64,000 nt of DNA, taken from NCBI GenBank assembly GCA_018003315.1, contig JAGNEJ010000011.1, positions 4,807 through 68,806 on the forward strand, given 5' to 3'. The notes below the pieces were generated by a model that had not been told where the DNA came from, did not search any database, and saw nothing but the letters and a program-made list of their open reading frames with translations. Positions within the stretch are counted from its first letter, which is position 1; each line of letters opens with the position of its first letter. The stretch is from Verrucomicrobiales bacterium (GTDB taxonomy: Bacteria; Verrucomicrobiota; Verrucomicrobiia; Verrucomicrobiales; V1-33). The translations under genes and the position numbers were made by a program. Below, in pieces: positions 1 to 64,000 of this stretch.

Positions 1-1
1 C

Positions 2-604
2 CTTGATCGAGGCGACGGCATTCTGGAGGAGACACTGCGCAGACAACCGGCGGATGTGGTGGTTCTGGACGTCATGCTGCCGGGTCGAAACGGATTTGTT
101 GCCTGCAAGGACTTGCGGGCAGCGGGCTTTCGCATGCCCATTCTCATGCTCACGGCCAAGGGCCAGGAACTCGACAAAGTGCTGGGACTGGATGCCGGAG
201 CCGATGACTATGTGACCAAGCCCTTCGGCATCCGGGAACTGGTGGCGCGCATCCATGCGCTGCTGCGCCGTGCGGAAAGTCATCTGCATACCACCCAGAC
301 TGAGCCGGTGTTTGAAATCGGAGGCTGCCGGGTGGATCCCAAAAATTATTCCCTGATCCGCAACGGCGAAACGGAAACGCTGACGCCGAAAGAAATGAGC
401 CTGCTGGTGTGCCTGCACCGGCACCGCGGCGAAGTGCTCAGCCGCGACCAACTCCTCAACGAAGTTTGGGGCGTGCATTACTTCGGCACCACCCGCACCC
501 TCGACCAAACCGTCGCCCAGCTCCGGAAAAAAATCGGCGATTCCGGCACCCATCCGAAACTGCTCGTCACCGTTCACGGTGTCGGCTATCGGCTGGTGGC
601 CTAG
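2..604 (+). CDS. OmpR/PhoB-family response regulator (N-terminus outside window)
   Basis: The frame is open from position 2. Receiver motifs are present (ADVVVLDVMLPG, LMLTAKG, DDYVTKPF), followed by a winged-helix output domain (LTPKEMSLLVCL, VHGVGYRLVA). Stop at 602-604. Confidence 0.85.
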   Translation, partial: LDRGDGILEETLRRQPADVVVLDVMLPGRNGFVACKDLRAAGFRMPILMLTAKGQELDKVLGLDAGADDYVTKPFGIRELVARIHALLRRAESHLHTTQTEPVFEIGGCRVDPKNYSLIRNGETETLTPKEMSLLVCLHRHRGEVLSRDQLLNEVWGVHYFGTTRTLDQTVAQLRKKIGDSGTHPKLLVTVHGVGYRLVA

Positions 605-665
605 CACCTACTGGCATCCGCCTCCGGCCAGTTCGAAGGCGCACCCTGACAAAGCCACGGGCTGC

Positions 666-1778
666 CTATTTTCGCGGAAGGAAAACCATGCAAACTGGCG
701 AGCGCAGCGGCAGCGGCTGGCCGTGTTGCGACAGTTTTCCGGTGGCGGAATCCACCTTGTAGGAAACCAGGGTTTCCGCATTCTGGTTTCCCGCCAGCAT
801 CCATTTGCCGTTCGGGTGGGTGGCAAAATGGCGGGGTGCCGGGCCGGTGGTGGAAGTCTCGTCCTGGTAGGTGAGTTTTCCCGTGTCCGGATCGACGGAA
901 AATCTGACGATGGTGTTGGCGCCGCGGTTCGAGCCGTAGAGCACCCGGGCGTTGCCGGGGTGCACCTCCACTTCCGCCGTGGAATTGCCGTCCACCGGCT
1001 CTTTCAGCGTGCTGACACTTTCGATTGCCTGCAGCACACCCTTTGCTTCATCCCACGAGAAGACCGTCACCGTGCAGTCCAGTTCGTTGATGACATACAA
1101 GCGTTTCCCATCCGTGCTGAATGCGGCATGGCGCGGACCAGCACCCGGTTTCAGGTCCCCGGCGGGTGGATCATTCGGTTCCAGCGATCCCCTGGCAGGA
1201 TCAAACCGGTAAACGTAAACCTTGTCCGTGCCCAGATCACACGCCAGGACGAACTTGCCTCCCGGGCTTTGGTAAATCCCGTGGGCATGCGGCTCCTTCT
1301 GGCGGTCCTTGTCCACGCTGTGCCCGGTGTGCTGCACAAAGGCGGAATGGGGTGCCAGCGAACCGTCCGCCCGGATGGGCAGGCAGGCTACGCTGCCGCT
1401 GCCATAGTTGGCCACCAGCAGGTTTTTCCCATCCCGGCAGACCGACACATGGCACGGGCCGTTGCCGCTGGTTTTTTCCGTATTGAGCAGGGTGAGCTTG
1501 CCGGTGGTCCGGTCGATTTTATAGGCCGCCACCGATCCCGGCTGGCGTTCATGAATGGCGTAGAGGTGCTCTCCTTTTGGATCCAGGGCAAGGAAGGTGG
1601 GATTGGGCGCCGCGGCGACAAAGCCAAGGTTTTCCAGGGTGCCGGTTTCGTCATCCATTTTCAACAGGGAGATCCCCTCCTCCGGGCCTTTGGTGTAGGA
1701 GCCAACGTAAACAAAACTGGAATTGGCGGCAGCGGTCATGGCGGAGGCGGTGAGCAGCGATAGAATCAGCGGGTTCAT
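666..1778 (-). CDS. secreted 7-bladed beta-propeller lactonase (6-phosphogluconolactonase-like family)
   Basis: 370-aa ORF with an ATG start and a signal-like N-terminus (MNPLILSLLTASAMTAAA). It has repeated propeller strands with GPRH-type motifs (GAGPRHAAFSTDGKRLYVINE, GPAPRHFATHPNGKWML), as in Pgl/YbhE-type lactonases. Confidence 0.7.
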   Translation of the reverse strand: MNPLILSLLTASAMTAAANSSFVYVGSYTKGPEEGISLLKMDDETGTLENLGFVAAAPNPTFLALDPKGEHLYAIHERQPGSVAAYKIDRTTGKLTLLNTEKTSGNGPCHVSVCRDGKNLLVANYGSGSVACLPIRADGSLAPHSAFVQHTGHSVDKDRQKEPHAHGIYQSPGGKFVLACDLGTDKVYVYRFDPARGSLEPNDPPAGDLKPGAGPRHAAFSTDGKRLYVINELDCTVTVFSWDEAKGVLQAIESVSTLKEPVDGNSTAEVEVHPGNARVLYGSNRGANTIVRFSVDPDTGKLTYQDETSTTGPAPRHFATHPNGKWMLAGNQNAETLVSYKVDSATGKLSQHGQPLPLRSPVCMVFLPRK

Positions 1779-1915
1779 GAGGAATGGTTCGCCTCATTTC
1801 TAGAAGCGTGTCGCCCCGCCGTCAACCTGCGCAACTTGCCGTCCTGAAATGGTTGACGGAAGCGGCATTTCCGCAGAAAACCGTCCGGCTTCCCCATTCA
1901 CAACGACACCCATTT

Positions 1916-2644
1916 ATGCGTCGCATCCACCTGGCCCTGATCGGACTTGTCTTCAACCTGGCCCTGCTGCTTCCAGGAATCCTGCTCCCAGTTATGACCG
2001 TCACCGGCCACCTGGAACCGGCAGGCATCGCCGCCATGGCACCTTCCCTGCTGGATGCAGGGATCTCGGACTCCGCCATCAAATCCTTCAAGCCCATGCT
2101 CAATCCGCTGGTGACTGGCATGCTTGGCAGTGACGCCAAATTGAAGGAGGAGCTGCTCAAGAAACTCACCCCGCAAATTGTCGAGAGCCTGACCGCGTCG
2201 GGCGATCGCATCGAGGTTTACTACCGCAGCCGCAGCATTCTGGGAACCGTGCAGTATCTCTACCAGGTGGACAGCCCGTTGGCGGCATCGCTGATTCTGA
2301 TTTTCAGCGTCGTGGTGCCCTTCGGCAAAGTGGTGCTGGTGTTGTGGACATATTTTCAAACCCGGATCGGACCGCGCAAACGCGGCGCACGCATTCTGGC
2401 GCTCATCAAGAAATGGTCGATGGCGGACGTCTTTGCCGTGGCGCTGTTCATCGCCTACCTCTCCGCCAAAGCCACCCAGGAACCGGCCGTGCCGGGAGGC
2501 GATCCCAACCTGGTCACCTTCAACGCTACTTTTGGCGCGGGGTTCTACTGGTTCCTAGCCTACTGCCTGGTCTCCATCGCCACGCACCACGTCACCGTGA
2601 AAGCCGCGGATCACGCCACCATGCAGACCAAGGATCCCGCCTGA
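1916..2644 (+). CDS. PqiA-like integral membrane protein
   Basis: An ATG at 1916, inside track ORF 1784..2644, precedes the helix IHLALIGLVFNLALLLPGILLPV. Later helices and the motif KKWSMADVFAVALFIAYL resemble the PqiA-family signature. The family call is from motif memory. Confidence 0.55.
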   Translation: MRRIHLALIGLVFNLALLLPGILLPVMTVTGHLEPAGIAAMAPSLLDAGISDSAIKSFKPMLNPLVTGMLGSDAKLKEELLKKLTPQIVESLTASGDRIEVYYRSRSILGTVQYLYQVDSPLAASLILIFSVVVPFGKVVLVLWTYFQTRIGPRKRGARILALIKKWSMADVFAVALFIAYLSAKATQEPAVPGGDPNLVTFNATFGAGFYWFLAYCLVSIATHHVTVKAADHATMQTKDPA

Positions 2645-2742
2645 CCCTTTGCGGCAGCAGGGCCGTTTCCGCGGAATGTCCAGCCGCTGCCGCCAAGCGC
2701 TTGCCGGGACTTGCTTCCCGGCCTAGTCTGTGCTACCGCTCA

Positions 2743-3516
2743 ATGAGTTCTGATGGCCAAGAAGAAATCCACAACCCCCGTGAAGCCGCTGCTCACTGCC
2801 AGACGGGTGGAGGTCATCTTATCAAAAAGGCGCTCCGTCACCTGCAGAGAGTTCTACCATCAGGTGGAGGAACATTTAGGTCACCCCCTCTCGCCCGCCA
2901 AAAAGCGTGTCTGCGTGAATGGGCAAATGGTCTGGGTTTGCTGCTAGAGCCCGCGAGTCTTTTTGAACGACTCCAGCGGGGCGGACAGGAGCACGACATC
3001 GCCCTCGATGGTGACCGGGTGCTGAAGGCAACCCGCAACGGGATTTTCGGTCTGACCCCGGGTCTGGAACTTTCGCTCATTTCCGGCATCGGGGACAACC
3101 GGCGCTTTCACCTTTGGGAAGCCACTCCCATGGAATATCTGGAACGCCTGTGGCTCCAAAACCGGCTGGTTCCAGGTCTGAACTCCCTCGAGGGCATCCT
3201 GGCCGAGGAAGAGCAGGACGGCGAAATTGCCATCGTGATCGCCCAGCCGCGGTTCGACTTCCATCCGGTGACGCAACCGGAGATCGACGCCTGGTTCGCC
3301 GACAAGGGCTTTCGCAAAATCACCGCCTCCGGTTACTACCGTGCCGGGGACAATCTCGGAGTCTTCGACGCCCATGACCGCAACGTGCTGCGCTTTGAAC
3401 GCGACCTGATTCCGTTTGATGTCATTCCCTGCCGTCCGGGGGGCGGATTTCTCCAGTTCATCGAAAACAGCCTGGCCGGCGGCCAGCCGGTGGTGGAACT
3501 GCGGCGACTTGGTTAG
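2743..3516 (+). CDS. atypical kinase-like domain protein; 5' end and frame unresolved (alternatives: 2753..2947 small ORF plus TTG 2938..3516, or one frameshifted gene)
   Basis: The C-terminal ~190 aa has a G-rich loop (RGGQEHDI), VLK, FDAHDRNV (D-x-H-x-x-N) and IPFDV, which is a protein-kinase/APH-like layout. Third-position GC favours the 2753 frame before ~2940 and this frame after it. Confidence 0.45.
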   Translation: MSSDGQEEIHNPREAAAHCQTGGGHLIKKALRHLQRVLPSGGGTFRSPPLARQKACLREWANGLGLLLEPASLFERLQRGGQEHDIALDGDRVLKATRNGIFGLTPGLELSLISGIGDNRRFHLWEATPMEYLERLWLQNRLVPGLNSLEGILAEEEQDGEIAIVIAQPRFDFHPVTQPEIDAWFADKGFRKITASGYYRAGDNLGVFDAHDRNVLRFERDLIPFDVIPCRPGGGFLQFIENSLAGGQPVVELRRLG

Positions 3517-3529
3517 TCCGCGGCATTTC

Positions 3530-4543
3530 CTATTTCAAGCTGGCGGGCTTGACGCCTTTTTTGAATCCGCCGAACCCGTACATCGTCGGCGAATAGTCAC
3601 CGCACGGAGTTGCGTTCGCCTTGGCCGGCACTTCCAGATTGAGCCCCCAGAAAACGCCGTTGACCACGAGGCGGCGCAACCCCTCGTTGGCCAGGTCCGT
3701 TGCGGAACCCATCGTCGTGCAGAGAATTTTGTTGGTGGTCCCGGCCTCGTTTTTGTATTCCCGGGTCCAGGCTACTGGCATCATCGGGTCGTTGATTCCG
3801 GTCTTCTGGCCTTTTGCCGTTTTTTTCTCCCGGGGTTCGGCGGGGGGATCGTCCGGCTTCATTCCCTTGAGCACCTGGCCGCGCACCAGAATCGTGGCAT
3901 CCGCCGGGGGCGCTGCTTCATACACATCCGTATCTCCAAAGATCGCATCCACTCCACGCAGCAGCGGACTGGCCTTGGAGCCAATTTCAATGATGCCCTT
4001 CGTCGCTTCGTTTTTGTGATTTCCCCAATGGCTGACCCAGGTTTCCCCCAGCACTCTGCGGCCAAAACCGCCCTCGGAATTGTTCCAGGTGTAGCGGTGC
4101 CACTTGGAGTCCTTTCCGAAATTGAAGGCATGGGTGCTGGTGCGCAGGGCAATGATCGGCTTGCCGGCGAGAAACGCCTTTTCGAACCGTTCCATGGCCT
4201 GGTCATCCCAATGGCGGAAGCGCAGCGCCATGACGATGGCGTCCGCGGACTCCAGGGCTTCACTGCCGCTCAGCGAGGCCCCGTTGTTCGGATCAATGCT
4301 GCCGTCCGCGCCGATGGAGAAGCACACCGTGGTTTTGAAGCCGTGCCGTTCCGCCAGCAACCGGCCCAGCATGGGCATGGATTCCTCGCTGCGGTATTCC
4401 TCATCCCCGCTGAGCAGCACCACATGCTTTCCCTTGCCGGGGCCGTTGCCCCCAGCGAAAACCAGAAACGATTCCTCAGCCCGAAGCCCGGCGGCGGCAA
4501 GAACGGCGAGGGATGCGGATGCTAGCAACGTGCGGCGTGTCAT
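3530..4543 (-). CDS. ThuA-like (trehalose-utilisation / class I glutamine-amidotransferase-like fold) secreted protein
   Basis: An ATG at 4543 gives MTRRTLLASASLAVLAAAG, a signal peptide. The body (HVVLLSGDEEYRSEE, ADAIVMALRFRHW, PIIALRTSTHAF) resembles the ThuA domain. Confidence 0.6.
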   Translation of the reverse strand: MTRRTLLASASLAVLAAAGLRAEESFLVFAGGNGPGKGKHVVLLSGDEEYRSEESMPMLGRLLAERHGFKTTVCFSIGADGSIDPNNGASLSGSEALESADAIVMALRFRHWDDQAMERFEKAFLAGKPIIALRTSTHAFNFGKDSKWHRYTWNNSEGGFGRRVLGETWVSHWGNHKNEATKGIIEIGSKASPLLRGVDAIFGDTDVYEAAPPADATILVRGQVLKGMKPDDPPAEPREKKTAKGQKTGINDPMMPVAWTREYKNEAGTTNKILCTTMGSATDLANEGLRRLVVNGVFWGLNLEVPAKANATPCGDYSPTMYGFGGFKKGVKPASLK

Positions 4544-4657
4544 GGTGTGTCGGATTTCCGGGTTACTGGCACAGGTCGCCAGCACGTTCAAACAAATCCC
4601 CCACGCCTTCACGGACACGTCCGCGCTGCGGCACCTGCCATTCCCGCAATGCCGGAA

Positions 4658-5647
4658 TCAATTCAGCGGAAACCGGCGGATGTTCGCCTTGGCCTCCATT
4701 CGCTCGATGACCGCTTTCCAGGCCTTCTGCTTTTCCGCGATGTTGACCAGCTTTTCCAAATCCGCATCAATCTGCTCCTTGGGCTTGGCCTTTCCAGGCT
4801 GCCGCGCCTCCACGTAGAGCAGATAAAAGTTGTCCTCGTCTTCGATGATTTCGCTCATGGTTTTGGCCTTGAGGGAAAATGCCACGTCGGCAATGCGTCC
4901 GGACATCGTCTTGTCATTGATCCATCCCCAGTCGCCTCCCGCTTCGGCATGACTGTCGGTGGAATGTTCCTTTGCCAGTGCTCCGAAATCGGCTCCCTTG
5001 GCGATGCGCTGCCGGATTTCCGCAATGAGCTTGCGCTGGTCTTGCGGAGTGCTCGTCACATTCTGTCCGATTTTCGGAATGGTGATGGAACGCAGCTTGA
5101 TGAAGTCCTTTTCCCGGAACATTTCGCCGTGTTCCTTGAGGAATTGCTGCTTCTTTTCCGGCGTGGCATAGCCGGTTTCCTTCACGAGGTGGCCGCGCAT
5201 CATCTGCTCCACCAACATCTTCTCACGCAGTTCCCGGAATTTTTTCAGCGTCATCCCGTAGGCTTTGAGTTCCTTGAGGAATTTTTCATTGTCCCCGTTG
5301 TAGGTCTCACGAACGAAGGTCTTGATGTCTTCGTCCACATACTGCTGTTTGATCGGCTGGCCCTGGCTGAGTTTTTGGTATTCGGCGAGAATCAATTCCC
5401 GTTCGATCAGCCGGTCCCGCGATTCGGTGCGCAGCTTGGACACAATCTCCGCACGCTTGTCAGGGTCGCTGATCTGCCGGGCCTGGAGCAGTTGGACTTT
5501 CACCATCTCGTCCACTTCCGAACGCAGAATCGGCCGGCCGTTCACCGTTGCCGCCAGACCATTTTCCCCGGCACGGCACGGAATGGCAAAAACGAGGCTG
5601 CCAACGGCGGCCACACCAAGGATCAGGGGAAGAAAGCGGGAAATCAT
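4658..5647 (-). CDS. SurA/PrsA-like peptidyl-prolyl cis-trans isomerase (parvulin domain)
   Basis: An ATG at 5647 gives the signal/anchor MISRFLPLILGVAAVGSLVFA. A SurA-like N-domain is followed by a PpiC-type segment (IAKGADFGALAKEHSTDSHAEAGGDWGWI...). Confidence 0.75.
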   Translation of the reverse strand: MISRFLPLILGVAAVGSLVFAIPCRAGENGLAATVNGRPILRSEVDEMVKVQLLQARQISDPDKRAEIVSKLRTESRDRLIERELILAEYQKLSQGQPIKQQYVDEDIKTFVRETYNGDNEKFLKELKAYGMTLKKFRELREKMLVEQMMRGHLVKETGYATPEKKQQFLKEHGEMFREKDFIKLRSITIPKIGQNVTSTPQDQRKLIAEIRQRIAKGADFGALAKEHSTDSHAEAGGDWGWINDKTMSGRIADVAFSLKAKTMSEIIEDEDNFYLLYVEARQPGKAKPKEQIDADLEKLVNIAEKQKAWKAVIERMEAKANIRRFPLN

Positions 5648-5907
5648 GGGACAAGTCAGCGTCGAACCGAAAGCTTTGGGGGGAAATCCGCTCCAGTCCA
5701 GCATGAAATTTCACGGTTCCGCCGCGCTTTGAGCCGCTGTTCATGGGCCAGCGGGCGGGGCTTTGCGTCCCAAACGACCGGCCCCAATAGCTGTGGATTC
5801 CTCCCCTGCGCGAAGATGCGCACCCGCACTTCTGCGCCACGCCCCTGGCCCCCGAACACGCCGCGGCGCGCTCCGTGCGTGGCTGAGCGAACACCACGGC
5901 GATCTCT

Positions 5908-5918
5908 CCCCCCCCCCC
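5908..5918. repeat. C11 homopolymer in an unassigned 470-bp gap
   Basis: Read directly, and the coordinates were cross-checked against the track ORF 5763..5948 translation (GDLSPPPDW). Confidence 0.9.
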
Positions 5919-6177
5919 GACTGGCCACCGCCCACTTTTGGGCAGTGAGGAAGTCAGCCTGCTCCACTGCACGACCAGTGGTGCCCCCCAGTGCTCCAAA
6001 AAACCGCAGGCCCGAGCCACCCCCTGGCACGCGCAGCCACAGGTCCATCGCCACGGCGGCCACGCTGGGCCGTCGGCCAATATCAATGGGATGCTCTGCG
6101 GCGACTGGGGAAATTCGGCGCAACGCTGGCGCATGATCAACCCGCGAGCATTCCGGGTGCCCTGGCTCGCCTGGTAA

Positions 6178-6549
6178 TCACAAACTGACGCCTGCCGAGC
6201 CGTCCTCTTTGACGGCTGCATCCGCGGCGGCTTTGGCGGCTCCTTCGGAGAGACCTTTGAGCACCGTTTCCGGGAGCACTTCCTTGGCCAGGGTGGCGGC
6301 AAACACCGCACCGTAGGAGGCGGCATAGCTTGCTCCGTAAGCCGCGCGTTCTGCGGTGGATTTCAATTTCGGCAGCATCGCCTCCGCGGCCTCCTTGGCG
6401 TCCGTCGCCGCTTTGCGGATGGCTGCTGCGATGCTTTCACCGGGACTGGAGGGTTGCGCTTCCGTCGCGGCGGGACTCGGAGCCGCTTCTACGGTAGGAG
6501 GAATCGTTTCGCCGGAAGCGGGCAGGATCGGGGGCGGGGTGTCGTTCAT
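6178..6549 (-). CDS. hypothetical Pro/Ala-rich protein
   Basis: An ATG at 6549 (MNDTPPPILPASGE...) is followed by an Ala-rich amphipathic C-terminal half. I recognise no family. The upstream part of track ORF 6178..6723 overlaps the neighbouring gene. Confidence 0.4.
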   Translation of the reverse strand: MNDTPPPILPASGETIPPTVEAAPSPAATEAQPSSPGESIAAAIRKAATDAKEAAEAMLPKLKSTAERAAYGASYAASYGAVFAATLAKEVLPETVLKGLSEGAAKAAADAAVKEDGSAGVSL

Positions 6550-6719
6550 GGTGTACTGGGGTTCGGGGGTTGTGTTTGCAACGGCGCACTGTATCCGCCC
6601 CACGAAGGCAATGGCAATTCCACGAACGGGCAATTTTTGGAACAAGCAGGGCGGCGGCAGCAGGCCTGACGGTATGCCGAGGCGGGTCTTGGCGCTGGCT
6701 TGCGAGGGCCCAGCGGCGC

Positions 6720-9659
6720 TCATTTCATGAGATAGGCCATGAGGTCGAGGAATTCCTGCTCGGGGAGCTGCTGGAACAAGCCTTCGGGCATCCAGGAAAC
6801 GGGCAGGCGTTCGATTTTACGGCAGGCGCTGCGTTCGAGCGTGCGGAGTTCGGTGAGGGTTTGCAGCGCGAGGGTGCGGTCATCCTCGCGAGGGACCGTT
6901 CCGGTGAGCACCTGGCCGTCCTGCAGGGTGACGACGGTCATTTGATAGTCACGGGGAACCACGGCATTGGGGTCGATGACGTTTAACAGCAGATAGTCTG
7001 CCTCCTTCCGTCCGGAGCCGGTGAGATCGGGACCGAGTTTTCCGCCTTCCCCGAAGAGTGTGTGGCAGGCGGCGCAGGTTTTGGCAAAAACGGCTTTGCC
7101 GCGGGTGGGATCGCCCGATTTTCCGGAGGTGAGCAGATTCCGGTAGCGTTCGATTTCAGATTTCCGATCGGAGCCGGATGATCCAATGCGTCCCCAGTGC
7201 TGTGCGAGCAACTGGTGGACAGCGGGATCCTGCAGCAGCGAGATCTGCCGCGCCTGTCCCTGCGAAATGTCCTGGCGGGCGACCTTTCCGGCTCCAAGTG
7301 CGTTCAGGAGTTCCGATGCCCAGGTCGGGCGTGATGCCAGGGTGTCGATGGCCGCGGATTTTTCCTGCGGCGTCAGGTCAGTCCAGGCGGCGAGAAATTT
7401 TTCGGGAAGCTGCGGATCTGAAAGAGCGGCAGCGGCCTGAATGGCGGCCAGCCGCACGGATTTGTCAGTGAAAGCGCCACCGACCAGGACATTCAAATCA
7501 GGGATGCTGACCCGGGCAAGTGACAGCAGCGCTTGCGAGCGCAGGTCCGCGGGCGTCGCGGCGTCGGTGGTGCGCTTTCGCAGCAGGTCGAGGGTGGAGG
7601 GGTCGCCAAAAGCAAGGCCAATCGCGGTCACCTCGGCAGTGAATTGGTCGAACCATGTTGCTGCGGCATTTTTCCAAGCATCTGGCGGGCGCAATCGACT
7701 CCGCCCGGCCAGTCCATCCCGCAACCCGGCAAGCACTGGGCCGGCAAGCGTGCTCCGCTCCGCGGCCAGCTCCAGCAGCCTTCCGGCGGCTTCCCGGTAG
7801 GCAGGGTCTTCGATTTCCGCCGCGCAGCGCCGTGCGAGGAACTGCTGGACCAGGGGCGATGCCGCGGCGGCGAAAGTGGCTGGAACATCCGCCAGGTGGT
7901 GCTTGATGAGCGGTTCCAGGGCATGCCAGGTCAGGAGCGCCAGCGTGTGGTCGCCGATGCTTTCCGGCCTTGTGGCCACGGTGGTGGCCAGGTGCCAGGC
8001 AGCGTCCGGCGGCATCCGATGGGAAACGCCTAGCAAATGGGCTAGCACCAGCGGCGAACGGTCCGCGGCGGCCTGGGCGGCGAGCAGCTTCTGAGCGTCG
8101 GTCTCACGAGCGAAGGCGTCTGCCATGCAGCGGACAGCCCAGCAGCGCACTGGGACCGCTGCATCCTGGAGCAGACGGCGGCAATCCGCCAGCGTGAGGG
8201 CGCCGGACCCGTGCAGCATCCAGAGGGCGCGGAGTTTCTGCGGGGTGGTGCCGGTCACGAATTGTTCGGCCGCCGGCAGCGGCGGACGGCGTTCCTGCAC
8301 GATGCGTCCGGCATGACGGCTGAACCACACGTTAGGATCGCGGATGGTGGCGGTCAGCTTTTCCAGCGGCCATTTTGCCAGATCGAAATTCGCCGGTGGT
8401 GGCTGCGGGGTGCCGTGGGTGATTTTGTAGATGCGTCCCGAGGTGCGGTGGACTCCGTCATCGTCGTGGCATTCGCCGGAGTCGCACCAGTCGCTGACAA
8501 AAACCCCTCCGTCCGGTCCGGAAACGAGGCTGACGCCGCGAAACCACGGCGTGTCCGCAGCGGCAATGTCGTCGATGTGCCGCGAGCGAAAACTGCAGCC
8601 TGCCGAAAAAACTTCTTCGCGGTTGATGCGTCGGCCATGGGTGTTGCACATGAAAAACTTCCCGCGGCAGTCTTCCGGCCAGTTTGCTCCCTGGTAGATG
8701 AGCAGGCCGCAGTGGCTGTGGCCGCCACCGAGATGGTTGGCGGCATCGCGTCCCTTCTCGGCGCGCAGCCAATCCTGTTTCCAGTCGCCGGAGGTTTGGT
8801 AGTGCGGGGCTTCGCCGATCATTTTCAGGCGTTCAAAATCATGGGGCACGCTGCCAGCTCCGAACATGCGTTCGAACAGGGCTCCGGGAATGACATGCCA
8901 GAGGTGGCCGTTGACGTTTCCTGACATGAACATCTCCCCGTTTTCATCCCAGTCGAATCCCCAGGGGTTGGTGGTGCCCCGCACCACGATCTGGAACTCC
9001 CGGGTGCGCGGATGCAGCCGCCAGATTCCCGGCTCCACAAAGGTGCGTTCCTTCTCCGCCGTGCCTGGCTTGCCGACGAGCGAGGGATGGGTGATGCCAT
9101 GGCGGCCGTAGAGCCATCCGTCCGGACCCCATTGCAGGCCGTTGACCACGTTGTGCTGGCCCTGGTCCGTCCAGCCGTCCAGAATGACCTGCGGCGCTCC
9201 ATCGGCCGCATCATCGCCGTTGGCATCGGGAAAAAACAGCAGGTTCGGCGTGTCCAGCACCCAGACGCCGCCAAACCCGATTTCCACGCTGCTCAGGTGG
9301 TTGAAGCCGTCGCGAAAAACCTTTCGGTGATCCGCGATGCCGTCGCCGTTGTCATCGGTGAGGATGATGATCCGGTCCCCGCCCTTTTTCTGCCACTGTT
9401 TGTAGGAATAGGCCTCGCACACCCAGATCCGGCCGCGGTCGTCGGTCTTCATGTCGATGGGCTGGCGCACATCCGGTTCTCCCGCAAAAAGGGTGACGTG
9501 GAAACCGGCGGGAACCTTCCAGCCGGACGCTGCTGCCTGCGGTGACGGTGGCTCCTGTCCGGCAGCCTGCGTGTTTTCGGGTTGATAGGAATCGGACGGT
9601 TCCAGCGCGGCGCAGGCGCAGGCTGGCGCAAAGAGAAGCGGAAGCAGCTTGGGAAACAT
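6720..9659 (-). CDS. PVC-type heme-binding protein: beta-propeller dehydrogenase-like domain + HEAT repeats + C-terminal cytochrome c (CxxCH)
   Basis: An ATG at 9659 gives the signal peptide MFPKLLPLLFAPACACAA. The N-terminal region is like glucose/sorbosone dehydrogenase, the middle is HEAT-like, and the C-terminus reads FAKTCAACHTLFGEGGKLGPDLTG...EQEFLDLMAYLMK. This architecture is typical of Planctomycetes and Verrucomicrobia. Confidence 0.75.
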   Translation of the reverse strand: MFPKLLPLLFAPACACAALEPSDSYQPENTQAAGQEPPSPQAAASGWKVPAGFHVTLFAGEPDVRQPIDMKTDDRGRIWVCEAYSYKQWQKKGGDRIIILTDDNGDGIADHRKVFRDGFNHLSSVEIGFGGVWVLDTPNLLFFPDANGDDAADGAPQVILDGWTDQGQHNVVNGLQWGPDGWLYGRHGITHPSLVGKPGTAEKERTFVEPGIWRLHPRTREFQIVVRGTTNPWGFDWDENGEMFMSGNVNGHLWHVIPGALFERMFGAGSVPHDFERLKMIGEAPHYQTSGDWKQDWLRAEKGRDAANHLGGGHSHCGLLIYQGANWPEDCRGKFFMCNTHGRRINREEVFSAGCSFRSRHIDDIAAADTPWFRGVSLVSGPDGGVFVSDWCDSGECHDDDGVHRTSGRIYKITHGTPQPPPANFDLAKWPLEKLTATIRDPNVWFSRHAGRIVQERRPPLPAAEQFVTGTTPQKLRALWMLHGSGALTLADCRRLLQDAAVPVRCWAVRCMADAFARETDAQKLLAAQAAADRSPLVLAHLLGVSHRMPPDAAWHLATTVATRPESIGDHTLALLTWHALEPLIKHHLADVPATFAAAASPLVQQFLARRCAAEIEDPAYREAAGRLLELAAERSTLAGPVLAGLRDGLAGRSRLRPPDAWKNAAATWFDQFTAEVTAIGLAFGDPSTLDLLRKRTTDAATPADLRSQALLSLARVSIPDLNVLVGGAFTDKSVRLAAIQAAAALSDPQLPEKFLAAWTDLTPQEKSAAIDTLASRPTWASELLNALGAGKVARQDISQGQARQISLLQDPAVHQLLAQHWGRIGSSGSDRKSEIERYRNLLTSGKSGDPTRGKAVFAKTCAACHTLFGEGGKLGPDLTGSGRKEADYLLLNVIDPNAVVPRDYQMTVVTLQDGQVLTGTVPREDDRTLALQTLTELRTLERSACRKIERLPVSWMPEGLFQQLPEQEFLDLMAYLMK

Positions 9660-9886
9660 GTGCGCCCGTGTAGCGCAGCCGAGCCGGTGCGGCAATGCGC
9701 TGGATGCAGCAAAAATGCGGAAGAGACCGGCCCGGCCTGTCCGAATTATTCTGCCGACGGCCTTTGCCTGGAACCCGCGGACTGAGCGAAAGCTCAGACC
9801 ATTGTCGGATGGAAATTTTGGCGTTTTGAAGCAGGGTGCCCGCATCCAATCCACCGCCGATTGACCAACGCCCAACACCCACACCC

Positions 9887-10861
9887 ATGAAATCCCTTCC
9901 CGCCGTTCTGGCCGCCGTTTCCATGATTCTTCCCGCTGCGTTGCGGGCCACGCCCCCGGGCATGGCGGAGAAGCTCGACGCCATTCTGCGGCATCCCGGG
10001 CAATACAGCCAGATTTGCGATGCCACGGGGTATCCGATGCCTGCGCCCATTCCGGGATTCCGTTCCGTGCTTCACGGCGAGGCTTCGCTTTCCGAGGCAA
10101 ACCTCAAATTCCTCGCAGCAAACCGTGCCGAGGTGTTGAAAGCGGTGGCAGCAAAGCTGCGGGGGATCGACCTGCTGCGGCAGGCGAAGGAACAGGCGCT
10201 GGACCCCTCCATTCCACCGGCGAAGCTGGATGAGGTGGATGCCACCCCGCGCGGCGTGGACCCGGATTGCTACAGCGACATCCTGCTCGAGGTGATTGAG
10301 TCCCTGGATGGAGCGGTGGTGTTTCCGGAACTGATGGAGTTGGAAGAAAAATTCCACGCTCTGTTGGTGAAGGCGGAACAGGACCCGGCGGCGCCGCTGC
10401 CGGTGGTGGACGGCACGGATGGCGCAGGCATATATGCCAGCAATCTTCCCGAAAACGAAATGGACCAGGAAAAGCTGACCGCAGAGCAGATGGCGGCGCT
10501 GGCGCGCAAGCGCAGCGTTTTCAGGGCGCAAATGGCGCATCGCGACATCCTTGCGGTTTTTGTCAGGGTGATGCGGAAAAACGGCTTCGAACCGATGCTT
10601 TCCAGTGACCTGGAGAAGACCTACGGAAAGCTGCTGCGGGACAAGTGGTCGAACCACGAGGAATTCAGCAAATTCAAACGTGCGGGGGACATTCCGGAGG
10701 ACCTGCGGGAGAACGTCAAATTTGATCCCATCCACAAGGTTGCCTACCTGACGTGGGATCCGGTGCAGATTCCCTTCAGCGAGCAAACGCGGACCCGGAT
10801 TCTGGAACTGACAAAGCAGTTTGTCACCAGAAACACCACTAACAAACCGGAGGCCCCATGA
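9887..10861 (+). CDS. hypothetical secreted protein
   Basis: An ATG at 9887 gives the signal peptide MKSLPAVLAAVSMILPAALRA. Its stop overlaps the next start (ATGA at 10858-10861). No family recognised. Confidence 0.55.
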   Translation: MKSLPAVLAAVSMILPAALRATPPGMAEKLDAILRHPGQYSQICDATGYPMPAPIPGFRSVLHGEASLSEANLKFLAANRAEVLKAVAAKLRGIDLLRQAKEQALDPSIPPAKLDEVDATPRGVDPDCYSDILLEVIESLDGAVVFPELMELEEKFHALLVKAEQDPAAPLPVVDGTDGAGIYASNLPENEMDQEKLTAEQMAALARKRSVFRAQMAHRDILAVFVRVMRKNGFEPMLSSDLEKTYGKLLRDKWSNHEEFSKFKRAGDIPEDLRENVKFDPIHKVAYLTWDPVQIPFSEQTRTRILELTKQFVTRNTTNKPEAP

Positions 10862-11745
10862 AAGGCGCAGGTGGCTTCGGGTGGATCATGACATTCGGCC
10901 TGGCCGGGGCGCTCATGCTTTCTGCCGGCGAGGCACCACGACCAAAGCTGCCAGGACCCAATGGCCACCGGCTGGTGGCGGTGCCTGCGAGTGAGTGGAG
11001 GGTGGGGGAGTCCGGCCACGGGTTGAACCCGCCACGGACGGTCAGGCTGAAAGCCTTTCTGGTGGCGGACGCGGAGACAACCAATGCCCAGTTTGCGATA
11101 TTCGTGAAGGAAACCGGGCATCTCACGGATGCGGAGAAGCGCGGAGTGGCCCAGGTGTTCCGGCCTGACCAGCCGGAGTGGAAATGGGTAGATGTCAAAG
11201 GGGCCACCTGGAAATGCCCGTTCGGCCCGGATGGGAAAACGGCGGCGGACCTTCCGGAGCATCCGGTGACTCAGATCAGCGCTGCCGATGCCGCAGCCTA
11301 CTGCCAATGGCTGGGCGGGCGTCTGCCTTCACTAGCCGAATGGGAGGTGGCGGCCAGGGCCGGAGCCACCGCGCGCCATCCCTGGGGTGCGGCATTCAAT
11401 CCAAACGCCGCCAACATCTGGAACGGGGCCACTCACGCCCGCAACACGCGGGAGGACGGGTGGGAACTGACGGCTCCGGTCCGCTCGTATGCGCCCAATG
11501 CCTGGGGGCTTTACGACGTGATTGGAAATGTTTTTGAATACTGCTCCGACCTGCCGGCGGGCGTCCGGCAGCGGGCGGATCATCCCCTGACCGCAGCGCG
11601 GGGAGGTTCGTGGTGGTGCAGCAAGGACACCTGCCGGTTCTTCAACTTGGTGGACATCGGCACGATGGAAAGGCACGGTTCCCTGCCAAACCAGGGATTC
11701 CGCATCGTTTTTGACAGCGGCAGGATTTCGGCGGGAAATCCCTGA
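10858..11745 (+). CDS. formylglycine-generating-enzyme (FGE-sulfatase/SUMF1) domain protein
   Basis: Motifs TNAQFAIFVKETGH, HPVTQISAADAAAYCQWLGGRLPSLAEWEVAARAG, WGLYDVIGNVFEYCSD, RGGSWW and GFRIV. Confidence 0.75.
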   Translation: MKGAGGFGWIMTFGLAGALMLSAGEAPRPKLPGPNGHRLVAVPASEWRVGESGHGLNPPRTVRLKAFLVADAETTNAQFAIFVKETGHLTDAEKRGVAQVFRPDQPEWKWVDVKGATWKCPFGPDGKTAADLPEHPVTQISAADAAAYCQWLGGRLPSLAEWEVAARAGATARHPWGAAFNPNAANIWNGATHARNTREDGWELTAPVRSYAPNAWGLYDVIGNVFEYCSDLPAGVRQRADHPLTAARGGSWWCSKDTCRFFNLVDIGTMERHGSLPNQGFRIVFDSGRISAGNP

Positions 11746-11766
11746 CACCGGAGAGGTGCAATCAGG

Positions 11767-13959
11767 TCAGGAACCGCCGCCGCCCGGATCGGTGGAGCGT
11801 TTGACGCGGTAGTATTTCCTGCCGGGGGACGGGGTGGTGTCCGTCCAGGTGCCATTGGTGTCATAGGACAGGATGGCGGGGCCGACGTTCGTCCACGAGC
11901 CGAGGTCCGTGCTCCACTGGACCTGGTGGTACATGCCCCGCACGTTATGCCAGGTCAGGATCACCTCGCTGCCCTGATACACGGGAGTCAGATGGAAGGG
12001 TTCGGTGAGGATTTCCCCCGTCCAGTATTTCGAGGCCAGAGCGTAGGCGGCAAGCCCAGCTTGGGAGCCGACGAAGCGCCCGTGGTAGTCATCCTCACTG
12101 ACATGAATGCCACCCCAGCGCCGCGACTGGCCGGCCTGATCCGCGCAGTCGTAGTAGGTGCACCACTGCAGGACCACGTTCGTGCTGGGACCCTTGTCGA
12201 TTTGCAGGGAATTGGCGGCAACGAGGTGGTCGTGAAATCCGCCGGGCCAGTAGGGGGATCCGGTGATTTTTGTCAGGACTTCCGCCGCGGAACGGGAGAA
12301 GCAACTGTGGCCGGAGATGTAGCCGGGAAAGGCGGGGGTGTTGAAGGTCTTGCGCTGGAAGGGCAGCCAGTCTTTTGCAAGCATCCAGCGCACCATGCTT
12401 TGATGGGTGGCGACGGACGGCGCAGGCAGGTTGTCCGGGTGCTCACCGGGCCAGGAATAGACGGCAATCTGGCCGAGGTAGCCGGAACCCGGCATGATCT
12501 GACCCGTGTTGAGGTCCAGCAGGGTTTCGTGTCGCTGTCCGGGAGCGGTCGATGCCTCGGTAATGACTTCGACGACGCCGGCCTGCAGAGGCAGTCCCTG
12601 CGGATGATAGGAAGGCTGCCCGGGGTCGGAAGACTGCCCCAGGCTGCCGAGGTAGCGGATCATGGTGATGGGCCGGGTGCCGGAATAATAACGTTTCAGT
12701 GCCCAGGCGGCGCACGAGGCGTCATGCACCGCACCAGCCAGGGCAAAATAGGTTTTCACGTCCCATTCCAGATTGTTCACCACCGGTCCCGTGCCGCCGA
12801 TTTTTTTCACAAATCCAGGCTTGTCGGCCATTTCATTGGCGAGGACGTGCCAGTGGCCGGGAGGGGTTTCAGAATTGGGTCCATCCGCCCAGAATTCAGC
12901 CAGGACGCGGTAGTAGTCGCCGGTTTTGACGAGATTGGGCGCATAGGGCAGTCCGGTGACGGGATTGGTGGCATTGCCGGTCCCGGTGTCCGCGCCGAGC
13001 GGGTTGTTGCCCATGGCTCCGGGGGAAATGTTCTTGGGTGTCGGGTCGTTCAGCTCGCTGCTGGCTTTGACCAGCGCAAAGGCTCCGTTACGGTAGGCGG
13101 CATCGCTGGGGCTTGGATTGCCCGGAATGCTGAGCTTCGAGGGACCGCCGAAGGGATCGATCCAGGGCTTGAGCGGATCGGTGCGCGTGAGGCTGAAGGG
13201 CGTGGCGATGAGACCCTGGACGCCGACGAACGTCTGCGTGCCTCCCGGGATGGGAATGCCGTTCTGGGTGACCTGCGATGCGAGGGCCAGAGGCTGCCAG
13301 AGGTTTGGATCGGTGCCGTCCGGGACGCCAAAGCCCAGCGGCTTGTCGGTTTCGAAACTGGCATTGTCCCCCAGCACGGACATGGACAGGGACATGTTGG
13401 GATTGACCGTTGCATCATACGGCTGCGGGTAGGTCAGATTGGAAAAATTGTCCGCAGCTCCCCAGTTGAGAATGGCCTGTCCGGCACGTTTGCCAACCTC
13501 GGCGGGGGTGGAGCCGGGCGTGATCGGCCCTTGTCCGGTGACGGTGGAATAGCCCATGCTGGTCAACTGGGTGTCGAACGAAGCCAGGCTGGTCGCGGCA
13601 CCGGCACCACTGGCAAAGCGGGCCCGCAGCACCCGGTAGGCGGCGTAGCTCACCGCTTCATGCCGGGCCAATTCTACATCGGCTGGCAGGGGTACGACTT
13701 TTTCATTGAAGGCGTAACCCACCGAGGTCGGGGAGTAGGCGGACCAGGCGCTGTACATGGCGGCGGCGGCGTGGAATAAATTCCGCGCATGGGCCGGCGG
13801 ATTGGGAACATTGCGACGGATGGCGTCGAGCAATTGCAGGTTCCACTGCCGGGCAGCGGACTGTTGGGCGTGGACTGGCGGCACGGTGGCGGCCAAGACG
13901 GACAGCACCCCCACGGCTACGAATGCAGGCGGGGAATGGCGGAACAGGAATGAATTCAT
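11767..13959 (-). CDS. PAP2 / vanadium-haloperoxidase-like phosphatase-fold protein with C-terminal beta-sandwich tail
   Basis: An ATG at 13959 (MNSFLFRHSPPAFVAVGVLSVLAA) provides a signal peptide. PAP2-type motifs are present (PGYISGHSCFSRSAAEVL, SRRWGGIHVSEDDYHGR). Track ORF 11767..13980 starts at an upstream TTG. Confidence 0.6.
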   Translation of the reverse strand: MNSFLFRHSPPAFVAVGVLSVLAATVPPVHAQQSAARQWNLQLLDAIRRNVPNPPAHARNLFHAAAAMYSAWSAYSPTSVGYAFNEKVVPLPADVELARHEAVSYAAYRVLRARFASGAGAATSLASFDTQLTSMGYSTVTGQGPITPGSTPAEVGKRAGQAILNWGAADNFSNLTYPQPYDATVNPNMSLSMSVLGDNASFETDKPLGFGVPDGTDPNLWQPLALASQVTQNGIPIPGGTQTFVGVQGLIATPFSLTRTDPLKPWIDPFGGPSKLSIPGNPSPSDAAYRNGAFALVKASSELNDPTPKNISPGAMGNNPLGADTGTGNATNPVTGLPYAPNLVKTGDYYRVLAEFWADGPNSETPPGHWHVLANEMADKPGFVKKIGGTGPVVNNLEWDVKTYFALAGAVHDASCAAWALKRYYSGTRPITMIRYLGSLGQSSDPGQPSYHPQGLPLQAGVVEVITEASTAPGQRHETLLDLNTGQIMPGSGYLGQIAVYSWPGEHPDNLPAPSVATHQSMVRWMLAKDWLPFQRKTFNTPAFPGYISGHSCFSRSAAEVLTKITGSPYWPGGFHDHLVAANSLQIDKGPSTNVVLQWCTYYDCADQAGQSRRWGGIHVSEDDYHGRFVGSQAGLAAYALASKYWTGEILTEPFHLTPVYQGSEVILTWHNVRGMYHQVQWSTDLGSWTNVGPAILSYDTNGTWTDTTPSPGRKYYRVKRSTDPGGGGS

Positions 13960-14206
13960 GGCAGGCAGGAAGTTGGGCAATGAAATGGCAGAAACAGACC
14001 ATTAAAAAAACCGGTTTGCGCGTGTACAGTATTTTCCGGATTCCGCACAGACGCGAAGGATGAAATGGGTAAAAAACGGGAAGAATGCCCTGTTTTTCGA
14101 CATGAAAATCCCGTGAAGGCGGGCTGATTTTTGCTTCGTCGATGGCGCAACCGATTCCGGATCAAGTTTTTGCGGGAACCAAATGTGATGGTTAGGAATA
14201 CGGAGT

Positions 14207-15250
14207 TCATTCTGGAGGCAGCCCCAGTTTGGCCCTGCGCTGTTTTTTGGTGAGGCGCTCCAGGCGCTGGACCGCGGCGTAATACGCGGGGAGGCTTTGT
14301 TGTTCCTGCGCGAGCAGCCGATGGAAGGCGGGAACCAGTTGATGGTAGGCGGAAATGGTGTTGAGACGGGCATTGTTCAGCGGCTTGGCAACCCAGTTGG
14401 CGTACTCCTTGCGGTGCTTCAGTTCCGGCAGGCTGCGGATGCGAAGCTGCAGTCGGGAAAACACCGCGGCTTTTTCCTGGTGCAAGTCTGCGGAGGAGAT
14501 GTCCGGCTGCCTGGCATAAAGCGCCTGCAGTTCTTCGCGGGTCCGGAGCACCTCGGCCACGAACAGCGATTCTTCGTGGAGCCGCTGGCGGTAATGCGCC
14601 AGCTCGCGATGCTGTCCGGCAGCTATAAGCCACCGCTGCACACCCTCCTGGGCGACCGAGGTGGCGAAGGCTTCGTTGAAATCCGTGTCTCCGGAAAGGA
14701 ACACCTTTTGGTGGGCAAGTTCGTGGAACAGAAGTTCCGCGAGGTCAGTGTCCGGTTCGAAGAGGAACGTGTTGAGCAGCGGGTCGCGGAAAATGCCCAG
14801 GGTGGAATAGGCATCCACTCCCCCCATGGCCACATCCCATCCATCCTCCTTGAGCCGGTTGCCGAGGGATTGCGCATCCTTCTCGGAAAAGTACCCGCGG
14901 TAGTCGAGTTTTCCCAGGACCGGATACCACCAGCGTTTGGGTTCCACGGAAAATTCCGGTGCGGCCATGACCACCCAGGAAACGTGGGGCCGTCCGAGAT
15001 CCACAAAAACATCATACTGCCCTTGCACCGGCAGATGGAGCTGCGCCGCGGCGAACTCCCGGATTTGCATGGCCTTTTGCAGCTGCTGGCGCAGTTTTGA
15101 ATCCAATGGACCGGCGGCGAGCAGTTTTTCCACCGGCTGCGCTTTCGCAATCATTTCCCACTGGCCCCGGACCGCCTGGGAGTAAAACCGGACACTTTCG
15201 CAGGAAGTTAGAAACAGCGTGGCAGCAACAGTCAGGATTGGCAGGCGCAT
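14207..15250 (-). CDS. putative zinc aminopeptidase lipoprotein (predicted-aminopeptidase family)
   Basis: An ATG at 15250 gives MRLPILTVAATLFLTSC, a lipobox-like signal. HELAHQ and NEAFATSV motifs are present. Confidence 0.6.
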   Translation of the reverse strand: MRLPILTVAATLFLTSCESVRFYSQAVRGQWEMIAKAQPVEKLLAAGPLDSKLRQQLQKAMQIREFAAAQLHLPVQGQYDVFVDLGRPHVSWVVMAAPEFSVEPKRWWYPVLGKLDYRGYFSEKDAQSLGNRLKEDGWDVAMGGVDAYSTLGIFRDPLLNTFLFEPDTDLAELLFHELAHQKVFLSGDTDFNEAFATSVAQEGVQRWLIAAGQHRELAHYRQRLHEESLFVAEVLRTREELQALYARQPDISSADLHQEKAAVFSRLQLRIRSLPELKHRKEYANWVAKPLNNARLNTISAYHQLVPAFHRLLAQEQQSLPAYYAAVQRLERLTKKQRRAKLGLPPE

Positions 15251-15413
15251 GCCGGGACCATACTCAGTGCGCACCACCGTGCCACTGGCTGCCGGGGAGA
15301 ATTCTGCGGCGGTGCCTGCGCCATGCCGGAGGCGTGTGGGCGTGCTCCGAAATGGCCGGGCGGTGCCGCGATTTTGCAGTTGTCCGCCGTGTTGATTGTG
15401 GATAGCTCGGATC

Positions 15414-16736
15414 ATGCAGACCGCTCTTTCCTGGGGATTCTCCATCGTGTTGCCCTTGTTGCTTTGCCTGGCTGCACCTGCGGGAGCGGGGCCGAAACCT
15501 GCGGAGGCATTCACCAGCCTCACGGATGATGGCGGTTGGTGCTGGTTTGCGGATCCACGGGCGGTGCAGCACAATGGCAGGACATTCGCCGGCTGGGTGG
15601 ATGCGCACGGATCCGTTGTGGCGGGCTGCTTGGATCACGCCAGCGGAAAAATCACCACCTTCACCTTGCACGGGAACTATGAAAAGGATGACCACGACAA
15701 TCCGTCCTTCGTCATCCTGGCCGACGGCCGACTGCGCGCGTTCTACACCCGCCACGGTGTCGAAAACGCCATCCATTCCCGCGTCACCCGGCGTCCGGGT
15801 GACATTTCCGACTGGGAACCGGAAACCGTATTCACGCCGAAGGATCCGTCTCCCAAAAACTCCGGCATCACCTACTCAAATCCCTTTCTGCTCTCGGCAG
15901 AGAATCACGCGCTTTACCTCTTTTGGCGCGGGCAGTCCTACAAGCCGACCATGGCGCGATCCACGGACGGCGGCGTCACCTGGTCGGATGCCAGGCCAGT
16001 ATTTTCCAAGCCCGGCCTGCCAGCCGGGAACCGGCCCTATGCCAAATACGCGTCGAACGGGCGGGATCGCATCCACCTGCTCTTCACCGACGGCCACCCG
16101 CGCAACGAACCGCTCAACAGCGTCTATTACGTTTGTTATCGGGACAATGCCTTCCACCGGGCTGACGGGACGCGCATCTGCGGCATCGGGGAACTGCCCA
16201 TCCCGCCTGACAAGGCGGACAAAATTTACCAGGCGACTCCCGCGGCGGGCCGCGCCTGGGTCTGGGACATCGCCTTCGATGCGCAGGATCGCCCCGTTGT
16301 CGCCTACACCCGCCTGCCTGCGGAGACCGACCACCGCTACCACTATGCCTGCTGGAATGGCAAGGCATGGCAGGACGCGGAACTTTGCCCGGCTGGCGGA
16401 TGGTTTCCGCAGACTCCCGTCGGAAAAAAGGAACGTGAGCCGCACTACTCCAGCGGTCTGGCCATTGATCCGTTGAGCCCTAACGTCGTCTATCTGACGC
16501 GCCCCGTGAATGGCGTTCGGGAACTGGAGCGCTGGACCACCGCGGACAGCGGAATGACGTGGCAGACGGAGGCAGTCACCAGCGGATCCAAACACGACAA
16601 CATCCGCCCGCATGTCATTCGCAATCACGCCAAGGACGGCCCCACGGTGCTCTGGCAGAACTTGTCCGACCACTACGTCCACTACACCGACTACCGCTGT
16701 TCCATCAAAATAGACCGGCCCGCGGAGCATCCGTAG
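15414..16736 (+). CDS. BNR_4-like beta-propeller protein (secreted)
   Basis: An ATG at 15414 provides a signal peptide. Motifs DDGGWCWFADPRAV, DDHDNPSFVILADGR and STDGGVTWS (Asp-box). The family assignment is tentative. Confidence 0.5.
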   Translation: MQTALSWGFSIVLPLLLCLAAPAGAGPKPAEAFTSLTDDGGWCWFADPRAVQHNGRTFAGWVDAHGSVVAGCLDHASGKITTFTLHGNYEKDDHDNPSFVILADGRLRAFYTRHGVENAIHSRVTRRPGDISDWEPETVFTPKDPSPKNSGITYSNPFLLSAENHALYLFWRGQSYKPTMARSTDGGVTWSDARPVFSKPGLPAGNRPYAKYASNGRDRIHLLFTDGHPRNEPLNSVYYVCYRDNAFHRADGTRICGIGELPIPPDKADKIYQATPAAGRAWVWDIAFDAQDRPVVAYTRLPAETDHRYHYACWNGKAWQDAELCPAGGWFPQTPVGKKEREPHYSSGLAIDPLSPNVVYLTRPVNGVRELERWTTADSGMTWQTEAVTSGSKHDNIRPHVIRNHAKDGPTVLWQNLSDHYVHYTDYRCSIKIDRPAEHP

Positions 16737-16892
16737 GCCGCCCCGGATGCCGCCCTTGGCACGGGCGGCCTGAGCGCAAATCCAAGCGCAGCCCGCATTG
16801 ACGGTGGAGGCGAAAAACCGCTTTTGTTTGCCGCGATCAATTTTACTGGTCCCTCTCCGCTGCCACCAATCGCACCGCATATATTACCTGCC

Positions 16893-18257
16893 ATGAAGAC
16901 CCGTTCAGATCGCCGCCGCTTTTTGAAAACTGCTGCCGCCACGGCGGTTCCATTGATTCTTCCGTCCCGCATCTGGGCGGCAGGGGAGGCCCCGAGCGGG
17001 AAGATCACCATGGGGTTTGTGGGGATGGGGAAACAGAGCCATCACCTGCTGGGGGCATTTCTGGGACAGAAAGGGGTGCAGGTAGCGGCGGTGTGCGACG
17101 TGGACACCACCCGGCGCGAGGCGGCAAAAAAACGGGTGGAGGAACGCTACGCCCAGAACAAACCGGACGGCTGGACCGGCTGCGAAGCGTTTAACGAATA
17201 TGAAAAACTCATGGCACGCAAGGACATCGACGCGGTGTGCATTGCCACGCCGGACCACTGGCATGCGGTGGTCACCCTGGCCGCATTGAATTCCGGAAAG
17301 GATGTTTATTGTGAAAAACCGCTGACCCACAACATCCACGAAGCCGTGGCGGTCATCGAGGCGGTGAAAAAGAACCGGCGGGTGCTGCAGACCGGCTCCA
17401 TGCAGCGGTCCATGGGCGAATTCCGCGTGGCCTGCGAACTGGTGCAGAATGGCATCATTGGAAAGATCAGCCGCGTGGAATGCTCCTTCGGCGGCCCCCC
17501 GCGGCCTAACGATCTCCCGGAAGAGGCGATGGAAAAGGGTCTGGACTGGAATCGCTGGCTGGGCCCCGCCCCGGTGGCGAAGTACAGCAGCGTGCTGGCC
17601 CCGCGCGGCCTGCATGACCATTTCCCCTTGTGGCGGGAATACGCCGAATATGGCGGCGGCTACGTCACCGACTGGGGTGCGCACCACCTGGACATTGCCC
17701 AATGGGGCCTGGGCATGGACGAAAGCGGTCCGGTGGAAATCATTCCTCCACCGGGCAGCGTCGAGAAGATTGCGGCAAAAAAGAACCTGGGCCTGCGCGG
17801 CTGCCGGTTGATTTACAAAAACGGAGTGGTGGTCGAGCACAAGGACGGGTTCGGCGTGCACTTTTTTGGGGACGGCGGCGAGGTGAAAGTCAACCGCGGC
17901 CAGTTCGAGGTCATTGTCGCCGGACAGACGATCGCCAAAAAAACCGGCGACGTGAAGACCACCAGCACGGAGCGCGAATACCACAAGGCCGAACAGGAAC
18001 TCCTGAAGGCTGCGAAGATTCACCTTTATCACAGCAAGGACCACATTGCCGATTTCATCCAGTGCGTGAAAAGCCGCCAGCGGCCGATCACGCATGAAGG
18101 AGTGGGCGGAGGCAGCGCGATCGCCTGCCACCTGATGAACATCGCCTACCGCACCGGCAAAACATTCCAGTGGGATCCGGCGAAAAATGCCATCGTCGGC
18201 GGCGGAGTCGATGCCTCGGAACTGACCCGCAGCTACCGCAGTCCCTGGACGGTCTGA
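16893..18257 (+). CDS. Gfo/Idh/MocA-family oxidoreductase with Tat signal
   Basis: An ATG at 16893 gives MKTRSDRRRFLKTAAATAV, a twin-arginine signal. A Rossmann motif (ITMGFVGMGKQ) and EKPL are present. Confidence 0.8.
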   Translation: MKTRSDRRRFLKTAAATAVPLILPSRIWAAGEAPSGKITMGFVGMGKQSHHLLGAFLGQKGVQVAAVCDVDTTRREAAKKRVEERYAQNKPDGWTGCEAFNEYEKLMARKDIDAVCIATPDHWHAVVTLAALNSGKDVYCEKPLTHNIHEAVAVIEAVKKNRRVLQTGSMQRSMGEFRVACELVQNGIIGKISRVECSFGGPPRPNDLPEEAMEKGLDWNRWLGPAPVAKYSSVLAPRGLHDHFPLWREYAEYGGGYVTDWGAHHLDIAQWGLGMDESGPVEIIPPPGSVEKIAAKKNLGLRGCRLIYKNGVVVEHKDGFGVHFFGDGGEVKVNRGQFEVIVAGQTIAKKTGDVKTTSTEREYHKAEQELLKAAKIHLYHSKDHIADFIQCVKSRQRPITHEGVGGGSAIACHLMNIAYRTGKTFQWDPAKNAIVGGGVDASELTRSYRSPWTV

Positions 18258-18422
18258 ACGATAGCGCGGGGCCACCCGCCGACGGCAGATCAGGACGCTG
18301 GACGCCGGGCCGGCGCCAACTTGGCCATGGCCGGGGCTTGACACTCCTGTCAATCTGGGTCCCGTAGCCGTCCGGCCTGCACGGGCAGCTGCATCCCGCC
18401 TGCGCCGTGCCGCCTCCTGAAC

Positions 18423-20639
18423 TTGAAACACGTTGTTTTTGTCTGCACTGGAAACATCTGCCGCAGCCCCATGGCAGAGGCGCTGTTCCGTGCCATGGTC
18501 CGGGAGCGTTCCGATTACCTCGTCCAGAGCGCCGGCATCCATGCCATGGAAGGACAGCGAGCCAGCCAGCACACCGTGGGCGTGCTCCGGGGGGAGGGGA
18601 TTGACTGTTCCAATTTCCGCAGCCAGCCCCTGACCAAGCAGTTGGTGATGGAGGCCACGCACCTTTTTGTGATGACGCACGGGCACCGCGAGGCGATTGA
18701 AGCGCTCTTTCCCCAAGCCGCGGCCAAGACCTATCTGCTGTCGGAATTTTGTGCCGACGAACGCGTCATGGGCATGGACGTACCGGACCCGATTGGTCTT
18801 GGCAAAAGCGTTTACCTCGCCACCGCCGAACTCATCAAGCAGGTACTGCCGAGCGTTTTCGGTTATATTGAAACAACCTGGAAACCCGCGAAGTCCACCG
18901 CCGATTCCGCCAGTCATTCATCCGCCCCATCCATGAGCAACCCAGCCCCCGCAGCCTCCATCCCCGCATCCAGCAGCGAAATTCCTGACAACAAACGAAT
19001 CAGCGTGGCGGCGGACCACGGCGGGTTCCAGCTCAAGCAGGCGCTGGTCCGGCATTTGCGGAGCCAGGGCCGGGAAGTGGACGACCTGGGCACCCATGAC
19101 GGGGCCAGCGTGGACTATTCGGATTTCGCCCGGAGCGTGGCCACCGCGGTGCGGGAGGGACAGGCAGATGCGGGTTTGCTGATCTGCACCACGGGGATCG
19201 GCATGTGCATGGCAGCCAATCGTTTTCCCGGCATTCAGGCCGCCCTGGTGCAGGACGCGGCCACTGCCGCCCTGACCCGCCACCACAACAATGCCAACGT
19301 GCTGTGCCTGGCAGGCTCCCTGCCGGAAACCACCGCCTGCGAGATCACGGACACCTTTCTGAGCACGGAATTCGACGGCGGACGCCACCAGCGTCGCATC
19401 AATAAAATGAACGGCCTGGCTGGCACGGACCCCGCGGTGGCGGCCATCATTCGCGCCGAGGAAATCCGCCAGCAAAATAACATCGAACTGATCGCTTCCG
19501 AAAACTTTGCCAGTGCCGCCGTGCGCGAGGCGCAGGGGTCGGTCCTGACCAACAAATACGCGGAAGGCTACCCGAAAAAGCGCTGGTATGGGGGCTGTGA
19601 GCACGTGGACGAAGTGGAGCAGCTCGCCATCGACCGGGCGAAGGAGATATTCGGCGCAGCCCATGTCAACGTCCAGCCGCACAGCGGCTCCCAGGCGAAT
19701 GCCGCGGTGTATTTTTCCGTGCTGGAACACGGCGACCGCATCCTCACGATGAACCTGGCGCACGGCGGGCACCTGACCCACGGACACCCGGCAAATTTCA
19801 GCGGGAAATTCTTTCAGGTCACGCACTACGGCGTCAACGAACAGAGCGGACGCATCGACTACGACGCACTGCAGAAGCAGGCCGAGGAAGTGCGGCCCAG
19901 GATGATCACCGCGGGAGCCTCCGCTTATCCGCGGATCATCGACTTCGAACGCATGGCGCAGATTGCGAAAAGCGTGGGCGCGTATCTTTTCGTGGACATG
20001 GCACACATTGCCGGGCTCATCGCCGGCGGGGAGCACCCCTCGCCCATTCCGCATGCCGACTTTGTGACCAGCACCACTCACAAAAGCCTGCGCGGGCCGC
20101 GTGGAGGCGTTATTTTCTGCCGCGAGGAGTATGCCAAGAAGATCGACGCCATGGTGTTCCCCTTTAACCAAGGCGGCCCGCTCATGCACGTGATCGCCGC
20201 CAAGGCGGTTTGCTTTGGCGAAGCGCTCCGGACGGAATTCAAGGAGTACCAGCACCAGATCATCGGCAACGCCAAGGCACTGGCCGCCCGATTGATGGCC
20301 CTGGGCTACCGGCTCGCCTCCGACGGGACCGACAACCATTTGATGCTGCTGGACCTCCGCCAGCAAGGCCTCAACGGAAAAATCGCCCAGGAGGCGCTGG
20401 ACAAATCCGGCATCACCGTAAACAAGAACGCGATTCCCTTCGACCCCGCACCGCCCGTTCGACCCAGTGGCATCCGCATCGGCACTCCCGCGGTCACCAC
20501 CCGCGGGATGAAGGAGCCGGAGATGGACCTCATTGCCGAATTCATCCATGCCGCGCTGACCGGGCATTCCGATGAGGCGAAACTGGCAGGCCTTCGGGAA
20601 CAGGTCGTGGCACTCAACCGGAAATTCCCCCTGCCGTGA
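18423..20639 (+). CDS. glyA: single ORF fusing LMW protein phosphatase + ribose-5-phosphate isomerase B + serine hydroxymethyltransferase
   Basis: TTG start at 18423. The modules are CTGNICRSP (C-X5-R P-loop); [13 protein letters not shown]...[12 protein letters not shown]...[10 protein letters not shown] (RpiB); and IELIASENF...[12 protein letters not shown] (SHMT with the PLP lysine). There is no in-frame stop across 738 codons. Confidence 0.85.
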
Positions 20640-20776
20640 CCGCCGCCGCAATTCCACCTTTCGAAGAAAATTCACCCGGACGAATCTTTTTCTTGCCGAA
20701 CCTCTGTTCCCTTGTGTAATCCTCCAGCATTCGGAAAAGCCGAGCAAATTTCCAACCCAGTCCAAGCAAAATTCCT

Positions 20777-21769
20777 ATGTGGAAACCAATGACGATCATC
20801 TCCGGGATTCTCCTCCTCGGAGCCGCTGGTGCCAACTTCCTGGCCATGCAGCAGATGCAGATGGAGAAACAACTGGCCAAGACCGCGGAAAACAACGAAC
20901 TGGATTCCGCAAAATACTTGAAGTCCGCCAAGGACCGGCGGGACGAGATTAAAAAGGCGCTCGACCAGCGGAAGGACGAAGCGGACAAAATGCAGCGCGC
21001 CCTGGCTGAGGCAAAGTCAGCCCGCGAAACCGCGGACACCAAGCAAAAGGAGGAGGAAGCCAAGCGCGACCAGGTGACCAAACAGCGCGATGATTTGAAG
21101 AAGAAACTCGACGACCTGGGCGGGCTCCAGCAGGTGGTGGATGAACTCAAGGGCCTTGATGCCAAAAAGACCGAATACACCGCGACCATTGCCCAGAAAG
21201 AAGCACAGCAGGCACTGGCTCTGCAGCGCAAGCAGCAGGCCGAGGAGCGCATCGCGGCCTTGAAGCGTCGCGATCTCATGCAAAAGACCGGATTGATGGC
21301 TGACTCCTTTTCCGGATCCATCACCGACATTGACACCGAGTGGGGCTTCATCACCATCAACCGCGGCGACTCCGCCAACGTGGTAAAGAATGCCAAACTG
21401 GATGTGAAACGCGGCTCTGACAAGATCGCCACGCTCGTGGTCACCAATGTCCAGCCCGGAAGCGCCGTCTGCGACGTGGTGCCCGGCACGCTGGCCCCCG
21501 GCTCCGCCCTGCAGCGAGGTGACCGGGTTACTGTTAGCGACACTTCCTCGGAAAAGAACCTGCCCAAGGCGGGGGAAAATCCACCCGCCGCCCCTGCACC
21601 CGGCGGGACCCCGGCACCGGCGGATCCGACCGCTCCGGCCGCCCCGCCCGCCGCACCCAGCGAAACACCTGCGCCCGCTGCGGATCCATTTGCTCCAGCC
21701 ACGCCAGCGGCTCCGACCGCCCCGGCCGCTCCGACCGAACCCGCGGCCCCTGAGAAAATGGAAAACTGA
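20777..21769 (+). CDS. membrane-anchored coiled-coil protein with C-terminal small beta-domain and Pro/Ala-rich tail (paralog 1)
   Basis: N-terminal TM (IISGILLLGAAGANFL), then ~170 aa of charged heptad-like sequence, then the beta segment GSITDIDTEWGFITINRG...RGDRVTV. The PA-rich tail is encoded at ~21560-21766. Confidence 0.6.
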   Translation: MWKPMTIISGILLLGAAGANFLAMQQMQMEKQLAKTAENNELDSAKYLKSAKDRRDEIKKALDQRKDEADKMQRALAEAKSARETADTKQKEEEAKRDQVTKQRDDLKKKLDDLGGLQQVVDELKGLDAKKTEYTATIAQKEAQQALALQRKQQAEERIAALKRRDLMQKTGLMADSFSGSITDIDTEWGFITINRGDSANVVKNAKLDVKRGSDKIATLVVTNVQPGSAVCDVVPGTLAPGSALQRGDRVTVSDTSSEKNLPKAGENPPAAPAPGGTPAPADPTAPAAPPAAPSETPAPAADPFAPATPAAPTAPAAPTEPAAPEKMEN

Positions 21770-21813
21770 TCCGCGTCCTCCAAGCACTGTCCCATCCCAT
21801 TTTTCGACCTCAC

Positions 21814-22599
21814 ATGAAAATCACCTACATTCTGGCCCTGCTGGCAATCGTCGCCAACGTGGTGCTCGGTGTCATGAACCGGAACAAGTTCATCGCCACC
21901 CGAAAGCAAAAAGACGAAAATACCCGGGCGGTTTATCAGAATTTCAAGAAGGTCGATGACGAAAACAAGACTTCCAATGGTCACATCGACAACTGGAATC
22001 TGGAAGACCAGCGTTACAACCGCGACAATACCGCCCGGCAGAACGAGGATGGCGCGAAAAAATCCGCCGAAGGCAAGATTGCGGATGCCGTAAAAGCCAC
22101 CAACGAAGCGCAGATGGCGATTGATGCCATCAACAAGGAGATTCAAACCACCCTGGCCGGATTCGGTGGAACCCCGGAGGAATTGCAGGCCCGCCGCGAT
22201 ACCCTCAAGGCGGAAACCGAGGAAATGGCCAAAAAAATCGAAGTGCTCTCCAAGGAAATCGACGTGACCAACGGCATTATTGGCGAGCATGAGAAGGTCA
22301 TTTCCCGCTTCAACCAGCAGCAGACCGACCGCTCCAAAGCCATCCAGCTCGGCAGCCGCCAGGGCACGATCAATGCCGTCAATCCGGATTGGGCCTTTGT
22401 CATCGTCAACATGGGCAAGGATCAGGGTGTCAACAATGATTCCAAGCTGCTTGTAAAGCGCGGCACCCAGTTGCTGGGCAAACTCAAGATCACCCAGATC
22501 GAGAAAAACCTGACGGTGGCGGACATCGATCCGAAATCCCTGGAAGGTGGCGAACAGATTGTGCCCGGAGATCAGGTCATTTTTGACACCGCCAATTGA
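21814..22599 (+). CDS. membrane-anchored coiled-coil protein with C-terminal small beta-domain (paralog 2)
   Basis: N-terminal TM (ITYILALLAIVANVVLGV), a coiled-coil middle, and a C-terminal segment GTINAVNPDWAFVIVNMG...PGDQVIF that aligns with the upstream gene. Confidence 0.6.
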   Translation: MKITYILALLAIVANVVLGVMNRNKFIATRKQKDENTRAVYQNFKKVDDENKTSNGHIDNWNLEDQRYNRDNTARQNEDGAKKSAEGKIADAVKATNEAQMAIDAINKEIQTTLAGFGGTPEELQARRDTLKAETEEMAKKIEVLSKEIDVTNGIIGEHEKVISRFNQQQTDRSKAIQLGSRQGTINAVNPDWAFVIVNMGKDQGVNNDSKLLVKRGTQLLGKLKITQIEKNLTVADIDPKSLEGGEQIVPGDQVIFDTAN

Positions 22600-22613
22600 G
22601 GGTCGTGTCCGTC

Positions 22614-22799
22614 ATGAAGCCGTTCGTTTTTTTCTCCTTTTTGCTGGCTGCTTTCTGCCTTGGCGGATGTGCGACCGAAGGGGAATCACACAAGAAAAAA
22701 TTATCCAATCCGGGTGACGAATTGAGCACCCGGCCCCAGGGGGAAGCGTGGAAGCCCTCGCACGTCGGTTCGCCTTTGGGGCTGCCAATGTCCAACTGA
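22614..22799 (+). CDS. small lipoprotein (61 aa)
   Basis: An ATG at 22614 gives MKPFVFFSFLLAAFCLGGC, which has a lipobox L-G-G-C. It lies 15 nt after the upstream stop. Confidence 0.45.
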   Translation: MKPFVFFSFLLAAFCLGGCATEGESHKKKLSNPGDELSTRPQGEAWKPSHVGSPLGLPMSN

Positions 22800-22940
22800 G
22801 TCCGCTGCGGTTACAGTCGGCAGGTATTTCGCCTTGAACGGAGTGAGGTCCAGCCTGGGTGGCTGAGACCATCGCCTTGGACGAACACCGTTCAGGAAAC
22901 CGCCGTCTTCCTGACGGCAAAAGGGAAGGAACCAGCCGGA

Positions 22941-24467
22941 TCAAATCGGATCTTCTGTTGGCGGGGGCCCTTCCTCCAGCGCACTGCGTTCGGCATGGCG
23001 GGTCTTTTTGAATTCCGGAATGGTCAAGGCCATCAGGGCAGCGGCGTAGATGGCCAGATAGAGCAGACTCACCATGGCGGTGGTCTCCGTGTTCAGACCG
23101 CGGGGGCCCATTTCCAGGCGGTAATTGGCGCTGAGGGGGAAAGGAAAACCGATCCAGACAAGGTCGTTCTCATTGAGGGAATCTCCCAGCAGCACCAGCA
23201 ACCCCAGCAGCAACTGCATCGCCGCCTGGATGAGCACCTGCGTGGCGAACGGGGAGGCGGTGCGCTTGAACAGCAGTCGCTGCACCACCAGTCCGCACAA
23301 AAGCTGTGCCGAGCCCCCGGCGAAAGCGGCCACCAGTTCCCAATGCCACCGAGTCGCCGCGCCTGCAACGCGGGACAACGTGCTGCTGAGGTGATCCGTG
23401 GTGGCGAACACGGCAAAAAAGGTGAGGCTGAGCAGCAACAGCAGGAAAAACGTGCCCGTGTGCCAGCCTGGATAAAACAGGCGTCCGGCGAGTCGGCCGA
23501 GCATCCCGCGGTTTACAAAGGGTCGGTAGATCACGGAAAGGTGCCGCGGTTCCTCGGTGGCGGCATCGATTCCCCCTAGCAGCGTGAGTGCCGAGACCAG
23601 AGCGAGCGCCAGCGGGGCAAGGTCCGCGAAACACAGTCCGGTGACTCCCGCCGCCACTGCCAGCGTGACCAGGCGGCGCAGCGAGCTGCGGTTTTCCGAA
23701 AGCGGGGCAAGCTGCGCAGCGCCCATGTCGAGCAGGTAAAAGGTGAGGAACAGCGCCGTTCCCCAAAAAACGGAATAAAACTGGATTTCCACCGGGGCGA
23801 TGCTGCGGCTGTAGGAGAAGCCGCGTTCGACGAGGATTTCACTGCAGGTGAAGGTGCAGAAGGCAATGATCCCGCCGAGGGCGGAAAGCGTGAAGATGCC
23901 GCGGACGAAGAAGTTTTTAATCCATGAAAAGCCGACGGTTGCCGCAGCGAACGTGGCGGCGACGATGAGGTAGTTGAGCAGCCAGAGGAGTTCCCGGGCG
24001 ACATCCACGGCACCACCGAAATAGCGCATGACCAGATACGGCAGCACAGTGACGGCGATGAGCCCGCTCTGCGCAAGGATGGCGCACCATTTGCCAAAGG
24101 TGATGCGCCAGGCAGTGAGCTTGGTAAGGACCAGGGTGTCCAGTGTGTTCATGCGCTGCTCTTCGGCCAGGGCATTGAATCCGCGCAGCGGAATCAGTAC
24201 CACCATGACCAGAATGAGCGCCCACCAGAAAAAGTAGGAAGAGTCCTCCTTGTCCCCCGCGTTGAGGGTGATCAGCGTCACCAGCACGAGCACCGCGTGC
24301 AGCACCAGAAACCCCCACACGAAAATCGGTGAGCGCATGCCCTGGCGCAGTTCCTTCACCAGCATGGGCGTGAGTCGGTCCGGAAAATCCCGCAGGTTGA
24401 TCGGGGGCGATGCTGCTCCAGCGGGCAGCGGGGGCGGGTTTTCAGGCAGGACGCTGGCGTCGCTCAT
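22941..24467 (-). CDS. polytopic membrane protein, ABC-2-type permease-like
   Basis: ATG at 24467 (MSDASVLPEN...). There are about 12 hydrophobic helices, and the N-terminal part (LVKELRQGMRSPIFVW...EEQRMNTLDTLVLT) resembles ABC-2 permeases. No ATPase gene is adjacent. Confidence 0.5.
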   Translation of the reverse strand: MSDASVLPENPPPLPAGAASPPINLRDFPDRLTPMLVKELRQGMRSPIFVWGFLVLHAVLVLVTLITLNAGDKEDSSYFFWWALILVMVVLIPLRGFNALAEEQRMNTLDTLVLTKLTAWRITFGKWCAILAQSGLIAVTVLPYLVMRYFGGAVDVARELLWLLNYLIVAATFAAATVGFSWIKNFFVRGIFTLSALGGIIAFCTFTCSEILVERGFSYSRSIAPVEIQFYSVFWGTALFLTFYLLDMGAAQLAPLSENRSSLRRLVTLAVAAGVTGLCFADLAPLALALVSALTLLGGIDAATEEPRHLSVIYRPFVNRGMLGRLAGRLFYPGWHTGTFFLLLLLSLTFFAVFATTDHLSSTLSRVAGAATRWHWELVAAFAGGSAQLLCGLVVQRLLFKRTASPFATQVLIQAAMQLLLGLLVLLGDSLNENDLVWIGFPFPLSANYRLEMGPRGLNTETTAMVSLLYLAIYAAALMALTIPEFKKTRHAERSALEEGPPPTEDPI

Positions 24468-24519
24468 GGCACGGAGTGTGGCACGGGCTGGGCGGGGCTC
24501 AACCGATTTGCATTTCGGC

Positions 24520-25809
24520 TCACGGCTTGAGGCGGATGCTCGCGGAGCGTCCGTGAGCTTCCAGGCCTTCCATGTGGCTGAACTGCACGATGCTGGGTGC
24601 GGATTTTTGCAGGGCCTTGCGATCAAGTTTCACGATGCTGGTGCGCCGCTGAAACATGTCCGCTGTCAGCCCGGGAAACGATTTTCCCGCTCCGCCGGTT
24701 GGCAGGGTGTGGCTGGGCCCGGCCACGAAATCTCCGGCTGCCACTGGCGAGTGGTTCCCTAGAAAGATGGCTCCCGCGGTGTGAATCTGCGGCAACACTG
24801 CGGCTTCGTTTTCGACTACCAGGCTGAGGTGCTCCGGCGCGAAATCATTGCATAGGCGGATGCCGGCGGCGAGGTCCCGCACCTCCACCAACCAGCAGCC
24901 CGCATCCAGGATTTCCCGGATGCTTTCCGCCCGCGGCAGGGTGCGCAGTTGTTTTTCCACCTCCGTGCGCACCGCACGCAGCAGTTTGGCGGAAGTGGTT
25001 GCCAGCAGGATCTGGCCGTCGTGTCCATGTTCGGCCTGGGCCAGAAGGTCCGCCGCAACAAAGCGGGGATTGGCCGAAGCATCGCACAGCACCATGATCT
25101 CACTGGGGCCGGGCAGGAGGTCGATGCTCACGGCTCCGAAGACCTGGCGTTTGGCCTCCACCACATATTTGTTTCCCGGTCCGAAAATCTTTTCCACCGG
25201 CTGGATGCTGGCCGTGCCATGGGCCATGGCCGCCACCGCCTGGGCACCGCCCACCCGGTAAACTTCGGTGGCACCGCAGACGCCCAGGGCGCAGAGCATG
25301 TTTCCGTTTACCGTGCCATCCGGCGCACTGGGCGTGCAGACGACGATCTCCGGACAGCCTGCGGCCTGCGCCAGCGTCACTGTCATGAGCACCGTGGAAA
25401 TGAGCGGCGCACCGCCGCCGGGCACGTAAACGCCCACCCGGCGAAAGGGCTGGAAAACCTCCCCCACTTCCGCGCCCTGGGCGTTGCGCATTTTCCAGTC
25501 CCGCCGCAGGCTGCGTCGGGCGAAGGCCAGCACGTTCCGGTGGGCCGTTAGGATCGCCTGGCGCACTTCCGGGGCCGCGTCCCGTTCTGCCGCCGCCATT
25601 TCCTGCGGGGTCACCCGCAGCGCCGCCGCATGCAGCGCCGTCCGGTCGAATTTCCTGGCAAACTCCACCAATGCTGCATCGCCACGGCGGCGCACCCGGC
25701 TGACAATGTTCTCCACGGCCTTCCGCACGGCATCGGGCGGCACCGCCCGGCGGGAGAGACCGGCGAGGGCTTCGGCATAATCTGACTGGCTGGGACTGAG
25801 TAGCTTCAT
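24520..25809 (-). CDS. hisD: histidinol dehydrogenase
   Basis: 429 aa. Motifs VGVYVPGG, AQAEHGHD and GDFVAGPSHTLPT, with full-length colinearity to HisD. Confidence 0.9.
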   Translation of the reverse strand: MKLLSPSQSDYAEALAGLSRRAVPPDAVRKAVENIVSRVRRRGDAALVEFARKFDRTALHAAALRVTPQEMAAAERDAAPEVRQAILTAHRNVLAFARRSLRRDWKMRNAQGAEVGEVFQPFRRVGVYVPGGGAPLISTVLMTVTLAQAAGCPEIVVCTPSAPDGTVNGNMLCALGVCGATEVYRVGGAQAVAAMAHGTASIQPVEKIFGPGNKYVVEAKRQVFGAVSIDLLPGPSEIMVLCDASANPRFVAADLLAQAEHGHDGQILLATTSAKLLRAVRTEVEKQLRTLPRAESIREILDAGCWLVEVRDLAAGIRLCNDFAPEHLSLVVENEAAVLPQIHTAGAIFLGNHSPVAAGDFVAGPSHTLPTGGAGKSFPGLTADMFQRRTSIVKLDRKALQKSAPSIVQFSHMEGLEAHGRSASIRLKP

Positions 25810-25967
25810 GGGAAAACGGGCCGCACCCGTAGGCTACGGCGCAGCCGCTTGCAAGTCGTGCTCCACCGCCCGTCCCGCTCCAGGTACATCGGGAGCGAAC
25901 CATAAAAATCCCCGTTGCCCGCACGAAGTCACCGACGTTATTTCCCCAGTTTCATTCCGTCTCCCCC

Positions 25968-26540
25968 ATGCTGCTCGTCATCGACAACTACGATTCATTT
26001 ACCTACAACCTCGTCCAGTATTTCGGGGAATTGGGGGCCGCCATGCTCATCCGGCGCAACGATGAGATTTCTGTGGAGGAAATTCGAAACCTGGCCCCGG
26101 AGCGCATCTGCATTTCACCCGGTCCCTGTACGCCGGCGGAGGCCGGGGTGAGCAATGAAGTCATCCGCGCCTTTGGGCCGCGCATTCCGATTCTCGGCGT
26201 CTGTCTGGGGCACCAGTGCATGGGGCAGGTTTACGGGGGGGATGTGGTGCGGGCGGACCGGTTGATGCACGGGAAAACCTCGTTGATCCACCACGACGGC
26301 AAAGGTGTCTTCGCTGGCCTGCAGAACCCATTTGAGGCTACGCGGTATCATTCCCTCATTGTGCAGCGCGAAACCGTTCCCGTCTGTTTGGAGATTACGG
26401 CGGAGACCGCGGAAAAGGAAATCATGGGTCTGCGGCACCGCGAATTTCCCGTCCATGGCGTGCAGTTCCACCCCGAATCCATCCTGACGCTGGAGGGGAA
26501 AAAGCTCCTGCAGAATTTCCTCGCGCTGCCGTCGGCGTGA
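25968..26540 (+). CDS. pabA: glutamine amidotransferase subunit of aminodeoxychorismate/anthranilate synthase
   Basis: [18 protein letters not shown], the GVCLGHQ catalytic Cys, and GVQFHPES. The pabA versus trpG choice rests only on the PabB-like neighbour. Confidence 0.8.
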
Positions 26541-26576
26541 CGGGCCGATGGTTTTGTCAGGAACCCATCCCGGCCC

Positions 26577-27827
26577 ATGCCATCCACTGCTGCCAGTCCC
26601 CGCCGGATTTCCCTGGACGCCACTCCGGAGGAAGCGGCGCTGCGACTGTGGGGGCTGCCGGGCTTTGCCTGGCTGGACACGGCCGGCCACCGCCACACCG
26701 GCGGGGAAGGCATTTCACTTCTGGCTGCGCTGCCCCGGGAGGTGCTGCGCGGGCATCTGCGCCATCCCGACGCGCTGCGAGCCGCGCTGCAACGGCATTT
26801 TCCGGACCGCGTGCAGGTGGCCTTGGGATTTCCCGCCGGGGGGCTCATCGGGACCGTGGACTACGATGGACGCTTTGAATTTGGCGTCTATGACCGCATG
26901 CTCATCCACCAGCACGGCAGCGGCGAATGGTGGGATGCCGGTGATTTGTCAGGGTGCTTTCAGGCTGCGGAGCCTCCCCGCGGTGGTGCGGTTTCCTTCC
27001 GGCAGCAGGTGGATGCAGCGGAGTTCCTCCGTCAGGTCCGCTGTGCCCGCGAATACATCCGCTGCGGGGACATCTACCAGGTAAATCTCTCCCACGCCTT
27101 CGATGCCGTCTGGCCCGCGGGGGCGGACCCATTTGCGCTCTACCTCCGCCTGCGCCGCATCAGTCCCGCACCCTACGCGGCATTTCTGAATCTCGGTCGG
27201 CGGCAGGTGCTTTCCTCCTCGCCGGAATCGTTTCTGAAAATGAGCGGCCAGGGAATTCGCACCCGCCCCATCAAGGGCACACGCCCGCGATTCCGCGATT
27301 CCACTGCGGACGTGCGGTCCTCGCTGGACCTGCTGACATCTGAAAAGGAGCGAGCAGAGCTGCTGATGATCACCGACCTGGAGCGCAATGACCTCGGCCA
27401 GGTTTGTGACTACGGCAGCGTGGAAGTGTCCGAACTGCTGAAACTGGAAGCCTACGCCCAGGTCTTTCATCTGGTATCCACTGTGCAAGGCACGCTGCGG
27501 AAGGAAGCAGACCATGTCACCGCCCTCGCCGCCTGTTTTCCCGGAGGGAGCATCACCGGTGCTCCCAAAAAACGCGCCATGGAGATCATCGCGGAACTCG
27601 AAAGGGCGGACCGCGGGCTCTACACCGGAGCCATTGGCTGCCTGGGGGCCAACGGAGAATCACGCTTCAGCATCGCCATCCGCACCCTGACCGTGGAAGA
27701 CGGACACGCCACCTTCCGGGTAGGGGCCGGGATCGTGGCGGACAGCGACCCGCAGCGGGAGTGGGAGGAAACGCTACATAAAGCCGCCGGGCTGCTCTCC
27801 GCCGCAGAGAATCGCCACCCGCACTGA
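26577..27827 (+). CDS. pabB: aminodeoxychorismate synthase component I (chorismate-binding enzyme, short form)
   Basis: Motifs CGDIYQVNLS, RGFYTGAIG-type (RGLYTGAIGCLG), PGGSITGAPK and VGAGIVADSDP. Confidence 0.75.
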   Translation: MPSTAASPRRISLDATPEEAALRLWGLPGFAWLDTAGHRHTGGEGISLLAALPREVLRGHLRHPDALRAALQRHFPDRVQVALGFPAGGLIGTVDYDGRFEFGVYDRMLIHQHGSGEWWDAGDLSGCFQAAEPPRGGAVSFRQQVDAAEFLRQVRCAREYIRCGDIYQVNLSHAFDAVWPAGADPFALYLRLRRISPAPYAAFLNLGRRQVLSSSPESFLKMSGQGIRTRPIKGTRPRFRDSTADVRSSLDLLTSEKERAELLMITDLERNDLGQVCDYGSVEVSELLKLEAYAQVFHLVSTVQGTLRKEADHVTALAACFPGGSITGAPKKRAMEIIAELERADRGLYTGAIGCLGANGESRFSIAIRTLTVEDGHATFRVGAGIVADSDPQREWEETLHKAAGLLSAAENRHPH

Positions 27828-28152
27828 ATCCCAAAACGGTCTCCGCACCTGAACTTGTACAGGCATTCCGCTCCTGCGCTCCCCACCTCCCCACTGGGTC
27901 GGTTGCCAAACAACATTGCCGTGCCAGTTGTGAAGCGCAGTCGCCTCAATGACCGACAACGATGGAGGCTGAGTCGTGTGGTCCGCACTGCCCTCTGTGC
28001 GGTGCGTCGGCCCCCAAAACTCCGCTCCGTGACTTCAGCGGATGACTTTTCACCCTCCGGCGATCGGGTCGGTTTTCACAGGATGCTAGTGCCAGCATGA
28101 CTTCCCGCCCCCAGCCGAGACGGCGATGAAATGCGTATTGCCTCAGCAAAAA

Positions 28153-28240
28153 ATGACACCGGAGGGTGGCGTTGGGTAGGGGATCGTTGCCTCACATTCG
28201 ATGACACCGGAGGTGGGGGTAAACTTCGCTTCACATTGCG
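28153..28240. repeat. imperfect direct repeat, period 48 bp (ATGACACCGGAGG...TCACATT), in the pabB/nrdA convergent spacer
   Basis: ATGACACCGGAGGGTGG at 28153-28169 recurs as ATGACACCGGAGGTGGG at 28201-28217. TCACATT occurs at 28192-28198 and 28231-28237. CACCCTCCGG at 28051-28060 is the perfect complement of 28159-28168. Confidence 0.8.
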
Positions 28241-28263
28241 CGATGCATCGACGCCCGTTGGCC

Positions 28264-28287
28264 GTCCGTCGGTCCGTCGGTCCGGCG
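28264..28287. repeat. 8-bp tandem repeat GTCCGTCG x2 plus GTCCGGCG
   Basis: Read directly: GTCCGTCG at 28264-28271, GTCCGTCG at 28272-28279 and GTCCGGCG at 28280-28287, all non-coding. Confidence 0.8.
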
Positions 28288-28417
28288 GAGCACCGCGGAC
28301 TCTCCTCCCCGGAATTTCCACTGACCCAGTCCGCGGGCCGGTGCCGACGGATTGCCGGAATTTTTGTGCGTTCGTCGCCAGCAGCGGCGGGAAACGCCGG
28401 GATGTGGATGAGTCGGG

Positions 28418-31400
28418 CTACTGGCAGGCTTCGCATTCGATGCCTTCGCGGCGGGCCCGCAGGCTGCATGCCTGGATTTCCTCGGCGGTGGGTTCCGGTT
28501 GCGTCCGCAGCGGGGCTTCGGCGGCAGCGTTGATTCCGAGGTGGCGCACCTCCTTGGTTACGGCGACGGTGGCCTTTTCGATGTTGCTGGCGGAGACGTT
28601 GCGCAGGTAGTAGGTGGTTTTGAGGCCGCGGCTCCAGGCTTCGCGATACATGCGGGAGAGGGCTCCCATGTCCTTGCTGTCGAACCACAGATTGACGCTC
28701 TGGCTCTGGTCGATCCACTTCTGGCGGCACCCGGCGGCCTGAATGATCCAGGTGGGTTCAATGCCAAAAGCAGTGCGGTATTTGACCTTGAGGTCGTCAG
28801 GGATTTCCTCGATTTCCTTCAGTTCGCCGTCGAAGTATTTGAGGCGGTCGAGCATGTTTTGGTTCCAGAGGCCGCGGGCCTTGAGGTCCTTGACGAGGAA
28901 GGAATTGAGGACGGTGAATTCTCCGGAGAGGTTGCTTTTGGCGAAGAGGTTTTTGAAGGCGGGTTCGATGCACGGGGTGCTGCCCATGATGTTGGAAATG
29001 GTGGCGGTGGGGGCGATGGCGAGCACGTTGCTGTTGCGCATGCCCTGGCGGCGGATTTTTTCGCGCAGCGGAGCCCAGTCAAGCTTTCCACCGCGGGGCA
29101 CGTCCACGGGGACGCCGCGTTCCCGTTCGAGCAGTTCCAGGGTGTCCTGCGGGAGCAGTCCGCGGTCCCACTTGCTGCCCTTGAAGGTGGAATAGGCACC
29201 GCGTTCGGCGGCGAGATCGCTGGAGGCCTCGTAGGCATAGTAGGCGACGGCTTCCATGATTTCGTCGTTGAAGGCAACGGCTTCGTTCGATGCAAACGGA
29301 ACGTCCCTGATGTAAAGGGCATTGGCCAGGCCCATGACGCCGAGTCCTACGGGCCGGTGACGCAGGTTGGCGCGGCGGGCGGCTTCGGTGGGATAGAAAT
29401 TGATGTCGATGACATTGTCCAGCGCCCTGACGGCGACGCGGATGGTGGCGCGGAGTTTTTCGTGGTCGATGTTGCCGTTTTCATCGAGGTGGTTTTCCAG
29501 GATGATGGAGCCGAGGTTGCAGACGGCGGTTTCCTCTGCGGAGGTGTTGAGGGTGATTTCGGTGCAGAGGTTGGAACTGTGGATGACGCCGGTGTGGTCC
29601 TGCGGACTGCGCACATTGCAGGGGTCCTTGAAGGTGATCCACGGATGCCCGGTTTCGAAGAGCATCTTGAGCATTTCCTTCCAGAGATCGAGTGCCGGAA
29701 TCTGTCGGCTCCAGATTTCACCGCGGGCGGCGCGGGCCTCGCATTCCTCGTATTTGCGCTCAAAGGAACGGCCGTAGGTTTCGTGCAGTTCGGGCGCTTC
29801 ATTGGAGCGGAACAGCGTCCAGGGTTGCCGGGCGATCATGCGTTTCATGAACAGGTCGGGCACCCAGACCGCGGTGCTCATGTCGTGCGTGCGGCGCCGT
29901 TCATCCCCGGTGTTGCGGCGCAGGTGCAGAAAGTCGAAAATGTCATTGTGCCAGACTTCGAGGTAGGCGCAGCCGGACCCGCGGCGCTTGCCGCCCTGAT
30001 TGACGGCCACCAACTGGTCGTTGTGCAGCTTGAGGAAGGGAATGACTCCCTGGCTTTCGCCGTTGGTTCCCTTGATGTAGCTGCCGGTGCCGCGGACCGC
30101 CGTCCACGAGCCGCCCAGGCCGCCGGCCCATTTGCTGAGAAAGGCATTTTCGGCAATGCCGCGCAGCATGATGCTTTCGATGCTGTCGTCCACCTGGTAG
30201 AGGTAGCAGGAGGAAAGCTGGCTGTGGAGGGTGCCGGAATTGAAGAGGGTGGGGGTGCTGCTGCAGAAACGGCGGGACTTGAAGAGGTTGTAAAGGGAGA
30301 TGATGTGGTCGGTCTGGTGCTCCTTCTGCTCCTTGAGGAAGAGTCCCATGGCGACGCGCAGGAAAAAGAGCTGCGGCGTTTCCAGGCGGCGGTGTCGGCG
30401 TCCGGTTTTGTCCACCAGCAGGTAGCGGTCGAAGAGAGTTTGAATCCCCAGGTAGTCAAACTCCATGTCGGCAGTGGGATCCAGCGCCAGCGCCAACCGG
30501 TCGAGATTGAGTTCCAGCAGGGCGGGGTTGAGGCGCTGGATTTCCACGCCGCGCTGGAGATTTACGCGGAACGCCCGGCGGTGAAATTCCGGCAGGGCTT
30601 CGATGCCGTCCTTCACCATGCTCCAGCCGAGCACCTCCTCGTAAATGTAGGTGAGCAGAATGCGTCCGGCAAACCGGGCGAAATCGGCATCGCGTTCGAT
30701 GAGCGTTTTGGAGTTGAGGATCACCGTGGTGTTCAGGTCCTCCCGGGTCATTTCCGGAAACAGGGAGCGGCGCAGATCCGTTTCGATCTGGTCACAGCTC
30801 AGACAGAGGTCCAGACCGATACGGGCGAACTCGATGCGTCGGCGCAGGTCCTGTCCGTCCCACAGGGTGGAGGTTCCATCCTCCTCGGTGACGAGGATCA
30901 TGTGATCCTGGCGGTTCAACGCATCGAGACGCGCGTCCTCTTCCGTTTTGGCCCTCACTTCCGCACGGTGCGCACGGTAGAGGATGTAGGCGGCGGCCAC
31001 CTTGTAGTGGCCCTGCTTCATGAGTTCCTCCTGCACCCGGTCCTGCAGGTCCTCGATGTTGATCAACTGCTGCCCGGTTTCGCGCAATTGTTTGGTGAGA
31101 CTGCGGGCGATTTCCTCCGCCGGGGCGGAGTCCAGATGCTCGGAAAGGAACGCCTTGCGCACGGCAATCTCGATTTTGTTTTCATCCCACGGCACCACGT
31201 CGCCATTGCGGCGGATGATGCGGCACAGCGGGCGCAGCGGCACCCGGGCACAGGCTTCGTTTCCGGAAGCGCCGCCCAGTTGATTGGCCAGCGGCTGATG
31301 GCAGCCTTGGGCATGGCTCGCCACGAAGCTGCGCGCCACGTCATAGGCATTCTGCTGCACCAGCGCCCGTTCGATGAGGCGCGTCACGTCCCGGTGGGAA

Positions 31401-31786
31401 AGGGCGGGGCGCTCCCCCTGGCCGGTGCGGCTGCCCAGTTCCCGGGTCACGGCCTCCGCAAGGCCCGCCACCAGGCGACGGTTCTTGTCATTGAAAATAT
31501 CCTGCTCCTGCCGGGCCAGCATCAGGTCGGTCAGCGCATCCCCGATCATCCGCTCCACGTCCGCATGGGTGAACGTCTGCTGCAGTCCGTTGAATTCCAC
31601 GGGCACACCCCTCTGGCTGCCGCTGGCGGGTGCGCTGCTGGTCCAGTCGAACCGCGGTTTGTTTTGCGCGTCCTGCCGCGCGAGTTCTTTCAGGTGAATG
31701 TCTTCTTCAATCGTGTTGCGTGCGATCATGGTGGCGGCTGGTCGGGCGGTGTTGGCAGAGGGGGAAGAACGGGGAATGCGACTCAA
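28418..31786 (-). CDS. nrdA: class I ribonucleoside-diphosphate reductase alpha subunit with N-terminal ATP-cone(s)
   Basis: SSNLCTEITL...AVCNLGSI is the class I active-site pattern, not the NPCGE of class II. An ATP-cone is present (IIRRNGDVVPWDENKIEIAVRKAF), and the C-terminal redox pair reads ECEACQ. The start is TTG 31786 or ATG 31729. No nrdB gene is present in the window. Confidence 0.85.
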   Translation of the reverse strand: MSRIPRSSPSANTARPAATMIARNTIEEDIHLKELARQDAQNKPRFDWTSSAPASGSQRGVPVEFNGLQQTFTHADVERMIGDALTDLMLARQEQDIFNDKNRRLVAGLAEAVTRELGSRTGQGERPALSHRDVTRLIERALVQQNAYDVARSFVASHAQGCHQPLANQLGGASGNEACARVPLRPLCRIIRRNGDVVPWDENKIEIAVRKAFLSEHLDSAPAEEIARSLTKQLRETGQQLINIEDLQDRVQEELMKQGHYKVAAAYILYRAHRAEVRAKTEEDARLDALNRQDHMILVTEEDGTSTLWDGQDLRRRIEFARIGLDLCLSCDQIETDLRRSLFPEMTREDLNTTVILNSKTLIERDADFARFAGRILLTYIYEEVLGWSMVKDGIEALPEFHRRAFRVNLQRGVEIQRLNPALLELNLDRLALALDPTADMEFDYLGIQTLFDRYLLVDKTGRRHRRLETPQLFFLRVAMGLFLKEQKEHQTDHIISLYNLFKSRRFCSSTPTLFNSGTLHSQLSSCYLYQVDDSIESIMLRGIAENAFLSKWAGGLGGSWTAVRGTGSYIKGTNGESQGVIPFLKLHNDQLVAVNQGGKRRGSGCAYLEVWHNDIFDFLHLRRNTGDERRRTHDMSTAVWVPDLFMKRMIARQPWTLFRSNEAPELHETYGRSFERKYEECEARAARGEIWSRQIPALDLWKEMLKMLFETGHPWITFKDPCNVRSPQDHTGVIHSSNLCTEITLNTSAEETAVCNLGSIILENHLDENGNIDHEKLRATIRVAVRALDNVIDINFYPTEAARRANLRHRPVGLGVMGLANALYIRDVPFASNEAVAFNDEIMEAVAYYAYEASSDLAAERGAYSTFKGSKWDRGLLPQDTLELLERERGVPVDVPRGGKLDWAPLREKIRRQGMRNSNVLAIAPTATISNIMGSTPCIEPAFKNLFAKSNLSGEFTVLNSFLVKDLKARGLWNQNMLDRLKYFDGELKEIEEIPDDLKVKYRTAFGIEPTWIIQAAGCRQKWIDQSQSVNLWFDSKDMGALSRMYREAWSRGLKTTYYLRNVSASNIEKATVAVTKEVRHLGINAAAEAPLRTQPEPTAEEIQACSLRARREGIECEACQ

Positions 31787-31952
31787 AAACTTTTACTTAA
31801 AACCGGAACTTTGTCGGGTTTACCGGAGGGAGGTTCTAATTTTTAGAAAAGTGGAGAACTCTGTGAAAAAACTGGCAATAAGTTGTGGAAAACTGGTCAT
31901 CCCTCGAAGGCATTTTGGAAAATCAAAAAATCGCGGCAGTGCTGGGCTGGCA

Positions 31953-31998
31953 CCACCAGATGTTGTGGAGGGCCATCAACCTACACAAAATACAGCCC
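31953..31998. promoter_or_regulatory. candidate tandem NrdR boxes upstream of nrdA
   Basis: CCACCAGATGTTGTGG (31953-31968) and ACACAAAATACAGCCC (31983-31998) each match 11/16 positions of the acaCwAtATaTwGtgt consensus recalled from the literature. Their starts are 30 bp apart, and they lie ~170-270 bp 5' of nrdA. Confidence 0.3.
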
Positions 31999-32190
31999 CG
32001 TTGACAAGGAAAAAACACAGATTCCTTAAGATTTTCTCCCGTTTATTTCATGCCAACATTCGGAAAAAAATATTTCATAGAAGATCACGGAAATCTAAAA
32101 ATTATGAACCCGCAGGGAAGCATTCGGAAGGCGTTGTGACTGAGAAGGAAAGTGCGAATTTTGGAGTCAAGGGGATTTGTTTTTTTGTGG

Positions 32191-32342
32191 CAAACAATCA
32201 GGAAAGCTCCGATACCAGGATAGGGAGGGGCGCAGGGTGCCCGGAACCTCCGGATGGGGATTCTGCCGTGGGGCAGAACCCGCCGACAGGGCGGTTTCAG
32301 CGGCGTGAAGTCTCAAACCAACCAGGACTCTGATTTTTTTTG
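32191..32342 (+). promoter_or_regulatory. structured leader RNA, possible ydaO-type (c-di-AMP) riboswitch, upstream of tandem kup genes
   Basis: An enclosing helix pairs AAUCAG (32196-32201) with CUGAUU (32330-32335), followed by a U8 run. Internal hairpins are CUCC/GGAG, GGGC/GCCC, CUGCC-GUGG-GGCAG and CCGCC-GACAG-GGCGG. The strings GGAACC, UGGGGAUUC, GAACCCG, CCGACAG and CGUGAAG resemble ydaO conserved blocks, but the second GUAGGG block is missing. Confidence 0.4.
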
Positions 32343-32611
32343 CACCACCTGCGCGTTGTCGTTTTTCTGGTAGGGTCGTGAAGCCGCTGCTTTCCTGCGA
32401 AGGGTGGTTCGCATGTCAGTTTCCTCTGGTGCATCTCTGGTGCAATCCATTTTTCGGCAACCGTGCCTGGAGCGTTTGCTCCCTTTACAAGGCCAAATTG
32501 CTGTGCCTATGCTCAACCCGATTTTCATGAGGGTTCCGTCCGCTCCGCACTGCTACTTCTTTTCCTCCGACTCCGGTGGTTCCTTCGGAACAGCCACCCG
32601 GGACAACTGAG

Positions 32612-34561
32612 ATGGATCACCCTGCTACTGATGGCCAACCGCCACATTCCGCAGGCGAGCAGGGTGCTGCTTCGTCTGGAAGGGGCCTGCGCAAGGTGTC
32701 GCAGCGCTCCCTGGTCATCGGAGCCCTTGGGGTGGTGTTTGGGGACATCGGAACCAGTCCGCTGTATTCGATGCGCGAGTGCTTCCTGCACGGTCATGTG
32801 GATGCGGGTGCTTCGGCCAATGTGATCGGTGTGCTCTCGCTGATCATCTGGTCGCTCATTGTCATCATTTGCATCAAGTACCTCATTTACATTCTGCGGG
32901 CGGACAACAAAGGGGAAGGCGGCGTGCTGGCGCTGCTGACGCTTGCGGTCCACGGGATGAGCGAGTCTTCGAAACGCCGGACGGGACTGGTGCTCCTGGG
33001 GGTGTTTGGCGCCGCGCTGCTTTATGGCGACGGCATGATCACTCCGGCCATTTCGGTCCTCTCCGCCGTCGAGGGGTTGCAGGAGGCAACCCCGGCGGTC
33101 GCTCCGTTCGTGGTTCCGGTTACGATTTGCATTCTCATTGCCGTGTTTTCCGTCCAGTACATGGGCACGGAGAAAGTGGGGTGGATTTTCGGACCGATCA
33201 CCCTGTGCTGGTTCGTGGCCATGTCGTTTTTCGGCATCTGCGGGCTGGTTAAAAATCCCGCAGTGCTGGCGGCGTTCAACCCCTGGCACGGCTTGCATTT
33301 TGCCTTCTCCGGCGGCTGGAATGCCTTTCTGGTCCTTGGTTCGGTCTTTCTGGTGATGACCGGCGGTGAGGCGCTCTATGCCGACATGGGCCATTTCGGC
33401 AAGCGGCCCATTCGCATCGGCTGGTTTGCCATCGTGTTTCCGGCCCTGCTCCTGAACTACCTCGGTCAGGGTGCCATGATCATGCTTGATCCCGCGATGG
33501 CCGTGAATCCCTTTTTCAAATTGGTGGGTGCGATTGCGCCAGCAGTGCTGCTTCCCATGGTGGTGCTTGCTACTTTGGCAACGGTCATCGCTTCCCAGGC
33601 GTTGATTACCGGCACCTATTCGCTGACGCTGCAGGCCATTCAACTGGGCTACTTTCCCCGTGCTGCCATCAAGCACACCTCCGAACACACCCGGGGCCAG
33701 ATTTACATTGGGCTGGTCAACTGGCTGCTGATGTTCGCCTGTGTTGGTTTGGTGTTGAAATTCGGAACCTCCACCAAGCTTGCAGCGGCTTATGGCGTTT
33801 CGGTCACGCTGACCATGCTCATCACCACGCTGCTGTTCTTTTTCGTGACCCGGAACCTCTGGAAATGGAGCCTGCTGAAGGCCGGCGGTTTCTGCACGTT
33901 TTTCCTTGTGATCCAGGGTGCCTTTTTTGGGGCGAATCTGGTGAAATTTGCCGATGGCGGCTGGTTTCCGCTGGTGGTGGGGTTGGGCATTTTTGCGCTG
34001 ATGACCACATGGAAACGCGGACGGGAACTGGTCGGTAAATCACTGGAGCAGACCGGACTGGATCAGGAACTGTTCATTTCCAGCATCGCTCGCCATCCGC
34101 CGCTGCGCGTGCCCGGAACCGCCATTTTCATGACCGGTAACCGGGGCCGGACGCCGGGGTCGCTGCTGCACAACCTCAAGCACAACCGCGTGCTGCATGA
34201 ACGGGTGATTTTCCTAACGCTGGTGGTCGATGACGAGCCTTATGTGCTCCCCAGCCGGCGGGTCGAACTGCAGCGGCTGGCGGACGGTTTCTGGCGGCTG
34301 ACGGGCCATTACGGCTACATGCAGCGGCCGGATGTGCCCCGCCTGCTGCGTGCCTGCAGTCAGTTCGGGCTCGAGTTGACTGCTGAGCAGTCCACGTTTT
34401 TCCTTGGACGCGAGACGATCATTCCCGCATCCAGACCAGGCATGGCGCGGTGGCGCGGACACCTGTTCGGTTTTCTCAGCAAAATTGCGCAACAACCCGC
34501 GGGTTACTTCCGCATTCCACCCGGCCGCGTCATCGAACTTGGCATGCAAGTCGAAGTCTGA
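32612..34561 (+). CDS. kup: KUP/HAK/KT potassium transporter (copy 1)
   Basis: ATG at 32612. It has the GALGVVFGDIGTSPLY signature, about 12 TM helices and a C-terminal cytoplasmic domain (RVPGTAIFMTG...HNLKHNRVLHERVIFLT). Confidence 0.9.
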   Translation: MDHPATDGQPPHSAGEQGAASSGRGLRKVSQRSLVIGALGVVFGDIGTSPLYSMRECFLHGHVDAGASANVIGVLSLIIWSLIVIICIKYLIYILRADNKGEGGVLALLTLAVHGMSESSKRRTGLVLLGVFGAALLYGDGMITPAISVLSAVEGLQEATPAVAPFVVPVTICILIAVFSVQYMGTEKVGWIFGPITLCWFVAMSFFGICGLVKNPAVLAAFNPWHGLHFAFSGGWNAFLVLGSVFLVMTGGEALYADMGHFGKRPIRIGWFAIVFPALLLNYLGQGAMIMLDPAMAVNPFFKLVGAIAPAVLLPMVVLATLATVIASQALITGTYSLTLQAIQLGYFPRAAIKHTSEHTRGQIYIGLVNWLLMFACVGLVLKFGTSTKLAAAYGVSVTLTMLITTLLFFFVTRNLWKWSLLKAGGFCTFFLVIQGAFFGANLVKFADGGWFPLVVGLGIFALMTTWKRGRELVGKSLEQTGLDQELFISSIARHPPLRVPGTAIFMTGNRGRTPGSLLHNLKHNRVLHERVIFLTLVVDDEPYVLPSRRVELQRLADGFWRLTGHYGYMQRPDVPRLLRACSQFGLELTAEQSTFFLGRETIIPASRPGMARWRGHLFGFLSKIAQQPAGYFRIPPGRVIELGMQVEV

Positions 34562-34613
34562 GCCACCCGTCCGAAACCTGGGCTGAAGTTGCCCGGGCAC
34601 ATCGGGCATCCTT

Positions 34614-36512
34614 ATGAGCACCACCGCCTCCCCCGCCTCATCCCGCCTGTCCTTGCTTTGTCTGGCCGCTCTCGGAGTGGTTTTTGGAGACATTGGAACC
34701 AGTCCGCTTTATGCCTTTCGTGAAGCCTGCGGGGCGATGCGCGAGGGCATTGACGGCCCGCACCGTCCCCTGCTCATTTTCGGCCTGCTGTCACTCATCA
34801 TCTGGTCGCTCATCCTGATCATTTCAGTGAAGTACATTCTTTTTGTGATGCGGGCTGACAAACGGGGAGAGGGAGGCATCCTGGCGCTGCTGAGCGTTGG
34901 ATTTCCAGAGCGTCGGGGGCGCTACCGCACCCGCACCGGCGTGGTCATGGTGGCTTTTGGCGTCTTTGGCGCAGCCCTGCTCTACGGGGACGGCATCATT
35001 ACGCCGGCCATCTCCGTGCTGTCTGCGGTCGAGGGCATTCAGGAAAACGCATCGCCTGCCCTAACAGTGCCGATTACCGTGGCGGTCCTGCTGGTGCTCT
35101 TTGCCGTCCAGCGGCATGGCACCGCCAAGGTGGGCAGCGCCTTCGGACCGGTGACGCTGCTGTGGTTCGTCACGATTGCGGCACTGGGAGTTTACCGCAT
35201 CGTCGAACATCCGGGCATTCTGGCCGCCATCAGCCCGCACCATGCCATTCGGTTCCTGCTGCATGCGGAGAGCGGCGTCCACCCGCTGCATGTGCTGGGG
35301 GGTGTATTCCTGGTCGTGACTGGCGGAGAGGCACTCTATGCCGACATGGGACATTTCGGACGCCGTCCGATCAAACTCACCTGGTTTGCCCTGGTGCTGC
35401 CGGCGCTGCTGCTCAACTACCTGGGCCAGGGCGCGGTGGTCCTCCATGAACCAGCTCTGGCCGCGAAGCCGTTCTACAGCCTGATCCCTTCGGAGGCATT
35501 CCGGGTGCCTCTGGTGGTCCTGGCCACGGCCGCCACGGTCATTGCGTCCCAGGCGCTCATCACCGGGGCCTACTCGCTCACCATGCAGGCGGTGCAGCTG
35601 GGTTACCTGCCGCGCATCAAGATTGACCATACTTCCAGCGCGGAACGCGGCCAGATTTACATCGGGCAGGTGAACTGGCTGCTGGCGCTCCTGTGCATCG
35701 GGCTGGTGGTGACGTGGAAAACGTCCACCAACCTCGCCCACGCCTACGGCATGGCGGTGACGCTGACCATGCTCATCACCACCGTCCTGTTTTATTACGC
35801 AGCGCGCCGGAAATGGGACTGGCCGGTCTGGAAAGCGCTGCCGGTCTGCCTCTTCTTCGCCGCAGTGGAATTGATCTTTGTCACGGCCAACGCGCTGAAG
35901 TTTGTCGAGGGTGCTTGGTTTCCGCTGGCGCTGGGCGCGGTCATATTCACCATCATGGTCACGTGGCGCACCGGACGACGCATTCTGGGTGAAAAACTGA
36001 AGGAACAGGCACTGCCGCTGAAGGAATTCATCGACAGCGTTTCGCGGGGCGGAGCCACCCGCGTCAAAGGCACCGCGGTTTACATGGCGGGCACCACCGG
36101 AGTCACGCCCACGGCTCTGCTGCACAATCTCAAGCACAACAAGGTGCTGCATGAGCGCATCGTCTTCCTGACGGTCGAATCGGAACTGGTTCCATACATC
36201 GACGAGGTCAAACGCGTCGAGCTCGAGGAGATTGCGGATGGCGTCTGGCGTGTCGTCGGCCACTACGGCTTCATGGAGTGGCCGGATGTTCCAGTGCTGC
36301 TGGAAAAGTGCAGCGGGCTGGGTCTGCCTTCCAAGCCGATGCAGACCAGCTACTTCCTGGGGCGCGAAACCATCATCCCGAGCAGCACTCACCTGTGGCT
36401 GTGGCGGGCCAAGCTGTTTGCCCTGCTCAGCCGCAATTCCCAGAGCGCCGTTGCCTATTACAACATTCCCCCGGGCCGCGTTGTGGAATTTGGAATTCAA
36501 ATCCAGCTTTGA
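34614..36512 (+). CDS. kup: KUP/HAK/KT potassium transporter (copy 2)
   Basis: It has the AALGVVFGDIGTSPLY signature and is colinear with copy 1. The two genes are 52 nt apart on the same strand. Confidence 0.9.
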   Translation: MSTTASPASSRLSLLCLAALGVVFGDIGTSPLYAFREACGAMREGIDGPHRPLLIFGLLSLIIWSLILIISVKYILFVMRADKRGEGGILALLSVGFPERRGRYRTRTGVVMVAFGVFGAALLYGDGIITPAISVLSAVEGIQENASPALTVPITVAVLLVLFAVQRHGTAKVGSAFGPVTLLWFVTIAALGVYRIVEHPGILAAISPHHAIRFLLHAESGVHPLHVLGGVFLVVTGGEALYADMGHFGRRPIKLTWFALVLPALLLNYLGQGAVVLHEPALAAKPFYSLIPSEAFRVPLVVLATAATVIASQALITGAYSLTMQAVQLGYLPRIKIDHTSSAERGQIYIGQVNWLLALLCIGLVVTWKTSTNLAHAYGMAVTLTMLITTVLFYYAARRKWDWPVWKALPVCLFFAAVELIFVTANALKFVEGAWFPLALGAVIFTIMVTWRTGRRILGEKLKEQALPLKEFIDSVSRGGATRVKGTAVYMAGTTGVTPTALLHNLKHNKVLHERIVFLTVESELVPYIDEVKRVELEEIADGVWRVVGHYGFMEWPDVPVLLEKCSGLGLPSKPMQTSYFLGRETIIPSSTHLWLWRAKLFALLSRNSQSAVAYYNIPPGRVVEFGIQIQL

Positions 36513-36554
36513 ATTCCGGCTGCCGTTCCCCCTCCGGCCCGAACAGGGCTTGGC

Positions 36555-39500
36555 TCACACCTTGCGCAGCTGTCGGCGCAATGACAGATAGACTGCGGCC
36601 AGCGGCAGAAGGATGAACACGCCGAGAGCGAAGCCGTCCGCACGGAGCGTTTCGAATTCACGGTTGAAGTAGGTTTTGCGCCGTCCGAAGAAAACATTTG
36701 GGCGCACGCCCTTGTTGCGGAAGTCCGTGCGCTCGAATTCCGCCTTGTGCACCAGGTCGGCGATTTTTTTGTTCTGATAGACTTCCTCCGCGCTGACTCT
36801 GGTTTTCAATTCCTTGGGGGCATAGTTGTCAGGATTGAACGTTCCCGCGGCGATGTCCTCCAGGATGCGGTCGAGGCGGCGCTTCACCGCATCCGGGCTG
36901 CGTTCTTCCAGGCCGGAAACCAGGGCCAGGGCATCCTTGAGGTTGTGCAGTTCTGTTTCTTCGTCGGGCGACAGGGATTTTTTGCCGCTGAGGCTGTGAA
37001 TGCGGTCGTCCAACTCCTCCTGCGCGGCATCCAGCGGATTGAGCCGGGCCTGGGACAGGGCGAGCGCTTCGTAACTCCAGCGCAGCGGCATGAATTCGCA
37101 GACCAGTGGCACGCGGAGCTTGCTGGGTTCCTTTTCGCTGGCGGCCTGTTCGGGATCCATCCACCGGAGGATGCTGTAAACGAAATCGAGATTTTTGTTC
37201 ATTTCCTCATACTTGATGAGGGCTCCGCCCAGAATGATCTGCGGGATCAGAATGAGCGGAATGATGTTGATCGCCGTTTTGCCGTCGCGCACCAGGCTGG
37301 AAATGAACAGTCCAATGGCGACTCCGGACATCGATGTCAGGAACATCCAGACCAGGTAGTGCGGAAACATGTCCCGGACTTCCAGCACCAGGTTTCCAAT
37401 GGCCAGGTAAATCACATCCTGAATGAGCGACACCGCCCCCAGCGCCAGGAATTTGGCAATGACGTAGCCGCCGGCATTGGTGTTGTAGTTTCGCTCCCGG
37501 TCCAGCAGGATGCGGTCGCGGATGATTTCGTCCGCGCTGTTGGTAAGGCCGAGGAACATGCCCACCACCAGGGTGAGAAAAAGGTAGGTCGGAATGTGAA
37601 ACGCCGAGGCAAAGGTGTATTCGCCTTCCTCCGCAAATCGCAGCACATAGGAAATGAGAAACGCGAGCAGCGGCGCCTCCAGCAGCGTGGTGGCAAGATT
37701 GGCGCGGTTGCGGAATTTGCTTAGAAAAGCCCGCTTGACCATGACGCCCAGAATGGCGCTGCGGTCCCTCACCGGCCGCGGCGGCTCCTTGAGTGCGGGG
37801 GCCGCCATGGAGTCGAGCCCGGTATCCGCACCCCGGCGCAGTTTCGGCTCCAGGACTTCCTTGAAAACCGAATACGTCTGGTAGCGGTCCCGCCAGAAAT
37901 TCGGGGAGAAACGCCGGGCGGTGGCGGTGTGGCCGCGGGAGTCTTCCTCGTAGATGATGTCGCCGCCCAGGTCGCGCAGCGGTGTTTCCAGCACGTCGAA
38001 AATGAATTCGGGAGAAGCCGGGTCCGCCACGGGTGGAATCTGGGCGGATTCGCCTCGGGCCGAACTGAGCGGCTTCACGATCTCCTCCTCCCAGGCCAGG
38101 TGAAAGTAGTCGAGCATCTCCCGGGGTTTGCCGAAAAAAACCACCTTGCCGCCGCGATCCAGCAGAAGCGCCTTGCTGAACATGTGGAAAAGCCGGGAGC
38201 TGGGCTGGTGAATGCTGACAAAAACGATTTTGTTATGGGCCAGGCCGCGGATGATTTCCAGGACATGCTCCGAGTCCTTGGAGGACAGGCCGGAGGTCGG
38301 TTCATCGAACAGATAGACATCCGCCGGAGTGATCATGTCCATGCCGACATTGAGGCGCTTGCGTTCGCCGCCGGAGAGGCGTTTCTGAACCGGAGTGCCG
38401 GCCAGGCTGGAGCGGCGCTCATGGAGGCCCAGTTCCACCAGCTTCGAGCCGACGCGGCGCTGCAGGTCTGCGGCGTGCAGGTGGGGGCTGCGGATTTGAG
38501 AGGCAAAACGCACGTTTTCCTCGACGGTGAGCAGTGGGTCGAAGGCGTCCTCGTGCGGGATGTAGGAAATGTAGGGGGTGAGCTGGCGCAGGTTGTCGTA
38601 GAGCGGCACACCGTTCATCAGGATGGTTCCCTGATCGGGTCTCAGGTGTCCGGCCAGCACGCGCATCAGACTGCTTTTGCCGCAGCCGCTGGGCCCCATG
38701 ACGCAGATCATTTCTCCGCGCCGCGCCGTCAGGCTCATGCTGTCCAGCCCGGGGTTGTGCTTGCCGTAGCTGTGGGAAACGTTCACCACCTCCATCTGGC
38801 GAATGATGTTCCGCTCCTCCTCGATGATGCGGTCGCCGAAATGACAGCGCAGATACTGCCCCTCGCCCAGGACGATGACGGCGCCGTCCCTGAGCTGCGC
38901 CTTCTCCTTGACGGGCGTCTGTCCGACCAGGATCGGTCGGTCGGCGCGCAGCACTTCCAGTTCGCCGCGTTTCTCCTCATAGTCGCACCGGATGCGCAGC
39001 AGGATTTCGCTGCGCACGGTAGGGGACAGCAGAATGTCACCGGGCTGCAGCAGGCCGGGATTGTTGGAGACGAGGTATTCGCTCTTGCTCGGGTTGAGGT
39101 CGAACCGTCCCCCCAGCTCCCTGGCACGGCGGCGCAGTTCGCTGAACGTGATTTCCGTGCGGTCCGCAAACTGCAGCTTCTCTCCCAGGTGGACGCGCAG
39201 CCGGCGTCCGGGCGGCAACTGCTTTCCTGCGATGAGGATCGGGGCTGGCTGCAGCGACTCCACTTCGACATGCAGTCCAAACCGGATTCGCAGGACGCTG
39301 AGCTTCGTCCGGACCTTTTCAACAAAGGGAGGATCCCCGCTGTTCAGGCTCAGAAAAAGCTGGGTGGAGGAAACTCCCTTCTTCGCATTGAAATAGAAAA
39401 CCAATTCCTGATAGTCCAGCACAGTGTCCCCCAGGACCACCCGCTGCCCGTCGAACAGACGCAGAAACTGTCCGGGCCGCAACTGGTGTCCGCGGGCGAT

Positions 39501-47899: not shown

Positions 47900-49095
47900 C
47901 GGCGCAGGCGGCGGGGGCAGCGTGGGCACGCTCTGGTTAAAAGAAAATGCCATATGAATTATAAGAAAACTATTGCGCCACGGGCATTTTTGAATGAGGC
48001 TCCCCGCCATGGCTTCGCACTACCGGTTTCGTCCTGCTCTGGGCCGGCGGATGCTGGCTCATGTTACCAGCCGCATTGTCAATCGGGCTTTCTGGTTCGA
48101 TGAGGAGGGGAAGCGGGTGTTTCGCGGACTGATGCGGAAGTTCGAGGCTTTCGGGGGGCTGCGGGTCATCACTTACTGTTTGATGTCCAATCATTTCCAC
48201 ATCCTGGTGGAGGTGCCGGAGCGGCCGGAGCAGATATTGGATGAGGAGGCAATGCTGGGGCATTTGGAGCAGGCTTTCGGCAAGCGGAAGGCGCGGCAGT
48301 ATCGGGAGCTTTTTGCCTTGTGGCGCACCAATGGGTGTGCGGGGGAGATTCCAAAAGTGCTGGCGTCGCTGTGGAAGCGGATGTTTGATTTGAGCGCCTT
48401 TGTGCAGTCGGTGAAGCTGGGGTTTTCCAAATGGTATAACAAAACCCACGGACGCAAAGGGACGCTGTGGGAGGAGCGTTTTGGCAGCGTGCTGGTGGAA
48501 GGGGCGGGCCATGCGGTGGCGACCATGGCGGCCTATGTGGATTTGAATCCGGTCCGTGCCGGGCTGGTGCAGGATCCGAAGGAATACCGCTGGAGCGGGT
48601 ATGGGGAAGCCGTGGGCGGCGGGCGCAAAGCGCGGCAGGGCATCGCCATGGCGGTGGGGGCGCTGCACCGGCAGAAGCTGGAGGAGGCAGCAGCAATGCG
48701 GTGGAACGAGGCGCAGGCGGTGTATCGGAAATTGATTTACTGGGAAGGTCAGGAGGTGAAAGCCGATGGGAAGACCTCAGGCAGAAAAGGATTTGCGGTG
48801 GAGCAGATTGAACAAGTGTTGCAATCCGGCGGCAAACTGCGGCTGGCGGATGTGGTGCGGCTGCGAGTGCGGCATTTCACGGCGGGGGCAGTGGTCGGGA
48901 GTGGGGAGTTTGTTGACGAAATCTTCGCCGGTGCGCGGGAGCTATTTGGGCCGAAGAGCACGAGCGGAGCACGGCGGCTTCAGATGTTGGAGCGCCAGGC
49001 CGGGCTGTATGCGCTGCGCGATTTGCGCAATAGTTGAAGACGAAACAGGGCAGCCCAAGATGAGTGGAATAGCGGCTGCCTTGTGGCTTCGTTGC
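47900..49095 (+). mobile_element. IS200/RAYT-like repeat unit, copy B (boundaries approximate)
   Basis: Inverted relative to copy A. The shared upstream block is AATGCCA.A.GA.T.AT...TTGC...TTTT..ATGA, and the shared downstream block is CGAAACA.GG...GCTGCC. Confidence 0.4.
47994..49037 (+). CDS. HUH/Y1 transposase-like protein (IS200/REP-associated tyrosine transposase-like), copy B, 347 aa
   Basis: It has the same motifs as copy A (YCLMSNHFHILV, TMAAYVDLNPVRAGLV) and ~90% amino-acid identity to it. Confidence 0.8.
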   Translation: MRLPAMASHYRFRPALGRRMLAHVTSRIVNRAFWFDEEGKRVFRGLMRKFEAFGGLRVITYCLMSNHFHILVEVPERPEQILDEEAMLGHLEQAFGKRKARQYRELFALWRTNGCAGEIPKVLASLWKRMFDLSAFVQSVKLGFSKWYNKTHGRKGTLWEERFGSVLVEGAGHAVATMAAYVDLNPVRAGLVQDPKEYRWSGYGEAVGGGRKARQGIAMAVGALHRQKLEEAAAMRWNEAQAVYRKLIYWEGQEVKADGKTSGRKGFAVEQIEQVLQSGGKLRLADVVRLRVRHFTAGAVVGSGEFVDEIFAGARELFGPKSTSGARRLQMLERQAGLYALRDLRNS

Positions 49096-49190
49096 AGTGT
49101 GCCTCGGCAGATTCAAAACTCCGGGCATGCTTGGATCCGACCGAAACAATTGGGGTCGAGATTCGAGGAGGCGACGGCGGACCGGGAAGC

Positions 49191-50627
49191 CTAACTGTTC
49201 AAAGTGACGGACAGATTGATGAGGGAGTGGGCGATGATGGGAATCCAGAGTGTCCTGCCGCGGTCATAGAGCAGACACAGCACCATGCCGATGAGAAATA
49301 CCGAGAGGCTTCCGATGAATGAATAGTAATGCACGGCGGCAAACAATGCGCTGGAAAGCAGGGCGGCAGTGAAATCGCCAAACCGGTTGCGGAATCCGGC
49401 AAAGAGAATGCCGCGAAATACGACTTCCTCGATGAATGGGGCGGCCAGGCATCCGACAACGAGTTCCATTGGGATGCCCAGCCAGCCAAGAGCCGCAAAG
49501 TCGCGGCTCCAGCGGTCGGTGGGGTCTACGAGTTTGAAAATGGATTCAATGGGGCCGAGGGCCTGCAGGGTTGCATGGGCGAGTGCCATGCCTCCGAGGC
49601 TCAGGACCAGCAGGTGAAATTTGCTGAACGATGGCCGCGTGAGCCCCAGCAGGCGGAGGGCGGCCCGGCGGCCGGGCGTCAGCAGCCAAACCAGCAGGAT
49701 GACGGGAATAAACTCCAGAACGGTGGTTAGGATTGTCCGGATGATCTGGAGGCCAGTGCTGGTTTCCACTTGCGTGCCATCGGGAAAAAGCGAGACCGCA
49801 AAGGTGATCAACAGGGCGCAGACTACGGAGGCGGCTTCCGTGAGAAATTCCGATAGCAGCCAGGCACCGAGCACGGCGGATGCGGTCCAAGCTGCCTGCA
49901 GCCGTGGAACGGATGTGGGCTGGTGCCGGGCAAGCGTCCAGATGGTCCAGAACAGCGCGGGCATTCCCAGAATGGTCAGGAGCCAGAGGGTGCTGTTGCT
50001 GATGATCCGCCACTGCAGTTTGCGGGTGCTCGCTGCGGCCAGAGGGGACTGCGCAACGAGGAATTCCCGTCCGTCGAACAGGGCGGCGAGCGTTTCTGTC
50101 CACCAGTCGGGACCGCGGTTCTTGAACAATCCAGCGATTTGCCCGCGCTGGGTCTCGTCCAACGCATCTTCCTCGACGAAGGAGCGCAGCAGGTCCTTTT
50201 CCGGTGCTTCGGACAGCATGGGTTGTTCGGCGGGTTCGCCAAACGCGCGGCAGATCACGGCATAATCCACGGAATCCTGCGGCACCAGCCATCCGTCGCG
50301 GCTGCCGGCGGCATAAGCATCCTGCAGTTCCAGGAAAAACTGTTCGTCCGTCTGGTATCCGCTGAGGTGCTGGCAAGCGGCTCCGGTGTGACGCCATGCC
50401 TCGCGCAACAGCAGCAGTTCCTCCGCGTGCTGCCGGATGACGCTGGTTCCGCGATCCTTGTCGCGCAGGAAGGGATCGAGTCGTCCGGCTGCATTGGATA
50501 ACAGACCGGCGACTCCCATGACCACTAGCAAGCCCAGCATTGGCAGAGACATGACCACGCGGCGGCAGCGAAACCACCGGCGACGCGGAGTGGATGGTGA
50601 CAACGGCTGACTTGGTGGCAGAGGCAT
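49191..50627 (-). CDS. CPBP-family (CAAX/Abi) intramembrane glutamic endopeptidase with large N-terminal domain
   Basis: C-terminal motifs PFIEEVVFRG, SSALFAAVH and IIAHSLINL. The start is ATG 50627 (alternatives: TTG 50675, ATG 50552). Confidence 0.7.
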   Translation of the reverse strand: MPLPPSQPLSPSTPRRRWFRCRRVVMSLPMLGLLVVMGVAGLLSNAAGRLDPFLRDKDRGTSVIRQHAEELLLLREAWRHTGAACQHLSGYQTDEQFFLELQDAYAAGSRDGWLVPQDSVDYAVICRAFGEPAEQPMLSEAPEKDLLRSFVEEDALDETQRGQIAGLFKNRGPDWWTETLAALFDGREFLVAQSPLAAASTRKLQWRIISNSTLWLLTILGMPALFWTIWTLARHQPTSVPRLQAAWTASAVLGAWLLSEFLTEAASVVCALLITFAVSLFPDGTQVETSTGLQIIRTILTTVLEFIPVILLVWLLTPGRRAALRLLGLTRPSFSKFHLLVLSLGGMALAHATLQALGPIESIFKLVDPTDRWSRDFAALGWLGIPMELVVGCLAAPFIEEVVFRGILFAGFRNRFGDFTAALLSSALFAAVHYYSFIGSLSVFLIGMVLCLLYDRGRTLWIPIIAHSLINLSVTLNS

Positions 50628-50730
50628 CGGGATGGGGGGGCGAATGCAGGTTCGCTTTCGGGGGCTGTTTGCCAACCTGCTTCAGCATCTCCTGTGGCCA
50701 AGGGTGGAATTGTGCTGCAATCTGGAAATC

Positions 50731-52461
50731 ATGCGAGTGGTTCGTCTGTATTTGTGTCTTGTTGGCTGTCTGCCGTTGACTGGCGGAATGGCCGCTCCGC
50801 TGCCACCCTATTCCGAAGCGGCGGTCCAGGCGTGGTGGAGGGCGCAGGGGGAAACCGCCGATTTCCCTGCAGAGGCGGAAAATCTAAAGTCGATGCTGCG
50901 GGAACGGCAGCAGGGGAGTGCGGACCTGTCGGCGGTGACGGGACATCCCGATTTTCTCGGCTGGCTGGAGTTGGCGGCCTGGCTGGACCTGTTTCCACGG
51001 GAGGCTGCCGGAGGCTTTTTCCACCGCGCCGAGGGGCGGCGGGCCTTCGTTCGGACCGGTGCGCTTTCTCCGCTGCGGCGCCTGTTTTTCGCCCACCTTT
51101 CGCCTTTCGATGACGCGGCCAAGGCCGCGGAAATCCTGTGTCGCATTTGCGAGAGCGATCCTGACAGGGTGAAGCAGCATCCCCAGGTGGCCGTAGCCTT
51201 TGCGCTGGTGTGGGACCAGCCGTTTCCGGATCAATGGCCGCATCTGTGGACGCGAAAGGAAGCGTTGCCGATCGGCGACGCGGACCCGGTGAAGCGCTTC
51301 GCAGTTTATTTCAAAATCCAGGCGGGCATTCCCATGGGCAGGAAGGTGCGCAAGCTGATGCTGGATCCGTCGCGGTTGACGGCTCGGGAGTTGATGTTTG
51401 TGGTGGACACTCCGGTGGAGACGCGAGAGATGGAATACATCCTGCAGGTCGATCTGGAAGACCCACGGCGGCTCAATGACCTTTTTCAGGCGGTCCCCTA
51501 CGATGCGGGCCGGATGAACCGGGGTGAACTCCAGTGGCCGCACGGCGGGTATCGGCTCATTGACATCGGGAAAAAGGGAGGGATTTGCGCGGACCAGGCC
51601 TACTTCGTTGCCATGGCGGGCAAGGCACAGGGACTGCCGACCGTCCTGCTCATGGGACAAGGGAGCACCGGCGGTCATGCCTGGGTGGGCTACATGGGCA
51701 GCCCTGGCCAGTGGATGCTGGATGTGGCCCGCTATGACGAACAAAACTTTGTCAGCGGCACCGCCTGGGATCCGCAAACCTGGAAGCGGATCACCGATGC
51801 CCAACTGCTCTTCCTGACAAAAGCGCCGGCCAGCGAGGTGCGTGCGCTGCGCGGGCGGCTGCTGACCCGCTGGGCGCTGATGAACCGCGGGGAAGACTAC
51901 TATCCAAGACTGCTGGGCCTGGCACGGGAGGCTTGGCCGCGGAGTTTCGACATCTGGGAACTGCAGGCGGCCTGCCTTGAAGAGCGCCATCTTCCGTTCG
52001 AGGCGCGCAGGGCATTCTGGGAAAACTGGGTGTCCACGTTTCGGGAGGACCGCGACATGCGATTCAAGGGGCAGACGGAAATCCTCCGGCTGCATGAGGC
52101 GCGGGGCGACATCAGGAGGGCGGACCAGTTGCGCGCCCAGATGACGCTGGAAAACAAATCCGGACGTTTCGATCTGGCGATCAGTCTCGCGGCGGCGCCA
52201 GTGCTGGACCTGGCCGGTGCGGGGAAATGGCCGGAGGCGCAAAAGGCCTACGCAACAGTGCTGCAGCAGTTCAAGCAACAGTCCGGCGGAATCCTGTTTT
52301 ACAACCTCGTGCAGCCGTTTGTTGACCGGGCGCTGCAGGCCGGCCGGCAGGCTCTGGCCAAGGAAGCACTGGCAGCGGCGAAACCGCTGTTCAAAATCGA
52401 ACCGCTGAGCACAGTGGCAGTCGATTTCAAAAATCTCGAAACCATGGCGCAAAAACCTTGA
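50731..52461 (+). CDS. secreted transglutaminase-like cysteine-protease-fold protein with TPR-like C-terminal region
   Basis: An ATG at 50731 gives the signal peptide MRVVRLYLCLVGCLPLTGG. The core reads GGICADQAYFVAMAGKAQGLPTVLLMG...GGHAWVGY, a Cys...His arrangement. Confidence 0.5.
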   Translation: MRVVRLYLCLVGCLPLTGGMAAPLPPYSEAAVQAWWRAQGETADFPAEAENLKSMLRERQQGSADLSAVTGHPDFLGWLELAAWLDLFPREAAGGFFHRAEGRRAFVRTGALSPLRRLFFAHLSPFDDAAKAAEILCRICESDPDRVKQHPQVAVAFALVWDQPFPDQWPHLWTRKEALPIGDADPVKRFAVYFKIQAGIPMGRKVRKLMLDPSRLTARELMFVVDTPVETREMEYILQVDLEDPRRLNDLFQAVPYDAGRMNRGELQWPHGGYRLIDIGKKGGICADQAYFVAMAGKAQGLPTVLLMGQGSTGGHAWVGYMGSPGQWMLDVARYDEQNFVSGTAWDPQTWKRITDAQLLFLTKAPASEVRALRGRLLTRWALMNRGEDYYPRLLGLAREAWPRSFDIWELQAACLEERHLPFEARRAFWENWVSTFREDRDMRFKGQTEILRLHEARGDIRRADQLRAQMTLENKSGRFDLAISLAAAPVLDLAGAGKWPEAQKAYATVLQQFKQQSGGILFYNLVQPFVDRALQAGRQALAKEALAAAKPLFKIEPLSTVAVDFKNLETMAQKP

Positions 52462-52567
52462 CCTGCCGCATGACACGGCCAAACGGAACCTTCACTCCCC
52501 GCATCGGTCCGATGAAATTTCACTTTTCCTCCGGAAAAAACCGGGATTTAGTCCGTTTTCGGGGATT

Positions 52568-53614
52568 TTGACCGAGCCGATTTTGTTTGAGATGATATCG
52601 ACATCCATGACCAGCACCGCCACTGTCGGCCACTGCGAACGCTACCTGCAGGGGGTGCGCTGGATGGTTCTGGCGAGGACGCTGGAGGATAAAATTGCCA
52701 GCCTCTACCATGCCGGACGCATCGTCGGCGGCGTTTACCTTGGGCGCGGACAGGAGGCATTCAGCGTTGCCCTGACAATGGCGCTGCGTCCCGGAACCGA
52801 CGTTTACGCCCCGCTCATCCGCGATCAGGCTGGACGCACGGCGTTCGGCGAGCCGATCTTGGACGTGCTCCGGACCTACCTGGGTTCCGCCCTGGGGCCG
52901 ATGCGCGGACGGGACGGGAACATTCACCGTGGCCGTCCCAGCCAAGGTGTGCCGGCCATGATTTCACATCTGGGGAGCATGATTTCCTATGTGTGCGGCA
53001 TGCTGGTGGCGCGGCGTTTCAAGGGGACTACCGGCCATGTGGGGGCGACTTCGGTGGGGGATGGGGCCACCTCCACGGGATCCTTCCACGAGGCGATGAA
53101 TCTGGCAGGTGTCGAGCGGCTGCCGCTCGTGGTCACCGTGGCCAATAACCAATTTGCCTACTCCACGCCCACCGAGCGCCAGTTTGCCTGCAAGGACCTG
53201 GCGATCCGGGCGGCCGGATATGGATTTGAAGCGCACACGGTGGATGGCACGGATTTGGAAGCATGCCTGGAGGTCATGGGAAATGCCGTGGAAAAAGCCA
53301 GAACCGGACATGGTCCGCAGATGGTGGTGGGCACCCTGCTGCGCCTCTGCGGGCATGGGGAACACGATGACGCCTCGTATGTGCCGCCGACGGTAAAGGC
53401 GGGCGGCATTGACTGTCTCAAAGTGGCGCGGCAGAAACTGCTGGATCGCGGCTGGGCCACGCCTCAGGAACTGGAGGTCATGGAGGCGGAAGCCTATGAG
53501 ATGGTGCAGGCGGCGGTGGTTCAGGCACAGAAGGAACCGGCCCCCGACCCCGGAGCCGAACGGTGGCAGCCGCTGGCATCGCAGTGGTTGATCGAAGGAC
53601 AGTCTGAGCAATGA
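52568..53614 (+). CDS. 2-oxoacid dehydrogenase E1 component, alpha subunit (TPP-dependent)
   Basis: Motifs GRGQEA, GDGATSTGSFHEAMNLA and VANNQFAYSTP. The start is TTG 52568 or ATG 52592/52607. Confidence 0.8.
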   Translation: MTEPILFEMISTSMTSTATVGHCERYLQGVRWMVLARTLEDKIASLYHAGRIVGGVYLGRGQEAFSVALTMALRPGTDVYAPLIRDQAGRTAFGEPILDVLRTYLGSALGPMRGRDGNIHRGRPSQGVPAMISHLGSMISYVCGMLVARRFKGTTGHVGATSVGDGATSTGSFHEAMNLAGVERLPLVVTVANNQFAYSTPTERQFACKDLAIRAAGYGFEAHTVDGTDLEACLEVMGNAVEKARTGHGPQMVVGTLLRLCGHGEHDDASYVPPTVKAGGIDCLKVARQKLLDRGWATPQELEVMEAEAYEMVQAAVVQAQKEPAPDPGAERWQPLASQWLIEGQSEQ

Positions 53615-54576
53615 GCATCACTTATCTGGAAGCCATTCGCGAGGCCCAGCGGCGCGTCCTGCGGGAAAATCCGTCCGTTTTTCTCTACGGACAGGACATT
53701 GGCGTGTTCGGCGGGGCGTTCAAAGCCACCAAGAATTTGTCGAAGGAGTTTCCTGGACGCGTTTTGGACGCACCGATCTGTGAGGATGCCATGGTCGGAC
53801 TGGCGGTTGGTGCGGCCGTTGAAGGCATGCGCCCCATCGTGGAGATGCAGTTTGCGGACTTTTCCAGCATTGCCTTCAACCAGATCATCAACCAGGCGGC
53901 GACCCATTTTTGGCGTACCCAGGTTCCCTGCCCCATTGTGGTCCGCCTGCCCAGCGGCGGCACTGCGGGCAGCGGCCCGTTCCACAGCCAGAGCATGGAG
54001 GGCCTCTATGCCCATTATCCGGGGCTCCTCGTGCTGACTCCCGCGACCGTGGGGGATGCCTATTCCATGTTATTGGAAGCCGTGGCCCTGGATGATCCGG
54101 TTATCTTCTGCGAGCACAAATTCCTCTACTACCACCTGAAGGCTGACGAACTGCCTGCGGAGAACCTGCCAATTGGGAAAGCGCGGATTGCCCGCAGCGG
54201 AAAACACGTCACGGTGGTCACATTCAGCGCGATGCTCCATGAGAGCCTCCGCGCTGCGGATGATCTGGCCCGTGACGGTTATGAGGTGGAAGTGGTGGAC
54301 CTGCGCAGCGTCAAGCCGCTGGATACCGACACGGTGCTGGCCAGCGTAGCCCGCACCGGACGCCTGCTGGCCGTGGGGGAGGCATTTCCCTGGGGCGGGG
54401 CCACCAGTGAAATCGTCAGCCGCATTGTCAGTGAGGGGTTTCACCTGCTGGATGCGCCTCCGCGGCGGCTCAACGCAAAGGACACTCCCATTCCTTACCA
54501 CCCGAATCTCTGGGGGACCCACCGGCCCACCGCCGGAGCCATCGCCTCCACGCTGCGTGAAATGCTCGGCTTTTGA
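53611..54576 (+). CDS. 2-oxoacid dehydrogenase E1 component, beta subunit
   Basis: Its ATG overlaps the alpha-subunit stop. Motifs MSITYLEAIREA, GQDIGVFGGAFKATK and EMQFADF. No E2 gene follows. Confidence 0.85.
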   Translation: MSITYLEAIREAQRRVLRENPSVFLYGQDIGVFGGAFKATKNLSKEFPGRVLDAPICEDAMVGLAVGAAVEGMRPIVEMQFADFSSIAFNQIINQAATHFWRTQVPCPIVVRLPSGGTAGSGPFHSQSMEGLYAHYPGLLVLTPATVGDAYSMLLEAVALDDPVIFCEHKFLYYHLKADELPAENLPIGKARIARSGKHVTVVTFSAMLHESLRAADDLARDGYEVEVVDLRSVKPLDTDTVLASVARTGRLLAVGEAFPWGGATSEIVSRIVSEGFHLLDAPPRRLNAKDTPIPYHPNLWGTHRPTAGAIASTLREMLGF

Positions 54577-54678
54577 ATCACCCGGTTTCCCCGCCCCGCC
54601 CCGGCCTCAACTGGCAGCTTGCCAAGTGCGTGCTTCCGCTCCCTGATTGCCCCTTTCCACCAACCCGCCTGCCTTCGC

Positions 54679-55935
54679 ATGTTCCACTACTTTCTCCCGG
54701 CCCACGTCAAAAAAGGAAAACGCCTGCTTGAGGGCGTGAAAAAATTTCTTCACTACCACCGGGATCTCATTGCGGATGACAGAATGGAAACATTGCTGGC
54801 GGCCCGGGATGACTACAAGGCGGCATTGGATGCCCGTGACAAGTCCCGCCTGGAACAGGAGGAAAAAGTGCTCATCCAGGCATGTGAACGGGCGGTTCCC
54901 AATTACAAGAGCGACAGCGTGAAGGAGAACATCGAGGTCATCATCGTGGCCGTGGTCATCGCCCTGGGCATTCGGGCGTATTTCCTGCAGCCGTTCAAGA
55001 TTCCGACCGCCTCAATGCAGCCGACGCTCAACGGCATCATCGGACACCGCATGGCGCCGGAGGAATCGTTTCCGAACATTGTGAAGCAGGGATGGCAGTT
55101 TCTCTGGAATGGTGCCAACCATACCGAACTCAAGGCTCCTGCGTCCAGCGGTCCGCTGTTTATCACGCGCATCCAGCAGCAGTCGCTCGCCATGTTTTTC
55201 ACGCGAACCATCGTGCATTTCAGCGACGGTTCGAGCGCCTGGGCATACTGTCCGGCAAGGCAGTTGTTCCGGGATCTGTGGCTGACGGACAATGAAGAAC
55301 AGCCGTTCGGACCGGAAACCCGCCGGGATCTTCCCGCGACGGATTCCTATGCAGTCGATGTGAAAATCCGGGTGCAGCCCGGAAAAATTCTGGCTCGGGG
55401 ACGGGTGGACACGGGTGATCAAGTGCTGGTGGACAAGGTGTCCTATCATTTCCGTCGTCCCGCCCGCGGGGAGGTTTTTGTGTTCAGCACGAAGGGGATT
55501 GCGGGGATCGAGGTGCCTCCGGGGGCGGATTCTCAGCACTACATCAAGCGGCTGGTCGGTGTGCCAAATGACTCCCTGGAACTGGCCCCTCCGGAACTTA
55601 GAATCAACGGAAAGTCGGCGGAAGAGTTTGGCATTCGACGGGTGGTCGAGTCCAAGGACAACCCCCAGCACGATCCGACCAGAAACATGTATCACGGTTA
55701 CACCTATCCCGGACGCAGGGCGGACAGTTCGGTGCTCGACACGGTGCTTTCCGAGCACGATGGAAAAACGGTTCTGACATACAAACTGCACGACCGCCAG
55801 TACATGGCCTGCGGCGACAACAGTGGCAACAGTTCGGACAGCCGGTACTGGGGGACGGTTCCGCAGGACAACCTGGTGGGTCCCGCACTGCTCGTTTATT
55901 GGCCGTTTTCTCCGCACGGCGGATTCATTAAATAG
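54679..55935 (+). CDS. lepB: signal peptidase I (long form with large insertion)
   Basis: Catalytic Ser box IPTASMQPTL, Lys box YIKRLVGVPND, and GDNSGNSSDSRYWG. Confidence 0.8.
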   Translation: MFHYFLPAHVKKGKRLLEGVKKFLHYHRDLIADDRMETLLAARDDYKAALDARDKSRLEQEEKVLIQACERAVPNYKSDSVKENIEVIIVAVVIALGIRAYFLQPFKIPTASMQPTLNGIIGHRMAPEESFPNIVKQGWQFLWNGANHTELKAPASSGPLFITRIQQQSLAMFFTRTIVHFSDGSSAWAYCPARQLFRDLWLTDNEEQPFGPETRRDLPATDSYAVDVKIRVQPGKILARGRVDTGDQVLVDKVSYHFRRPARGEVFVFSTKGIAGIEVPPGADSQHYIKRLVGVPNDSLELAPPELRINGKSAEEFGIRRVVESKDNPQHDPTRNMYHGYTYPGRRADSSVLDTVLSEHDGKTVLTYKLHDRQYMACGDNSGNSSDSRYWGTVPQDNLVGPALLVYWPFSPHGGFIK

Positions 55936-55944
55936 CGGTTCAAC

Positions 55945-57075
55945 ATGACACAGCAGACGACGATTCATGACATTCCGGCAGTGGCCGCCGAGTTCGCCAT
56001 GCCCGGGGACTTTATCGGCTTTGGGCCGTGCGGCCAGGGACTGATCAACGACACCTACGAGGTCCGGTTCGACCAGGCAGGCATCCCCGTGCGGTATGTC
56101 ATTCAGCGGATCAACCACAACGTCTTCAAGCAGCCAGAGCTGGTCATGGACAATATCATCCGCGTGACCAGTCACATTGCCAGCAAACTGCGGGCGGACG
56201 GAGAAACGGAAGTGGCGCGCAGGGCGCTGACCCTGGTGCCCTGCCGCAACGGCAAGCTGTGGCACAAGGACCGCCAGGGCAACACCTGGCGCGGCTATAT
56301 CTACATTGAAGGTGCCAACGCCCACAACCATGTGGACAGCCCGGCCCTGGCGGAGGAAGCGGCCCGGGCTTTCGGTTCCTTTCAAGGCCTGCTGGTCGAT
56401 CTCCCCGGTCCGCGTCTGGCTGATACCATCCCGAATTTTCACCACACCCGCAGCCGCTACAATGCCTTGCTGCAGGCGGTGGAGGATGATGCTGTCGGCC
56501 GGGTGAAAAGCGTGCAGGCGGAACTCGACTGGGTCCGCGAGCGGGAGTGGGTGGTGGACGTGCTGCTGAACTTCCAAGCCCAGGGATTGCTGCCAGAACG
56601 CATTGCCCACAACGACACCAAGATCAACAACGTCATGATGGATGACAAGTCCGGTGAGGCCATCTGCGTCATGGATTTGGACACCGTGATGCCGGGGCTC
56701 GTTCTCTATGATTTTGGAGACTTGGTTCGGGCCACCACGATTTCCACCGCGGAAGATTCCCTCGAACTTCACTGCGTGGAAATGCGCATGAACATGTTCG
56801 AGGCACTGGTGAAAGGCTACCTGGCCAGTGCCGGGACTTTTCTTTGCAGCAAGGAAATCGAGAACCTCGCTTTTTCAGGCAAACTCATCACTCTGGAAAC
56901 CGGCATCCGGTTTCTGACCGACCACCTCAACGGCGACAGGTATTTCAAAATCAAACGACCGGGCCACAACCTGGACCGGTTCCGGGTTCAGGCGAAAATG
57001 GTGGAATCGATCGAACGGCAGGAATCGGAAATGCAGGGTCTGACGGAAAAATACTGCGCATCCGTCAGGCGGTAA
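55945..57075 (+). CDS. APH-fold sugar kinase, N-acetylhexosamine 1-kinase (NahK)-like
   Basis: Colinear with my recollection of Bifidobacterium NahK: GLINDTYEV, AHNDTKINNVMMD, VMDLDTVMPGLVLYDFGD and RPGHNLDRFRVQ. Confidence 0.7.
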   Translation: MTQQTTIHDIPAVAAEFAMPGDFIGFGPCGQGLINDTYEVRFDQAGIPVRYVIQRINHNVFKQPELVMDNIIRVTSHIASKLRADGETEVARRALTLVPCRNGKLWHKDRQGNTWRGYIYIEGANAHNHVDSPALAEEAARAFGSFQGLLVDLPGPRLADTIPNFHHTRSRYNALLQAVEDDAVGRVKSVQAELDWVREREWVVDVLLNFQAQGLLPERIAHNDTKINNVMMDDKSGEAICVMDLDTVMPGLVLYDFGDLVRATTISTAEDSLELHCVEMRMNMFEALVKGYLASAGTFLCSKEIENLAFSGKLITLETGIRFLTDHLNGDRYFKIKRPGHNLDRFRVQAKMVESIERQESEMQGLTEKYCASVRR

Positions 57076-57166
57076 CGGATTGGTCCGGCGCCAGCGGACG
57101 GTGCTCTGGAGGACGATCGTGCGATTATCCGCCCCGTAATGCGTTGCCGGCATGCATTCCCGCAAG

Positions 57167-57218
57167 GCAGGGTGATGCCCGCCGCATCACCCTGCCCGTC
57201 CGTGCGGAGACCGCACGG
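57167..57218. terminator. two adjacent perfect GC-rich hairpins between convergent genes (possible bidirectional terminator)
   Basis: GCAGGGTGATGC-ccgcc-GCATCACCCTGC (57167-57195, 12-bp stem) and CCGTGCGG-aga-CCGCACGG (57200-57218, 8-bp stem). Neither has a U-tract. Confidence 0.35.
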
Positions 57219-57308
57219 ATGTCCTGATTCGCCCAGCGTTCGAACGGGCGGCATGGTTTGCGCCCGCCAGCACCCGGGTGCGCAAGGACCCGTTCGGCCC
57301 CGTTGGCG

Positions 57309-58127
57309 TTAGAAGCGGAAATTCAGTCCGGCGTGCAGTGCAAAATCCGGCGAGGCCTCCGTGAGGCCGAATCCGGCTCCGAGTTTCAGCGTCAGCAGGC
57401 TGACCGGCGTGAAATAGACGGCTCCGACGATCTGGTGGTAACCCTCGCTGTCGAAATCACCGATGGCTTCGACTCCGGCGGCGAGATCCTGAGTGAGGCG
57501 CTGTCGGATTCCCGCAGCATAACCCCAGTCTGGTCCGCTGCCATCCGGCAGGTTGCAGATGAGGTTGAAAACGAGTCGCGTTGAATCGGTCACATCCGCT
57601 TCAAGAATCAGCCTGGCGGCCAGCAAGTCCTGGTCATGGTTGTGGACTCCGCCGTGCTGGTGTTCCGAAGCTTCGGGCATTTCCATTGCCGCCTCGTGGT
57701 GGTGTTCGTGGCCATGGGAATTTGAGGCATCCGCATGGGCCGATGCATTTTCCTGGTCATTGCCGTTCGCAAACTGGTAGCCCAGATTCAGTGCGGCCCG
57801 GAACGGCAGGCTGGTTCCGGCGGGCACCAGGTTGATCAAGACCCGCGGACGCACCAGGGAATACTCCCAGCCTCCCTCCGCTTCATCCCGAAAGCCCACG
57901 TCCGCGCCGAAACCGACTCCCGGCAGAATTCCCAGCATGAAGCCGGACTCCATGCCAAAGGCATCGGGGCCGTCCTGATGCTCCCATTCATAGTTCAGCA
58001 GGATATTGCCGTCCCATGGCTGGGGCACATGGGAATCCTCGGCGATGATGAAGTCCCGCCCGCAATGGGCGTGAACGGAAACGGCAAGCAGGGTTGAGAC
58101 AATGAGGGTGGATGCAATTGTTTTCAT
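57309..58127 (-). CDS. outer-membrane beta-barrel-like protein with His-rich loop
   Basis: An ATG at 58127 gives the signal peptide MKTIASTLIVSTLLAVSVHA. It has alternating beta-strand patterns and the C-terminal aromatic signature GLNFRF. One loop reads SNSHGHEHHHEAAMEMPEASEHQHGGVHNHDQ. Confidence 0.55.
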   Translation of the reverse strand: MKTIASTLIVSTLLAVSVHAHCGRDFIIAEDSHVPQPWDGNILLNYEWEHQDGPDAFGMESGFMLGILPGVGFGADVGFRDEAEGGWEYSLVRPRVLINLVPAGTSLPFRAALNLGYQFANGNDQENASAHADASNSHGHEHHHEAAMEMPEASEHQHGGVHNHDQDLLAARLILEADVTDSTRLVFNLICNLPDGSGPDWGYAAGIRQRLTQDLAAGVEAIGDFDSEGYHQIVGAVYFTPVSLLTLKLGAGFGLTEASPDFALHAGLNFRF

Positions 58128-58355
58128 GAGTGATTGATTGGAGTAGTTGTGTTTGTTCAAAATGCTGAAGGATGCCCGGGTTGATGGAAGCAGGGACGCA
58201 GCCATGCGCATGCAGCCATCGGGCATGGGAAACCGGCAATCGGCCACGGATCAGATTTCCACGGGCACTGCCAACGCAAATGGTCGGCAGGCACCGCACG
58301 TTCGGCCGAAGCTCAGCAAGACCGGCCGTTCAGTCCGCGACTGAATCTGGTGGAG

Positions 58356-58739
58356 TCAGACGGCGGAGCGTGGGGGCGGCAGCGGAGGCCCATCCGGAGG
58401 AGTTCCTTCCATGACACAGGCCGTCTCCGGAACCGGCGGTGTGGGAAAGCGGGGAATGAGCAATGGATCTGCCGAGTCCAGCACCAGGAATAATTTGGCC
58501 GGGGTCTTCACCTCGGACGGTTCGTCCTGGTTCCGCTGGCTTTCCTTCTCCACCAATTGGCACAGGCTGCACGGGTGCCGACCGTCAAAGGTTTTTATGA
58601 CGGCCTCCATCACGGTGGATTCCCGGGCATTGCGCACCAGCATTCCAGACCACGCCGCGATTTGCAGCACCACCAGATGCCCGCCTACGGCAAGCATGAG
58701 GGTGACAAGAATGACGGTCCTGGCGAGCCGGTGAAGCAC
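58356..58739 (-). CDS. small membrane protein with HPCSLC motif
   Basis: The likely start is GVG-region GTG 58739, inside track ORF 58356..58859. TM helices are TVILVTLMLAVGGHLVVLQIAAWSGMLV, followed by TFDGRHPCSLCQLV. No family assigned. Confidence 0.45.
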   Translation of the reverse strand: MLHRLARTVILVTLMLAVGGHLVVLQIAAWSGMLVRNARESTVMEAVIKTFDGRHPCSLCQLVEKESQRNQDEPSEVKTPAKLFLVLDSADPLLIPRFPTPPVPETACVMEGTPPDGPPLPPPRSAV

Positions 58740-58782
58740 CGCGCACCCATGGCCGGATGAGCGCGGGCTGCAACTCAAAATC

Positions 58783-60111
58783 TCATCTGAATTCCGAGCG
58801 CCGCAGTTCCGCCTGGCGCTTGAAGAAGCGGCGGCGGCGCTCCTCGATGAAATCCGCATCGTAAATGCGGCGGCCCAGCTCGCGGAAGCCGTGCTCCAGT
58901 TCCTCCACGCTCATTTTGTCAGGGAGAAAATTTACGTCAAACAAGGTGCATTTTTCCCAGGCTCCCTCTTCCAGCAGTCTTCCCTGCTTCTGGAGCCGAT
59001 GGTAAAGCGGAGTCGCCGGAAATGGAGTCATGACGGTGATCTGGACTTCGTAGAGGCCGGTATCGCGGACGAAGGTGAAGACATCCTCGAAGGAGGTCGT
59101 GCCGGAGCCGTCGAGGCCTAGCACGAAACAGCCATTCACGGTAATGCCAGCATCCTGGATCGCGGCGACGGCGGCGCGGTAGCGGTCCAACTGGCGGCGC
59201 TTCCAGTTGGACTTGTGCTCCAGACCCTCCAGCCCCTGCGCGGTGGGACTTTCCAATCCGATCAAAATCTGGGCACAGCCGCTTTCCTTCAACAGGCGGA
59301 GCAGTTCGGGATCGTCCGCCACCGACACGTCGCTCTCCGCAAACCAGCGCAGGCCTTCGGGGATGAGCGCCCGGGCCAGTTCCCGGCCATGGCGCTTGTC
59401 GGCAAACGAATTGTCGTCGGCGAATTCAATGAACGGATGCGGCCACAAATCCTTGATGCGGTGGATTTCCGCCAAAACTTTGGCCACGGGCTTGGTGCGA
59501 AATTTTGGATTCAACCGGATGGAAGCGGCGCAGAAATCGCAGTGGAACGGGCATCCCCGCTGGGTTTGCACCGTCAGGCGGTTGTAGTTTGAGATCTCCA
59601 GCAGTTCAAACCTCGGCATGGGAGCATCGCGCAGGTCGAAGGCCGCTCCCCGCGCATCGTAGCGCGGAGCAAGCCGCCTGCCGAGCAGGTCACCGATGAC
59701 CTGGCCCCACACCGGCTCCGCCTCGCCGATGACAATGGCATCAGCATGTGCTGCCGCCTCATCCGGGCACAGGGTCACATGCAGTCCGCCCAGCAGCACC
59801 GTCACTCCGGCGGCGCGATAACGGTCCGCAAGCCGGTATGCTTCCTTGATCTGTGCGGTGAAGCTGGAAATGGCTACGGCATCGAAATCGCCGGGAGGCA
59901 GCCCGCCGCGCAGCGCCGCCACGTCCGGGACCTCCAGATAGGAAACCTCCACCCCGACGGGTGTCATGCCAGCCAGCGTCAGCAGGCCGAGACTGGGCAG
60001 GGAGGCAATAACTTTGCTGCGTTCCACAAATCCCGGCAGCGTCAGTCCCAGATCCAGCAGTTCCTGGTTGTGACAGCGAACGCCGCTCAGGGCGATCAAA
60101 CCGAGCTTCAT
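58783..60111 (-). CDS. B12-binding-domain radical SAM enzyme (class B)
   Basis: An N-terminal Rossmann-like cobalamin-binding-type region (AISSFTAQIKEAYRLADRYRAAGVTVLLGGLHVT) is followed by the RGCPFHCDFC (CxxxCxxC) cluster motif. Confidence 0.8.
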   Translation of the reverse strand: MKLGLIALSGVRCHNQELLDLGLTLPGFVERSKVIASLPSLGLLTLAGMTPVGVEVSYLEVPDVAALRGGLPPGDFDAVAISSFTAQIKEAYRLADRYRAAGVTVLLGGLHVTLCPDEAAAHADAIVIGEAEPVWGQVIGDLLGRRLAPRYDARGAAFDLRDAPMPRFELLEISNYNRLTVQTQRGCPFHCDFCAASIRLNPKFRTKPVAKVLAEIHRIKDLWPHPFIEFADDNSFADKRHGRELARALIPEGLRWFAESDVSVADDPELLRLLKESGCAQILIGLESPTAQGLEGLEHKSNWKRRQLDRYRAAVAAIQDAGITVNGCFVLGLDGSGTTSFEDVFTFVRDTGLYEVQITVMTPFPATPLYHRLQKQGRLLEEGAWEKCTLFDVNFLPDKMSVEELEHGFRELGRRIYDADFIEERRRRFFKRQAELRRSEFR

Positions 60112-60199
60112 GTTCGGCGTTCCTCCGGGGTGGACTGACTGGAACGCTGGGGCCGGGCGGTTTCAGAGGCCGCGATTGCAGGCAAGGGCGCGCTTCAAA

Positions 60200-60781
60200 T
60201 CACCGTTCGGGAGCGGGTGGGAGCGCTTTGACATGGGCGGCGAAATCCACGCCGTTGATTTTGCCTTCCACCGGTTCGGGATTCATCTTCACTCCCTTGA
60301 TGTCATAAACGCGCCCCTCGGGGGACACTGCTTTGACGCCGAAGAATTTGCCCTCTTCAGTAACGGCCTTGATGTGGATGATGTTTCCAGTCTGCCGCAC
60401 CCCTTTGACATCCAGCTTCCGTCCATCGGGCGTGAGTGCCTTGATGTCGTAAATGACGCCGCCCTCACCGATCGCTTTCACGGGAGCCAGCTTGTCGTCG
60501 CTCACCAGAATTTTCACCGGCAGGCGCTTGCCGTCGCGAAGTGCCTTGATGTCGAGAAGGTGGACGTTTTCCCCATCCTGAATGGCCTTGATGGGAAAGA
60601 TGTTTCCCGATTTGTCGATCCCCTTGATGTCCAGCAGGCGGCCTTCGGGATGCACGGCCTTGACGTGCCAGATTTTTTCTGCCGGCTGTTTTTCAGCTTC
60701 AGACTGCGCAGGGCAGCACAGGCTCCCCCAGAGAAGGGAGGCGAACACAACAGGCACGGCTAACATGGAATTTGATTTCAT
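60200..60781 (-). CDS. secreted protein made of ~12 tandem 12-13-aa (I/V)KA(V/I/L)xxxGxxxxD repeats
   Basis: An ATG at 60781 gives the signal peptide MKSNSMLAVPVVFASLLWGSLCCPA. Repeats HVKAVHPEGRLLD / IKGIDKSGNIFP / IKAIQDGENVHLLD / IKALRDGKRLP / ... / VKAVSPEGRVYD are encoded at ~60203-60667. Confidence 0.6.
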   Translation of the reverse strand: MKSNSMLAVPVVFASLLWGSLCCPAQSEAEKQPAEKIWHVKAVHPEGRLLDIKGIDKSGNIFPIKAIQDGENVHLLDIKALRDGKRLPVKILVSDDKLAPVKAIGEGGVIYDIKALTPDGRKLDVKGVRQTGNIIHIKAVTEEGKFFGVKAVSPEGRVYDIKGVKMNPEPVEGKINGVDFAAHVKALPPAPER

Positions 60782-60856
60782 GGCGATTGGTTGGAACAGG
60801 CGGTTGAAGATGCCGGGAGCATACCTGCTCGCAGCGGAATTGAATACCATTGATTC

Positions 60857-63800
60857 TCACGAATTGGCCGCCGCTCTTTCCAGTCTCCGCTGTCGCCGAA
60901 CGCTGCGAATGCGGTCGATCAACAGAATCAGCGCCAGGGAAGCGCCCAGCCCGACGGCGGCTCCGATGCGTTCCCTTCGCTCGCCGGTCCGCGTTGCACT
61001 GATTTCCAGCGCTGCATGGTCCTTGACCTTTTTGAAATGGAGCAGCCCAGCACCGGCGGCCACTTCCACCGCGAGGGAAACACGCCCTGCCGGGCGGAGC
61101 CTTGGTTCGGAGGAGGGGATGGCATCCGGGGCATTCGAAGGCGGTTTCGCATCAGCTGCGGGAGGCTTGCGCGTTGGTGGAAGCGCGGGAATCCCCTGCT
61201 GCTGCGGCTCGGCCTTTCCTTCCTGTGCACTGCCAAAGCGACTGCGGCGCGACCAGGCGTTTTGATAGTTCTGCGAAAAATCCAATTGACTGACTTCCTG
61301 CTGCGCTGCCTGCTGGGTTGGGGCGTTGTCCATCGATGCCTGTTGCTGCGCTGCGGACTCTGTCCCGCCGGACTGCTGGGTCTGCCGCTGCATCTCGACA
61401 TTTTTCAGTTGATCCACCACCACCTTTTTATCCAGTGCGTCGGCCTGCTGGAACCGATTCACTGCCTCGTTCCGATCATTGAACTTTTGTTTCCGGCCGG
61501 TTTCTGAAAGAGCATCCGGCTTGGCCGCACGGGGATCAGACGGGGGCGTGGCGGCATTGTATTTTCCCCAGAGAACGCCGTTGCCAACCAGTACATTGTC
61601 GTTCAGCCCCAGGTTGCCAGCGAGCAATTGCTCCTCCTTTTTCGCATCCGCTGCGTTTTGACTCTGGCGCTGCTTCACGTAGTCGGAATTCGCCTCCCAA
61701 GTCCAGGTTTCAGACTTGGCGGATGTGCTTTCTGCCGGGGCAGCCGGATCCGGCTTTGCCTCCGTTTCGGCTTGCTGGATTTGCCTGACAATGTCCTCAA
61801 GCTCCTGCAGCACCTCACGCCCTGCGGCCTGGGCGGGAGTCACGCTGGAAACCACATTCTGCGCATTGCGGCGGGCTTTGGTCCGCACCTTGATGCTGTT
61901 GTCCTTGGAGCTTGCGAGCGAGAGAAGGCTGCGGGCCTCATCCAGCATGGCCGTGACAATTTCCTGCTCCGCCGCGGCGGCCTCCACCTTTTCCATGTTG
62001 CCGCCGCTGTCCTTGAGTTCGAACCCCGGAGGCAGCGAGACTTTCCAGACGGTGCGTTCCACGGTGACTCCTGGAAGCTCCGGGTCATCCAGGACCAGCT
62101 TCCAAGCGTCGCCAAGTCCTCCGGCAGGGGCGGCCTTCCGGCACACCAGATCCACGTCCAGTGCCAGGTCTCCGGCCTTGGTTTGAATGAGCGGCACCAG
62201 AAAAACCTGCACGCCATCGCGCCAGCCCAGGTCCGCCCGCAGTTGCTGGCCGCTGACGCTTGCGGAAATGAGTTCGAACCCATCGGGCAGCCGCACGGGG
62301 AGAAACTGCAGCGCACGATTTTGCAGCCGATAGGCGGCCCGCAGCCAGGTTTCACCGGTTGCCCGCACTGCCGTGAGCAGTTCTGCATGAAGCGCCAAAG
62401 CCTTGGCACCGCCGGTGCTGGCGAGCTTCTCCAGTTTGAATTTCAGATTCCAACCATCGGTTAGTCGAAAGTATTGCGGCCGGGTCAGGTTCCGCAGCAC
62501 AAAGTGCACCGCCTTGGCCACATCGCGCGCCGCCAGCGGCTCCGCATGGCTGGTGCCTGCCGCATCCGTCCGCAGTTCGCCTTCGCTCGAATTCTGGACG
62601 ATCGCGAAGCGCTCCTGCAGTCCGCTGTCCGGAAAATGGAGCGTTGGCAGGGCAATGTCCCCAGAGTGCGGGATCTCGAACTGAATGACAAAGCCCGTCT
62701 GGCGAAGAATCGGGCGCTGGAAATGCACGCGGAAAGTCACCGTGTGCCTCGCCTCATCCCGGGTGCGTTCGGTTTCCCGGATGTCATCGCCCGTCACTTT
62801 GGCCTCACCCAGGCCTTCCGGAAGTTCAAAGAGCACGCTGGTCGGCGCTCCGTTTTTCACCTCAAGGTCACACCGGACTTCCACGCGGGTCCAGGTTTCC
62901 TGGACATCCGCGCCGAGCACCCAGCGCACGTCGTATTTGGGCGGGACTGGCTCCAAAGCCACCTTGGCCTGATAGGCCGGGACATCGAAGGTCAAGGCGC
63001 GTTTCGCTTCAAACGGTTCGGTGACCGTGTATTTTCCAATGGCAGGGTATTCCTCCAACTGTTCGCCGAGGCCGACTTCCCGTGCGGCAATGCGCTGCTG
63101 GTCCAGTTGCAGTCGCACATTGGCATCGGGCAGAGCGGCGATCACGGCCCGCCCTTTCACTTTCTGAATCCCTTCAAACTGAATCGGGACCAGCGAAAAC
63201 TCTGACGGAGGCTGGGCCCACGGCTGGGCCAGCCCAACTAACAAGGTGGTAACGGGTGGGGTGTCTCCGGCGAAACGAATGTGCAGTTGGGTCCCTTCCA
63301 CCCACCAGTCCTGCAGGCGGTCGGAATCCACACGCGTCACGCTGAAGCCCGGAGGCACCGCGGCCGCAGCCTTCAGCAAATCCTGGCCCGGGGCCGCCTT
63401 GAGCCCCAGGACTGCGTGCAACTCAAGCCTGCTGCGCCCGACTTGATAAAGATAGTCAGCCATCATTTCCACGGTCGAATTTCGCCGGGCCAGCTCAAAT
63501 GGCAGCGGGGCGGGATCTCCGGAAGCGGCGTAGCAGGCCACGCGCTGGAAGCCGGCGTCCCCGCCTGCCAGGTTAGGGAATTCCGTCTGCCGATGTGAGG
63601 CCGCAGGGAGCGCCCGGACTTCGAGATCAGCGACGGCCAGCAGCAAATAGGATCGCTCGACCCTCGCCGCCATGGGACCCACCTCGGGGAATTCCTCCCG
63701 TCCAGGCACCGCTCCACCGGGGCGTTCCGCCGTCAGGGAAAGCAGCAGCCTGTCCCTGACTGGAAGCGCCAGGCGGAATTCCAGCAGCTTTTTCTTTCCA

Positions 63801-64000
63801 TCCAGTTTCAGGTTCCAGGATTCCAGATTGGGAATTTCAAAAGTCAGCGGCGTCAGTGCGGCATCGAAATCCAGGGCAAACTCCCTGCGGTCTCCGCCGG
63901 GAAACTGGTATTCGATGGTGGTTTCCAACCGCTCCAGTGCGGGGCTCAAGAAGAGGCTGGAGCGCACCTGGGCGGTTGGCGGGAGTTTCTCCGCCTGATT
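60857..64000 (-). CDS. very large hypothetical protein, Gln-rich region and C-terminal TM anchor (5' end outside window)
   Basis: The frame stays open to the window edge, with no stop in 63968-64000. The C-terminus reads IGAAVGLGASLALILLIDRIRSVRRQRR. No family recognised. Confidence 0.6.
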   Translation of the reverse strand, partial: NQAEKLPPTAQVRSSLFLSPALERLETTIEYQFPGGDRREFALDFDAALTPLTFEIPNLESWNLKLDGKKKLLEFRLALPVRDRLLLSLTAERPGGAVPGREEFPEVGPMAARVERSYLLLAVADLEVRALPAASHRQTEFPNLAGGDAGFQRVACYAASGDPAPLPFELARRNSTVEMMADYLYQVGRSRLELHAVLGLKAAPGQDLLKAAAAVPPGFSVTRVDSDRLQDWWVEGTQLHIRFAGDTPPVTTLLVGLAQPWAQPPSEFSLVPIQFEGIQKVKGRAVIAALPDANVRLQLDQQRIAAREVGLGEQLEEYPAIGKYTVTEPFEAKRALTFDVPAYQAKVALEPVPPKYDVRWVLGADVQETWTRVEVRCDLEVKNGAPTSVLFELPEGLGEAKVTGDDIRETERTRDEARHTVTFRVHFQRPILRQTGFVIQFEIPHSGDIALPTLHFPDSGLQERFAIVQNSSEGELRTDAAGTSHAEPLAARDVAKAVHFVLRNLTRPQYFRLTDGWNLKFKLEKLASTGGAKALALHAELLTAVRATGETWLRAAYRLQNRALQFLPVRLPDGFELISASVSGQQLRADLGWRDGVQVFLVPLIQTKAGDLALDVDLVCRKAAPAGGLGDAWKLVLDDPELPGVTVERTVWKVSLPPGFELKDSGGNMEKVEAAAAEQEIVTAMLDEARSLLSLASSKDNSIKVRTKARRNAQNVVSSVTPAQAAGREVLQELEDIVRQIQQAETEAKPDPAAPAESTSAKSETWTWEANSDYVKQRQSQNAADAKKEEQLLAGNLGLNDNVLVGNGVLWGKYNAATPPSDPRAAKPDALSETGRKQKFNDRNEAVNRFQQADALDKKVVVDQLKNVEMQRQTQQSGGTESAAQQQASMDNAPTQQAAQQEVSQLDFSQNYQNAWSRRSRFGSAQEGKAEPQQQGIPALPPTRKPPAADAKPPSNAPDAIPSSEPRLRPAGRVSLAVEVAAGAGLLHFKKVKDHAALEISATRTGERRERIGAAVGLGASLALILLIDRIRSVRRQRRLERAAANS

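What the first reader, a model, noticed from the sequence alone, without database searches (positions are those of the whole stretch)
18423..20639. One 738-codon ORF fuses LMW phosphatase, RpiB and serine hydroxymethyltransferase
Seen: there is no in-frame stop between three complete modules. The first is CTGNICRSP...DVPDPIG, an LMW-PTP/arginine-phosphatase type P-loop. A ~40-aa Ser/Pro/Ala linker follows. The second is [13 protein letters not shown]...[12 protein letters not shown]...[10 protein letters not shown] (RpiB/LacAB). The third is IELIASENF...[12 protein letters not shown] (SHMT). In-frame ATGs at 18933 and 19407 sit at the module boundaries, and [19 protein letters not shown] would be a normal GlyA N-terminus. 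Established knowledge: ywlE (LMW phosphatase), ywlF (rpiB) and glyA are near neighbours in Bacillus-type genomes, so this ORF physically fuses a known conserved neighbourhood, Rosetta-stone style. Inference: this is either a true trifunctional polypeptide or stop-codon loss with internal initiation still producing separate enzymes. Either way it argues for a functional link between the phosphatase and pentose/one-carbon metabolism.
Basis: partly seen in the sequence, partly recalled or inferred. Interest (0 to 1): 0.55.

Follow-up and report, generated by a model that had tools for sequence, protein, structure and literature searches.

The report
Conserved phosphatase–RpiB–SHMT fusion gene
One real 738-codon gene joins a small protein phosphatase, ribose-5-phosphate isomerase B and serine hydroxymethyltransferase; this fusion is standard in Verrucomicrobiota and was noted in 2008, so it is ordinary, although a conserved internal ATG hints that a shorter two-enzyme form is also made.

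Summary
Window 18423..20639 (+) is one uninterrupted 738-codon ORF with complete LMWPc (aa 4-142), RpiB (193-329) and SHMT (334-738) modules.

It is not an assembly artefact or a recent stop-codon loss. The same three-domain protein, at 52-72% identity, was found in more than 190 independent Verrucomicrobiota sequences (Verrucomicrobiales, Chthoniobacterales, Limisphaerales/Pedosphaera). Every catalytic residue I checked is invariant or nearly so.

[quoted passage not shown] The fusion is therefore already known, though I found no biochemical study of it.

- The P-loop has Ile, not the Thr that marks arginine phosphatases.
- The ATG at 19407 lies inside RpiB's last helix and is M/L/I in relatives, so it is not a conserved GlyA start.

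New here: in the window's clade the 5' start is always GTG or TTG. The otherwise hypervariable linker keeps exactly one Met (ATG 18933), which sits in G-poor, unstructured mRNA. That Met also serves as the start codon where the gene has split. This suggests, but does not prove, a second RpiB-SHMT isoform.

The parts
18423..20639 (+). Whole fusion ORF: 738 codons plus stop, 79.7 kDa predicted
   Evidence: Identical to GenBank MBP7949047.1.
18423..18425 (+). TTG start codon, 7 codons before the catalytic Cys. It is the only start that includes the P-loop.
   Evidence: Relatives in the same clade have GTG or TTG at the same place.
18423..18878 (+). LMW phosphatase (LMWPc) domain, aa 1-152
   Evidence: Pfam PF01451, 3e-27. 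Best PDB matches are the YwlE entries 4pic and 1zgg. AF2 pLDDT about 97.
18444..18467 (+). P-loop CTGNICRS: Cys8 nucleophile, Ile12 at the specificity position, Arg14, Ser15
18471..18473 (+). ATG Met17 (CRSPMAE). Several gene callers use it as the start, which gives a 722-aa protein without the catalytic Cys.
18786..18791 (+). Asp122-Pro123 of DVPDPIG, the general-acid DP motif. Invariant in 195 of 195 sequences.
18879..18998 (+). Ser/Pro/Ala/Thr-rich linker of 40 aa (aa 153-192). Predicted disordered. C 43%, G 17.5%. It is the most C-over-G-skewed and among the least structured mRNA stretches of the gene.
18933..18935 (+). ATG Met171, the single conserved Met of the linker. Candidate internal start for a 568-aa (61.1 kDa) RpiB-SHMT isoform.
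   Evidence: Equivalent to the start Met of RpiB-SHMT in the split genes of L018 and L006.
18999..19415 (+). RpiB domain, aa 193-331. Contains Asp198, His199, Cys255, Thr257, His288, Asn289, Arg321, His322, Arg325.
19185..19187 (+). Codon of Cys255, equivalent to the catalytic Cys66 of E. coli RpiB (equivalence from my own knowledge). Invariant in 195 of 195.
19407..19409 (+). ATG Met329. A hydrophobic position in the last RpiB helix, not a conserved start.
19416..20636 (+). SHMT (GlyA) domain, aa 332-738
   Evidence: PF00464 1e-164. NF000586 625 bits, covering profile positions 1-403 of 404.
20082..20084 (+). Codon of Lys554 in [12 protein letters not shown], the PLP Schiff-base lysine. Invariant in 195 of 195.

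Best explanation
This is an ordinary, functional gene of a Verrucomicrobiales bacterium. It encodes the phylum-typical trifunctional protein: a YwlE-related low-molecular-weight phosphatase, a disordered linker of about 40 aa, ribose-5-phosphate isomerase B, a junction of about 5 aa, and serine hydroxymethyltransferase. All three active sites are intact. The polypeptide should therefore interconvert ribulose-5-P and ribose-5-P, convert serine plus tetrahydrofolate to glycine plus 5,10-methylene-THF, and hydrolyse a phosphorylated substrate that is still unknown; the Ile in its P-loop matches phosphotyrosine-type enzymes. RpiB and SHMT share no intermediate, so the link is most likely co-supply of nucleotide precursors (ribose-5-P for PRPP; glycine and one-carbon units for purines and thymidylate) rather than channelling. 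That step is inferred. A further inferred step applies to the window's clade. The weak TTG/GTG start makes little full-length 79.7-kDa protein. The conserved linker ATG (18933), lying in unstructured G-poor mRNA, also initiates a 61.1-kDa RpiB-SHMT isoform. The phosphatase would then be sub-stoichiometric, and could be tethered through mixed oligomers.
For: The ORF and its domains are confirmed. All 120 best database hits have the three Pfam domains. Of the 80 genome loci, 74 have one open frame spanning all three modules. Across 195 sequences the catalytic residues are invariant or nearly so: LMWPc D122 and P123, with C8, R14 and S15 in every sequence that includes the N-terminus; RpiB D198, H199, C255, N289, H322 and R325 invariant, H288 and R321 in 194 of 195, and position 257 T or S; SHMT Y379, E381, Y389, H420, D525, H528, K554 and R685. 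AF2 gives three confident folds with only the linker disordered. The same architecture is published for Minf_1669, and this protein is annotated as MBP7949047.1. purD lies upstream in 9 related loci and purF in 5. Evidence for the internal start: 96% of 136 unique linkers of 18 aa or more have exactly one Met (variance/mean 0.04), against 29-43% for R, E, N, Q and D. Twenty-nine of 30 loci with a non-ATG 5' start have the linker Met, against 16 of 45 with an ATG start. The 50-nt mRNA window on that ATG is at the 0.99 percentile of least structure within its own gene, against 0.50 for linkers without Met. Synonymous G3 is 0.20 in the linker against 0.38 in the rest of the gene; Met-less linkers show no such drop, 0.33 against 0.34. 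In two split genes, RpiB-SHMT starts at an MS motif like the linker's (L018 SMSQNP, window SMSNP; L006 MSS).
Against: There are no protein-level data, so polypeptide sizes, activities and oligomeric state are untested. No Shine-Dalgarno motif precedes ATG 18933, and no sigma-70-like internal promoter was found. The association between start-codon type and linker Met is not corrected for phylogeny and may reflect only one or two evolutionary events. Linkers without Met are shorter, which confounds the RNA-structure control. The window's own neighbours (a Gfo/Idh/MocA oxidoreductase and two unknown coiled-coil proteins) give no functional clue and are not conserved. The phosphatase substrate is unknown.
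Confidence: 0.85

Rival explanations
1. Only the full-length trifunctional polypeptide is made. The conserved linker Met is a fossil of the ancestral rpiB start, or a one-residue docking or processing motif. The G-poor mRNA is a by-product of the Pro/Thr/Ser-rich linker composition.
For: No SD motif lies upstream of the linker ATG and no internal promoter was found. A deeper clade with an ATG 5' start often lacks the Met and evidently functions without it. Linker amino-acid composition alone makes the RNA C-rich.
Against: A fossil should decay in a linker where everything else varies, yet 96% of long linkers keep exactly one Met. G depletion is also seen at synonymous third positions, and is absent from Met-less linkers. 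The 5' start changes between GTG and TTG in this clade; only L001 has an ATG there. Two independent gene fissions start RpiB-SHMT at a Met just upstream of the RpiB domain.
Confidence: 0.4
2. One reading: the frame is open, but three separate enzymes of about 17, 15 and 45 kDa are produced from internal starts at both junctions.
For: In-frame ATGs exist at 18933 and 19407.
Against: Met329 is M/L/I/F/V in relatives. It aligns with Ile inside stand-alone RpiB and sits in a predicted helix. The RpiB-SHMT junction is only about 5 aa. RpiB and SHMT stay fused even where the phosphatase is separate. A ribosome that translates the phosphatase domain meets no stop codon and must read on.
Confidence: 0.04
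3. Assembly or sequencing artefact: missed stops or indels joined three adjacent genes in this metagenome-assembled genome.
For: The record is a MAG. One related MAG locus (L003) does show a probable frameshift error, in the opposite direction.
Against: The same uninterrupted architecture is found in more than 190 independent sequences from many studies, including contigs of 6.4-8.2 Mb that look like complete genomes, and in Chthoniobacter flavus.
Confidence: 0.02
4. The C-rich, G-poor, unstructured linker RNA is an intragenic Rho-loading (rut-like) site. It would attenuate transcription of the RpiB-SHMT part when translation from the weak 5' start fails.
For: The linker is the strongest C-over-G stretch of the gene (C 43%, G 17.5%) and is unstructured. 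The rho gene lies directly downstream in 19 related loci, though that may be coincidence.
Against: This does not explain the single invariant ATG. It would cut expression of two housekeeping enzymes.
Confidence: 0.06

Closest known systems
Minf_1669 of Methylacidiphilum infernorum V4 (Hou et al. 2008, Biol Direct 3:26; PMC2474590)
   Same: [quoted passage not shown] The authors drew the same inference of a link between one-carbon/serine metabolism and the pentose phosphate pathway.
   Different: It comes from a different order (Methylacidiphilales) and I did not retrieve its sequence. The paper gives no biochemistry and says nothing about start codons or a linker Met.
Database orthologues, e.g. 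Chthoniobacter flavus 'ribose 5-phosphate isomerase B' (P0115, 732 aa) and Verrucomicrobiaceae SCGC AG-212-N21 'glycine hydroxymethyltransferase' (P0096)
   Same: 59-62% identity over the full length, with the same domain order, the same catalytic residues and a linker Met.
   Different: Linker length and sequence differ. P0096 and many others are annotated from the internal Met17, so the catalytic Cys is missing from the record.
Bacillus/Geobacillus YwlE protein arginine phosphatase (PDB 4pic, 1zgg, 4kk3)
   Same: It is the best structural-database relative of the N-terminal domain (1.9e-23). It shares the fold family, the CX5R(S) P-loop and the DP general acid. From my own knowledge, ywlE lies next to ywlF (rpiB) and near glyA in B. 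subtilis.
   Different: YwlE has Thr at P-loop position 5, which is critical for phosphoarginine activity. The window has Ile, as in most phosphotyrosine-specific LMW-PTPs. YwlE is a stand-alone protein.
Two-domain LMWPc-RpiB proteins of Bacillota (Halothermothrix orenii, Halanaerobiales, Limnochordia, Thermoanaerobacter, Geochorda subterranea)
   Same: The phosphatase is fused N-terminally to RpiB in the same order, and the proteins are annotated 'ribose 5-phosphate isomerase B'.
   Different: They have no SHMT domain and a short linker. The five such fusions I read in full that begin at a complete P-loop have Thr at position 5 (YwlE-like).
Two-domain RpiB-SHMT proteins (Haloferula rosea KCTC 22201, L018; Akkermansiaceae MAG, L074; Verrucomicrobiaceae MAG, L006; P0247)
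   Same: The RpiB-SHMT junction is the same tight one. L018 and L006 keep the phosphatase as the adjacent upstream gene.
   Different: The phosphatase is a separate gene (L018, L006) or is not adjacent (L074).

Membership tests
Low-molecular-weight phosphatase superfamily (Pfam LMWPc, PF01451) | Profile match above the gathering score over the full domain | tested here: met
   96 bits against a cutoff of 23.2; aa 4-142 match profile positions 1-140 of 144.
Low-molecular-weight phosphatase superfamily (Pfam LMWPc, PF01451) | N-terminal C-X5-R-(S/T) P-loop and a downstream Asp-Pro general acid | tested here: met
   C8-TGNIC-R14-S15 and D122-P123. Both are invariant in relatives that include the N-terminus.
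Protein arginine phosphatase (YwlE/PtpB/DARP type) | Thr at position 5 of the P-loop (YwlE Thr11) | tested here: not met
   The window has Ile12. Orthologues have I 59, V 41, T 9. The role of this Thr is described in PMC7772506.
Protein arginine phosphatase (YwlE/PtpB/DARP type) | Closest sequence relatives are characterised arginine phosphatases | tested here: met
   The best PDB hits are 4pic (arginine phosphatase YwlE, 1.9e-23) and the YwlE entries 1zgg and 4kk3, ahead of Wzb and PtpA.
Protein arginine phosphatase (YwlE/PtpB/DARP type) | Preference for phosphoarginine over phosphotyrosine, and presence of a McsB-type arginine kinase in the genome | not testable with these tools
   This needs enzyme assays and the whole genome; only 64 kb is available.
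Arsenate reductase, thioredoxin-coupled (ArsC pI258 type, LMWPc fold) | NCBIfam equivalog score, and the downstream Cys pair (Cys82/Cys89 of pI258 ArsC, from my own knowledge) | tested here: not met
   TIGR02691 scores 36.8 bits against a cutoff of 174.3. The stretch around aa 80-95 ([17 protein letters not shown]) contains no Cys.
Ribose-5-phosphate isomerase B (TIGR01120 equivalog; Pfam LacAB_rpiB) | Score above the curated equivalog cutoff | tested here: met
   TIGR01120 scores 149.5 against 138.65. The LacA, LacB and actinobacterial RPI equivalogs all fall below their cutoffs.
Ribose-5-phosphate isomerase B (TIGR01120 equivalog; Pfam LacAB_rpiB) | Cys-type catalytic set, i.e. equivalents of E. 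coli RpiB Asp9/His10, Cys66, Thr68, His99/Asn100, Arg133/His134/Arg137 (numbering from my own knowledge) | tested here: met
   D198/H199, C255, T257, H288/N289 and R321/H322/R325 are present. They are 194-195 of 195 conserved, with position 257 T or S. The alignment to T. maritima RpiB 1o1x scores 6e-39.
Serine hydroxymethyltransferase (PF00464; NF000586) | Full-length profile match above cutoff | tested here: met
   NF000586 scores 625 bits against 335, covering profile positions 1-403 of 404. PF00464 scores 1e-164.
Serine hydroxymethyltransferase (PF00464; NF000586) | PLP-binding Lys in T-T-H-K, plus equivalents of conserved E. coli SHMT active-site residues (Y55, E57, Y65, H126, D200, H203, R363; numbering from my own knowledge) | tested here: met
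   K554, Y379, E381, Y389, H420, D525, H528 and R685 are all invariant in 195 sequences.
Verrucomicrobial LMWPc-RpiB-SHMT trifunctional fusion (Minf_1669 type) | Three domains in this order in one uninterrupted ORF, in a verrucomicrobial genome | tested here: met
   The organism label is Verrucomicrobiales. Orthologues were found at 52-72% identity.
Verrucomicrobial LMWPc-RpiB-SHMT trifunctional fusion (Minf_1669 type) | A single polypeptide carrying all three activities | not testable with these tools
   I found no biochemical or proteomic study of any member.

The most novel reading that the evidence does not exclude
In Verrucomicrobiales and Chthoniobacterales, including this window, the fusion gene may be a two-output gene. 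A deliberately weak GTG/TTG start would give a small amount of full-length phosphatase-RpiB-SHMT. A conserved, SD-less ATG in an unstructured, G-depleted linker (18933 here) would initiate the bulk RpiB-SHMT isoform. That would set a sub-stoichiometric phosphatase-to-enzyme ratio within mixed oligomers. It would also explain why the gene has been able to split at exactly this point in some lineages.
Probability: 0.5. Interest if true: 0.45.

Novelty: already known. Interest (0 to 1): 0.28.

Why it matters
The fusion itself adds little. It is a textbook Rosetta-stone case, already in the literature (2008) and in databases. It links a YwlE-like phosphatase with RpiB and SHMT, and so with the supply of ribose-5-P, glycine and one-carbon units for nucleotides.

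Three practical points come out of the check:
- 86 of the 120 best database entries for this family start at an internal Met and lack the catalytic Cys of the phosphatase. Domain surveys built on those records will misjudge the phosphatase as dead.
- The specificity position of the P-loop varies (I/V/T) among orthologues. The substrate class (pTyr or pArg) is therefore open and cheap to test.
- The pattern of a conserved linker ATG plus a weak 5' start is a clean, testable candidate for programmed internal initiation in a little-studied phylum.

No member of the family has been characterised biochemically, as far as I could find.

Tried and rejected
- Artefact or missed stop: rejected, because the architecture is conserved in more than 190 sequences.
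- Met329 (ATG 19407) as a GlyA start: rejected.
- ArsC-type arsenate reductase for the first domain: rejected.
- Arginine-phosphatase membership: the defining Thr is absent.
- Shine-Dalgarno motif upstream of the linker ATG: none. Anti-SD duplex energies are weaker than for other internal Mets, -0.5 against -3.3 kcal/mol. A crude survey of ORF starts in the window could not establish how much this organism uses SD at all.
- Internal sigma-70-like promoter on the + strand within the gene: none found.
- Conserved gene neighbourhood around the window's gene: none. tblastn of 8 flanking proteins against 80 loci gave one weak hit. Neighbours recur only among other loci: rho, purD, purF.
- Literature searches for the Pfam architecture names, for Minf_1669 and for ywlE/ywlF/glyA found nothing beyond the 2008 genome paper. 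The Bacillus gene order therefore rests on my own knowledge.
- No fold search was run, because sequence matches to solved structures were already unambiguous.
Full report
**Observation**

The window contains one open reading frame, 18423..20639 on the + strand. It has 738 codons, a TTG start and no internal stop. Pfam finds three complete modules:
- LMWPc at aa 4-142 (3e-27)
- LacAB_rpiB at aa 193-329 (4e-51)
- SHMT at aa 334-708 (1e-164)

NCBIfam places the last two in serine hydroxymethyltransferase (NF000586, 625 bits against a cutoff of 335, profile positions 1-403 of 404) and in the RpiB equivalog TIGR01120 (149.5 against 138.65). The LacA, LacB and actinobacterial-RPI equivalogs are below their cutoffs.

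The nearest upstream in-frame stop is at 18339-18341. TTG 18423 is the only ATG/GTG/TTG codon that keeps the P-loop in the protein.

**Is it real?**

Yes. All 120 best hits in the 5.8-billion-protein collection carry the same three Pfam domains. They are 59-72% identical and 678-781 aa long. Where named, they come from Verrucomicrobiota, for example Chthoniobacter flavus and Verrucomicrobiaceae SCGC AG-212-N21.

A scan of one genome per GTDB species returned 80 loci. These carry labels of Verrucomicrobiales, Chthoniobacterales, Limisphaerales/Pedosphaera and one Haloferula isolate. Almost all match residues 1-738 at 52-65% identity. In 74 of them a single open frame spans all three modules.

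In an alignment of 195 sequences, every catalytic residue I checked is invariant or nearly so:
- LMWPc: D122 and P123 in all 195. C8, R14 and S15 in all 109 sequences that include the N-terminus.
- RpiB: D198, H199, C255, N289, H322 and R325 invariant. H288 and R321 in 194 of 195. Position 257 is T or S.
- SHMT: Y379, E381, Y389, H420, D525, H528, K554 (the PLP lysine) and R685 invariant.

AlphaFold2 with a 66-sequence alignment gives three confidently folded domains. pLDDT is about 97 for the phosphatase, about 95 for RpiB and 80-97 for SHMT. Only residues 158-187 of the linker and a short SHMT loop (381-388) fall below 50. pTM is 0.67. An assembly artefact, a recent stop-codon loss and decaying domains are all excluded.

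**Is it known?**

Yes. The identical 738-aa protein is GenBank MBP7949047.1, [quoted passage not shown].

The genome paper of Methylacidiphilum infernorum V4 (Hou et al. [quoted passage not shown] I found no later paper and no biochemistry on any member.

**Related architectures**

The three-way fusion belongs to a wider Rosetta-stone set.
- Genuine two-domain LMWPc-RpiB proteins of about 300-330 aa, ending right after the RpiB C-terminal motif, are common in Bacillota. Examples are Halothermothrix orenii, Halanaerobiales, Limnochordia, Thermoanaerobacter and Geochorda subterranea.
- Two-domain RpiB-SHMT proteins also exist (P0247).
- Within Verrucomicrobiota, the Haloferula rosea isolate (L018) and one MAG (L006) have the phosphatase as a separate upstream gene followed by an RpiB-SHMT gene. 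An Akkermansiaceae MAG (L074) has RpiB-SHMT with an unrelated upstream gene.
- RpiB-SHMT is therefore the tight, stable junction. Phosphatase-RpiB is the labile one.

(i) The phosphatase type. By overall sequence the domain is closest to YwlE arginine phosphatases: 4pic at 1.9e-23, then 1zgg and 4kk3, ahead of Wzb and PtpA. But P-loop position 5 is Ile (CTGNICRSP). Arginine phosphatases (YwlE, DARP) have Thr there and most LMW-PTPs have Ile. In DARP, changing Thr to Ile lowers phosphoarginine activity and raises phosphotyrosine activity (PMC7772506). Among orthologues this position is I 59, V 41, T 9. Membership of the arginine-phosphatase class fails this defining feature, and the substrate class stays open.

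(ii) Met329 is not a GlyA start. It aligns with the Ile two to three residues from the C-terminus of stand-alone RpiB (T. maritima 1o1x ...RRIRKID). It lies in predicted helix 321-329. In relatives it is M94/L68/I24/F5/V2. Only about five residues separate the end of RpiB from SHMT profile position 1.

**An unexpected pattern at the first junction**

The phosphatase-RpiB linker is hypervariable in length (5-66 aa) and in sequence. It is rich in A, P, T and S. Several features nevertheless stand out.
- Of the 136 unique linkers of 18 aa or more, 96% contain exactly one Met (variance/mean 0.04). Residues of similar abundance (R, E, N, Q, D) show Poisson-like counts, with exactly one in 29-43% and variance/mean of 0.8-1.4.
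- The Met is usually followed by T, S, P, H or N. It is almost never followed by Ala, although Ala is the commonest linker residue.
- In the window this Met is Met171, ATG 18933.
- Where DNA is available, the clade that has this Met has no ATG available as the 5' start. The codon 7-10 codons before the catalytic Cys is GTG or TTG, as in the window. The deeper Limisphaerales/Pedosphaera-type sequences have ATG at -7, short linkers and often no linker Met.
- As a 2x2 table: non-ATG start with Met 29, non-ATG without Met 1, ATG with Met 16, ATG without Met 29. Fisher's test gives 3e-8, but this is not corrected for phylogeny.
- The 50-nt mRNA window centred on the linker ATG is among the least structured of its own gene. 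The median percentile is 0.99; in the window it is -1.2 against a gene mean of -12.8 kcal/mol. Linkers without Met are ordinary, at percentile 0.50.
- G at synonymous third positions of Pro/Thr/Ala/Ser codons drops from 0.38 in the rest of the gene to 0.20 in Met-containing linkers. It is lower in 35 of 41 loci; in the window it is 1 of 22 codons. Met-less linkers show no drop, 0.33 against 0.34.
- No Shine-Dalgarno match precedes the ATG, and no sigma-70-like promoter lies inside the gene.
- In the two split genes, RpiB-SHMT begins at an MS motif like the linker's: Haloferula ...SMSQNP..., compared with SMSNP in the window, and L006 MSS....

Together these observations fit a gene that also initiates internally, giving a 61.1-kDa RpiB-SHMT isoform beside the 79.7-kDa full-length protein. 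Local absence of mRNA structure is known to allow SD-independent initiation; that statement is from my own knowledge. The internal start is an inference. I put it at about 0.5.

**Mechanism**

Shown here:
- One gene, with three intact catalytic modules.
- A disordered first linker and a rigid, short second junction.
- Conservation across much of the phylum.

Inferred from established knowledge of the families:
- The protein supplies ribose-5-P (RpiB) and glycine plus 5,10-methylene-THF (SHMT).
- These are the precursors of PRPP, of the purine ring and of thymidylate.
- The two reactions share no intermediate, so co-expression and co-localisation are more likely than channelling.

Weak support comes from neighbouring genes in relatives: purD (which uses glycine) lies upstream in 9 related loci and purF (which uses PRPP) in 5. 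The rho gene lies downstream in 19. The window's own neighbours are a Gfo/Idh/MocA oxidoreductase and two uncharacterised coiled-coil paralogues. They are not conserved and give no clue.

The role of the phosphatase is unknown. Its recurrent fusion to RpiB in two phyla argues for a real functional tie. Its loose tether and apparent weak start fit a regulatory, sub-stoichiometric partner.

**Annotation issue**

Of the 120 best database proteins, 86 begin at the conserved Met17 of the CRSPMAE motif and so lack the catalytic Cys. In all 74 fused loci with DNA the upstream frame encodes CTGN[I/V/T]CRS. These are therefore start-codon miscalls, probably caused by the non-ATG true start. GenBank's own record for this protein uses the correct 738-aa form.

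**Verdict**

The finding is accurate but ordinary. It is a known, phylum-wide fusion that is already annotated and was already noted in print. Interest is low to moderate. It is raised slightly by the testable dual-initiation hypothesis, the open question of phosphatase specificity, and the fact that no member has been studied biochemically.

Noticed in passing
window 18471-18473 (Met17); proteins P0001, P0095, P0096 and 83 others: 86 of the 120 best database entries for this family start at the internal Met of CRSPMAE and so lack the catalytic Cys. The DNA of all 74 fused loci examined encodes the P-loop upstream. These look like systematic start-codon miscalls linked to GTG/TTG true starts.
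   Followed up: yes
L018 5911-8259 (Haloferula rosea KCTC 22201); L006 4639-6804; L074 5713-7656: Gene-fission variants. In L018 and L006 the phosphatase is a separate ORF followed by a two-domain RpiB-SHMT ORF (frame change in L018; a stop plus an ATG 4 nt later in L006). In L074, RpiB-SHMT follows an unrelated upstream ORF that I did not identify, with no adjacent phosphatase.
   Followed up: partly
L003 227-2428: LMWPc-RpiB ends at 314 aa and the SHMT ORF lacks its N-terminal ~40 residues. This is probably a frameshift or assembly error in that MAG, not a real variant.
   Followed up: no
P-loop position 5 (window aa 12, nt 18456-18458) across orthologues: The residue that distinguishes arginine phosphatases from tyrosine phosphatases varies among orthologous fusions (I 59, V 41, T 9). 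The Bacillota LMWPc-RpiB fusions I read that begin at a complete P-loop have Thr. Substrate class may differ between lineages.
   Followed up: partly
L059 5136-7436; L062 3340-4857; L073 2085-3623 and similar loci: Recurrent neighbours of the fusion gene in other Verrucomicrobiota are rho directly downstream (19 loci), purD upstream (9) and purF upstream (5). None of these is next to the gene in the window.
   Followed up: partly
PDB 4egs (found with window aa 1-154): A 180-aa chain deposited as 'Ribose 5-phosphate isomerase RpiB' aligns with the LMW phosphatase domain (1.5e-21, CTGNTCRSP). The name may have been carried over from a fused or mis-annotated LMWPc-RpiB gene.
   Followed up: no
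L035 and L048: Full-length fusion genes sit on contigs labelled Candidatus Methylomirabilota and Candidatus Baltobacteraceae. This may be mis-binning of verrucomicrobial contigs or horizontal transfer.
   Followed up: no
window 20777-21769 (+) and 21814-22599 (+): Two adjacent ORFs downstream of the fusion gene have no Pfam match. They share a C-terminal ~80-aa region (32% identity, E 1e-11). From the sequences they look like N-terminally hydrophobic, charged coiled-coil proteins, so they may be uncharacterised paralogues.
   Followed up: partly
window 16905-18917 (-) and 18918-20765 (-): Long antisense ORFs (670 and 615 aa) lie opposite the oxidoreductase and the fusion gene. They are most likely shadow ORFs of GC-rich coding DNA, not genes.
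   Followed up: no
window 18879-18998: The linker-coding stretch is the strongest C-over-G-skewed segment of the gene (C 43%, G 17.5%). Such unstructured C-rich RNA also resembles Rho-loading sites.
   Followed up: partly
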